Positions 1 through 64,000 of a DNA stretch of 64,000 nucleotides are shown here, one piece after another. The position numbers and the translations under genes are program-made. The DNA lies in NCBI GenBank assembly GCA_028534125.1, contig CM052851.1, forward strand, positions 54,126,001 to 54,190,000, in the 5' to 3' direction. This stretch comes from Lama glama (Eukaryota). The notes below the pieces were generated by a model. It was not told the DNA's origin, ran no database searches, and saw only the letters and a program-made list of their open reading frames with translations. How positions within the stretch are numbered: the first letter of the stretch is position 1; every line of letters begins with the position of its first letter.

Positions 1-160
1 ACCAAGTAGTTAATGTTTCCATTTGGTGGTGGTTTTTAGCATCTGAAAAACTCAGGAAAGATGCAGATACTATTATCTGGGTACTTCAAAGAGGAGCTAC
101 AGCAGAGGATATGGGGGAGGGGGTCTCCGTGGGAAGGCCCCATAGGGTTCTGCTTGGTTA
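1..160 (-). mobile_element. Partial ERV1-class LTR, cut by window edge
   Basis: Ends ...gggaaggccccatagggttctgcttggttaca; the reverse complement TGTAACCAAGCAGAACCCTATGGGGCC resembles a laurasiatherian ERV1 LTR start. Confidence 0.6.
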
Positions 161-279
161 CAAGCATACTTGTTGGCACAAAGTGAAGTCCTCAGGAAAA
201 GAGCTTTCAGCAATTCTCAGGGACTGTATTTGAGCTTTTATTCTTCTGAACCCATAGTTACCTCGGTCGACTCAATTGT

Positions 280-400
280 TTCTTATTTATTCATTGAACA
301 AATGTTTATTCAAAACCTACCAGGCGGTTGCTGTGGTGCATTCACTGGTGATGCAGAGAAGCACAAGACACAGGGCACCCGGGCATGATGTGACTAGCAT
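280..400 (-). mobile_element. L2 3' end fragment
   Basis: ttattcattgaacaaatgtttatt...acctac, the typical antisense L2 tail. Confidence 0.6.
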
Positions 401-1344
401 TAGTTTAGCTCTTCCCAGTTTACAAACACATGCAGTACAGTGCTAACTCACCTCAAGGTGCTACATGCTGTTTTAGATACACACACGAGCTTGAAATGAT
501 TACACAGCAAGACCCAAGTTGGGGATGTCAGAAAATTGTGTACCACGACGTAAAACAAATGGGTTGTTTGCCTTCTTGAAGGACTAGTCGGTGTGGAAGT
601 TGTCTTGTGCCCTGCAGGGGAACCATGGTCTACAACCCCATGGGTGCCAAAGCATAGCCTGCTGGGCAGGCATAGAGAGAACCAGAGGAGAAGGGAGGCA
701 GGGAGGCACAGGCAGCTGCCCAGGCATTTAGCAGAAGGCACGCTGGGCAAGGGTGCCTTCCTTCTTCCATTCTCCCGGGTGCTCCCTGATTGCAGACTCT
801 GGAAGGTGTGCAGGCTGCAGTGTGAGCAGACGCCCAGAACTGCGCTTCTGTTGAGAGACTGTCTTTTTTTTTTTTTTTAATGTGTGTATCATCACATCAT
901 AGCAGTACCTGCCTTTTCAACTTTAAATAACTGATTCCCCTCTAATTTGAGGGCTTCTCCACTTAAGAGCATATGTTTAATCACTTTCGAAGAGTAACTA
1001 AAAAAGATAAAGAATGCACTAAACTGTGCTGTCAATTGGTAACCAATAAATCTCAACCAGGTGGTCAGCTTAGAGTTAAATCTGGCTTTCAAGCCTCCTT
1101 TGCAAATGCCTAGCACTTACTCCTGGGACCTCTTTCCCTCCTGTGGTAGATTTCAGAGAGATTCTTTAGCAACATTAAACAATAATAGCTGCCATTTATT
1201 GAAAACTGTGTGTCCTTCCTAATCCCTTCCTTCACTCTTTGCAATAGTGAAGATATGGGGGCTCACAGAACTGAAATAATGATTTATAATCCCCAAACTC
1301 TTAAGGACAGATTTTTGCAGTACAGGCTTGCTGCATACCAGCGA

Positions 1345-1475
1345 AGCCATATAAGCTTTCTGTGCCTCAGTTTCCACCTCTGTAAAATGGGGATAACAAT
1401 GCTTACCTGACAGGCTGTTGTGAAGATTCAGAGAGACGGTAGGTATAAGAGACTTGGCACATAGTAGGGCTCTGT
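1345..1475 (+). mobile_element. MIR SINE
   Basis: MIR core ctgtgcctcagtttccacctctgtaaaatggggataacaat...ggcacatagtagg. Confidence 0.85.
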
Positions 1476-1864
1476 ATGGGGAAGCAAGCAAGGCCACGCC
1501 AGCCTGACTGCTACACCTCATATGCCCCCTTTCCAAGTAGATGCTGTGGGTCTGGAATAGAGCCAGCTCTTGGGTGTGTGCATCAAACACACTTGTCTTT
1601 TTGATCATGCCCCTGCTGAGGTGATCGCTTTCAGCGAGAAAGGCAAGAGCCTTCCTTCTTTTTTCCAGTGCACCTGGATGAGCTGACTCACCAGCTGCCT
1701 GCAGTTTAGGGAGTTTCCTTCTCTCTAGCCAATTACTTCCCTAATTGCTCACTTCTCCATGACTGTGGGCTGGGAATCTGTGGTTACGAAGCTTCCTCCT
1801 CCTGGTCATCTTTTCAGCTGAAGAGGTGCTTCTGTTTTCGGTTGTTTGGAAGTCTCCATGCTGG

Positions 1865-2022
1865 CTACTTATTAGCATCACTGGAACAAATGAGCAATTA
1901 ATATCTGTCCATGTTTTGACAACTCCGACCTTGGAGATTCTGACTCAGCAGAGCCCTAAATTTTTATTTTGTAAAACTGTTTGCTCGTTGGTTTGGATGC
2001 ATAGCCTGGTTGAGAATCACTG
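1865..2022. mobile_element. MER5-type hAT-Charlie fragment
   Basis: agcatcactgg...gagattctgactcagcag...ttgagaatcactg terminus. Confidence 0.55.
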
Positions 2023-2189
2023 GGTGAGGAATCTGGTCGAAGGAGAATCAAATGTGTCTATTAGACGTCCTTTTCACGTCACTGTCACATGGCCATTTTA
2101 GTCCCACATGTCATGGCTATAAGGAGAGGTCTGAGCAGTGGCTGAACCCCATGCCACTCATGAGGTGATGAACTTTCATACAGGTTAGA

Positions 2190-2350
2190 CCACTGAATCC
2201 TATCTACCACCTGTGAAGGAGGCACTATTTTCTCCATTTCACTGGTGCAGAAACTAAGGCCCAGAGAGATGCTGTAACTTGCACAACTATTCAGCAGACC
2301 TAGGGTTCGTGACACAGGTTTCTCTGACTTCAAGCCCAGGGCTCTTTCTC
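2190..2350 (-). mobile_element. MIR SINE
   Basis: ccatttcactggtgcagaaactaaggcccagagag...ctgacttcaagccc. Confidence 0.75.
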
Positions 2351-3134
2351 TTATAGATCAGGGAGGTGAATCACAAGGATCCATTCATTTCACTGAGGTC
2401 ATGAGCTGGGTTAAAAAATCCCCAAAGTCATGCTTTAGGGCACTGCAGTGAGGATATTTTCATGGGTCAAGACCAACACCAGGCAAATCTGGGCAAGCCT
2501 TATGGAAGAGGCGGTTTCTGGAACGAGCTTTGAAAGGAGGTTACCATTTCAATTGGAGGAAAGGCAGTGGGTGTATGCTGCACGGGAAGTGAGGGGACCC
2601 AGCGTGGAAAAAGCCCTCAGCCCCCACGATTACTGCTTTTGAGAAGAGGAAAGAAAGAACATAGAGAACTCCTGAGAAGGGGTCAGGAGCTAGCTTGCCT
2701 TTGGAGATCATTTAAAAACCCCTCTTCACATAGGAAGCCCTTAAAAAGTATTCAAGTAACCACTCCCACTCTCCAGGTGACAAGCTTATGGAAATGACAT
2801 CTTCCATAGCAATATGACTATTAGAGCACAAAAATGCTTAATTAAATAGAATGACTAAATTTAATTCTCCCCTGTTGATATGCAGAGGGGTTTCTTCCCT
2901 TACATTCAGTAAAGTACTAGTCACATGGCAGGATGTAATTAAAAGCTAATCTTAAACTCCTTAAGAGAATCAGCTCAATCAAAAGAAAATCTATCCTGTG
3001 AATTGAATATATGTATTTCAGTCTCCCTCCAACAACAGGGGGAGGGGATATTCCTGCTTTGCACAAGATAGGGGATTTTCTAAAGCAAGACAGTAAAGTA
3101 TAATTTCCAAGATGACCAAACTGAAGTATCTCAG

Positions 3135-4700
3135 TGTATTCATTCATTTATTCATTCAGCAAACATTTCTGACTACCTGCTGTGTTCCAGGCTCTGTATG
3201 TTGGAGGAGGTCACTGAGGAGACATGACCACCAACTGACTAGAGAGATGGCCCCAGGAAATCAGAGGATCCTCACCCCATCCCTTAGTTTTGGAACGTAT
3301 GTTCCACCCACCATTCCCATAGCCAGAGCTGTTTCAAGGATGGAGCCCTGAGAGAGCAACGTGTTGCTGAGACCATCTGGATGGTGTACATGGCTGAACC
3401 CAGTTAAGGCCTCTCTATAAACTCTTAAGACTCTGGAGGGCAGGTGCAGAGATCTATTCATCTTGCAGCCATCCCAAGACAAGACTCTGCGTTAGTTCCC
3501 TTGCTTATTAACCTGCCACCTACCCATCTGGAGTGGTCTCCCTCTTTGTTTTGTCTCTCCTTATCTGTGCATGGGGACCAGTTTACCAACCAACAGTATG
3601 TAAATTATGGGGAAGAAAGAAACAGTCCTCCCCTGCTTTCACTGAACAGGAGGAGGCAAACAGAGGAGAGAGAAGTAAACAGCTTTACAAAATAGTGTGT
3701 TTATTTTGCTACAGTAGAGCTGTGTTTAGAGCGTAAGGGCGCACGGGGAAGGTTTGGTCAGGAAGGGGTCTTAGGGAGGACTGATGTAATTTAACTCAGC
3801 AGATAAACGTATGGTCAATGTGACTGCAGAGGTCTAGCATCAGAAGAGAGCATCAGGGCACCAATAACAACAGCAGCAATCACAACAGCAATGAAACCAC
3901 CACAGAACGCAGCTCAGGATGAAAGCGGCTTTGAACTTCAGTGGTGGTGAGGTGAGCATGGTGAGGTAAGACTGAGCTGGAGACAGAAGGTACGCTCTAA
4001 AGGGCTTAGCTTGCCTGGCTTATAAGCTTGAACTTCACCCTTAAAACAACGGGGACTTAGAGACGATCCAGGCATGGACACAATCGGCATTGTTTTTTGT
4101 TTGTTGGCTTGTTTTTAAACAAGAGTAATTTACTGGCTTTGCAGTTGACAAACATATAGCGGTAACTGTAAGGCATCAGATTAGAGATGAGAACCAAGGA
4201 TTTGACAATGTCAGGATGCTCCATTTCTCATCTGCTCATCTTTCCTTTTTGAGTATTGGCTTTAGCCTCGCCTAATGCGTACAGCCTCCCCCACAGGGCA
4301 GAAGACGTGAGAAGGAGCTTCATTTTTCAGCATCTATGTCACAGTTCTAGTGAAGGACTCTGGTTGGCATTGCTTGGACCAATCACTCTAGCCAGGGATG
4401 TGAGGTACTTGACAGCAGTGGATATTAAAAAGCTCATTCCAGAGGATGGACAGGAGACCAGCAAGACCAGAGACAGGGAGGAGAGAGGTGCTGAATCCTG
4501 AATTGATGCAGTGACAGAGGCAAGGGTGTGGAGGCACAAGGTCAAAGCTGTGACAAGGCAGAATTCACAGAGCCCGTGGACTGCATGAAGGGGCAGGGAA
4601 AGAGGAGGAAGCTGTGAGGAGTATATGATGTTGCCTCAGTTTTCTACTTGGTCAGCTGGGTGGATGGAGGTATTGTTTACTGAGATATGGGGGAGAAGCA
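3135..4700 (-). mobile_element. Scattered L2 fragments with a MaLR (MLT1-like) piece at ~4130-4440
   Basis: cattcatttattcattcagcaaacattt tail at 3141; further L2-like pieces at ~3680-3830, 3950-4100 and 4540-4700. Confidence 0.5.
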
Positions 4701-5409
4701 ATTTATCACGGTAAAGAAAAAAATCAATCTTTCTCTTTTACTTCCCATCATTACTTAAACCTTTTCTCTGATTTTTCTCAAAGGCAATAATTGTCACCTC
4801 TGATTTAAAAACTCATTTAATGAAAATTAAACTTCATTTATATTACTGACATGGGTTCTATCTTACTTATGTAGGTCTTCATAAGCAGATCAACAGATGT
4901 AGTAACCTTTGCATAATTAGGCTGGCAAAGGTGGCTGTGAGAATTCAGAGAGAAAGCATGTATAATACCTAATAAGGTAATTCAGGAAAGGCTGGGGTCC
5001 ACCCACTGATGTCAATGGGGATGCCAAAAATAATTTGCACTAAAACTAAACAGGTAGATCACTTTACAATTTTTTTTTCTTTTTTGAGAATTTTGTGTTT
5101 GTATGCTAAATGTAGTAAAACTGTACTTATTTTTGCTTGTAAATGAACATAATTCAGTTCAGACCTTTCACTAATTCTGACTACCCCCTCTGGGAGTTTG
5201 AGTCACTGGGACTCATTGAACTTGGATGTGAAACATTGAACAACAGCATTAGCTGCACATGTGGTCTTCACACACTGTCTTTCCACTGCCTCAAGTGCCC
5301 TTTACCATATTCCCTGCTGGACAAATTCTAACTTGTCCTTGAAGACTTCCCCTGGACAGAACTAATCACTATTTTCCTATGCTCTTCTGTTTTATTCATA
5401 CCTCTGCCA

Positions 5410-5640
5410 AGTGGTAGCCTATGGGTAAGAGCATGGCCTTGGACTTGACCTGTGTTCCAGGGCACTTCTGTGAAGTATTAGGCAAGTTACTTAACCCCTT
5501 GGAGCTTCAGCTTTCTTGGTATGCAGTGGGGTTAATAAATGTCCTCATAAGGTTATTATGAAGACTAGATACTATAATGTACCTGAAGTGCATAGCACAG
5601 TGCCTGGCACATAGTAAATACTCAATAAATGAATTAAATA
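5410..5640 (+). mobile_element. MIR SINE, near full length
   Basis: ggtaagagcatggcc...ggcaagttacttaacc...cagtgcctggcacatagtaaatactcaataaat. Confidence 0.85.
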
Positions 5641-6309
5641 ATAAACATATGCATAAAAGACTGGCCCAAGACAAAAGGCATCTACCTTTTGACCTGTTTG
5701 GTTACTGGATGGTGACAGTCGAAATCCTGACAGAGGAATGTCTTCATATTTATTGAGCAGTTTGAAGTGCCAAGGGGGTATACTGTTTTTCAGCACCGTA
5801 TTTGTATCTAGCTACAATGATAGCTGTACTTTTCAAAGGTGGAAAGACCAAGAGGTTAACGTACTTCATGGACTGTGCCAACGGGAATCCAGGAATTCAT
5901 CCCCCCACTTTCAGGGTGTGCCTGAGACTTGGCTTGGCTCATTCCTGTACCCTAGTCTCCTGGCCACTGCGGCTGTTACAGGGATGAGCAGGGACCCAAG
6001 CTGGACCCATCAAAGTCCTCCTCTCGAATCACAGGCAGAGGCTCTATCTCTCTGCTAGCAGATTATCAGCCAGTTCTCTCCTCTCACTGCTGCACAGAGC
6101 ACAGCTGTCTGCAGCAGACCTGAATGGGGTCAACACACAGGAGAAAACAGTTTTGACAGTGTTGTCCGACTTCCTCGAGTCCCTGAGGCCTCTTCTTCCC
6201 TTTTTCCGGAGGCCTCTGACTTCCTAGTTAGGTGACACTTTTTTTTAAAGCTTGAAATAGTTTGAGGTGGGCTTTTTGATTCAAGATCCAGTGGTTTGAG
6301 TAAATTGTT

Positions 6310-6465
6310 TATAATGCTCACCACTACCCTATGAGTTAGATATTATTCCTCTCTTCTTTTTAGATATAAAATCAGAGAGGTTGTATGAGAGTACAGAGCT
6401 TAACCAACTAATAAAGCTGGGTTTCAAATTCAGGTATGCCTGATTCCAAAACCTTTACTGCCTTG
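6310..6465 (-). mobile_element. MIR SINE
   Basis: accctatgagttag...gctgggtttcaaattcaggtatgcctgattccaaa. Confidence 0.6.
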
Positions 6466-7959
6466 ATTACTTCTGTTGACATGTGCCCTGATCCCTGTTC
6501 ATGACCTTCACCTTCTAAATGCCAGTCTGCAGATGGGCAGATGCTGTCATTTTCTTGGGCACCCTGTCCTCACAGTATTTTGTGATGCACAGTATCAAGA
6601 TTGCTCCTTTGTATATTCAGCTCCTACTTTTGTCTAATTCAAAATTATTTGCAGACTTTTCTATTTAAACTCCTCCTAACTCCCTTTCTAAGTAACTCAG
6701 GGACCGTGAAGAGCCTCCTCACCAGGCTGCCTCTGACCCACGCTGTGATGGGTCCATTAATCTCCCAGACTGTGAGGGCGGACGTGACTGCCCCAGATGG
6801 CATTTCTTAGGAGACAGTAGAGACAGCCAGAAGGACACACCTGGGATCTGAATGGCAGTGGTCTGTACAGGGTAAGAAGGTTTGGTCGGTCTAAGAGGAA
6901 AATCAAAGCGGCAGCTTTATTTAATTAGTTTCTTGGCTCATTATATCAAGAATGAATATATAATGGCCTTTGATTTCATAATTCATGAGGTAAGAGAGTT
7001 CATTGCCAACATAAAAGAAATTCTAGGGGCAGAGAGAAAGAGATCAAAGATAGAGTGTGTATCTTTGCCTACCTGTATGTTTTATATTCTTACTGATGAA
7101 TCAAATTACACACAATAGTGTTTATAGCTGGGCTCTTACTGATTGTAACTATCTACTATTTTCCTTTTCCATATTAAAGGCTACAAATTATAACAATACC
7201 CTTTAAGATTTTCATGTCAGTTTTATTCATGAGGTAGTTTTTTAAACAATTAAGGGTGAGCTAGAATTCTACCCTCAATCTGCAGCTGAAGGGATTCTGT
7301 GTCTGCTTATACATCTGCATTTTTCAGGATGGTTTGGGTTATAATTTTGGGTGAGGTCTCTTTATTCCAATAAACATGCTTTTAAGGCTTCTCAGGCCCT
7401 TCTCTGAACTAACTCTTACTCAACCTTGGTCTCACATACTTTGGGAAGTTTTAAACATCTTGGCACCAATGGCTCTACTTTCTGATGCTTAGCACACTTG
7501 CAATTTTTTTGTTCAATGTTGTCTTTCTGACTAGATTGCAAACACCATGCAGTGCCTAAGACAGGATCCTGCACATTTGTGTTTCTCAAACATTTGCTGA
7601 AAGAGGCAATAGGCTACAATCTGTATCATGTCATCAGGGTCTTCCAGGTAATTTGGGCTGTTTAGAAAGTGGGAAATAGGACATAGGGTGGCCTCACTTT
7701 TCCTCCATCCTGGTAAGTATCATTCATGCCAACTGCAGTGAGCCACTGCTCCTCATGGGAATCTGTCTTATTCCTCAGGAGTTTGGGGGCAGAAAGAGGG
7801 TTGTGAACCATTGTAAATCTGAATTTCTTTTCTAGTACTCATCTTACTGTATTATAGTTATGTATTTTAATATCTGCTTCCTCCATTGAACTGCAAGCTA
7901 CTAAGAGTTGGGGGTAATGTCTTACTCCTTGCCCAGCACACTTACTGGCAGCCCAGTTA

Positions 7960-8225
7960 TAACAGAAATTGCTAGTATTTATTGAGTGACGACTATGTGG
8001 CACACATTATACCAAACATTTCACATATATTAATTCGTTGTTCCTCACAACATCCTATGTGAGGTGGGCACTATTATTATGTCCATTTTAAAGTTAAGAA
8101 AACTGAGGGTAACAGGGATTTTAAGTCATTGCTGAAGACCATACTTACCAGACCATAAATGATAAGGCAGGAACTCAAACTCAGGCCGTACCACAACAAA
8201 GACCACGCTCTTAACCTGTACCATC
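7960..8225 (-). mobile_element. MIR SINE
   Basis: tatttattgagtg...cctcacaacatcctatgtgaggtgggcactattatt...gaaaactgagg. Confidence 0.85.
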
Positions 8226-9885
8226 TCTCAATATATGTTTAAATTAAATTTGAGATTAATAAGTCATCCCCGTCTGAGGTCTCAGACACATGCCATGTTA
8301 GACAAAGTAAGATGGATGAGAGAGACACAGCCCAGTGACAAGTCAAGGATGCATCAGCATGTTTTAGAATGTGAGCATCTCCAGGGGACGAGGGGAGGTA
8401 CCAACTTCCTCCTTGATGCAGGACTTCAAGCTCAAGTGGGGTACCTAGTGTTGGGGAAGCAGCGAGCACCTAGGAGGTGGTACTGGTGGTAGGGTGACAG
8501 TCTTAGGTTATATGTGGTCAGTTTATCATAGTGGCTAAGAGTAAGTATTGTGAAGGCAGAAGATAGGCTGACAGTACAGTGCCTGACACCCAGTAAATGT
8601 TCAATCCATGACAGTTATCCATTGCCACCATGGGAGACTTTTTTGAATATTCAGAGCAAATGCTGTCTATCCACAAAGATCAGGACACTAGTGCCTGCAC
8701 ATTCTCAGGGAGTGGGAGTTCTGCAGGGACAGGAACCCAACTGGAAGGGTTTATTTGTGTCTCAGAGGGAACTGCTCCCCTCTCCCCACACCTGGGACAA
8801 GAAGCTGCCGCACCTGGGGGGTATGTGCCGCACCCCTCCCCAGCCCCCGAAGGATTTGTCTGGTCGAGAGCTGAATCCTGCCCACGCTGCTTGGGGCTGT
8901 TTCTGCGAAGAAGTTATGTCTCTTTCCATTTCTCTTATCCATTAACCCACGCAAGGCTCTCTCTGGCTAATTGAATTCGCTAGAAGGCTGCCTTCTGTGA
9001 TTAGGCATCCTGCAGCCTGAGCTGAGAGGAAGAAGGGAACAGGCAGAGAGGCAAACGTCTTGGTGAGCGCAATTCAATCTGCTGCTAAATTTAATCTGTG
9101 TGTTTCTGGTTTCTGTTCTCATTCAACCACCTGCAGTGATAGGTTTAAAACGCTCCCGACACATCAGCAAGGTGGGCATTGTGCCAAGACCAAGGCTGCC
9201 GTTTTTGCTTCATTTTATATAAAACCCTAGTGAATATCACATACTGTTTTTCTTTTTCTCTCTCCATCTGCAACTCCAAATTGCTGAAGACAGGAATGTA
9301 GTATTTATCCCGAATGTGGCCTCCATCTCTAAAATAGGTTTTAGTAATACCAGCCACCCTCTATCCTGCCCCTGCCCCACAAATTTACCTCTGCCCAGAA
9401 AAAACTGGTAGGCCCTTGGCACTCTGAGTTTTACAGCCCTTATCTCACATTACAGCAAAGACATTAATCCATCGAAATCTTGCATGATATCAAATTTATT
9501 TAAAATTTCATGCAGTAAGTTATAGGTAAATCAAAGATGTTTTGACATACAATTAAGTGCATATTACTTTGGATTTTAAGTTTTCTTTTTGTATTTTGCA
9601 GCCAATGTATTTTCTTTGTCCGGTCTTACACCTCTTATTTAGGCCTCTTTAAAGCTCACAGGTCTCGAGTCCTGTGCTCAAGTATGGGCCAAAATGGGAG
9701 TTTAAGAGATGCAAATGTTTTATTATCTGTTTGCCATTTTGAACTTTCCTGAAGTAAAAGCAAAGAATGTTGCATGTGATGGCTTCAATGTACAGGCTTT
9801 GGCATCAAGCAGGTTTTCTCCTGTCTGCTCAGAGCCTCAGTTTCTGCCTTTGTTAAAATCTGAATGATGACAGTGCTTAGTCTAC

Positions 9886-10466
9886 TGTTGTTTGAATAGT
9901 ATCTGTCGTGGCTTGTAATGGGACAACTTGGCGAGGCTGGACTACATTTCCCAGAATCCCTTTTCCTGTATGTTTCCAGTTAGAGTGGACCCCAAGAGAG
10001 ATTCCAGTGGGAGATTTGCCAAGTGCAAGTGAAGCAGCAGGCATTCTGTGGTTCACACACATCGTCACTCACCGGCTGGCTCACCTGATTGGCAGGAAGT
10101 AGTACCCAGGGCTGCAATGACTCTACCCTCTGCTAGGTCTCCTTCAGCTTCTTTGACTCCCATGCCAGATGTGTCTGGTTAGCTTCAGGACAAGGCCCTG
10201 GCTTCTGCAAGACATTCACACCACCAAGATCAGAAACAAAAAAATTGACATGATTTTAGTCCATCCTTGTGGGTTCCAGTTCATTCTTTCTCTCCCCAAT
10301 TCTACATCCATCTTCTCTTCCTGATTGCCTCCCCAAGGACTTCATGCTCCAGCATCAGATGTGAAGGCACCCAGCTCTCATGACTGTGTAAGATCAAATC
10401 CCTGTAACAAGTCCCTGTCTTTACTTACAGTGGTTTCCTTTCTCAGACTGAGCTCTGCCTGGAACA
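9886..10466 (+). mobile_element. LTR33-like ERVL solo LTR inserted into a MIR (MIR halves ~9770-9880 and ~10470-10560)
   Basis: ggctggactacatttcccagaatcccttttcctgtatgtttccagttag signature; ends ...ggaaca; MIR sequence resumes after it. Confidence 0.7.
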
Positions 10467-11177
10467 GGTCTTCCTCACTGCAGTTGTTTGATTGGGATAA
10501 GGCTTGCAAAGTGCATAGAAGAGGACAGGGCATAGATTCAGCACTTGATAAACACCTCCATTACAATCCCCAAAGACGGACATTATTTCGTGAACACAAA
10601 TCTAAGTCCAGCACCTAACATAGAGCCTGGCACGTGGCAGATGCTCCACACAAACTTGTTGAATGTTTTTCATCACAAGAGAGAGAAACAGGACTATATG
10701 TGGCAACACATGGGAGTTGAGGGGGAGGTGGTGGAATCAGCTGAGTAATAAGACATCTATATTTAAGAACACCATATTAGAGAAGTGCAATTTCTCATTT
10801 CACGTTTATAGAATGATCACCTAGGGCAACATCATACACTCTAAATTTAAACACTTGGCAACGGTATTCCTTGGGACCAGTTTGCATGAACAGTTAGACT
10901 GATACCTAATAAGTGTGTGCAAATGAAAATAGATGTTTCTACGGCAGTTGAGAAGAAATCTATTCTCCTATGGGGTTTGCACCTCTGACAAGTCTCTCTT
11001 TATCTCCTCTCTCTGGTCTGGCTTCGTCTGTGTCCTGAGTGAGGGTTTCTTTTTCCTGTGTGACCCTCTAGACACCAGTGAGATTCACTTTTATCTTCTC
11101 CCACCCATGTTGTCATGGCCACTCTGGACTCTTGTCTTCAGTCTAGACTGCACCGCCTCTGAAAGCTTAACTCCAAT

Positions 11178-11612
11178 TGTCCAGGTGACGGCTGCATAAT
11201 AAACCACCCCACAAAACAACAATCATTTGTTTTCCTCATGAATCTGCAAGGTGCTCAGAGCTCACTAAGGGCAACTGGTCTTTGTTCCATGACATCTGGG
11301 GCCTCAGCTGGGTAATCTAGATAGCCGGGCCTGGGTGGTGGAGGGCTGGCCAGGCACCTCTTCCTGTAGTCCCAGCATGGTGGGTTCGGAGTAGCTGACT
11401 TACAAGGTTGCTCAGGACTCAGAGCAAGTGCTACAAGAGGTCTCGGTGGGAGCTACCAGGATTCTCATGACCCAGCCTATGAAGCCCAGATCATCACTTA
11501 TACCACATTCTATTGGTTAAGCTAATCACTACACCCAGCAGAAGGGAAATTAGACTTCACCTCTCAGTGGGGGTAACAGCAAAGAATCTGTGGCCCTCTT
11601 TAATCCATTACA
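11178..11612 (-). mobile_element. MaLR solo LTR (MLT1F/H-like)
   Basis: gctgcataataaaccacccc...ctcatgaatctgca...aagaatctgtggccctctttaatccattaca. Confidence 0.75.
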
Positions 11613-11649
11613 CCCAGTTTTTACTTCTCTGGCCACCAGCGCCTTTCCT

Positions 11650-14220
11650 CCCATCTGTCATTCTCTTCCTTCAGTGTGCCTACTACTTGAGACTTCACTT
11701 CCTTTGATGCCTCCATTTTCCTCCTCTCCTACATTTATATCCTCTCCTTTCCCGCCTGGACTTTCTGGGCTACCATTTCACCACTCTCAATGTTCCTTTG
11801 CCTTGAACTTGCTGTCACAGCCTCTCAGCGAAGTCTCAACCATGGAGCAATCCAACCAGTAGTTGTTTTCACTCCTCCGCAGGTTGTTGAGAGCACTAAG
11901 AAGACTCACAGACTGGTGCTATGAGGGATCTTCACCTCTTCCCCAGATCCATTTCTCAGCCCTACACTTTCCATAACAGCAAGATCAGACCTTCCCAACT
12001 CCCTCTTCTGTTGCCAACCATCTCCCCATCTCACCACTTCCTTCTTCATTCTCAGCAGATGAACCTGTTTGTACTTGACAGAGTGAAACAGAGGCTCTCT
12101 GAACTTTCCATACCCTGCTTCCCCAAGACAAACACATTGGTGCTTTCCTCTGACTCTCAGTGGAAGCGAGGAGGGTGGCCCTTCCTCCTGTCTAAGGCTA
12201 CCCCTCCCTCAGTGCTCTACTCTATCTCCTTCTGCCTCCACAGGAACTTTGCTCCATCATTATAATCCCTTATCTTTCCTTTATCTTCAGTATCTACTTT
12301 TACTGGCTCTTTCTTATCATCAAATAGGAATATCAACAACAGAACCAGCTAATATTTATCGTTTACAATGGGTCAGGCACTATCTAAGCACTTGCCATCT
12401 TATAAGTTATTTAATACTCACAACAATATAAAGTTAGTATTGTTATTATCTCCACCTTACAGATGAGCAAAATGCGATCCTGAGAAGTTAAGAAATTTAC
12501 CCAAGGTCACACAGCTTTTGTGTGGAGCTGGGACTTGAATTCAGACTGGTTTTAGAATTTGAACTACACACAATACATGCACTTCACTACATGCACAAAT
12601 GTTCAAGAAAAAAAAAAACCCAACATACTTTACCAAGATACTTTCTTTCTACCTTTAGCTACTGCCCCATCTCTCTTGGGGCATCCTCATTTCACAGTTT
12701 TTTTTTGAAAGCATTGTCTTCACAAGATATCATTTCCACTTCCTCACTTCATCTTCAGCTGCTCCCACCGATTCCACAGGAAACCACCCACTACCCCCAG
12801 ATTTCAATTCAGGTTTCTCTGTGGCACTTGATGTCCCTGAGCACAGCTTGCTCAGTTCTCTCCTCCCTTGAGTTCCTCATCATTTTCCTCCCATATTTCT
12901 GGTCACTCCTCGGTCACCTTTGCCGGTTCTTCCTTTGCCTTGTTTTTCTCTTAATAGTTCTTGTTTGCCAGGCTCCCCCCTGTGTCTAAGCTTTCTTGCC
13001 CTGGGTGAGTTCCTCTGCTCTCAGTGCTGCCCTAATACAAGCTCTGTGCTGATAACTCTCAAATGTATGCTTCTGGCTCAGATTCTGCTTTGAGCTCCAG
13101 CTCCATTCAGGAAGCTGCTGATTGGAGACTTACTTGGTTGCTTGACGGTCTGAGTCACCCTGCTAGAGGGGTTGGTGGGCCAGGGAAAAGCTAGGGAAGG
13201 TAGACAGCTTGACCCTGGGACAAAAATCCTTGGGAAGCTGGAGAGAACCAATGGCAATGCCGGATCAATATGGGAGTTAGTAGGAACTGAAAGACAAAGG
13301 TTTGGGATGACTGTATAAACCTGCAGGTGGCCTGTGCATGAGGAAATGATGTGTTCCATAATCTCAAGAAACAGGATCAACATGGGCTGCATAGAAACCA
13401 CAGATGAAATCTGTACCAAACCATGTTGGCCCCTTTCCCGATGTAAACTTACTGCTCTTGTTATGTTTGAATCAGTGCATGGCTCGATAATCCACCTGAT
13501 CACCCAAACCAAATTCTGGATCATTTGTTCTTTTTTGCTCCTAGTACTAAACTAGTCCATAAGTTCTGATTGTGCTCCCTAACAATATTTTTAATTCACT
13601 TAGGCTTCTCATTACTTCTGCTTCCTTAAGTCAGGTCATCACCATTGCTTGTCTGAACTCTTCCAAAAGCCTCTTAACTGATCTCTCAGCTGCTGTCTGA
13701 CTGTCCTTTTAGAATGACCTAAGATGCAGTTGTGATCATATTTTTCTCCTTTTTGAAATACATCAGCTAATCCCACTGCCTACTGAATAAAATCCAGATT
13801 CCTCAGTGTGGGTGTAAGTCTCTTCATTCTCTGGCTCCTGACTCCTCTCTCCAGCTCCACTGTGTCTGACTGTGCCCATACAACCAAGGCCCGAACTCAA
13901 TGGAACACTCCGCAGTTCCCCAGCATTCACTCTCACCTGCTAGTCCTTCTGATTGGCCTTCTTGTTTGATAGCCTGGTTGACTCCTCACTGTCCTCATAT
14001 CTCCATTCTGGGTCACTTTCTGGAAGCCTTCTCTGTGCATTCTGGGTAAGGCTGTCCTCTTCTGTGTGCCCCAAGGACCCTGGACTGTGGGGGAAGACAT
14101 CCTCCTTTATGGAGCCGTAAGTTCCCAGAGGGTGGGGACTGGGTTATATCATCTGTTATCTATCCACAAGTGAGCTCAGGGTTTGCTGGGCTAACTCCTT
14201 TCATCCCTTAGAACCCTGTT
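11650..14220 (+). mobile_element. Long decayed L2 body interrupted by a MIR (~12330-12590) and an unclassified insert (~13160-13480)
   Basis: Pyrimidine-rich L2 ORF2-derived tract (ctcctgtctaaggctacccctcc; ataactctcaaatgtat; aataaaatccagattcctcag). Confidence 0.7.
12330..12590 (-). mobile_element. MIR SINE
   Basis: ccaccttacagatgagcaaaat...acccaaggtcacacagct...gagctgggacttgaa. Confidence 0.85.
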
Positions 14221-14329
14221 CGGGCATCCTTCCCTGGGAGAGGCCTTTTCTATTCTCAGGTAAAATTAATTAACTACCTTCTCTACATTACTTCTGAACA
14301 CGGCATTTGCTTCATTTATGTTATTAATT

Positions 14330-14970
14330 AAGAATAACACCGTTGAACACTTACCTGTGTGTCTGGCTATATGCTAACTGCTTTACTGCTGACTGGAGGT
14401 ATCATTGTCTTTAATCTTTACAACAAGCTTATGATGGAGTTACTATTATTTGCATTTTTAGAGGGAAAAACTCAGGTTTCGAGGTACTGTAATAGGTGCA
14501 GGAGATATGGCATGAACAAAATAAGGCCTTTGCCTTCTTGAAGTTAATAGTCTGGTGGGAGGGATGGACATTAAGCTAAAACTTTTATAATCAATAATAA
14601 AAACTAGTATCTCTTAAGACCTTAGTATTTTTCAGGCACTATTCTAAGTGCTTTCCACGTGCCACCTTATTTAATGCTTATAAAACCCAAGTAAGTGGGC
14701 ACTAATATCCCCATTTTATAGAAGAGGATGCTAAGTAACTTGCTGAAGGTCCCATAGCTAGTGGGGGGCGTGCTGGGATTTGAACCCTCAGCCACCTGAC
14801 TTCAGGCCCTATGCACCCGAGGAGTGACAGGGCACTCTGAGAGTGTCACAAGGGACCCGGCTTAATTGGGGTATGTGTGGAAGGCAGGCTTCCCAGAGAA
14901 GGTGACATGTGAGCTGAGATATGAATGACTAACTGAGGGAGGAGAAGAGTATCAGGCAAACAGAACAGGA
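14330..14970 (-). mobile_element. Interleaved MIR and L2 fragments
   Basis: MIR cores near 14450 (ttttagagggaaaaactcagg) and 14710 (ccccattttatagaagagg); L2 piece at ~14490-14590. Confidence 0.65.
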
Positions 14971-16579
14971 TTCTTCAGTTTCCATGTGTGTCCCTGCTCC
15001 TACACTAGAACTGTGTTTACTCATTTTTGTATCACCAGTACTGTGTACTGTGCATGTCTGTCTATGTGTGTATGTACATGTGTGTACGTACTATGATAAT
15101 TAGCACATGGTAGATGCTCAAATAACATCTGAAAAACACAAAAACACATTTGTGGCTTCGATAAACATCGCTCTTTTTGATTCCTTACCCTAAAACTGTA
15201 AGGTATGTAGAATAAAGGCAATGAATTCCTTTAAAAAGATAAGTAACAACAACAATGAAACAAAAGAAGTGATTTGCTTAATGTCCCCAGGCCACAAAGA
15301 TGCAGAAGGAAAAGCAAAACCTAAAATAGGTCTCTTTGTGCTCAGCCTAGCTCTGTGACACTTTCCTATCACAGCGGCTCAGCTTCTCCTTACTTCCATT
15401 GTTCTTCCAGGACTTTAGAAACCACTGTGGCTCTAGAAAGCTGGATCTGCATGTGGCCACAGAATCGTCAGGACACACAATGTCTCACTAACAAAGAACG
15501 TGGTCCATTTGGGAGCCATTTGCACTTTGTCAGCACCAGGCAACTTTTTACTGAATCCTGAAGTCTGAGTTTTCGCCACTGTAAACCAGCAGGTGTCACA
15601 ATTTACCCAAGAAGAGCACAACTGGGCTGAATGGCAGCTGCTGACACGCCCCAGGAATTCTACCTGAAGGGCCAACTTGGGCTACCCTGCTTTCACTGTT
15701 TATCTGGTGAAGCACTGGGTAATCCACCACCCCTTCTGTACTGAGGGGCTGCGGCAGGAGGGAAGGAAATCTTCCAAAGCCTCGGCAATTCAATCCCCCT
15801 TTTCTTGGACCAAGGACCCTGTGGAACCCCTGGGTTTCTGCCTGCATTGTGCCTCCTCTCTTTCTTCCCTGCACTCTCTGGATGCCTCTTCTTACCGCCT
15901 GGACAGCAGCCCCTGGCTGACGTTGGCTCTCCAGCTCTTTTATTTTCATGACTACAGGAGCCAAAGTCAAGCCCTGATGGCTGCTTTGCAACCACCCTAT
16001 GGAGCTTTATCTTTTGTTGTTGATATCAAGACTCCGGATCCGTCTTTTCCAAGAGCTCCCTTGACTAGCCATGGTTTCCTGTCTGCCCACTGCCGTTGCC
16101 AAATGGGGCAACCATGTTGGTACCACAGACCTCTTCTTGCTCCTGGCTGCAGCTGACCACGTCAGAAAAGGTATCTCAGGGAGACGGTGGGTTGCAGCTA
16201 GGAACTGAAGGATGGAGAAGATTCAGGCAGGCTGAAGGAAGGGACAGGGAAGAGAATGAGGGAAGGCAGGAATGGAGAGTGGAGAGCTAGAGGCAGGGCA
16301 AGCTTGACTCACATGGGGTATAACTAACTGGCTTGACTGATGTTGACTAGGATTCTGACACCAGCGTGCAGGTGGTCCTGGAAGGAAGAAACAGATTATA
16401 GAGGTCTTGAAAGCTACCTGGATCCATACTCTGGGCCCAAACCCCATCCTAAATATGCATAACTCAAAGGTACAGATTAGGACTTTACATTTCAAGGAGA
16501 AGTCATGTGGCGTGAGGAAGAACAGAACTAATATTTGTCAAACACCAGTGACTATTATAGCTGATTTATACATCACTTA

Positions 16580-17546
16580 CTCCTATCAAGAATGCATTTG
16601 GTGGCAAGAAACAGAAAACTCAACTTGCAGTGGCTTAAATTAAGGGGCACAATTTTACCATACATCATAGGGAATCTGGAATTTGATGCTTTCAGCATTG
16701 ACTTAATGTCATGATGACATCACGGTGTTGCAGGAGAATAGGGAACGTGAGAGGATGGCCTTGGGAGAGTCCATAGGACAGGCCCCCAAGTGAGGGTCCT
16801 TGGCTTCGCAGAGAAAGGAATTCAAGAGTGAGCTATAGAGAGATACACATTCTATGGATAGAATGTGGCCCGTCTCAGAAGGGAGAGTGGCCTTGGGGTT
16901 TGGGGGTTGCTAGTTTTTATGGGCTGGGTAATTTCATATGCTAACAAGTGGGAGGATTATTCCAGCTGTTTTGGGGAAGGGATGGAGATTTCCAGGCACT
17001 GGGCCACTGCCCACTTTTTGGCCTTTTATGGTCAGCTTTGGAACTGCCATGGCACCTGTGGGTGTGTTATTTAGCATGCTAATATATTACAATAAGTGTA
17101 TAATGAAACTCAAGGTCTTCTAGAAGTCAAATCTTCCACCATTATGGGCCTAATAGGTTCTAATCAATTTTTGTCTTATCCTCAATGGCTAAGTCATTCT
17201 TTAAAAGGTTGTGCCCTGCCCCCTTCCTTCTTGTCTCAAGGGCTGATGATTCTGAGATTGTCTTGGTCACAAGATGGCTCCTGCAGCTCCAGACATCATA
17301 TCTTTGTTCAAAGCAGGAAGTAGAGGAGAGATTCAGCTTCATTTATTACTTTTATTAGGAAAGCAGAAACATTTCCAGAACCCTCCCTCAGACTTTTGTT
17401 TATATCCGACTGCACAGAACTTTTGACCTGGTCACCCCTCACTGAAAGGGAGACTGGGAAAGTGAGTATTAAGTTCTTCCAGCCTCTAAAGTAAAAGTGC
17501 CAAGGGATAATAAAATTGAGAATGACAACCAACAGTGTCTATTACA
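16580..17546 (-). mobile_element. Old MLT1 (MaLR) LTR split by an ERV1 solo LTR
   Basis: gcaagaaacagaaaactcaacttgcagtggcttaaa...; resumes after 17238 with ggtcacaagatggctcctgcagctccagacatca. Confidence 0.7.
16726..17238 (-). mobile_element. ERV1-class solo LTR, laurasiatherian type, ~513 bp
   Basis: TG...CA termini (tgttgcagg ... cttgtctca); flanks acgg/aggg form a degenerate 4-bp TSD. Confidence 0.8.
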
Positions 17547-17730
17547 ACTCTTTTATTTACTTTTCACTCTAAAACTGAACAGATGTTAATATCATTTCCA
17601 TATCATACGTTGAGAAAATCGAGGTTTCATAAGGAAAATACACTAGTCAAGGTGACACAGGTGGTATCTGGGAGAGTCAGAATTTAAATCCTGATTATTC
17701 TGATTCCAAAGTCTTTGCCTTTCATGTGAG
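17545..17730 (-). mobile_element. MIR SINE
   Basis: gagaaaatcgagg...caaggtgacacagg...tctgattccaaagtc. Confidence 0.65.
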
Positions 17731-18806
17731 CCTTGGCAGGCTCATTCCTGCTCTTGATCATGTACATCCCCTGGCTGTCTGTACAAAAATCTCTGCTGGC
17801 CCTAAAAGCAGGTCCCTGGAAATCTTACATGCTGGAAGTGTGAGAGAGAAAACGTTGGAACTTCTGAAAACTATTTGATTCTCTTAGGAAGCCTAGGGCT
17901 CCTGTGGTATTGCGGGGTGGAGGCGGTGGAGAGGGCTGGTAAGAAGAAGGAAAGGCAGAAAATTATGCCCTACTCTTTGTTCTAACTGGTAGCTAACTAA
18001 GGTTGGACATGCAGCTCTGGGAGGAGGATATTTTTTTGAAGAGAGAACAAAGAGACCTGGAAATTTGACCCGTTAGGCTGGAGGAACTGCTCTATGAAAA
18101 GTGCTGCAGGATACTCAAGCACTCCGCTGTTTCTGGAACGGGTGGCTGACAGGCCCAGTTCATGGGGGAGCAAATATGAGAAATAAAAGGCTTAGTTAAG
18201 TTTGACTGAATGACATTTCCTATGGAGCCGGAAATGACAAGTAGTGATTTCCTATCAATCATACCTTAGGTGACTATTCTAAAAGCAAATTGTCCCTACT
18301 GATGTTAAAAGAGAGAAAGAAAGTAAGAACATTTCTGGGTGCGGGTTTTTGCTCTTAACCGCACTGCATGTGGCTGCTCGGAAGGCTTCGAAATGGAAAT
18401 ACCAGGTCCTGGGAGGGCAGCAGGTAGTAGGGAATCTGGCTCAAGGTCAGTGGATATCCCTGGCTTGGGGAAGAGGCTGTTGGAGAATCCCAGCCTCTCC
18501 TGCTTGGCAGGGAAACAAAGCAGCTCTCGGACCTCAGCTGGCACCGTGATTCCGGCCAAAGCAACCCAGTCTGCTCAGGCTTTCCACAGAAGCCCGGGGA
18601 ATGGATTCCTTTTTCCTTGAGCTGACTGATCTCGGGATGCATTTCAATTCCTCTTTCTGTTGGTGACATTATCTGTAACCAGCTCCAGGCCCTCTGTCCC
18701 TGTATTATTTCAACAGTAGTGTTAGATGAGCAGTTTTTTTGAGATTCTGGAAGCCTTTCATGGGCCAGGGCAATGGCAGGAAAAGTAAATTTCAGAGAAA
18801 CGATAT

Positions 18807-19330
18807 AGAAGGGGAACAGAATTTGCCACCTCAAAAGGTACCTCTTTGGCATAGTAATTATTTTAAGTTGATTATTTTTAAAAACCAGCAGACATAGGAG
18901 AAGCTTTGAAAAAAGAAGTCACCCTTCAGTAAGAGACACTTATAAGGGTATAAGTGTCTTTGTAAGGGTGTCTTCCTCCTTGTACCAAGAAAAGGAGAAT
19001 GACTAAATCTCTAGAAATTTATCAATGAACAAGGAATGGACTTAAATCTACATTAAAAAGCTTACCCTAGTTTACTGTTCTTTGCCTGATGACCTCCCCA
19101 AACTTGCACCCCACCCAATCTTTCTTTTGTCTTTAGCTGTAGATGGTACTTCAGGTGGTAGTTTGGGCCATTTCAGGAGTTAACCAGTTTTCCTAGGTAT
19201 CTCCCATGAGTACAGGACGTACACATGTTACTAAACTTCTCTTAGTTTTTCTCCTGTTAATCTGTCTTTATAGGGCTGTCTCAGCCAAGATCCTAGAAGG
19301 TAGAGGGAAAATTATTGTTCCTCCCCTACA
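18807..19330 (+). mobile_element. MER34-like ERV1 solo LTR with 4-bp TSD ATAT
   Basis: Starts (t>a)gaaggggaacagaatttgccacctcaaa and ends ggaaaattattgttcctcccctaca; ATAT at 18803-18806 and 19331-19334. Confidence 0.8.
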
Positions 19331-19684
19331 ATATTAAAGAAAAATACAGAGACACCTTTAAAGGACCCCTTGAACCTTTTATTTTTAAGCCTTGCACACT
19401 GGGTCCTTCCCAGCTGGCTCCAGTCTCATATCCCACCACTCCTACAAAAATTTGATGCTCCAGTTAGATGGAACATCTACTATCTGTCCTTTCAGCGCCT
19501 GCCATGATCTTCATGCTTCTGAGCTTTTGCTTTCCCTCTGCCTGGTGTTCTTCTTGGCAAACACATTTTGGACTCATCTCGAATGTCACCATCGAGGAAG
19601 CCTTCCCTAACTCCTTTATGCAGGGAGCCTCTTGTCCCTGGGTCCACAGCATGGCCTCAACTGTGACTCTTCTCATGAGACAGA

Positions 19685-19862
19685 GAAGAGGTTCTCAAAC
19701 ATTGCACTCTCAGACTTCCTGGGGGCTTACTGAAAATACAGATTCCAGGCTTCCAACCCCAGAACTCCTAACTCAGAATATCTAGGGTGAGGCCTAGGAA
19801 TTTGCTTTTCAGGCAAGACCCTAGATTCCTGTGTACCCTAATACTGGAGTCCCATTGCTCTA
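19685..19862. mobile_element. MER5A-like hAT element inserted in an L2 (~19370-20020)
   Basis: ggttctcaaac...gggtgaggcctaggaatttgcttt...cccattgctcta. Confidence 0.7.
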
Positions 19863-20359
19863 CCACATGTGGGGAGTCATCTGACCATCCTTTGAAAAAC
19901 TCTGTGGTAGAATAATTATTTGTCTGAACTGGTCTATTGACCTTGCAATCAGACTGGCTTCTCTGGGCACAGACCATGTGTCCACTGCTAAGCTCTGTGC
20001 CTGGCACAGAACAGGCCCTCACTGTTTTAGGGAGTCAGGGGAAAAGATTATCATTTTACTGATAAAGAAATGGAGACTTACGGGACACACGACTGGCTCT
20101 CAAACCCAGGCTTGGGTCTGAGAGTTGTGAGCAAGATCTACACTTCACGTATGATGATGATTTGTACAGTAGAGGAATTATAAAATATAAACACGTCAGG
20201 GGGTACTTTTTCTCTTCTGTTTATGCTTCTTTGAAGTTTAGGCTAGATACCATCTAGGCTATTTCTAGTCCCATCCTCTCACGTATGTAGTAAATAGATT
20301 TGGGGAAGTCTGTTAAGGTCATTCTCCTTTCTTTGGAAGGGCCTCCCCTAACCCTGATG

Positions 20360-20860
20360 CCACCCTAGAGCCAGAAAGGATAGAATGATGTTTGTAGGAA
20401 GTGACTTCAACTCTCAGTCATAGTTGACCTTGAATGAATATCAGATTCTCTCTTCAGAACTTGAACCAAGAGATACAGATGTGTCAGATCTGACACATGT
20501 GGCAGAGGGGAGCTGTAAGGTCATGGTGCAACCAGAGTCACTACCATGGCAACACAGAGCTCCACGCAAATTGATGTTATGAGGTTTCAGGAAGAAAGAG
20601 CCTTGCATAGAAAGGGGTCCAGAGAGAGAAAGAAAAAGAGAGAGGAGTGTAGTCAGTTTCTAGCAGAGACAAGGGGCCATGTGTCTCCAGAGAGTGACAG
20701 CTGGATGGGCCAAGGGGCTAGCAGCTCACATATTTTCCAGTTCCTGTGTGGCTCAGCTGTATTTCCTGTCATTGCCTTCTGGGAAGTACTCCAAATTCCT
20801 TATAATCAACCCTCCTTGTCTTAAGCTAGCTTGAATCTGTCCCTTGACACCTAAGACAGT
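20360..20860 (+). mobile_element. Old MLT1 (MaLR) LTR
   Basis: atcagattctctcttcagaacttgaacc...cttaagctagcttgaatctgtcccttgacacctaaga 3' end. Confidence 0.6.
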
Positions 20861-21419
20861 GAGCAAATAAGCGATCCACATACAGTCTTAGTATAAATAA
20901 GGCCATCTGCTACCCCGTTTCTCCTTGCTATTAAGAAGTCCCACAGCAAGCTGCCATCTTGCATTTAAATTTGATAAATTCTGACTTGTTTTCTATTTAA
21001 TTCTAGGCTTAAGCTGTTCTCCCTCCCTTTTTTTCTGGTTTGAGAGTCTGAGTCTCAGTGAGAATACCAAGACTCAAATGTGAAGAAAGTTCAGAATAAA
21101 AGATTCAAATTAATTTGCATCGCAAGGCTTACAATGCCCACAAGCCTACTGCCTTTCCCGAGAATTCCTATATTCAGGAGCCAAGCGCAACAAATGAGAC
21201 CATCTTACCAGAGCTCTGAGTCCCATCAGTTACAGGCAGACTTGGACCCGTGGAGGTCAGCTAAGAAATCACGGGCTGACTTGGTCAAAATATACCTTGC
21301 CCTTGCCAGACCCATAGCTAATCTGTCAAAAAATCAACCATTCCATCAAATCTTCTTAAGTTTACTGATTGACATAGCACTTACTCAATAAAATATTTTG
21401 CCTGGAAACAAGAGGTGCC

Positions 21420-21645
21420 AATGGGGAAATTTTAGAATCAAACACATCCACTTTGCAGCCTGTTCCATCATTTCTTCCTTTATGAGTTTGAGCAAATTTA
21501 CTTAAACCCTCTGAGCCTCTGTTTCCTCATTTGTAAAACATGGTTAATAACATCTACCTCGGAATGTTTTAGGAGTATTACAATGTATAACGCAGAAAAA
21601 ACACGCAGCAGAACAGCCAGTATATAGTAAACGCTCAGTATGTTT
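21420..21645 (+). mobile_element. MIR SINE
   Basis: ctctgagcctctgtttcctcatttgtaaaacatggttaataacatctacctc. Confidence 0.85.
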
Positions 21646-22214
21646 TTTTTTCTTTCCCCATATCACCAACTAAAGCTACATAAGAGAGCAGAGATCAGTC
21701 CCCTGTACTTTCTCACTTAAATCTATCTTCCCAAATAGCTGCCAGCCAATAGCCCTGTTAACACTTGGGCGAGTTGTGGTGTGTTAGGTAGTGTCTCTCC
21801 CATGGTAAGTTGATGTCGCTACCCTGGTGTGCCCCAGCCGAGGGGGAAAGCCACTGCACCTGAGGTTGGAGGAACTGGATTCCAGTGCTGCACCATAGCC
21901 TCCCCTTCACCCTCTCCCAACTGCGAAAAGGCAGAATCATCCCTGCTTGCTGGCTGGTTGTAAAGACTGCATGAGAAATTGGGAAGAAAAGGTCAGGGAA
22001 TTGTAGTGCCCTCACAAAGGATGGCTGAAGATGGGTATGCCTCTACTTAGCCTGAAGCCAGGTGAGCTGCCCTTGCAAGGAGGCATGTTCTGGATTTGGC
22101 AATCACAAGTCACGCTAATCTGAGTGATGCTGAGGATGAATTATTGCAGAGTAGGGGGACAGAGTTATTTATAGGATCATCAGTGCTGGCCTTTCATACG
22201 GTCTTTTAGGACCT

Positions 22215-22372
22215 TGTTCCCCAAACTGCTATCGGAAGGACATCACCAGGGAGGTCATTAGAACTACAGTATATCTCGGGCTTTACCCAGGAGCCACTGA
22301 ACCAAAGTCTGTATCTTAACAAAATCCCCAGGTAATTCCTGTGTTCACTGAACTTTTGAGAAGCACTGCAGT
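22215..22372. mobile_element. MER5A hAT element
   Basis: catcaccagggagg...ttaacaaaatccccaggtaattcc...ttttgagaagcactg. Confidence 0.75.
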
Positions 22373-22694
22373 CTAGCAGAGTCCACAAGAAACTGGCTTT
22401 TAGCTGGCTGCTAATTAGAATCTGATACAAATCTCAACACTGACTGAAGTCCCTTCTGTCAGTCAGCCAGGGTGAGGAAAACCCTTCCTCTTTTTAGTTC
22501 TCTTTGGGCACGCATTCCCCTCAGTTGCTTTTTATTTATATAAATGAATTAGGTTTCAGATGAAAGATAACACATTAGTTTCATTAGCACCATTGACAGC
22601 AATGGTTGATGAACCACCAGTTGGTTGACTGGATCTGAGAGGAAGGAAGAGCAGGCGGGCGGAAGGGGAAAAGACACCTGTGGGAGGAGTACGA

Positions 22695-22865
22695 TTTCCA
22701 CATATGTTAGTGGAGTCCTCACAAAAACTCTATTAGAAGTTTTATTATCATTACTTTACAGACCGGAAACAGGCTCAGAGAGGTTGAGCAGCTTGCTAAT
22801 TTCACGTACTGGGTGGAGCTGGAACTTATATGCGGGCCTGTTTGACCTTAAACCCTATATACACT
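22695..22865 (-). mobile_element. MIR SINE
   Basis: tttacagaccggaaacaggctcagagaggttgagcagcttgc. Confidence 0.75.
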
Positions 22866-22868
22866 GTT

Positions 22869-23392
22869 TGTCCCAGTTACTCTTACTGCTAAAAGAACTT
22901 TATGCAAAACTCAGGCATGTAAAACAACCATTTTATCATGCCCATGGATTCTGTGGGTCATAAATTCCAGACAAAGCACAGTGGGAATGCCTAGTCTCAC
23001 CCCTAAATGGATAGGGTGACTATATGGCTGGAACTTACCTGACGGCATCTTCACTTCCATGACTGGCAACTGATGCTGGCATCAGCTTGGCGATGTTGCC
23101 CAGAACACCTATGTGTGGCTTCTCCACATGGCCTGGACTTTCTGACAGTACGGAAACTTCAAGGAAGTTGGACATCTTACATGGTGTCCCAGGGATCCAA
23201 AAGTGAGTACCCCAGTGAACAAGGCAGAACTTGTATCACTTTTTCTGACTAAGCCTCAGAAGTCTCAGAACCTCCATTCTATCACATTTGATTGGCTTCA
23301 GGTGAGTCACAGACCTACCCAAATTCAGGGGGAGGGAACAAAGATCCTATCTTTGATGGCAGGATTTCCAAAAGACCTGTAGCCATTTTTCT
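22869..23392 (-). mobile_element. MaLR solo LTR (MLT1E/F-like)
   Basis: taaaacaaccattttatcatgcccatggattctgtgggtca...ctaagcctcagaagtc...caaattcagggggaggg. Confidence 0.8.
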
Positions 23393-26300
23393 TTAATTTC
23401 TCTAAAGTTTGATGGGATACCTGAGGGGTATACTTTGATAGAAGATGGTAGATTACTTGCATCAAATTTTTGCTTCCCACTGTTATTCAGGATCAACTAT
23501 ATTTAGTAGTAAAGTAGCAGGTAGGATCACAGGCCAGACCACATCTGAAAGCTGATTTATTGACCAGTGGACTTGGTGACATCTTCCAGTATTCTATGAG
23601 GCTTTGCCAAGATATATAGGGCTTCTGAACTCTGGTGTGCATCAGCAGGAGCTGAAAATCTCAGTTAAAGCTGCCAAAAGAGACTGAAAAGAGCTAGGTG
23701 GAGTCTTTGTGTCATCTAGAAGAAAAGCTGAATGTGTCGGAGGTGGACATTGGGTTGGTGATAACGGGTAGAGCTGATGAAAGGCATTCATGTTTTCCCA
23801 TTACTTTCAGGATTCTTTTGCTCTTTGCACTTTCTTGACCTCATCTACTTTGATAAGAAAGACTGTCTTCCAAGATATTGTTGCTTCTCAGTCTATTAGA
23901 GTTAAATGTCAAGGAGGCAACAGAAGAGAATTTGTGAATCTGAAGGGAGTTAGCAAATCCAAGGGGCAAAAGCCCTAGACAGGTGTAAATAGTCTCCTTA
24001 GTTTGATTCTGATGGGTTGCAGTCATGCTCCAAATGGTTTCTCTGTGATTCTCTGGAAGACCCCCCAAACACCATCCCCTAAATGGATGAAGGAAGTATC
24101 TTGAAGGAAGTATCTCACCTAACATAGTGTTCAGTGTTACAAAGGTCATCAGCCTCAGATGAGAATAACCCCTAGTAAGACAGGAGGCCGTGAGCAGAGC
24201 TGACAATAATAGTAAAGAATGTAACAGTCGTAAGAGTCTAACATATGAGGAATAAATAGCTCCTACACGCCACTCTGTGTGCTCAGTGTCTAGGACAGTT
24301 CCTGTTACATGCAGGCAGTCATTCAGCACCTTTGTCCCGTGACTGAATGACACTTTGATGGGTTACAGAGAATGGCCTCTATAGCCTCTAAGTTGTCAGT
24401 GTGCAGATACGAGTAAATGCCCAATCCCCAAATTTCCTGTCATCAACCTAACGTCAAACCATTAACAGAGCCATCCTCTTCCATTGTAGTTTTCCAGCAT
24501 AAGATGTTACAATACGCCAGGGACTGATTTTTAGTTTCATCTGAAGAAGAGTGATGAGGACATTAACATTTAGTCCCCATATATTAGGTACTGGGGCTTA
24601 ATGGTTAGGCAAGTTTGAGAGCGCAGGCTAGGAACAGGATTTGTTGAGAACTTCCTGAGTCCAGACTGGGCTGGGGAGTGGACTCGCCCACACACAGAAA
24701 AGTGGAAAGGGGAGTGGTGGTGAAAAGCCTGTGTCTGACCTGAGTGAGAAGGTTCTGAATCACAAAGGATCTGAAATATTCTGACACACGAGGAGCTGCA
24801 GCAGAGGCAAAATGATCTTCTGTCTGAAGCAGCCCGGGCTTAGACTCTATGCTCTGGCGGGCTGCCTATCTGCCTCTGTGCTGATGGAGATGATTTCCCT
24901 GCACTAAGTTGCTCTCGTTGTCAAAGCAGCAGCAAGAACATCCCGCAGACTTTGAAGTGAGTATGGTGCTTGCTGAGATAATGATGAATCACAGCCTTAG
25001 ATTTCAGGTTTATGAAGATACTGGCACAGATCCAGGCAGCGGTGCTGTCCCCAGTCTTAGCTGAAGATGAAACTGGACCAGGTCCCAGACTCCATCCGGA
25101 GCCCATTTTTTCCACACTTTTTCTCTTCAGGATGTTAAGTATTGATTTGGTCTGTTTTCTTCAAGTAAGGAGTACCGTATTCACCCATATAGCTGTTGCT
25201 TTCAGAAAATGGTCTTTTTTTTTTTTTTTTAGCACAGGGGAAGCAGGCTGAAAATTTGATGCGTCTTTTTATTCTAATTTGTGTTTCTGTGGTGAGACAT
25301 TACAACAGGCTCAGCATTTCTCCTCCCCTAGTATCAGGTGCCCTCTTCTATATTAGTTCGGACACAATGAAGTCTTGGACTTTCTGGCTGCGACTAGTGG
25401 GCCCCATAGGTCCTTACATCAGGCGGAGAGGCCAAGGTGGTGTTTGGTGCCATCTTTTGCCACAGAATGCTGCCAGCCTCCAGGTATTTCTCGCCACAAG
25501 GTGAAAAGTGAGAGCGTGGATGGATGAACATAGATTCACAGATGGGATTTTATTTGATTTCACTCAATTCAAGGTAATCAGCTCCCTTCCTGTTCTCCCC
25601 CATCCCATCCCCATTCAGCCCACTCAGCCCCTTCCATTCCATCTGTCTTGTCTATTTTGCAAGTTTCATTTCACTTATGTGGATGTAAAATTCTATTCTC
25701 TTCACTGAGCTCTCCGATGGGAGGACAAAACATCCTGCTAGCCATCCCAGGGTACTCAAAGATTAGTAAATCACAGGCAGCCCCTTATTAAAGTCACTTA
25801 GGGAATTTATCAGGCTGTCTTCAATTTTACCACTCCAAGTACCTCCCGTTGCTCCTCCTGGTCTTCCTCTCAGAGGCATCCCTTCTATGTCTCTTCCTTT
25901 GAGGCACTGTGAGAAGGAAGAAGGGAGCACCTAAGGAGAAAGGCTGGCATCTTGGGCTCTGACTAGTTCTTATTTCCCTGAAGCTCCAGAATGTGTCCAA
26001 TACAAGGCAGAGTTGTCACACTACACATCTGTTTAATTGGACATCTGTGTTGGCTGAATGAACAAGAACCTTGGCGCAGACCCTTCCCCTCTCTGGGTCT
26101 CAGCTTTGGGTTCTTGCAGACTAGGTGACTTGATTAATTAAAAAGTTTTTAGACTTTGGTAGAGATTCTGATTCAGAGACTGGTTCCAGCGGGATCAGAC
26201 TCTGAGAGGCAGGGTAGCACAACAATTAGAGGGCTTATAATGAGCACTTGGGAGAAGAGAAAATGGGGCAACTTATACACATGAGGGATTTTCTTGGAAA

Positions 26301-26829
26301 ATATTGTGTATGATTAACTGTCTTACCCAAGAAGAAGAAGAGGCCATATCAAATATGTGATTTATAGTATATTGCTTTGAATAAATGAATAAAAATAATT
26401 TTGTCATGGTCAATGAAAACTGTACACAAAAATATTTTGATTCCCAAGTATTATTAAACATTGTTATATAAGCAAGATAAGGTTGCCGAGATTAAAATGA
26501 TTAGTGCCTCTATATTCTCCATGGACCTTAGGAGGCATTAGCTTTACTTCTGGAGCTGCACAGAGGGCCAGCTTCTGGAGGGTATGCTGTTAAGGGTGCT
26601 GTTGAAGAGCATGTGTCTGCTGGGAAAATGCAAGAGCTGGAAACAGATCCTTTCCTAGCCCAGAAGAGCTGTGGGTAGATGGCACATCTCCCTTCTTAGT
26701 TTTCCAGATCCAACAATCAATCAGACCTCTTTTCTTCTTATTGCCAATCAGTAAATACCAATTGTCAATCTATTATGTTCCACGAAGTAGTGGTGAATAA
26801 GAGAGACTCTGTCCTCAGTAATATTTAAT

Positions 26830-27070
26830 ATTTATTATATGGTGGGCACTAAAACTCGACATGTAGTAACTCATGTAATCCTCACAACCTTAGAAGGCAG
26901 GCACTGTCATCATTTCCAGTTTAGAGATGTGAAAATAGAGGCACTGAGAAATCAAAATACTTGTCCAGATTTACAGCTACTTAAACAGGAGGGGAAGTGT
27001 GGCTGGAATTTGAATCCAGGCTTCAGGGCTCCAGAGCCCAAGCCCTAAACACTAACACTGTGCCACACCA
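26830..27070 (-). mobile_element. MIR SINE
   Basis: aatcctcacaacc...gaatttgaatccaggc...ctccagagccc. Confidence 0.75.
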
Positions 27071-27279
27071 TATATGCATACGGTGAGCCTGCTAAGAGCC
27101 TCTGGTTGAGTGTGCAATTCAGTTAACACACAGAGGTAGGTTAGAGAGGATTAAAACTGGCTATGAAACACCCAATAGGTAATTTATAAACCACTTTGCA
27201 GCACTTTTTTTTTCCATTCTGAGCTGTCCTGCTGCCTGAAAACCCCTTATATGTACCCATAGATTGGCGCCCTTAAAAA

Positions 27280-29930
27280 TACACTTCTGAGATATGATTT
27301 ACATAAGATGATATGCCCAGATCTTAAGTATACAGTTAAGTGAGTTTTCACGAATGGATACATTGGTACAGCCACCACTCCAAACAAGAATACTTTTATC
27401 GCCTAGGAAACTCTTCTGCGCACTCAGTCACCTCACCCTCTACTCTTTTTCTGTCCAGAGAATCTCTGATTTCTATTAACATAACTTAGTTTTGTCTGTT
27501 CTTTAATTTCTACATGTAACTGAAATCATGTAGCATGTACTCTTTTGCGTCTGGCTTTGTTCACCCTCCACGTTTTTAAGATTCATTCATTATATTGTGG
27601 GGGTTATTTTGCTTTTGTTTTATTACTGAGTCCATTGCATGAGTTTACCATACTTTTAAATTCGTTTACACGTTGACCGCTTTTTGAGTTGTTTCTAGTT
27701 TTTTGGCTATTATGAATAAAGTTTCTATGAACATTTTTATACTTTGTGTGAACACATTTTCTTTTCTTTCGAGTAAATACCTAGGAGTTGAATTGCTGGG
27801 TCTTGCGGCAAGTGTAAGATTAACCAAACTGTTTACTGAAGTGTTTGCATCTTTTTTCATTCCTACCAGCAAGCAATCTAGGATAGTTACGGTGGATCCA
27901 TATCCTCACCAATATTTCGTATTATTGATCTTTTTAACTATTCTAGTAGCTGGGAAGTGGCATCTCATTATAGTTTTGATTTGCATTTCTCTGATGACTA
28001 ACGATGTTAAATATCTTTTCACGTGTTTCTCGGACACTTGTGTATCTTCTTTTGAGAAATGCTTGCTTGAATCTTTTGCCCACTATTTAATTTGCCTGAC
28101 TTTCAAAATACTAAATTCTAGGGGTTCTTTACATATTTCAAATTCCAGTTTTTTGCTTAATTTATGCATTATGATTTTCCCCCCAATCTGTGTTTTATCT
28201 TTTGTTTCCTTAATAGTGTATTTTGAAGAAGTTTTAAATTGGGCTGAAATACAATTTAACAATCTTTTCTTTCATAGCTGATGCTTTTTGTGTCCTAGGT
28301 AACATGCTTTACACTAAGGATATGGAGATATTTCTCATCATTTTCCTCTAGCAGTTTTATAGTTTTAGCTTTTATGCTTAAGTTTGTGATCCATCTTGAA
28401 TTAATTTTTGCATATTGTGTGAGGCAGAAGTCTGGATCAAATTGTATTATGTTGATACCAAGGTTTCCCAGTAATGTTTGTTAAAAAGAGAGTAATTTTC
28501 TTATGGAAATACCTTGGAAGCTTTGTTGAAAATAAATTAATGCATATGTGTGAGCCTGTCTTTGGGCTACCTTCTTTCCTTTGCTCTACCTACGTGTTCT
28601 TCACATCTATCACAATGACTTGGTTATTGTAGCCTTTTAGTAAATCTTGAAATCAGGTTGCATAATTCTTCCAATTCTGTTCATTTTCAAAATTGTTTTG
28701 GCTATTCAAAGTCCTTTGTATTTCCACATATAGTTTAGCATCAGCTTGCCATACCTGCTGAGATTTTGACAAGATGAATTTGGGCAGACTTGGCAACTTT
28801 ATAATATTGAACCCTCCTATTTATGAATAAAGCTTATTTTTCCTAAATTTATCTGTCTCCTTTAGCTTCTCTCTGTAATGTTTTACAACTTACAATGTAG
28901 AGATTCTACACATTTTTGCTAAATATATTCCAAAGTATTTTACATTTTTAGATGCTATTGTAAGTGCTATTGCTTTTCAATTTTTATTTTTTCAATTATT
29001 TTTCCTACTATGTATAAGTGCAATTGACTTTTGGATATTAAATTTGTATCCTGTGTCTTTGCTAAATTCTTTTATTGAAAGCAGTAGGTTTTTGGGTAGA
29101 TTCCTTAAGAGTTCCTATGTAAGCAATCATACTGTCTATTATAAAGATAGTTTTAACTACCTTAGTCTAATCTTCGTATATTTTACATTTTTATTTTGAC
29201 TTATTGTACTGGCTAGAATTTCTGGTGCAGTGTTGAATAGAAATGCTGAAAATGGATCAATATGTCCCAGTCTTAATTGTAGAGGAATAGCATTTAATAT
29301 TTCATTATTAAGTATGATGTTAGTTGGAAGATTTCTGTAGATACTCCCTATCAAGTTGAGAAAATATTCTTCAATATTCCTCTAGTTTTTCTTTGCTGAG
29401 AGATATTTTTTAACATCAATGAGTGTTGATTTCTGTCAAATGCTTTTCTTGAGTCTATTACCAGGATCATATTTTTTTCCTTTATTCTGTTTATACAGTG
29501 TACTAAATCAATTGATTTATTAATGTTGCACCAAGCTTGTAGGATGTCTCACTTGGTCATACTAATATTACCTTTTTTTTAACGCTTTTTATATATTGCT
29601 AGATTTCATTTACCATTATTTTTGATTTAGAATTTTTGCACCTATGTTAATGAGGGATTTAAAAAAAAATCCTCAAGGATTTGTTACCAGAATTATACTA
29701 GCCTTATAAAATGAGTTGGGAAGAGGATATTTTCTGAAAATGTCTAAGTATTTGTATATTAAGATTTTCTATTTCATCTTGTTTTAGTTTGGCAAGTCGC
29801 ATTTTAAAGAAATTTGTCCATTTTATCTAAGCAGTCAAATTAGTTTGCATAAAATTGTTCATAAAATATCATCATTATTCTGTGACTATGAGATCTCTAA
29901 TGATGCATATAATTTCTCTTATCTCTTACT
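27280..29930 (-). mobile_element. Old L1M element: 3' UTR plus decayed ORF2 3' half
   Basis: ORF 29157-29354(-) IYRNLPTNIILNNEILNAIPL...FLFNTAPEILASTISQ resembles the L1 RT motif IYDKPTANIILNG...LLFNIVLEVLARAIRQ; L1M 3' UTR near 27290. Confidence 0.9.
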
Positions 29931-29964
29931 GTTTCTCACAATTAAACTAGCCTCGCTTTTTCCA

Positions 29965-30802
29965 AGACACAGTTAAGAGACTGAAAAGACTAGCCACAGA
30001 CTGGAAAAAGACATTTGCCAATCATATACCCAATAAGGAACTTTTGTACAGAATATGTAAAGTACATTCAACACTCAATAATGATGAAATAATTGATATA
30101 ACAAAAAGTGGGTAAAAGTTTTGAACAGAAACTTCACCAAAGAGGATATACACATGGTAACTAAACATGTGAAAAGTGCTGTTGGTACTTAGGGAAAGCC
30201 AAATTAAAACAAAAACGAGTTAATGTTACATACCACTTAGAATGGTTGAAATTAAAAAGACTAGCCATATCAAGTGTTGGCAAGGGTATGGAGTAACTGG
30301 AACTCTCATACAATGCTGGTGGTGATGAAAAAATGTTTTAAAAAAGTTATACATAAACCTACCATAATTCAGTCATACCACTCAAGAGAAAGAAAAGCAT
30401 ATATCCGTATAAAGATTTATACATAAGTATTCAGAGAAGCTTTATTTGTATTATTTGTATTATTTATATGGACGACAACATGCATGAATCCCAAAATAAT
30501 TAAGCTGAGTGAAAAAAAGAATATGTCATGTATGATTCCATTTACATAAATTCTAAATAATGCAGTCTAATCTAGAGTGACAGAAAGCAGACCAGTGATT
30601 GCCTGGCATGAAGAATGGTGGGTGGTAAGACTACAAAGGTGCATAATGAGTCTATTGAGGGTAATGGATATGCTTATTATTTTGACTGTGGTGATGGTTT
30701 CACAGGTATATACATATATGACAAAATTTATTAAATTTTACTCTGTAACTATGTATTATTTATTGTATATTACTTACAACCCAATAAAACATTTTAAAAA
30801 AC
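29965..30802 (+). mobile_element. 5'-truncated L1MC/MD-type 3' fragment
   Basis: gccacagactggaaaaagacatttgc...aacttcaccaaagaggatata...gacagaaagcagaccagtg...aataaaacatttt. Confidence 0.85.
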
Positions 30803-32129
30803 TATAGATATTATGCAACTTTCAGGAGAAATTCATTATTTATATCTCTGCTTAGGATGAGAGATACATGCTAGGCAAAACAAATCTAACCATCTAGAAA
30901 TATTTTTATCATTTAAATATCTTCATGCAAATAGAGCTACGTTATACATACAGTGTGATTGTAGCCCTGACGATAGAAAACAGAAAAATGTAAGTTCAAG
31001 AAGCTGAAACCTTGGCTCCCACTGGCACTTTGTTAGTAAGTGTGTATAGCTGGAGCCATGCATTTTCATAATGTTAATGATGAACATAATTGTTGAGTTG
31101 AATTTTAAGTCTTGAAACTAAAATAGCTATCACTGAGAGCTATGTGGAGCCCAATTAGAAACGAATTGAATTGTAAGTCTAAGTTGCTGAATATAGTAAT
31201 ATGGTGGCAGATGTACGGTGATTAGTTTGCAGCACTAAGCCTTTCACTTTGTGACTTTCGTAATGCCTTCTAAAAGAGGAGAAGTAGCTATGGACAGGCA
31301 GTATGGGACTTGGAATCTGCAGTGTTTTTAGGATTTATTTTTCTGCAGTAAACCAGGGCTTGAATGTTGGCAAGCAATGCTGGTGACAGAAGATTTTGGC
31401 TCAGGAATCACAGACTATAGTGTGTGTGGTAGTGAAAGAGCTAGATGCTAAAGTTGGGCAATGAAATGTATGGCTTTTGAGTGGGATGTCAATACATAAA
31501 GGAATAATTCCACTGATTTGCTGGTAACAGATAACTGAAAAGTTACCATGACAGTTAGCCAAACTTTAAATCAAGTTCTCAGAATATTCATAATCTTAAG
31601 GAGTAGTACCAAGAAGAGTAATTTGGGTAAACTTGGGTTGGAATCCCAAATTCATCTCCCACCACCTGTATAATCATTATCAAAATGCCTGGTTTCCTGA
31701 TCTATGAAATGGAAGTAATGCCTACCTTTATAAGAGGAGAGAAAGAAGAGGTATGTGTATGAAGTATCTAATACTCAAGGTCACTTACCCTAACATGAGA
31801 ATTTGCTCAATGCTGCAAAAAGGATCTAAAAGGGGCAAGACACATACTGCACTTTCAACCTCTACTTTGCAGGGCTCTGATAAGAATTAAAGCTGCTCTC
31901 TATAAATAGTGCCTTGTATAGTGCCTTGCACATAACATGAAGTAGGTGTTAGAGAAACTTGGGTAGGGATCTGAACTAGGAGTCAGAGGATCTGGTCCTA
32001 GAAGAAAGAAGTTCTACCACCTAACAGCTGTGTGCTCTCGAGCAACTCACTGGTCACTTCTCCTTTCTGAGCTAATGACTGCTAATGCGGCTTCTATCTT
32101 CATAATTGTATAACTTGCTTCCCTCTTCT

Positions 32130-32790
32130 GTTCTTAACTTTTTAATCGTGATAAAGAAAACAATACAAAGAATAAAAGTTCAAGCAGTGAATGGAGAATG
32201 AAATATTGGTCTCTGTTATCCAGAGCCTTATATTATCAACTGTCTTTTGTGTATTTTTTCAGGAAATGTCTATGCTATCTCTGTGCTTGTGTGTTTACTT
32301 TTACACAATAAGATACATATATTGTTCTAAACCTACTGTTCTATACTTTAATCAGCTTCCCCCCAAGTACCAGTTTATCTTGAAGATCTTTCCATATCAG
32401 CACATACAAATCTGCTAACATTAAGTCCATGTCAATGACATTATAATGGCTGCATTATATTCCAAATCAATGGAAGTAATATTGTTTATTTAATTGATTC
32501 CCCATTAATAGACATATAGGTTATTTTTCTTTGCTTTTAAAAATAATGCAGCAAACATCTGTGCACCTTATTTTTTGCATATGCATACATTTATTTGTAA
32601 GATGGTTTTTTTTAGAAGTTGAATTGCTGGATCAAAGGGTGTGTATAGCAAAATTTTGATAAATATTTACAAATTGTTCTCCAAAGAGGATGAACCAATT
32701 TATATATGGCCACTACTATGTGTTTGTAATGATTTCCCCACACACTTATCAACCCTGTGATAACTTTGGTTTTCGTAAAGAGCAATTTTT
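32130..32790 (-). mobile_element. L1ME-type 3' fragment
   Basis: ttagaagttgaattgctggatcaaagggt...caaattgttctccaaagagg. Confidence 0.7.
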
Positions 32791-33060
32791 TATTGACATA
32801 ATTCAGTTTACCTTCCACTAGTCTCATTTTTTCCCAGTAGAAACAACTTGATTCAACAAATATTTAATCTTGTAAAACTTCATTCTATGTGAAGTATAGA
32901 ATTAGATGCTTGGAGAAGTTAAAATTCATTAGATACAGTCTCTGCCCCTGACCAGATGCTAACACTGTTGAGGGAGGCAGACACACTCTGGCCTCAGATT
33001 ACCTTTCCCACCTTGTCTATTTGTAATAACTTCTGTGACCATTGTGGGCTGAAAATGAGC

Positions 33061-33153
33061 AAGTTTCATGAATATTTTAAGTGAGTACTAGAAGTTTCAT
33101 GAATATGTTAAGTAGGTGTGAGAATTTCCATGAATATATTAAGCAGGAGAATG
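33061..33153 (+). repeat. Three diverged 31-bp tandem units with core TCATGAATA..TTAAG
   Basis: aagtttcatgaatattttaagtgagtactag / aagtttcatgaatatgttaagtaggtgtgag / aatttccatgaatatattaagcaggagaatg. Confidence 0.85.
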
Positions 33154-33574
33154 ATTAGCATGGATAGTGCAGCCACAGCTCACTAACCTCCATCTCCCAC
33201 ACACTCATTTACTCCTATCTGCATTTTTTTTTCACTGCTATGAGCTACTACAGGAGATGTGATTGGGAATTTATGATTTATCATGCCACTTTCACAGCCC
33301 TTCCAGGTTAGTGGACTTACTATCCCAACTGTCTATAACTACATTGTAAAGGTTCTGCATCACTATGGAAAAGAAAGACCCTCTGAAAAACAATGATGTC
33401 TTTAAAGAGCAGCAATATGCCATAATCAGGACAACAAACAAAATATTTGAGGCATATTTTGGGGTGGCCTACCCTGAGCCCCAAGAGTGGGCAAAGCAGC
33501 ACACTGTATAGGTCCTTGAATGCTATGCTGAGGAATTACACGTATTCTACAGGCAATGAAAATCTATTAATATT

Positions 33575-33984
33575 CTTTTTTTTAACTTTTTTTCATTGAG
33601 TTATAGTCATTTTACAATTTTGTGTCAAATTCCAGTGTAGAGCACAATTTTTCAGTTATACATGAACATACATATATTCATTGTCACATTTTTTTTTTGC
33701 TGTAAGCTACCACAAGATCTTGTATATACTTCCCTGTGCTATAAAGTATAATCTTGTTTACCTATTCTACATATGCCTCTCAGTATCTACAAATTTTGAA
33801 ATCCTAGCCTGTCCCTTCCCACCCCCCCGCCCCCTTGGCAACCACAAGTTTGTATTCTATGTCTATGAGTCTGTTTCTGTTTTGTATTTATGTTCTTGTT
33901 TTTTTTCTTTTATTTTAGATTCCACATATGAGCAATCTCATATGGTATTTTTCTTTCTCTTTCTGGCTTACTTCACTTGGAATG
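33575..33984 (-). mobile_element. Young lineage-specific L1 3' end (camelid L1_Vpa-like), running into an N gap
   Basis: Poly-T then cattgagttatagtcattttacaat...ccccttggcaaccacaagtttgtattctatgtctatgagtctgtttctg...tagattccacatatgag. Confidence 0.85.
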
Positions 33985-34163
33985 NNNNNNNNNNNNNNNN
34001 NNNNNNNNNNNNNNNNNNNNNNNNNNNNNNNNNNNNNNNNNNNNNNNNNNNNNNNNNNNNNNNNNNNNNNNNNNNNNNNNNNNNNNNNNNNNNNNNNNNN
34101 NNNNNNNNNNNNNNNNNNNNNNNNNNNNNNNNNNNNNNNNNNNNNNNNNNNNNNNNNNNNNNN
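33985..34163. other. Assembly gap (N run)
   Basis: 179 N. Confidence 1.
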
Positions 34164-35466
34164 AAGGGAAATGTTGACTCATTTCAATTGCAGGAGACAG
34201 AGGGTGACTTAGAGGCAAAAGATTCTCAAGAAGGCTACTGAGGGTGAGAGAAATGTGGGCCTACATTAGAACCTTGATTGTGGGGAAAGAAACAGCAGGT
34301 GCATATCTGAGTTGAGCTGAGTAATATAACCCATGTTGGATATAGGAGATCAGGGTGAAATAAGTAGTAGATAATGCTAAAGCTTGCTTCCAGAGCAATT
34401 GAAAGGATGGTCTCATCAGAAACGGACAGAAGAGTAAGTTTAGAGAGATAAGGAGTTCTCTGGACTTGTTAGGAGTGAGAGGTAATAGAATATACAGGTG
34501 CCTACATGACCCTGTGCCTGGAAAAGGGAACCTGAAATCAGAGGACAGATTGGTAGTGCCCCACCAAAGAGACAGTCAAAGCCAACAGAGTTAGTGTGCA
34601 TGGATTCAGTGGGTGGTTTCTGTTCTTGGTATAGGGAAATGTTCACCACTAACATTTATTTCATGTGACCATGTAAATCACTATAGTGGATCTGAAATGG
34701 CTGGTGGAGATGGCTTGTAGCCAAAAGAAAATGTGTTAATTTGTCCCAGCCATTGTTACTCATAAAATATTAAGAAGTGAAAGAAAGGAGGAGACTGCTA
34801 ATATTGTCTTTACTTCTGAGGGTGTTTCCCAATCACTCAGGATCCAAAGTTGGGCATTAGCTCCTGCCTGTTCACATGGAAGCATCATTCCCAAGATGCA
34901 CCACATCCTCAGGTTGCACTGTTATTAAAGATTTGGAATCAGTGGGGAGAAAGGGAAAGTTGGAGAGCAATAAAACTAATTTCTTGAAGACTCTTGGCTT
35001 CCTTCCTTTGATAGGGTATATCCCAAAGTAAGAATATTTCTCACTTGACATTTTTTGCTTCTCCCCAGACTGATGTTCAAGTATGCCAAGTAGTAGTATT
35101 TTAAGACCAAATCAAATTATACCTATGACACATTTTTATTTCTAATTTTGTCAGGTGTATCTTATAATATCTTAAAGGTAGATGTAAAAAATTAGTATCC
35201 TCTCCCATTCTCCCTAGACATTTTTTCATGGATTCAAAATCTGTAAAATAAAATGTCCTAGTAAGTAGAAGAAATACCTACTAATTCTAAAGAAGTGTTG
35301 TATCTATTATCAATGGGGCATAACTGAGAAAAGTAACATGCTTATTGTAATAAAATACAAATTGAAGTTTTCAGCTCAAGAATGCCCCCACTCCCCATCA
35401 ACAAATCCACTCTTTCTATGTTCGGACAGTTCATAGTGTTTGGTGTTTATCTCTTCGGACCTTTTA

Positions 35467-35599
35467 NNNNNNNNNNNNNNNNNNNNNNNNNNNNNNNNNN
35501 NNNNNNNNNNNNNNNNNNNNNNNNNNNNNNNNNNNNNNNNNNNNNNNNNNNNNNNNNNNNNNNNNNNNNNNNNNNNNNNNNNNNNNNNNNNNNNNNNNN
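35467..35599. other. Assembly gap (N run)
   Basis: 133 N. Confidence 1.
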
Positions 35600-35869
35600 C
35601 ATACATATGGTAAAATATATAGTTTAAAGAAAAATAAAACATGGATATTCCTCAATCTTTTTATTGTTTATATATTATCCCATAGTATAGGTGTACCATA
35701 ATTTATTTAGCTGTTCCTTTTATGATAAACATTTAGGTTGTCAATAAGAAAGTCTTCATTTAAAAGAAGTATCAGCTAGGGATGCTAGTCAGTGCAAATT
35801 AAGTCAACTGGTGACTGAAAAATAAATTCATTTAAAATTTCTATTTTAAAAACCATACTTAAATTTGCT

Positions 35870-36340
35870 AAAATACTTGTTCCCATGATGATACTGTTGA
35901 TGGAAAAGACAAGAGGAAATGACCACTCTCAGATTCTGCTAGGAAATATGGAAATTAATGTATTTTTGCTGAGAAGGAATTTGGCCATGTGTATCAAGAG
36001 TTTTAAAATGATTTATCACCTTTGATCCAGTAATTCCATTTCTAGGGATTAATCTCAAAGTAATATTAAGTGTTATAGAAAAAGATTTATGGATCTAGAT
36101 ACTTAAGAGTCTTATTTATTATAGAAAAAACATGAAAACAAATACTAACTAGTGTTTAAGTAAATCACAGCACATTAATATGACTGAATTGTAGCTTGCA
36201 GCCAATATAATCATGCTTTAAAAAATTTAATTGCATGAAAAACGCTTACAATACAATGCCAAATGAAAAAAGTGGTGTTATCTCTTGAAATGTCTTCTTT
36301 ACATTTTAAAATTTCATTTTTCATAAGAAAGACAGTTTTA
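35870..36340 (+). mobile_element. L1ME-type 3' fragment
   Basis: cacctttgatccagtaattccatttctagggattaatctcaaag. Confidence 0.7.
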
Positions 36341-37337
36341 CATAAAGAATAAACATTACTATGATAATTTGTGCTAAAAGCTGTAACAGGTGTTTATAAA
36401 GGGAATGTCCTAGCTTCTTCCTGCTGACACAGCTTATGGAAATGAATGAGGTTTCTAGGGGTGTCTTCCAGTAGGGGAGGACCATTTTGTTTCAGTTTTT
36501 TTTGGTGAGTTGGGACATCTATGGCTATACACCCTGGGGAAGGAAGGTCTCACTCTGTGTAAGAGGATGAAAGACTCACTAGAGGACTGTAGAGTATAAC
36601 AGGTCTTTTGCTCAGTTGAGGCTTCTTGTGTGTTTCTTCAGATACAAATCACACCTTCCTCTCATCCCCTGACAGCATTGCTCCCAAGACTGAGACAGAG
36701 GACAAAGCCCAAATCCACCACTCTGAAAACATTTTATAGATTTGTATTCTAGGTGAAAGCATATGTTGGAAAATTGCTGTTCAAATCTCAAAGTTTTGTG
36801 ACTTAAAGGCAAATATTAGAGAAGTGATTTTCCTCCTTGATGTTAGAAAGAAAGCAGAAGTCTCAGAATTCTAACAGTTGAGAAGTAGTGAGGGAGCACA
36901 CAGTTTTATGTAGGGGTTATTTTATTTGAAACATAAATTCTATTACTTTGATCATAATTCCTGGTATTTTAAATTTTTAACTTAAAAAATGTTTGAAAAT
37001 TCTGATCTGCAGTTCCAATAAAACTGCTAATAGTTTATTTCACTGGACCATGCAATTAAGACACCTACCATTACTTGACAGCAGCATTCTTACATGTCAG
37101 TGTTACCTTTTATAATGGTTAAAAAGGCCTGTAAGTTGAATAAGCAAATGTGAAATATAAGATGGATGACTGTAGGAAACTGGTTCCCTGATTTCCAGCT
37201 GTTCACTGAAGGGTTTTATGTGTCCTAACCTCTTCCCTGCTCCCTCTTCATCTCCCCCTTCTTCTCCTTCCCCTCCTTCTTCTTCTTCCTTATTTCAAAT
37301 AGCTCATTCCTCACCCAAACTGTGATTCTAGTGAATT

Positions 37338-37487
37338 TTTTTTTCATCTTTCCTACCACCATGAGAATGTCATTATCCAGACAGATTACCATCATCTTGG
37401 GATCACTTAGATAGATTTCTGTATTTTAAAAACATGTTGAACATACTTGAGATTAATATGTCCCACATCAAAATCCAGGTGCTATCA
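37338..37487 (+). repeat. Copy 1 of a ~150-bp local direct duplication
   Basis: Aligns end to end with 38463-38608. Confidence 0.9.
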
Positions 37488-37494
37488 GTCATGA

Positions 37495-37706
37495 AAATCG
37501 TAACACCTCAGTCTTGGGATACAGAAATCAGAACCCTTTCTGAGCATCTCCTGACTCGAGGTAGGCAGGAAGCTTTCTTGCTTTCTGGCCATTAGCTGGA
37601 AGGAAGGAAGTCTGGAGTTGCTATTGGCTATATTCACAGACTTGTAGAAAAAAACCCTAAATGTATTAGGGAAGAAGAAGGCAAAACAGAGAGAGAAGCA
37701 GAGATG

Positions 37707-37784
<78 letters not shown>

Positions 37785-37880
37785 CGAGTATGACAGAGAG
37801 GAGAAGCTTGTAGCTCTTTCCCCTTTTGTATTAACTAATCTGGGTTGGATTTCTGTCACTCGAAATCAAAGAGTTCTGCC
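37495..37880 (+). mobile_element. Old MLT1-like LTR fragment hosting the (AC)n tract
   Basis: gaagtctggagttgctattggctatattc...ctgggttggatttctgtcactcgaaatcaaagagttctg 3' end. Confidence 0.6.
37711..37782 (+). repeat. (AC)36 microsatellite
   Basis: Uninterrupted AC run. Confidence 0.98.
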
Positions 37881-37965
37881 TCTTTCAATGACCATATGGG
37901 ATTCGCAGTCAGAATCAGATACAGCAGTAGGTATATGGAGTTATCCCTGGATACACTAACTTTAC

Positions 37966-38005
37966 GTGTGTGTGCGTGTGTGTGTGCGTGTGTGTGTGTG
38001 TGTGT
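37966..38005 (+). repeat. Imperfect (GT)n microsatellite
   Basis: gtgtgtgtgcgtgtgtgtgtgcgtgtgtgtgtgtgtgtgt. Confidence 0.95.
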
Positions 38006-38462
38006 TTTAACTCCAAAGTAAAGATGAGTATTTAAGGAGTAAAGCAGTAGGCACTTTGCAAAAGAAATGCCAAACTTCAGTTTCTTTGAAATCTCTTAGC
38101 TTTGGGGAAGAGCTGGAGATGATTAGGACAAGGAGTTTCACTTATAAATAAGAAATGAGGAGGGAGCAGCAATACCCTTCTACAGCACAGAAGCTGTCTT
38201 GAAAAGGAATAAAAGGAATTAATTTAGAATCCCAGGCATCCCACTTTTCATCTTCTCTCAGAAACTGAAATGTGATTGAATACATTATATAGTGATAATA
38301 CAGAATTTGCCCTTTTCATATTTAAGGAAGATGAGTCTGTGGATAGATTTTTTGCCTATTAGTTCAGATAAAGAAAATCCTCTTTCTGTCTTTATATTCC
38401 CCATATCAGGGAGGGTCCAGGGAGGGATACAACTTTCCTTCTTTCTACAAATATCAGTCAGG

Positions 38463-38608
38463 TTTTTCTCATTTTTCCCACCACCACGAGAATGCCACTG
38501 TCCAAACAGATGATGATTATCTTGGTATCACTTAGATTTCTGTATTTTGAAAGCATGCTGAACTTATTTGAGACTAATATATACCACATCAAAATGTAAG
38601 TGTTACCA
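38463..38608 (+). repeat. Copy 2 of a ~150-bp local direct duplication
   Basis: Aligns with 37338-37487. Confidence 0.9.
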
Positions 38609-40956
38609 ATTTTAAAAGCCAATAATTTGTGGACAAAGTGGTGGTCCTAAGGGCACTCCATGGAGTTCTGAATTCCTGGAATGACTGGCTTCTCTGTTTC
38701 TAGTATGAGAGCTCACTCTAGTTTTCCTCTGACTAATGTATAAATGATATTTTAACAGTTGATTCATTACCTGGAGGTGTATCAAGTATTGCCTCCTACT
38801 TGTATCTGGAATAGATTATGGGTGGTATAATATTTATTGGCTGAATAAATTCTCCAACTTTTACATAGAGAGAAGCACAGATAAGGTATTATTTTTAGAG
38901 CAAAGACATCTATAATCTCACCCTAATTCATTTACACACTGTTCCTTTTCTTGCTGGAAAGTAGACTGGTAAAAAAAAAATTAAAGTGATGATGGGTTAT
39001 ATTGTTTTTTTTTTAATATTTTTTTACAACTTGGATACTTCCTACATGACTTTATGGAGAAAGACTTTACATAATCTAACAGTGTCAATCAGGCATTGGC
39101 AGCCTTTCAAGGTGGTGGATAGCTCTTTTTATTCCACTGTCTGTCAATGTTTGGTGTTGGCAGAGAGAGCTGCCCTGAAAAGATGGTGGTGAGTAAGGAA
39201 TACTTCCTCCTACCACACTCCTGAGATGAGGGACACAGCAGCTATATGTCACCTCACAGGGAGCAAAGTGGTGTTTAGAACTAACAAGCTCTCAGGCCCT
39301 GGAAGGGAACAGAGGGAGAGGCCAGGAGCCACTGGGTCTGCGTCTCCCTGCAGACAAAGCAGTTGTGCTCCGTGGGTTCTTGTCAGCTGCCTTTGGCTGG
39401 CTGTGATATAGACCAATGCTTCTCTCCTGACATTTTAAAAACAGCTTTATGGAGCTTTACTGATGTATGACAAGGTACATGCAAAGTGCTACTCATCCTT
39501 CTGGGTACTATTTGGTAAGTTCTGACCTAAGTGTATGCCCATGAAGCCATCACCACACCAAGACAATGTACAAAAACGTAACTCCTAAAAGTGTCCTCCT
39601 GAAGCTTTGCTTTTCCTCTCACCAGCTCCTCCTTGCTCTCCTCCACCTCCATTCCTAGGCAACCATTGATCTATTTTCTGTCCCTGTAAGATTACTTTTC
39701 ATTTAATAGAATTTTATGTAAATGGAATCACTTAGTGCATAGTCTTTCTTTCTCTTAGCATAATTATTTTTGAGATTTATCCATATTTTGACATGTATCA
39801 ATAGTTAATTCCTTTCCATTGCTGATTATTCCACTGTACGTATGTATGGTTTGTGTTCACCTACTGATGGACACTTGGGTTGTTACTAGTTTCTGGCTAC
39901 TAGAGATAAAGCTTCTGTGAACATGCGTGTGCAAGCCTTTGTACGGATCTATGCTTTCATTTCTCTTGGTTAAATACTTAGGAGTGGAATATTGGATCAC
40001 ATGGTAGGTCCTGTTGAACTTTTTTGAGAAATTGCCAAACTGTTTTCCAAAGTGGTTGTACCCTTTTACATTCCCACCAGAAGTGTATGGGAGTTCTAGT
40101 TTCTTCACATTCTTGCCAACTCTTAGGATGATCTTCTTTATAATTTAAGCATTCTAATAGGTACGAAGTGGTAGCTCATTGTAGTTTTAATTGTATTTCC
40201 CTACCCCTTACTATGATTGTGAATTTTTTTTCCTTTCATTTCTATTCAGTTTGCTTCATATATTTTGAAGCTGTTTTTGCATGCATAAATGTCTAGGATC
40301 GTTATGTCCTCTTCATGAATTAATCTGCTTATCATTATCAAATGTCCTTCTTTATACTTGGTAATACTCTGTATTCTGAAATCTCTTTTGTCTGATGTGA
40401 TATAGCCACTCCAGCTTTCTTTTGATTAGTGATAGCATGGTGTATCATTTTTCATTCTTTTACTTTGAGTCTATTAGTGTCTTTATAGTTAAGCTGTGTT
40501 TCTTTTGGCAGCATACAGTTGGACCTTGCTTTTTATTCAATCTGACCACATCTGCCTTTTCACTGAGGTATTTAGATCATTTACATTTAACGTTAAGTAT
40601 TGATATGGTTGATATAAATCCACCTTCTTGTTCTTTGTTTTCTCATCTATTTTTTGTTTCCATATTTCCTCTTTTCATATCTTCTTTTGGATTAATTTAT
40701 ATAATTCCACTTCATATCTTTTATTGGCTTGTTAGCTATAACTTTGTTTTATTAATTTAGTGGTTGCTTTAGGATTTATAGCACACAACTTTAATTATTA
40801 CACTCTTCAAGTAATATACCATTTTACATACATGAAGAATCTTAACAACAGTATACTCCCATTTTCCCGTCCTGAACTTTGTGCTGTTTTATCACACATT
40901 TCACTTTTATGTATTTTGTAAACCTCATATTACATGGTTTCTCTTTCTGTTTAAAC

Positions 40957-41515
40957 CAGGGGTTGGCAAACTTTTCGTATAAAGAGACAGTTAACATTTT
41001 AGGCTTTGTGTGCCATTTGGTCTCTACTGCAATCTGTCTCTACCGTTGTAGCTCAAAGCGGCCATGGATAATGTACAGTGCATGACAGTGCAGTACTGTA
41101 TTTTAAAAATAGTCCACGAGAAGGATTTGGTTTGTCTTAGTCCATTTGGGCTGCTATAACAAAATACCACAGACTCAGTAGCTTTGTAAACAACAGACGT
41201 TTATTTCTCACAGTTTTAGAGGCTGAAGTCTGAGACCCGGGTGCCAGCATGTACAGATGAAGGCACTTTCCAGGTCACAGACTTATTGTTGCCTCTTCAC
41301 GTGACAGAAGGGGCAGTGGATCTTTCTGGAATCCCCTCTGTAATGCACTAACTCTGTTCATGACTGTTCCACTCTCATAACCTAAGCACCTCCCAAAAGC
41401 CCCACCTGCTAATACCATCACCTTTGGGCATTAGGATTTCAACATGTGAATTTTGGGGGGGATACACACATTCAGACCGTAGCATGGTCTGTGGGCTATG
41501 GTTTGCTAATCCCTG
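40957..41515. mobile_element. MER58A-like hAT-Charlie element split by an MLT1A
   Basis: Termini caggggttggcaaac ... gtttgctaatccctg; 8-bp TSD gtttaaac/gtttaaat. Confidence 0.85.
41133..41484 (-). mobile_element. MLT1A-like MaLR solo LTR
   Basis: tgtcttagtccatttgggctgctataacaaaatacc ... cattcagaccgtagca; 5-bp TSD tggtt/tggtc. Confidence 0.9.
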
Positions 41516-43911
41516 GTTTAAATAGTCAGTTATCTTTTCAAAGACATTACCATGTCTGGTATTCTTCATTCCTTTATGTAGATTCATATATTCCTCTGGT
41601 ATAATTTTCCTTCTATCTGAAGAAGTTACTTTAACATTTCTTGCTGTGCAGCTTTATTGATGTTAAATTCTTCCAGCTTTTGGATGCCTGAAATGTTCTT
41701 AATTCCATCTTTATTTGTAAAAGGTATTTTTCTGGTATAGAAATCTAAGTTAACAGTTATTTTCCTCTTGCCTTTAAAAACGTGTTGCTTCACTCTTTTC
41801 TTCCTTGTGTTGTTTCCAACAAGAAATCTGTTGTCATTTTTGTCTTTATCCCTGTTTACATGTGACTTGATATTTTTTTCCTTTGGCTGCTTAGAATTTT
41901 TTCTCTTTATAATTGGTTTTAAATAATACTTGGTAGAATTTTCTCCATGTTTCTTGCACTTAGGGTTCATTAAACTTCTTGGCTTTATACATTTATAGTT
42001 TTCATCAAATGGAAAAACTTTGGCTATTCTTCTTCAAACATCCCCCTTCACTAACATTTCAGGGCTCTACTCATCTGTGTACTGGGACTCTTGATGCTTG
42101 TCTCTCCTCTCCTCCTCCTCCCCCTTCTCTTCCTCTTCCTTCTCCTTTCCTTCCTACACATTTTCTTTGTGATTCATTTTGGAGAGTTTCTATCATCATG
42201 TCATCAAGTCACCAGTCTTCTCTTCTGTACTAATTGGCCATTTCCCTCAACTGGTATTTTTTTCATTTTATACATTTTGGTTTTTAATTCAAGAAGTACA
42301 ATTTGGGACATTTAAAAATATCTTCCATGTCTCTAGTTAACTTCTTAACATATGGAATACTATTATAATGTCTGTTTTAATTTCCTTTTCTGCTAACTTT
42401 AACATTTATGTCAGTTCTGGGTAGGTTTTGGTTGAGTGATTTTTGTCTCCTCATTATGGGCTGTATTTTCCTGTTTCTTTGCATATGTGACTAGATGCCA
42501 GACATGGACTTTTACTTTGTTGGGTTCTTTATATTCCTATAAATTTTCATGAGTTTTGTTCTGGATGCAGTTATGTTAGTTGGAAATAGTTTGGTAATTT
42601 TGGGTCCTACTTTTATGATCTGTTAGGTGGGTCTGAAGTAGTGCTCAGTTTAGAGATTACTATTTCCCATTACCAGAGATTTTTTTTAGGTATGCTACTC
42701 AATCACCCATGATCTATGCAGTTTTCCAATCTGCCTATGTGAGGTCAGGCATTGTTCCTTCTAATCCTTTTAGGTGGTTTTTCCCCCAGTCTCAGGTAGT
42801 TCCCTTACATGCATGTGCTGATCAGTACTTAGCTAAGTAATCTGAGAAAGTACTTTCAGATCCCCAAAGTTTTCTCTTTGAACTATCCTTTCCTCATCAG
42901 TAGTCTGCTCTCCAACTGCCTTGGTCCTTTAGGACTTTTAGCCTCATTTCCTCAACTTAGGAAGTTAGGAAGGGCCCAAGGGGCTCTGCCTGGTTTTCTT
43001 CTCCCTGCACTGAACTCTTTCAGGAGACTGTGGTAATTGTAGCCCTTACCTTATTTACTTCCCATCTCTCGGGGAGCACTGTCCTTCTTTGCCTGATTTC
43101 CAGTATTTTGAAAACCATCATTTCATATATTTTGTCCACTTTTTGGTTGTTTCAGGGGGAAGGTAAATGGGTCCCTCTCTAGACTTTCAGTGACATGTAT
43201 TCCAGAGCCAACCATCCAAGGCAGTAGGTATCAGACAGTGAAGTGGTTAAAATTTTAAGTGTCTTAAGAGTGCCTAGTAAATAAATTTCTTTTCTTTGCT
43301 CATATTTAGAATAAATTAGGAGATAGTTGTGGAGTTAGAGAGATGGAGACGGAGACCTGCTCCTTTCTTATATAAGCTGGAGAAAGTAGCTAAGATTTGC
43401 AGTCAGCTCACTAACATTTCACCTTGATGTAGACAGACTTACTCAGTCACAAGCAGCCTGAACAAGCACAATCCAAACCCAGGGGCCAATCCAGAAAAAC
43501 CTGCAGCCTGAAGGGGCAATGAAAGTTTCCCCATGGCAGGTAGGGAAATGCCACAAGGAAAGAGAAGGAGCTGGGTGAAGCTCTATCTTTCAAATTCTAC
43601 AGATAAGCAGCTCCTTCTCCCCTGGGGACACCTGCTGTAGACTTTGCAAGAGGCTTTGAATGCCACTGTAGAAAGGCCCCTACCTGTGGAAACTAGAGGG
43701 GTGGAGATGAATGGTCTCACAAAATGTCCAGTAGTAGCAGATGGTTCTTGGCTCTCCCAAGTGATCTTGGACAAATTAATCTCTAACCTTATTTCTTCTT
43801 TGAAGCTGACCCACAACCTTCAATGAATTTTTGTAGTATGTGCTCCTCACCTAGTCCCTACCATCTCTCTCCCTCTCTTTCTTTCTCTTTTCCTTATGAT
43901 AACACCAGCTT

Positions 43912-44011
43912 NNNNNNNNNNNNNNNNNNNNNNNNNNNNNNNNNNNNNNNNNNNNNNNNNNNNNNNNNNNNNNNNNNNNNNNNNNNNNNNNNNNNNNNNN
44001 NNNNNNNNNNN
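43912..44011. other. Assembly gap (N run)
   Basis: 100 N. Confidence 1.
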
Positions 44012-44199
44012 GTGGAAAGGGTGGAAAGGGCTGGATGTTTAGAGTGCTGAGTACTTGTTCTAACTCTTCCCTAACAACTGTGCCACTTAAGCACACTGCT
44101 TCCCCTCCCTGGGACGTGGTTCCACTATAAAATTAGAAGTTATTCTCCATGGACTTTTATAACTTAATACATTGATAGCAACTGATGTGCTCAATTTAA

Positions 44200-44840
44200 A
44201 ATAAACCCTGTCTTCATTAAACCAGGCAACCCACCCAAACACCGTAGTAGGAAGGACTATTCTATGCTAAGACGTCTAGATAAATCACCATAATCCCAGA
44301 ATGAAAGTCTCTCCCAGTTCCAATCTGTTCTCACTTTTGCCAGCGATCTTTCCAAGAGTTAGTTCTGACCTTGTCTCTTCCTATTTAGTGGCTCTCAGTC
44401 CCTCAGGATAAAGTCCAAACTCTCTAGCAAGGTGCATAAGAGGTCCCACAAAGTCTCCTGCTTTGGCTTTGCTCATCCTCAACCCAGCCCTTGGATACCA
44501 GCCTGCTGGATTATGTACAGTTCCCAAGATGCTCTCCACGCCTTCAGACTCAGTGTTTGCATATGCTATTCCCCTTTTTTGCCTGAGAAATGCTACAAGT
44601 CCTACAAATCTTAGCTCAAGAAACTGCTCCTTAGAAATTCTCCCCCCAACCACCCACACAGAGTTGGTGACTTCCTCCTCAGTGCTTTCTTTAAGTCCAA
44701 TCAAGAGGTGGCATGTTGCCTCTTCTGATGGATTGTGGATTCCTTAATAGAGCATGGGGGTTTTGCCCTACTCCATCTTTCTATTTCTGAAGTCCAGCAT
44801 GGGAATTCAAAAGGGTTTATTGCATGGATGAATGAAAACA
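44200..44840 (+). mobile_element. L2 3' portion
   Basis: ctcaggataaagtccaaactc...tttgcatatgctattccc...ttattgcatggatgaatga. Confidence 0.7.
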
Positions 44841-45419
44841 ATATTTAAACGTAATAAAAGCTATGCCACAATTTAGAAATTTCCTTATTTGAGACTGACT
44901 TTTCCCTGATAATCTGAGTTGGTAAAGGATACTGACATTTCTGAGACTTCTCTAAGAATTGTTGGTCAGGAATATTTTGTCTTGAAAATTGCATCTAAGA
45001 TAAAGAAAGGGTTTAGTTAGTGAACTGGGATTGGATGTTGAGGAGAAGTCATTTGGAAACTGTCAAGAGCAATTTTTTAACAGTACTTTCATCAGCCCAC
45101 AGTAGTAGAGCCTGGTTAATTTGATGTTATGTTAAGCAGAGTCATTGCCATGTTTGTAGAATTTGAAATTGTAATTGATGGTTACAGAAATGAGTGGGCT
45201 TCCTCGAGTCTATACATTTTTGGCTCCTGGAGATGAGCTGTTCAGGTGGAGGCTTATGGCCAACTGATACGGTTGCTGAAAACGGAATTCAAGCATTGAG
45301 TGAGAGTGCTTTCAACTCAAAGATTTTTTTTTTTGATGCTATGAATTTCCAGAGATGTATCTATAGATATATATGAGAAGTGAGGTTCAAAAAGGTGCTC
45401 CATATTGACTGAACGAATT

Positions 45420-45609
45420 CAAAGTTTCGAATCCTGGCACTATTGACATTTTGGACTGTATAGTTCTCTGTTGTTAGAGGCCAACTTGCGCACTGTAGAT
45501 TTACTCATATCCCTGGCTTCTCCTTCCCCCGAGTCGGTCCATCCCCAGTTGTGAAAATTCTCCATACGTTAACAACGGAGAAAGAAAACTGCCCCAGTAA
45601 GAACCACTG
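45420..45609. mobile_element. MER20 hAT-Charlie element
   Basis: ggcactattgacattttggac...ccccagttgtga...aagaaccactg. Confidence 0.8.
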
Positions 45610-46269
45610 AATTAAACGAATAAATTAATTAACATTACCTGAGGAAATCTGAAAGGCTGCATTGTCTATGGTTAAGTTTTTATTTTTGATTTGGTGTTAA
45701 AATTAATTAGATGCAATAAACATACACTGCACATTTGCCTTTGAGGCAATGAACAAGACACTGTACTATGGAATTGCAGAGAGCTGAAAGGAAATCCTGT
45801 CTCCTTAAAAACCTACAGATAACTCCCCTACAGGGTGGTAGGGAGGGTTCAGTGAATCAAAATGAGATCACTGTGTGCAAGTCAGTACCTCTCTTTACCT
45901 GTACAGCCAGTGCCCACACAGTAGTTGTCAATCCATTCTTGCCCCTCGGTAATCAAGCACAGAGTATTCCACACCCATAGCAAAGTCTGACTAGGCATAC
46001 AACGGACACACACATAATTGTTACTACTTCCAGTTATTCTTTGAGAAGATATTATATCAATAAATGACGGAGAAGCATAACAGGAGTATTGTTTTCATTA
46101 GTGCGTAGTAAAAAGGAAAACATTCCATTTCTAATCTTCGAAAAGTTTGATAAATCCTGTTTTGATAAGCTAAAGGGAAGAGACAGAGTAGAAAAATGGG
46201 GATTGACAAGATGAGGGAGCAGATTTTGTCACTTCACCTTTAGCTGGCAGAACCAAGATAATCAGAAGG

Positions 46270-46940
46270 GACAATCGAGTGTAAAATGATTCAGGGGTTC
46301 ACGCTCCAGCTCTGCTACTTATTAGCCATGAGGCCCAAGCTCAATCTCTACAGGGTGGTTATAAAAATTAAGCCACTAATGCATAGTATCTGGCACAAGG
46401 TAGACAATTTTAAATGGTAGTTTTATTTTCCTCATAAGTCTCAAAAATTTAGTAACTCACTCATTCACTCAACACTGAGATGCTACAGACACTCGTGAAT
46501 AGACAGCCAAGGAACTCATACTGATTAGAAAGTAGGCTAGAATCGCAGGTAGAGACCAGACTGTGGTGGTCCTGGAAGAGCATGTTTTTTGGCAGACAAT
46601 GGGAGCAACTGGAGGTTTTGTAGGGAGTGACAGGAAGTGATCCATTTTCAACTCATTTACATAAAATAACTACCACTGTTCCTCTCCCCACCCCCTTACT
46701 CTCTTCTTCTGGCATGTCTATAGTGTTCTATAATTTTTGTCAAGCCTTTGTTCCCATTAGTTAATTTGATTCCCAAAGCAATATACCAGTATATGCATTA
46801 TTACTATCTACATTTTACCACTGAGGAAACAGATGTTCATGTAGTTTGACCAAGGTTACACAGTAGGTAAGAGGCAGAATTTATTCTTGAACCGCAATCT
46901 TAGTATTCCAGACTTTTTCCTGTCTCTTCTATGCTCCACT
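46270..46940. mobile_element. MIR, L2 and MIR fragments
   Basis: ccagctctgctacttattagc; cactcattcactcaacac; ttttaccactgaggaaacaga...caaggttacacag. Confidence 0.6.
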
Positions 46941-47599
46941 ACCATAGGAAGATAAAAACCAACATGGGCCTTGTACGTCATCTACCCACCAGGGAAAAAT
47001 ACAGAACATCCCTGAACACCCTGTTTCCAGGACATAAAAATGCCATTAGACCTGGAATAACTTTATCTTTGGATTTTGTTTCAATACTTAGAGAACTTAG
47101 TGATTGTTCTCTAAGTGCCTTTTGTATGACTGTCATTTGATTTACAGACCTATTGGGAAAAGAAGTAATTTCAAACCATTATTATAACTGCTATTATTTC
47201 ACAAAACAGTACTGTGTTTGGACTGTGCCAATTTTTCCCCTGGCCCAATGCCTTTAAGAATGTGTGCTTTCTGGACCCATATCGAATGTAGATAGTGTTC
47301 TGAACACTTCAATAGCACTACTAAGTCTTAGTTTACTGTAGCACTGCTACTAAATCCTGGTTAGTCTTCATAGTTCATTGCACAGAAGCAGGGTATATCT
47401 TATTAGCTAAAGTTAATAGAGTTCAGCTCTCACATCCATGCTATTAGAACTGGACAAAACTCTTAGGATTTGTGGGGTCTAGCTGTCTCACTTTACAGAT
47501 AAAGACACTAAGATCCAGAGAGGGAAATGGAGTAACTCAGGGCCTGAAGAGAGGAAGGACAGAGGCACTACTCTAACTTAAGTGACTTACCTCCTGTTT

Positions 47600-47768
47600 A
47601 CCCTTGTGACTCTAAAGTATGGCCCAGAGACCAATAGCATCAATGAAACCTGTGAGTTGTCAGAAATGCAGCATCTGGGACCTCACCCCAGACTTATTAA
47701 ATCAAAATCTGAACTGTAGCAGGATACCCAAGTGATTTATATGCATATTAAAATCTAAGAAGCACTGT
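47600..47768. mobile_element. MER5A/B hAT element
   Basis: agaaatgcagcatctgggacctcaccccagactta...ccaagtgatttatatgcatattaaa...aagcactg. Confidence 0.8.
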
Positions 47769-47879
47769 TTTATATTAAATTGAGCTTTTGCTTGTATAGG
47801 TATTTGTAGCTGTGTGTAAGTGTATGTGTATGAGAGTCCATAAGGAAGGAAGGGAGGAGGATCAGGGAAAGGGGGAGAG

Positions 47880-48320
47880 TTAGAGGGAAGGAAAGAGAAA
47901 GGAAGGGAGAGAAGATGACTGGTTGATTGGTTCTAGGGAAGTATGGGCTGGAGCTAATGAAATGTCCAGGTGACGTCCTTTAAATACTTGACAAATGGGG
48001 CTGGCATTCAGGGATGAGATCTGGGGAGGGATATTAATCAGCAGGGCCTTTCTAAATAGGTGGTGGATAAAACATGGAGGAAACGAGATCATCCAAAGAG
48101 AGCAGGAAGGAAATACTAACACTGGGAAGCTGGCAGCCCAGCTGAAAGAGCTATAGGGAAAGGCCAGGATTTAGTGATGAGGACCACACTGTCCTAGAAG
48201 TCAAAAAGTGTTTTTAATTCTTTGGTTAATGTTGCCAGATAACAAAAAAAGATCAGAGAGGTGAAAACTGAAAATTCTCCCTTATATTTAAAAGCTAGTA
48301 GGTCCTTGGTTAATTGGCCA
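47880..48320 (-). mobile_element. L2 fragment
   Basis: gaaatgtccaggtg...gagatcatccaaagagag...aaatgtg-like L2 segments. Confidence 0.55.
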
Positions 48321-49230
48321 GGGAACTCAGCTAAAAACTGTGTCCTCTCAATTCCAGAATCTTTCACTGGACAGATGTTTCAAACTTAGGTTTGCTTGGA
48401 CTGATCTCCACTACCTGATTGTTCCCATTCCCCTCAACTCCTCCCAACACATGTTCCTCAGGTTGAAATTATCCGAGCTGCTAAGTCCCTACACAAAATA
48501 ACTGGGGCGCCCAACCCTGTTGAGGACATCTCAGTTTAATGTGATTGAACGTCTCTTTGAGTAAGTAGATAATGGTTTCAAACAAGCCATAGGGAGCAGA
48601 TGGGCTCCTAGAAAGAAGTCCAGATTTGCTCTTGGTGCCAATGGCTTAGCTGATGCATCAAGAAGGAAGTATTAAAAATTTAAGCCATTTACTCCAACAC
48701 AATTGTCTGTACATAATTTTTAATATGTTATTTGGCCAGCGGCTTGCTTCTAGAGAGAAATAGAAAACATTTTTCAATTTTTAAAAACAGCTAGTAGAAT
48801 TTAGATTCCGAGTTACAACTTAAAAAAACAGGATTACTGAAAGTTACTGCATAAAGTCTCCATTTGCTGGCTTCCTCCTCTGTCTTAGGCTAGAGTGGAG
48901 ACACTAGTCAGTTCTTGATGTTAAAGATATTAGCAGGGTTATGAAAAGTCAGGAGGAGGAAGGATGTCAAGAATGGGTGACACTAACCAGATACAGCCAA
49001 TTTCACTGACATCAGCCCCAAACTATACTTCTTTGCATGGGGTACTAACTAGGTGCCTTCGTACATTATCTTGTTTACTCCTCACAACAACCATATGGAG
49101 TAGGTGTTATTATCTTCATCTTGTACACGAGTCTCAGCAAAGCTATGTAGCATGTTAGTGACAAGAAGCAAGATACAAACTCAGTGTGTATTGAGTCTGT
49201 GTATAACGGGATAATTTAAAAATTTGGGTC

Positions 49231-49291
49231 AGAATCAATGGAAAAAAGTATTATAGAGTAAGAGTCAGTGGAAGAAAAGTATTATACAGTA
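49231..49291 (+). repeat. Diverged ~30-bp tandem duplication
   Basis: agaatcaatggaaaaaagtattatagagta / agagtcagtggaagaaaagtattatacagta. Confidence 0.85.
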
Positions 49292-50595
49292 AAGGAATAC
49301 TTTCTATATTTCCTTTATAAAATCTTACAAATCTATTATATTTCACTAGAGGTAAGGTTGTCTTTCTAAATGTATCATTCAAGGAAAGAGCTAAAGGATG
49401 ATGGCAAAGAATTTCCCCCAAATTAAAGATCCTGGGCCAGCAGGTCCTCTCTCAGCTCTGCCCTTCCATTTATGCTTGAATGGCTGTCTCCTACACCTGG
49501 AATGTTTGTCTGCTCTGCTCACCATCTTTCTACATTCAGTTATCACCTTCAATGAATGGTCTTCTTAAAGTCATCTATGAAGCCATTTAGGGGCCACGAG
49601 CCTCAGCTTCTCCATCTATGACTTAGAAATGACAGACCTAACCCATGAGGTCATTTGGTGTTTAAATCACATAAGGGTACGTAACTCATATGGTAATTTT
49701 GATAGAGAGTAATGGGAAAATACGAAACACTGAGAACAGCAACTGGCCCACTTGAAACCTAGGTCAAAACTTTTAAAAAGGAAATTGTGGTTCATTGAAT
49801 GAAAGAAGCTTTTAAGTGTTAGGTGGATTCAATGACCAAAACCAAAAAGAAAATGGCTAAAACAAAAGAATAAATTGAATTTCTGAAAGACATGTAGAAA
49901 AATCTGTATAAAACTGTTTTTAAAATGTCCAACTAGCCCCTGGATTTTGTAACTATTTGTCTCATTTGTGTAAAAACTGCTCTTTCAGTGTGAATGAGGC
50001 AACTCAATGAGAGACATTTGAGACAGTTTATCTGGCTACCCTTTAGAAATTACCATCAGTTCTCTTTATGCTCAAATACCAGTTATATTTCTCTTGAAGC
50101 AGCGATTAAAATAAGCATTTAATCAGAATGTCCACACCTGATTTTTTTCATAATTATAATCCAACTTAATAAATGCTAGTTTAGTGCCTTATAAATGTAG
50201 CCCATGGTATTAGGTGCTGTGGAGACTCAGAAAATTCACACAGAATTTGTCTTTATCATGAGTTCCATTTCAAGTCTAAGTCTCATAAGGGTGGACACTG
50301 TATTTTATTCAGATTTTGCACATGTAGCCAATGCATGGAGTGGTGGTTTAAGAGGCCAGAAATAATATAAGTAATTTTAGGTTGCTTAGCGACTCTGTGT
50401 TAAGACATAAATCAGGAATTAGGGAAGGGGTGGGACATTTATGTATTCTTTGAAGACATTATGTTGCAAATGGCAAAAGTTGTTAGCACAGGATAGATGG
50501 TGGATGGAGACAAGTTTTACTCTGGAGTCAGAGTAGACTCTGGCTTTAATTGCTTCTAAAGTAGGGGAAAGCTTTTGCGGCTTTCTCATTGTAGA

Positions 50596-50649
50596 GAGTG
50601 AGAATGGACTTCTCATTCTCTTGAGTGAGAATGGACTTCTCATTCTCTT
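50596..50649 (+). repeat. Perfect 27-bp tandem duplication
   Basis: gagtgagaatggacttctcattctctt x2. Confidence 0.97.
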
Positions 50650-53177
50650 GCTTTTGCTAACGGTCCATCACTGGACCATAACAAGCAGGAAATGAAGAAA
50701 CTCTTTGTAAAATAAAGGCAACTAAAACGGAGCATTTGATGGAAAGGTGGAGGAGGAAGAGTTGGCATAAGGGAAGGAATTGGAACAGTGATAATCAGGG
50801 TGTTTCCACTGTGAATTATGCAGCGTGGCATGAAGTATATTCTTTCCGAGTACTGGCCATGGGCAAAGTGGCTGAAAGAGTAGTGAAAGTGAAAATACTT
50901 TTGAAAGTGCTTTTTTGATCTGTCTCATATCTGGGGTGTGATGGGGAAGCTGACATCATTCTCTTAAACTTAGTGCTGCCAAGGAAGGGGGACATGGTAA
51001 GGGCTTTGGACTTTCCTTGAATGACTGGTACACAAGTCAGGTGCTTGATTTTTATGGGGTGAATAATGATAAACATCAGTCTGAGGGGCAATGGAAAGAG
51101 AATGGCTGGAAATCAGAAGTGAGAAGACACGATCAGAGGCCTGACTCCCTCAGTAATTACCAATGTGCTCTTGGGGAAATAAAGCCAAGCTCAGCTTCCA
51201 ATTCACTAAAATGGACCTAAGAACACCTTACCTACCTGATATAAGGATCATGTCATGGTCTCTGTGAAGGCACCTTTTAAACCACCAACTGTCCTATAAA
51301 GTTTGCTATCTCTACTTGGGAACAAGTGAGTATCATTGTAGGACAGAGTGGGTGAGGGTGTTTTATTGCAAATCATATTTCCTTCTTTTAAAATATGAAA
51401 TTATGTCTACTGGCGAATATACAACAAATCTTTTAAAAAAGCATTTTCTCTTAAATGACCCTACATTTGGTCCTGAAGTGTTATCCAAGTGTTACGTAAG
51501 CAGAATTCTTTGTAAAAAGTTTGGAAACTTATTTTTCAGAGCTGTATCATCATTATTATTTTTTTAGAGTATAATTTATCTTTCTATAATTCCACATCTT
51601 TCTTGGTTTTGTTAAAGTTGTTCAGTTATTAAAAATGACTCTCCCTGAGACTGTTCCTTAAAGACCTATCAGGAAACAGCAGAATAACATCATAGAGCCA
51701 ACATTAGACACTGTGGTCAGAGGACAATGAACTTTCTTCCCTGGATTTCTGGCGTCTCTGCTGATCAATTAAAAGTTGATCAGCGTGATGATAAGAGAGA
51801 AAAATGGAGGCAGAAGAGAGAGAACTGAGGGAGGGGATGATTAGGTAGCTCTTAGTCATAAAATGAATGAGAACAGTTTGTTTGCTATTGGGACTTTCTT
51901 TTAATAAGGTGCTGAAAATGGAGAGCTTGAGAAGTTACTCCAGAAAGAAATTCATTTGCAGTAATAGGATGGAAATACCTGGTTCAGTAAAGTGAGACAT
52001 TTCTATTGCTTTGGGTAACTGATTACAAAATCTTCAAGAAGCTATAAAGAGTGATTTAGTTGTGCTTCTAGTGTTATGGGAAATAACTCACTGATGAAGC
52101 AGGCTGAGCTGATTTCTATAAGCTGACTCTAAAATGTTAGAAACCAGACAAAAGTGTGAAGATTAATTAATAAGCTACGCTGGTCCCTAAGGTGTTACCT
52201 GTCTATGCAGGGTTGTTACCAAAGTTTGAAAATGTGTGAAGTTTTTGACTTCCTGGTCATTAAAGTACTCAAAGAATTCTGTCCATATAAACTTTGCAGT
52301 CTCAGAAAGTCAAACCAGTTGGAACAGGTTTTCTCTGCTCATTTTGCCCTCTCTGCTTGTATCCTGATTGGCAGATGGACAGAGGTGTGAATGTAAATGC
52401 AAACCACTCTGACAGTCACTGGAAAGAAAGTTGCTTATGATAATTATTTGTACTCAGCAAGCTTCTACTGTGCCTGTGTTGTGCTGTCTTAGCTAACAAA
52501 AACCTGTGCTCATACAGCATGGAATTATATGCAATCAATATTTTCTTTTTCTTTTTTCAGGTTTATGGAAGTATAAACTGCAAATCAGAAGTATATAGAT
52601 TTAAGGTACACAATGTGATGTTTTGATATACACGTACATTGTGAAATGATTACCACAGTCACGCTAATTAATGTTTTCATCATCTCACGTAGTTACCAAT
52701 TTTTTGTGTCTGGTGAGAACACTTAAGGCCTGCTCTCTTACCAAATTTCAGGGACACAATACAGTATTAATAACTATGTGCAAAAGGTTGTGCAGCAGAT
52801 CTCTAGAACTTGCTCATCTTGTGTTACTGAAACTTTACAACACTGAACAGCAGCTCTCCAGTTCCTCCTCCCCTAGTTCCTGGCAACTATCATTGTACTT
52901 ACTGTTCCTATGAGGTGACTTTCTTAGATTCCACATACAGCTGAGTTCATGCAGTATTTGTCTTCTGTGTCTGGTTTATTTCAATTAGCATAATGACCTC
53001 CAGGTTTATTCATTTTGTTGTAAATGCAAAATTTCCTTATTTTTAATGGCTGAACAATATTCCATTGTATGTGTATATATATGTGTGTGTATATACATAC
53101 AATGGAATATCATATATATATATATGTATTTCATATCTTCTTTATCCACTCATCAATGGACACTTGGACTGTTTCCT

Positions 53178-53525
53178 NNNNNNNNNNNNNNNNNNNNNNN
53201 NNNNNNNNNNNNNNNNNNNNNNNNNNNNNNNNNNNNNNNNNNNNNNNNNNNNNNNNNNNNNNNNNNNNNNNNNNNNNNNNNNNNNNNNNNNNNNNNNNNN
53301 NNNNNNNNNNNNNNNNNNNNNNNNNNNNNNNNNNNNNNNNNNNNNNNNNNNNNNNNNNNNNNNNNNNNNNACAGTGAACNNNNNNNNNNNNNNNNNNNNN
53401 NNNNNNNNNNNNNNNNNNNNNNNNNNNNNNNNNNNNNNNNNNNNNNNNNNNNNNNNNNNNNNNNNNNNNNNNNNNNNNNNNNNNNNNNNNNNNNNNNNNN
53501 NNNNNNNNNNNNNNNNNNNNNNNNN
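53178..53525. other. Two N runs (53178-53370, 53380-53525) separated by a 9-bp island
   Basis: acagtgaac at 53371-53379. Confidence 1.
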
Positions 53526-54244
53526 TTGCCTATTGGCAATCTGTATGTCTTCTTTGGAAAAATGTCTACTCAGGTCTTCTACCCATTTTTAAATTGGATT
53601 TTTAAAAATTCAGTTGTATGAATTCTTTACATATTCTGGATATTAACCCTTTTGACTCCTATAGCTTTGTAGTATAGTTAGAAGTCAGGGAGTGTGATAC
53701 CTTCAGTTTTGTTTCTTTCTCAGGATTACCTTGGCTATTCAGGGTCTCCTGTGGTTCCATACAAATTCTTAGATTATTTGTCCCACTTCTGTGAAAAGTG
53801 CTATTGGTACTGTAATAGGGATTATATTTAATCTGTAGATTGCTTTGAGCAGTATTGTAATTTTAACATTAACATTTCTGATCCATGAGTACAGTATATC
53901 TTTCCATTTATTTGTGTCATCTTTAATTTCTTTCATCAATGTCACAATTTTCAGAGTACAAGTCTTTCACTTCCCTTGTCAAATTTATTCCTAGGTATTT
54001 TATTCTTTTTGATGGAAATGTAAATGGGACTATTTTCTTAATTTGCTTTTTATAGTTTGTTATTAGTGTATAGAAATGCAACAGATTTCTATGGATGAAT
54101 TTTGTATCTTATAACTTTACTGAATTCATTTATTAGTTATAATAGTTTTTGGTGGAGTCTCTAGGGTTTCCTATATATATACTACTATGTCATTTGCAAA
54201 TAGTGACAGTCATGTCTTCCTTTCCAATTTTACGTTTTTTATTT

Positions 54245-54722
54245 CTTTTTTAAAACTGAAGTATAGTTGAGTTACAATATTATATTAGTTTTGGGTACAC
54301 AGCAAAGTGATTCAGTATTTTTTCAGGTTATATTCCATTACACATGATTACAAGATATTGAATATAATTCCATATGCTGCACAGTAAATCCTTGTTGCTT
54401 ATCTATTTATGTATAGTAGTTTTATCTATTAATAACATACCCCTAATTTGACCTTTCCTTCTTCCTGCTCCCCTTTGGTAATTATAAGTTTGTTTTCTAT
54501 GTCTGTGAATCTTTATCTGTTTTGTATATAGATTCATTTGTATTATTTTTAGATTCTACATATAAGTGATATAGTGTTTGTCTTTTTCTGAATGACTTAA
54601 CTTCACTAAGTAAAATATTCTCTAGGTCCATCCATATTGCTGCAAATGGCAATATTTCATTCTTTTTTATGGCTGAGTAATATTCCATTGTATATACACA
54701 TACCACATCTTCTTAAGCCAAT
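54245..54722 (-). mobile_element. Younger cetartiodactyl-type L1 3' fragment nested in the older L1
   Basis: ORF 54497-54706(-) YTMEYYSAIKKNEILPFAAIWMDLENILLSEV is the L1 ORF2 C-terminus; tail tgaagtatagttgagttacaatatt. Confidence 0.85.
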
Positions 54723-56039
54723 TGTCTTCTATCTTTTGCTATGGCTAGGACTTCCATTATGTTTAATAAAAGTAGTGAGAATGAGCATCCTTGTCTTGTT
54801 CCTGATCTTAGAGGTCCACACTAAGACACATGGCTGGCCCCAAGGTCTGGCTGCAGCAGCTGTGGGTGCACTGGTCCTGGCCAAGGCTGCTGGGTTGGTG
54901 TGGAGAGGCAGCGGTTGCTTTCGAGGGGGTGCCAGTACCTGCTGAGGCATCCTGCTGGGTGTGACAAGGCAGGAACTGCTTTGGAAAGGCTTCAGCCAGG
55001 GCTGGTGGGTTGCCTATGTACGTCCCCAGGAAAATGTAGGGGTGGGATGAATGATGCTAGCAAGGTAAATGGTAAATGTCACAAACAGTATCTGCCAGTA
55101 CTGGACCAGCTAAAGTAGAAGAATTTTTTTTTTTAGAGTGGCACCTGCCAGCACTTTTGTCCCTAGAGGAAGTTCCAACTGATTCGTGCCCCTTTGGCAC
55201 TTACTGTAAAATTAGTCAATGAATCTTTACATATGGCTCAGGAACTTTTCAAATTGCAGCCTCTGCACTGGGACTTGGGGCATGTGAGTTTATGTGCATG
55301 CCCTTTAAGAGCAAAGTCTTGATTTCCCACAGACTTCCAGCTCCCCTGGACGTAAGCCCTGCTGGTTCTCAGGGCTGAGGCACTCAGTGTGGGGCTCAAA
55401 TCTCTCACTTCTTGGGGAGGACTTCTGCAGTTGTGATATCCTCTTTCACTGGTGGGTCAGTGTACCAGGGGTATGGGCCCTGACTAGACTACATCTCTGC
55501 CCCTCCAACCTATCTTGATGTTTTTTCTTTATATCCTTAGTTGTAGAAATGTGGTTATGCTAGTCTTCTGGTTGTTCTCAGAAACAGCTGTTCTATGTGT
55601 ACGTAGTTGTAGTTTTGATATGTCCATGTAAAAGATGAGCTCAAGATCCTTCTACCCTGCCACCTTGAGCCCACTACGCAATTTATTTTTAAATATTCTA
55701 ATAGGAAATACTTCCAGACAAGCTTCAGTTGAGCAACTGAACATTCTTAATATTGGAACATCCTTAAGAATTTAAAAAGTCTTAGCTTTAATAGTTGCAA
55801 ATATGTCAGGCCCTACGATGAAGCAGAGGGCTCAGTGGCTCGTTCCAGTAAATTCAGTTCTCAATGCTGGAGCACCAGGCTTTGGCTAGCGACATCTGTT
55901 GTATAATCAGAACATCTATGTTATGATGAGTCTGTCATTTGGGAATAAGAGTGCTAATGATGATAATAATTAAAGTAATAACAAAGTCTCTTCTCTTGAC
56001 AATGTACAGCTTAGCTGCTCCTTCTTGAATTCCTCTTCT

Positions 56040-57510
56040 AAGATGAGACTGAAAATCTAGAGCAATGACCTCTCAGCTCTGCTCTATGCCATGCTCTTAC
56101 TCCCAGTGCCTCGGCACATGCCTTTCCTCCTTGCTTCATCTTACGTGGGCCTTTCTGGATTTCTGAAGTGAACTCTTCCTACTCTTGAGGCATTCTCTCT
56201 TCCTCTCAAATTAATGAAATGGGCTTTTCCAATCTTTCTCACATGCAACCCAGGCTCCATCAGTCAAATGCACTTACACCAGACTTGGAATCAGAAACTA
56301 GAGTGTCTGAGACAATAGCAGGTCCATCCAGCTCCAGAGGAGGCAGTCAACCCACTTCTGTGGCCAGGTGGCTGGATCTATGCCCAGAAGTGGCAGCAGT
56401 GGTCTCTCCGCTGGAATATTTCCATGATGGGATTTGGAATGCTATTCCTGGCTGCATAGTCTCTCAGAAAATATGTGAGCTCTCCTCTGATAAACTTATT
56501 TGCTGATAAAAATAATCAAATGCACTTCCTCTTGTTTGCAGCTAAGAACCTTGTGTGATATGCTCAAAATCCAGTACAAAGACATCACCCCTATGAAGTT
56601 ATCCCTGGCTCTTCCAGAGTGAGTTTATTCTCTCCACCTCTGGGCTCCTATAGCCTCATTCAAAGCAGGATGTGGTCAGTGTCTGTCTAAGAGTCAGTGC
56701 TTCCCAAGTCCCATGTCTGGCACAGTGCCTGATGCACAGCTGTCCCTCAGTAAATGCATGTGAGTGAAATTATGCTTTGACCCAGGTCTTGCTGTCTTAT
56801 TCATTGAGTACCCATAGTGCTCTGCAAATCAGCATGCACACCCTTGTGTGCAGGGTCTGAAACAGGCATGGCATGGCTGGGAAGGGCTGCAAAGGAACTT
56901 TCCAGGAAACTCTTTTGTCTTGAGTCTTGTTTAGAAGTCGCACCTGGTCTGGGTGGTGCTAGATTCTCTCTTGGTCTTCAATGGTGCATGCTCACACTTC
57001 AGTTACATTTGCTAGTTTCTTTACTTACACTGCTTCCAGTCTTACCAGCTGCAGTACTCCCCCTAGTAACTGGCCTGAATGAACTTGCTGAACTCCACTG
57101 TATGTATTACATTTTTTTTATATTAGTTTTTAACTGATAATAGAAACTTGGTGTCACAGCTGAGGCCCATGCACTTGCTGTTCCATCTGCCGAGAAATCT
57201 CCTTGGATTTCCAATAGACAACTCCTTCTCATTCATCAGAGGTCTCAGCTTCAAGGTTACCACTTGGGAGTCCTTTCTTGATCATCTACTTGGAGAAAGA
57301 TCCATATCCAGTTATACTCTTACCTCAGCATCCTGTTTACTTTCTTCTTAGTGTCCACAAACTCTGTTGTTTTCCATTGTTTATTTTCTGCTTCTGTTTC
57401 CAGAAAGTAAGATCCACGAGCAGGCAGAGTGTCTTGTTTCTACTGTTTCCCCAGGGTCGAGTAGGCCTGGCACACAGTGGTGCTCAGTAAATAAGTGAAT
57501 GAATGAAGAA
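56040..57510 (+). mobile_element. L2 fragments with an MLT1-like LTR piece (~56200-56560)
   Basis: L2 tails ggcacagtgcctg...taaatgcatgtgagtga and ggcacacagtggtgctcagtaaataagtgaatgaatga. Confidence 0.6.
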
Positions 57511-57554
57511 CCATCAAGAGGTGATTAGCCCGAAGGTCCTGCCAGGTCATTTGT

Positions 57555-57790
57555 TGGTGTAGTGTAAGGAGCACAAACCTGGGTTCCAATTCCAACTTGA
57601 CCACTTCTCAACTGTGCGCAAGAGAGTTTGGCTTTTTGAGAGCCTCAGTTACCTCATCTGTTAACAGAGGGTAAGAACATACCTACCCACCTCAAATGTG
57701 TACTTTATAAAGAGAAAGGAGCTAATGGAAGAAAAGAGCTTAATGTAAAATTAATGCTCCGTATATATAACTATTAATGCCATTATTATA
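57555..57790 (+). mobile_element. MIR SINE
   Basis: acctgggttccaattcc...gagcctcagttacctcatctgttaa. Confidence 0.75.
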
Positions 57791-60234
57791 TACATATTTT
57801 GTGACCAAAGGATCCATATGCAGCCTCAGTTTCCTCTCCTGTATCAGAACTCAATATCCCTTGCTCCTTCCCCAGGGTGTTTCTGGCGCCATAAATCTCG
57901 TCCATGGAACCAGGAGGAAAAAGGAGGTGTGAACATGCCTGCAGTCACTCGAGTCTGGTGCTGAGGTCCAACAGCCCTGCCCCTTCCAGGAAATAAGTAC
58001 TTTTAACCTCATCCTGCTGTTTCACCCCACGTGCCCTCACCTGCAGGTGTATCCAATTGCTGCCCTTCTCTGTTTGCAGCCATATCTTCTTAGTTTCCTG
58101 ATGTCTACAGGCACAGGGATTTTATTCACTGCTGTCCCTTGTTCTGTAATGGTATGAAGCCTTTTTGTAGGGTACAGGATCTTCTGTCTCTCTCACTTAT
58201 TCCCTATCCAAAACTTCTCTTCTATTATCAACTCAGAATCAACTGTACTATCTCATCTCATGAACATTAAAAAAAATCTATTTCCCCCTTTGGCAATTTT
58301 ATACCATAACAGCAGTTTCATACAATTTTGAGCAAAAAAATTGAGGAGGGGGACACATCTGTGGATGACCAAAGGACTCCATAACAAGCAATGCTCCTTT
58401 AACTGCTGTTTAAATATGTCTGAAGTCTTGACATTTCAGTAGTCAACAAAAAAGAGAAGCGTGGTACCATCCAGAGGAAATGGTACAATTTTTCCTTACT
58501 GTCCTCTCAATTAATTTCAAGGTGAAACTCAAAGGGACTATGAAAAAGTAGAATGAAAAGGAGACACTTCAAGCTTGTTCTATTTTTGTTTCCTGAGCTC
58601 AATATGTCTTAAAATTGGAAGGCAGAATCCAGGTGTTAGCAAGGTATTACCCCAGGGAGATGTGAGAGTGGAGGCCAGGCAGGGAAAGGGCACTAAACTA
58701 TGCATATTGTATGAGGGATTAATTGCCAGGAGCATGTGAGAAGAATTACGGCACTTAATATCCAGAGCCTCAGCAAATATCAACATGGGAAAATCATCAC
58801 ATATCTGCAAATACAGGAGGATTCCTAGCCAATGGATTTAAAAAAAGATTAGTTTCTTTCTTCATAAATGATAGAAGACGTTTTAGGGGGAAAATCCACC
58901 AAAGATGAACTGTATTGTGTAGTGTATCCTAAATATTTTCAAGTTTAATTTCTGAACGATCATGGTAATTGAGACCTTTAAAAATAGGGGAGGGACATCA
59001 TGCAGTGTTTCCTGGCTTTGTGGTACACCTTCCAATCAAGCTTGCTTATTTTGTAAATCTGTAGATATCATGCTGTATAATGAAGATTCAGGTTTATCAT
59101 CCAGAGCCTGAGGCACCATTAGATCCTAAGTGCTAAATGGGAATTCAATTATGTTCTCTCCATCCTATTTACCAAAGCAGAAAATTGGAATTATTAGTCT
59201 TAGAACAGCGTTTCTCGCTTGTGAGTAGGGAGAGGACAGAGATACTTCTTTCCCCTGGGGAGAACACATCACATTCTCCCAGAGGGTGTATGAAAATACG
59301 TATTTAATACCATACAGAATTTAAAGTTGACTCACCACAAAAAGCCATTATTTTTGTAATGTAAACTACATGAGAAAAGCTGAAGGAAACATCCTGGCTG
59401 ATGAAGCCATATAAAACAGACTTTCCCCTGCCTCTCAGTGATTCCTTTAGGAAGGCAAGGGCAAGGTCTCTGGACACATGCGGTGGAGCAGAAGCTCCAG
59501 AGAAGGGGGAGAGATTTTTAAGTTCAGCAAGAAAGAGCATAGTTTAAAGCACACTGAGAAGCATGGACCTATAACAAGGTCCCATACAACAGGTCCTGTT
59601 ATAATGCCATGCTCACCCTTCACTTAACGGGAAAATTCAGCCTAATGGGGACTTCCTGACCATTTCGATTAATACAGATCAACTATTACCTATTTGATTT
59701 TTTTTTTGGATTAGTTATTTTTGGTAATATGTAGACCTGACCTTTCATGTAATGGTCTATTTGAAGCCAGAGGGGCTCTTTGTGGCCCTGCAGAGTCCTC
59801 CCACTGCTGGGGGCAGTTCGCTGGTATGGAAGAAAGAGGAGTTATTGAGCACAGATGTCCTTTTTGATTTGATTCTTAGCAAAATGGGGGTAATAGAGTG
59901 CTCACCAATGCATGGAATCTGTTACAACTGCTTTCTTGCTTTGCTTGGAGGAAGAACACAAGTAAGAAATGTCTTTGCTTTTTTCTTTTCATTTCTCACT
60001 AAGCTTGTTAGGAGAAGAAATGACATTAAGGAATTCTGTGTGTTAAATTTGTCCCTGCTTCCAAATCTAGCACTGTTTAAGGTTATAAAACCATCAAAAA
60101 ATTTGAGAAAAGGAAGAAAAGTAAGTCACGTAATTATCAGATAGCTTGAAGAATAGTGGTTTCAACTACGTGCTCCTTAAAACTCCAAGATCTCACACTA
60201 AAATTAAGATGCAGAATTCCCAATTTATGGTTAA

Positions 60235-60267
60235 TCAGAGTCCAGAGTGCTAACCATTACACGATGG
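60235..60267 (-). pseudogene. Tailless retrocopy of the 5' half of tRNA-Gln(CTG), flanked by a 16-bp TSD
   Basis: Minus strand CCATCGTGTAATGGTTAGCACTCTGGACTCTGA versus recalled tRNA-Gln-CTG GGTT-CCATGGTGTAATGGTTAGCACTCTGGACTCTGA (32/33); aatttatggttaatca at 60222-60237 and 60270-60285. Confidence 0.92.
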
Positions 60268-61004
60268 CTAATTTATGGTTAATCACTCAAGAATTTTCAG
60301 CAACCGAGTTTGTAGGCAAAATGCTTACATTAGTTTTAACAATCATATTTTTCTTTCTCTTTTACCTTTTAAAATATCAAGAGCCTGCTTTTAATAAAAA
60401 CACTCCCTAAATGTCCTGTCGCTGACTACATCTGCTGTACTTGGCAGAAACCTGTCCTCTGATATGCATGCAGAACCACAGGGTAATCCTTCCAGTAAAA
60501 GCAGCAGGAACATTATGCTTAGGAAGGCTTTGTGTTCATTCCCGGGTTTCTCAACTTAGAAAGGATTTGGAGAAATACAGAGGAGGCCCCAAATACCAAT
60601 GAGGGATTTAAAGGATCTGAATGCAAATGCACATATAGTTAGGAAAGAATAAGAGGCTAAAGAAAGTTGCCATATGAGGACCTAGACCAGTTTTTTTTTT
60701 TTTTTTTGTCACTAGTACCCTGAGGGATGCTAGTGGCTCTTTCATGAAAATCTGCCACTTCCATGAATAGTTCAGTTATTGACAACTGGCCCAGCATAGT
60801 AATGGCTTCCAGGAATGTCTTTAACACTTACTGTGCCAGGCACTGTGACATGAAAAAGCAAGGCTAGACATCACATCGCAGTGTGAATGTGTCCTACTGT
60901 GCCTGGCTCTGGCATTATGTGGGCAAGGCTTACTGGAAGGAGCTAGAAACTTGTCGGTGCAATGTTCTTGTCATCATCAGACAGGTATTGTTGTAAACAG
61001 AGGA

Positions 61005-61400
61005 TTCACTTCTCACTGATGCCTACTCAGAGCCATCAATAATATTTAACAATACTCGACCAACTATGCTAGAAAAAGTGCCCTTTCTATTTTCTTTCTA
61101 CAAAGAGTAACGCTATACAATTGTCATATGAAAAGGCAATCAAAGAGTAAGCAGCAAAAACACGTATAAAGAAAGTATAATGGAAGTGGATCAGTCAGTC
61201 ATACTAAACATATGTTATTTTCCTGAATTTGGTGATGTTTGTGGTATTTGTCAGCTTTTAAAAATTTTCAATTTATTAGCATTTATTTTGTAGCTTGAAT
61301 TTTGTACCCAATTTCCTATTTATATTTTTAAAGTTCTTTTTCTTCGGACTGGCCCTCCAAATTTTGTATGATCCAGGACTCCCCAACTCTGGATTTGTAA
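61005..61400 (+). mobile_element. hAT-Tip100 (Arthur1-like) DNA transposon 3' fragment
   Basis: cgaccaactatgctagaaaaa...gtcatatgaaaaggcaatcaaagagta (decayed transposase C-terminus) and gtgatgtttgtggtatttgtcagctttt. Confidence 0.6.
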
Positions 61401-62539
61401 CTAAGAATATACTATCCTAGTTTATAATGACAAAGCCCAGATGTTTTGTCTTTCTTGATGTGTGTGCAAAGGTTTGATACACACCCCGAGGAGGACATTT
61501 CTCAAGCATCTCTGGACATCTCATCTGTTCTGTCAGCATCCTCATTGTTTGCACAATTTTTCATTAGTAAGTCTTGGGCTCTGACAGGGCTCATGATTAA
61601 GGAGCTCATCCAATATTTTGTCCTCAGTGCTGTCCAGAAGGATTACTTCAACATAATTTATAAGGAGGAAATAAATCTTATTAATTCAAATGAGCCTAAA
61701 TAAGAGTAAATCTTTCTTGTGCTTAGAGACAATAACTGTGAATAAAATAAAATGAAAAAGAATGTAAGGACTACCCATCCATTAATGTAGTCTTGTTTGC
61801 ACTGGTTATGATGTGTTTTCGCTGAGTTTCATCTTAACTATCATATGAAATATATTTTACTACAACAACTACAAAACAGAGTACACACTTCATCATTTAG
61901 CTGCTGTTTCCCCTCCGTACTTTGGTTCCCAGGGAGTGATTTCTCTTGGGGGCTTGGCGAGAACTGGGATTCTCTTGGTACAGATATCAATCTTAACTGA
62001 ACAGACATGATGACAAAACACAGACAATAGAACAGAGAGGAAAGGGCAGCTAAATAGCTCTGCTTGAGTGAGTTTCAACTCAATACTTGCTGGAGAGGAA
62101 AAGCCAGTAAAACAACAATGATGTAACTGTCATGGATCCCGGGGGGGGGGGGATGAAAATACTGCTCTTGCACAAATGCCAGTCTCTGAAAGTCATACCT
62201 CAGATTAGAATTCTGAGTTCTCCCATACTGTGTACCCAAGGCCTTGGAACACCATGAGCCCACCTGCGCTGTGAACACATTATTAGGGCTGCTGTCTCCT
62301 CTTCACCTTTATGTCCAAAGCCCGTTCAAAGAGTCCATTTAGCTCTCCCACTTCTCTCTCCACTAAGCAACCTAACTTCGTTTCTTTTCACCATTGTTAT
62401 TTTCTTGCTCGTGTTGTATTGGTTATCACAGTGCCTGTCATTGGGTAGGTACTTGAACATTTGTTGAATTAATGATAATGGTCACCTTACATTAATGATA
62501 GCGGGTGAAATTTGTTATTAATGATAATGATGAAAATTA

Positions 62540-62800
62540 TATAACAAAGAGCAATAATAGTAGGTATCATATATTAAATGCCAAACACTTTTTGCATATT
62601 GTCTTTTTGAATCTTCTGCCATCTTAATCCCACCTCCTGTAATTGATTTTTAAACATACTAATAGGAAATACTTTATCCAGAAAGTTTTTTAAAGGAGTT
62701 ATAACTTTCTATTCAACATTTCAAAACACTGAGACTGAGAGAAATTAAGGAATATGTCCAAAGTTATACAGTTGAGATCTTTTGGGGGGGAATCTAAGAA
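62540..62800 (-). mobile_element. MIR SINE carrying a ~70-bp foreign insert (62616-62685)
   Basis: tttgcatattgtctttttgaatcttc [insert] ...actgagactgagagaaattaaggaatatgtccaaagttatacag. Confidence 0.6.
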
Positions 62801-63344
62801 CCATGGTATTTCTCTTTTCATTTTCTATAGAATAAAATTATGCTTTGTGTATCATATAAGTATACTATATTTAATACATCATACATGTATACATGTATAT
62901 GTGTGTGTATGTATGTGGATCTATTTTCTGTTTCTCTTAGCATAACACGAGCTCAATGAAGCAGAGGTGGCTCCTATTTCATATTTTCAAATACTTATGG
63001 AATCCACTAGTCTAGTAAATTCATCAATGGACCTTTGTTTTCTCTTGAAAAACCTTTCTGCGCATTTTATCTGGTGAGTACTTGAGACTAGCAGAATGTA
63101 CAGGTGCCTTGACTTAAGGCAGATTAGTTCAATTATATTTAGAGAATTTAATGTCAAGCATTTAATGTCCAATACTGTGCAGAAAGACATCAGAATACAA
63201 ATGCTGAGGCTCTTATTTCCAATGGGTAAGTAGGGGATAAATTAACTTTGTAATTGGAAAGGAATGGCCTCATTAAATAGGTTACAGCTTTGTAATCAAC
63301 TGTCTAGCCATGTACTCAATGGTTAGATTCTTGAAAAGTATCTT

Positions 63345-63797
63345 TATTTTAGGATAAATTTCCCTGAAAAGAGAACCTGAGTAATAAGCTTGACTTCAGG
63401 TGGTTTATAAGGGAATATGACAGTAGGAGCAGAAGTGAGGGAGAAAGGGAATGAACAGAGAAGGGAAGCCAGTGCGATGAAGCTAATACAATGACCACTG
63501 TTATGGGTGACTGGGTGCTTAATTCTGTGGGGGAAAGTATGTCTAAGAACCATCCACCTGAGGGGAGAAAGGAGAAATACTTATCCATTAGCCCCTCTCT
63601 CCATTGGTCAAGGATGGTCCACATGATGTTAAATCCCCTGCTTCTGGACTGTGATATGATGTAGCAGGGGGTGTGGTGGGGTGGGGTAGGTGGTGCAGGG
63701 ATAGCGGGGGAGTTCCCCAGTGATAAAAAACTGCAGCAGCGGCTAGAATGGGAGATGAAGCTGAGAGAATTTTCAGTGGTGTTCAAGAAGTGTCACA
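63345..63797 (-). mobile_element. LTR16-like ERVL solo LTR
   Basis: ttccctgaaaagagaacctgag...ggtttataagggaa...gaagggaagcca...gggtgactgggtgcttaattc. Confidence 0.65.
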
Positions 63798-64000
63798 TAC
63801 ACTTGGGTAATTAAAAATGCTTTTACTAAGATTGATTTACATTTAAGAAATAAAGAAAAAGCAGGATATATTGAGCAGGTTAAAACATGCTCATTTTTAT
63901 CATTACATTAACAAATCATCAGCTTATGGGGAAGAAGTAAGTATAAAAAAATCATCATCCAAAATTTTTCCCATAATGTCCAATTGATTCAGATGACAAT

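Follow-up and report, generated by a model that had tools for sequence, protein, structure and literature searches.

How a piece of a glutamine tRNA came to lie between two identical 16-nt repeats, and why it departs from its source genes at one letter only, is the question raised by positions 60222–60285 of the window (the whole 64-kb stretch of Lama glama DNA that was analysed). The insert is likely a retrocopy of an end-processed tRNA-Gln(CTG) made by LINE-1 (L1) target-primed reverse transcription, its single G9>C change being a copying error at methylated G9 (m1G9) that became fixed in the germ line. The anatomy of the insert, its source and a family-specific excess of changes at tRNA position 9 were observed directly and are described below with their controls.

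Anatomy and class of the insert

The direct repeats (60222–60237 and 60270–60285) were identical at 16/16 positions and separated by a 32-nt spacer, confirming the perfect target-site duplication (TSD) described in the sequence-only reading. Apart from a CA microsatellite, no exact direct repeat with a gap of 10–300 nt in the 64-kb window was longer than this pair, and the chance of any such 16-mer pair in the window could be roughly estimated at ~0.015, before exact bracketing of a tRNA was required. Comparison with the genome's own genes reproduced the earlier assignment to tRNA-Gln(CTG) from about nt 5 to past the anticodon with 32/33 identity; likewise, no poly(A) tail was present at the insert, and the last three tRNA bases (nt 35–37) proved to be the first 3 nt of the repeat, as had been claimed. 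The following features could be distinguished.

60270–60285, minus strand: 5' TSD copy (the genomic target before insertion), which opens with the three letters of tRNA nt 35–37
60268–60269, minus strand: two letters that match no retrieved tRNA-Gln gene at nt 3–4 (by gene comparison)
60235–60267, minus strand: tRNA-Gln(CTG) nt 5–37, 32/33 identical to genes L001, L003–L006 and L008, without leader and without tail
60263, minus strand: tRNA position 9, G>C, the sole mismatch, at the m1G9 site (by gene comparison)
60235–60237, minus strand: 3-nt microhomology (anticodon nt 35–36 and A37) common to tRNA and target (from the sequence)
60222–60237, minus strand: 3' TSD copy (exact repeat)

The two letters at 60268–60269 were likely added without a template at the 5' junction once tRNA nt 1–4 had been lost, and the microhomology at 60235–60237 is likely the priming site. 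Because this microhomology makes the boundary ambiguous, the duplication could in truth measure either 15 or 16 bp. A 28-mer covering tRNA nt 10–37 occurred nine times in the 2.35-Gb genome, and the reversed control pattern did not occur. The nine occurrences consisted of six tRNA-Gln(CTG) genes called by ARAGORN, the window copy and two other TSD-flanked tailless copies (L002, L007).

ARAGORN called no tRNA in the 64-kb window and Rfam reported none at the insert even at E ≤ 10, which bears out the earlier expectation that annotators would miss it; the Rfam matches surrounding the insert (E 3.6–8.5) were rejected as chance. A 7–8-nt reverse complementarity between the TSD and the tRNA D-loop was also set aside as chance, since two of the 95 sister copies described below reached at least 7 nt and shuffles gave about one. 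Six ORFs of the window gave no Pfam match, and no host gene was named from them. Judged from its letters, the insert, without box B and the 3' half, is most likely inert.

As a tailless retropseudogene of tRNA-Gln(CTG), the insert is an ordinary member of a published class, whose founding paper is said to be Schmitz et al. 2004. The screen described in Noll 2015 (PMC5322556) takes copies with ≤5 nt missing at the 5' end, ≥10 nt truncated at the 3' end, a length ≥30 nt, an identity >69%, a TSD of 8–35 nt that is ≥70% identical, no oligo(A), an end in a loop, and a target complementary to the terminal 2–18 nt. The insert lay within all of these sequence limits, in agreement with the earlier classification: it covers nt 5–37 of 72 (33 nt, 97% identity), its TSD is identical at 16/16 positions, and it ends at nt 37 with a 3-nt microhomology and no oligo(A). 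The class as presented there and the insert thus have in common the 3' truncation, the loop end, the absence of oligo(A), the TSD and the target complementarity, and processed as well as unprocessed templates are described for the class (PMC5322556), as among the copies studied here. The flanks of the insert were unlike those of all other matches, so that it is not a genomic duplicate of another copy; one weak 49-nt match, ~900 nt off, was found among 685 kb of retrieved loci.

The length of the TSD and the class point to L1 as the probable maker of the insert, and such copies are reported to be absent where L1 is inactive, namely in platypus and chicken (Noll 2015, PMC5322556). The L1 mobilisation claimed earlier would fit the class, but the target of this insert agreed with the published L1 consensus TT/WAAAAWW at only 4/9 positions and is not a canonical one; the motif is a statistical consensus, on which the screen for the class does not rely. 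The same 4/9 agreement would suit an origin apart from L1, either by templated insertion during double-strand-break repair or by a DNA-level partial duplication of a tRNA gene. Such an origin is nevertheless extremely improbable, as TSD lengths among the 95 sister copies peaked at 15–18 bp, their targets as a group were T-rich at 34–35 and A-rich at 37–40, no gene flank accompanies the insert, and copying of DNA would account neither for the end at nt 37 nor for the error at nt 9.

As neither the TSD pair nor 32 sites of the body show a mismatch, the divergence of the insert should be roughly <5% by our own arithmetic. All 92 words sampled from a 931-nt region were present in sequencing runs under five organism labels (12/24 rows at 1.00, several of them possibly the source sample), which suggests that the filled allele is shared. 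The earlier description of a young insertion therefore holds loosely, within this bound on divergence.

Changes at tRNA position 9 among sister copies

The single mismatch had been passed over as noise in the sequence-only reading, but position 9 turned out to be the informative letter. The tRNAs that TRMT10A methylates at G9 in human cells include Gln-CTG/TTG, Arg, iMet and Pro (Vilardo 2020, PMC7293042). The m1G9 list given in that paper includes Arg-TCT and no Gly or Ser, and m1G9 is described there as causing RT stops and misincorporation. A TRMT10A dependence of tRNA-Gln(CUG) is also reported for mouse (Tresky 2024, PMC11347157). The methylation status used throughout is that of human HAP1 cells and not of the llama germ line.

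The m1G9 idea was noted before the survey, and Arg-TCT (test) and Gly (control) were picked after the Gln pattern. Every family was searched alike with tRNA nt 10–32 at ≤2 mismatches and with nt 9 left free, a pattern that misses older or shorter copies. Patterns were used because a complete tRNA gene, taken as the query of a BLAST-type search, returned the 21 full Pro genes only. Copies were kept when TSD-flanked and 5'-alignable, after de-duplication, and two loci (L022, L243) were assigned as genes by hand. All 47 Gln matches were retrieved, comprising 27 genes and 20 truncated copies, from which 2 duplicates and 6 filtered copies were removed; the survey of TSD-flanked tRNA-Gln 5' copies that had been proposed earlier thus gave 12 kept copies. 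The six filtered Gln copies, which failed on TSD or 5' alignment, carried C, T, A, G, T and G at nt 9. For Arg-TCT, 30 of the 32 matches were retrieved (5 genes and 25 truncated copies; 1 duplicate and 1 copy with G9 but without TSD removed; 23 kept). All 70 Gly-GCC/CCC matches were retrieved (13 genes and 57 truncated copies; 2 duplicates and 11 filtered copies removed, 2 of the latter changed; 44 kept). The remaining families gave Ser, 43 matches, 41 retrieved, 9 truncated, 2 duplicates and 7 kept; Trp, 24 matches, 6 truncated and 5 kept; Thr, 19 matches and 2 kept; Asp, 14 matches, 9 retrieved, 3–4 truncated and 2 kept; and iMet, 13 matches with 1 truncated copy without TSD. No truncated copies were found among the 21 Pro matches, all at gene positions, or the 8 Arg-TCG matches.

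Among the kept copies, those with a base other than G at nt 9 numbered 5/12 for Gln and 18/23 for Arg-TCT, compared with 1/44 for Gly and 1/7 for Ser. Fisher tests against Gly and Ser together (2/51) gave p=0.002 for Gln, p=7e-11 for Arg-TCT and p=4e-10 for both (23/35); when Trp and Thr were added to the test group, 23/42 copies were changed (p=3e-8). The unfiltered, de-duplicated set showed the same pattern (Gln 9/18, Arg-TCT 18/24, Gly 3/55, Ser 1/7). The context was matched between test and control families, being T8-G9-G10-T11 in Gln and Gly and T8-G9-G10-C11 in Arg and Ser. Age was considered as a confounder and rejected, since Gly copies are the more diverged and the effect persisted in the youngest copies (perfect TSD, ≤1 other mismatch), of which 11/17 were changed versus 0/23 (p=5e-6). 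An artefact at the edge of the search pattern was likewise dismissed, the design being identical across families and nt 8 being changed in 1/35 copies.

It could be argued that the insert is an ordinary tailless retrocopy in which G9>C arose as a neutral mutation after insertion, while a family-wide scar might still be real. Taken by itself, a single substitution among 33 letters would attract no notice, and G9 was kept in 7/12 Gln copies. However, the non-CpG background over nt 5–32 was 1.9% in Gln, 2.2% in Arg-TCT, 3.8% in Gly and 0.6% in Ser, and a background of ~2% per non-CpG site, with every kind of base change included, stands against 8/9 leaderless Gln/Arg copies changed at nt 9; the remainder of the insert and its TSD are perfect, and nt 1–4 were lost as well. 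A neutral change is therefore considered unlikely.

Changes at nt 9 might also stem from source genes that differ at this position and are unassembled or extinct, from a DNA context prone to mutation or from selection acting on box A, rather than from methylation of the RNA. The assembly is fragmented (1,072,352 contigs) and at least one source gene is missing from it: 12/44 Gly copies (e.g., L080, L083, L105) carry T5>G, which was present in 0/13 Gly genes retrieved, and the source gene of this variant is missing from the assembly or lost. Moreover, a Val-TAC gene equals Gln-CTG at nt 1–8 and has A9, so that template switching could explain A9 in Gln copies. Against this, G9 was present in all source genes retrieved (Gln 27/27, Arg-TCT 5/5), and the substituted bases were of three kinds (A in 10 copies, T in 8 and C in 5, where part of T9 may be decayed C-G), unlike the Gly variant at nt 5, which is always T>G. 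The 11 Arg copies sharing one leader end carried G in 5, A in 4, C in 1 and T in 1; three different substitutions at one site thus came from one leader class, and since same-leader copies show all four bases, a variant gene cannot give the pattern. Neither C9 nor T9, nor any of the Arg copies, can be traced to the Val gene, and Gly, with the identical four-letter context and box A, was changed in 1/44 copies only. These sources of change are therefore judged very unlikely.

The 5' ends of the copies bear on a further reading, in which RT stopped at m1G9 and left a cDNA ending with nt 10, and the seven letters 5' of it in the insert are filler, untemplated or switched in, whose likeness to nt 5–8 is due to chance; this would still be a methylation footprint, though one of a stop instead of a misincorporation. 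The Gln copies L017 and L042/L045 match from nt 10 only, and m1G9 is reported to halt RT in primer extension (PMC6212784). RT stops at nt 4–7 are attributed partly to m1G9 in Clark 2016 (PMC5066629), and the first four nt were missing from 5/23 changed copies versus 3/63 others (p=0.03), as well as from the window insert. Yet 18/23 changed sister copies run on as far as nt 1 or take in leader sequence, and the insert matches at 4/4 positions of nt 5–8, for which chance would account in ~1/256 of cases. A complete stop is thus a highly improbable account of the insert, and misincorporation with read-through at m1G9 is preferred as the probable cause.

In the other listed m1R9 families, no position-9 scar was observed among the kept copies of Trp (0/5), Thr (0/2) and Asp (m1A9; 0/2). 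Trp and Thr are low-confidence entries in Vilardo 2020 (PMC7293042), and 6/7 Trp and Thr copies carry ≥2 extra 5' letters. The Trp, Thr and Asp copies, almost all of them with additional 5' letters, may derive from unmethylated precursors, an explanation that was made post hoc. One filtered-out Asp copy was changed at nt 9, and so was the single truncated iMet copy, which lacks a TSD.

Leaders, priming and the state of the templates

When Gln and Arg-TCT copies were grouped by leader, a grouping made after seeing the data, nt 9 was changed in 8/9 leaderless versus 9/20 clearly leader-bearing copies (p=0.04). In Gln, the effect (leader-bearing 1/7, leaderless 3/4) was not significant (p=0.09); in Arg-TCT, 8/13 leader-bearing and 5/5 leaderless copies were changed. 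The m1G9 signature is stated in Vilardo 2020 to be very low in precursors, with data not displayed there (PMC7293042), and the 8/13 leader-bearing Arg-TCT copies conflict with this unless Arg-TCT is methylated early.

The copies resemble the tRNA-seq signature of m1G9 as published (PMC7293042, PMC5066629) in that position-9 errors occur in TRMT10A substrates and not in Gly or Ser, and in the early drop-off at nt 4–7; a weaker signal in Gln and Trp precursors may be a further likeness. They differ in that leader-bearing Arg-TCT copies carry the signature, unlike the precursor data reported in Vilardo 2020, and in that the error share among read-through copies is 66% (Gln and Arg) compared with 5–20% in the HAP1 libraries (PMC7293042). 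Furthermore, an endogenous RT of the germ line would here have left the signature in the genome itself. The word stem 'modif' is absent from the main text of Noll 2015 (PMC5322556), which describes no error tied to a modification at a particular site. A literature search found no report of L1 RT behaviour at m1G, and none of modification scars in retrocopies within a body of literature with few subscription papers and without Schmitz 2004.

The 3' ends were assessed by comparing the pre-insertion targets of the 95 sister copies with the tRNA. The target equalled the tRNA at nt 35 in 49/95, at nt 36 in 81/95 and at nt 37 in 80/95 copies; at nt 38 the match fell to 22/95 (expected 0.23), and no position ≤34 was in excess either. 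In part, the match at nt 37 reflects endonuclease preference, because targets are A-rich at 37–40. Since targets match at nt 36–37 and not at 38, the templates reached nt 37 and were probably primed on 2–3 letters of the anticodon loop. This pattern fits internal priming or an RNA cut at 37/38; the former was favoured in Noll 2015 from 5S and U2 data (PMC5322556). Some sister copies extended to nt 39–49 and therefore had longer templates. Among Arg-TCT copies, 16/23 ended exactly at nt 37 and none past it, and position 37/38 of Arg-TCT is described as its splice site (PMC10275265). The templates of these copies may be splicing intermediates consisting of the leader plus 5' exon. About 24 tailless Arg-TCT copies (L180–L209) were found against 5 genes retrieved, and most of them retain a leader.

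Stress- or sperm-type tRNA halves are ~30–35 nt long, and those ending before nt 36–37 cannot supply these letters. Capture of a cleaved 5' half, which had been offered earlier as one origin of the insert, could not be established, as sister templates reached nt 37 and many had precursor leaders. The insert and the tiRNA-Gln described in Cosentino 2018 (PMC6212784) are alike in being a 5' portion of tRNA-Gln that ends near the anticodon. The 5' tRNA fragments reported in that paper measure 29–50 nt and are linked to loss of m1G9 (PMC6212784), whereas the template of the insert likely carried m1G9. The genomic ends observed here are probably set at nt 36–37 by target pairing, and many sister templates are leader-bearing precursors, unlike 5' halves.

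Retrocopying of tRNA-Gln(CTG) by L1 with an error at m1G9 would thus proceed in four steps. A nick would expose a DNA 3' end that could pair with nt 35/36–37, where the microhomology is seen. The RT, presumably L1 ORF2p, would then copy nt 34 back to nt 10, a stretch that is free of errors in the insert. At nt 9, the methyl group of m1G9 would block Watson-Crick pairing, so that a wrong base is inserted; the enzyme would read four further letters, leave at nt 5 and add two letters, which would yield the observed arrangement. A staggered second nick, probably by the L1 enzyme, would finally produce the 15–16-bp duplication that is present. The template of the insert was probably a mature tRNA.

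Modification marks, gene sources and other features

The insert alone is ordinary, and the position-9 pattern is the added part. If this pattern holds, thousands of ignored tRNA fragments would be dated single-molecule reads of germ-line tRNA, and mismatches in such copies could not be taken as a neutral clock. The pattern would also show an endogenous RT at a methylated base in vivo, separate mature from precursor templates, and order methylation and leader removal for each tRNA. We lean towards a broader reading in which the copies are a fossil record of germ-line tRNA modification left by an L1 RT that passes m1G9 in vivo and whose errors become fixed, with pre-tRNA-Arg(TCT) methylated at G9 before leader removal, unlike Gln and Trp, and with one leaderless Ser copy hinting that m2,2G26 is recorded as well. 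If this reading is true, any mammalian assembly would tell which tRNAs were methylated, how far they had been processed at that point, and in which earlier lineage this happened.

Position C32, which we take to be m3C in mature Arg-TCT, was changed in 1/22 Arg-TCT copies only, which fits precursor templates. In Ser, where G26 is presumably the m2,2G26 position, the leaderless Ser-CGA copy L273 (G000:C26:7867279) carries G26>T. The other leaderless Ser copy (L274) carries G26>A inside a CpG, and the five leader-bearing Ser copies retain G26.

Leaders of 4–6 nt tie Gln copies to individual genes (L002, L007 and L019 to L008; L011 and L024 to L003) and likely mark transcription starts; L002 and L007 have a common leader that is one letter off L008. 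The yield of copies was uneven between families, with none from 21 Pro and 8 Arg-TCG genes (both G37) compared to 55 for Gly and 18 for Gln (A37). This may reflect a need of the endonuclease for A, or a blocked base 37.

Elsewhere in the window, a weak Rfam tRNA match (30.7 bits) at 26995–27069 on the minus strand resembles the tRNA-like head region of an ancient MIR-type SINE and not a gene. At 33061–33106, two identical direct copies of 15 nt lie 16 nt apart. The ORF pieces at about 27700–28300, 41600–42000 and 53000–53600 resemble decayed L1 ORF1/ORF2 and gave no Pfam match. Among the retrieved loci, an abundant tRNA-Ala-like SINE was called by ARAGORN as Ala, Thr or Leu tRNA (L052, L053, L054, L083, L105, L203 and L236).
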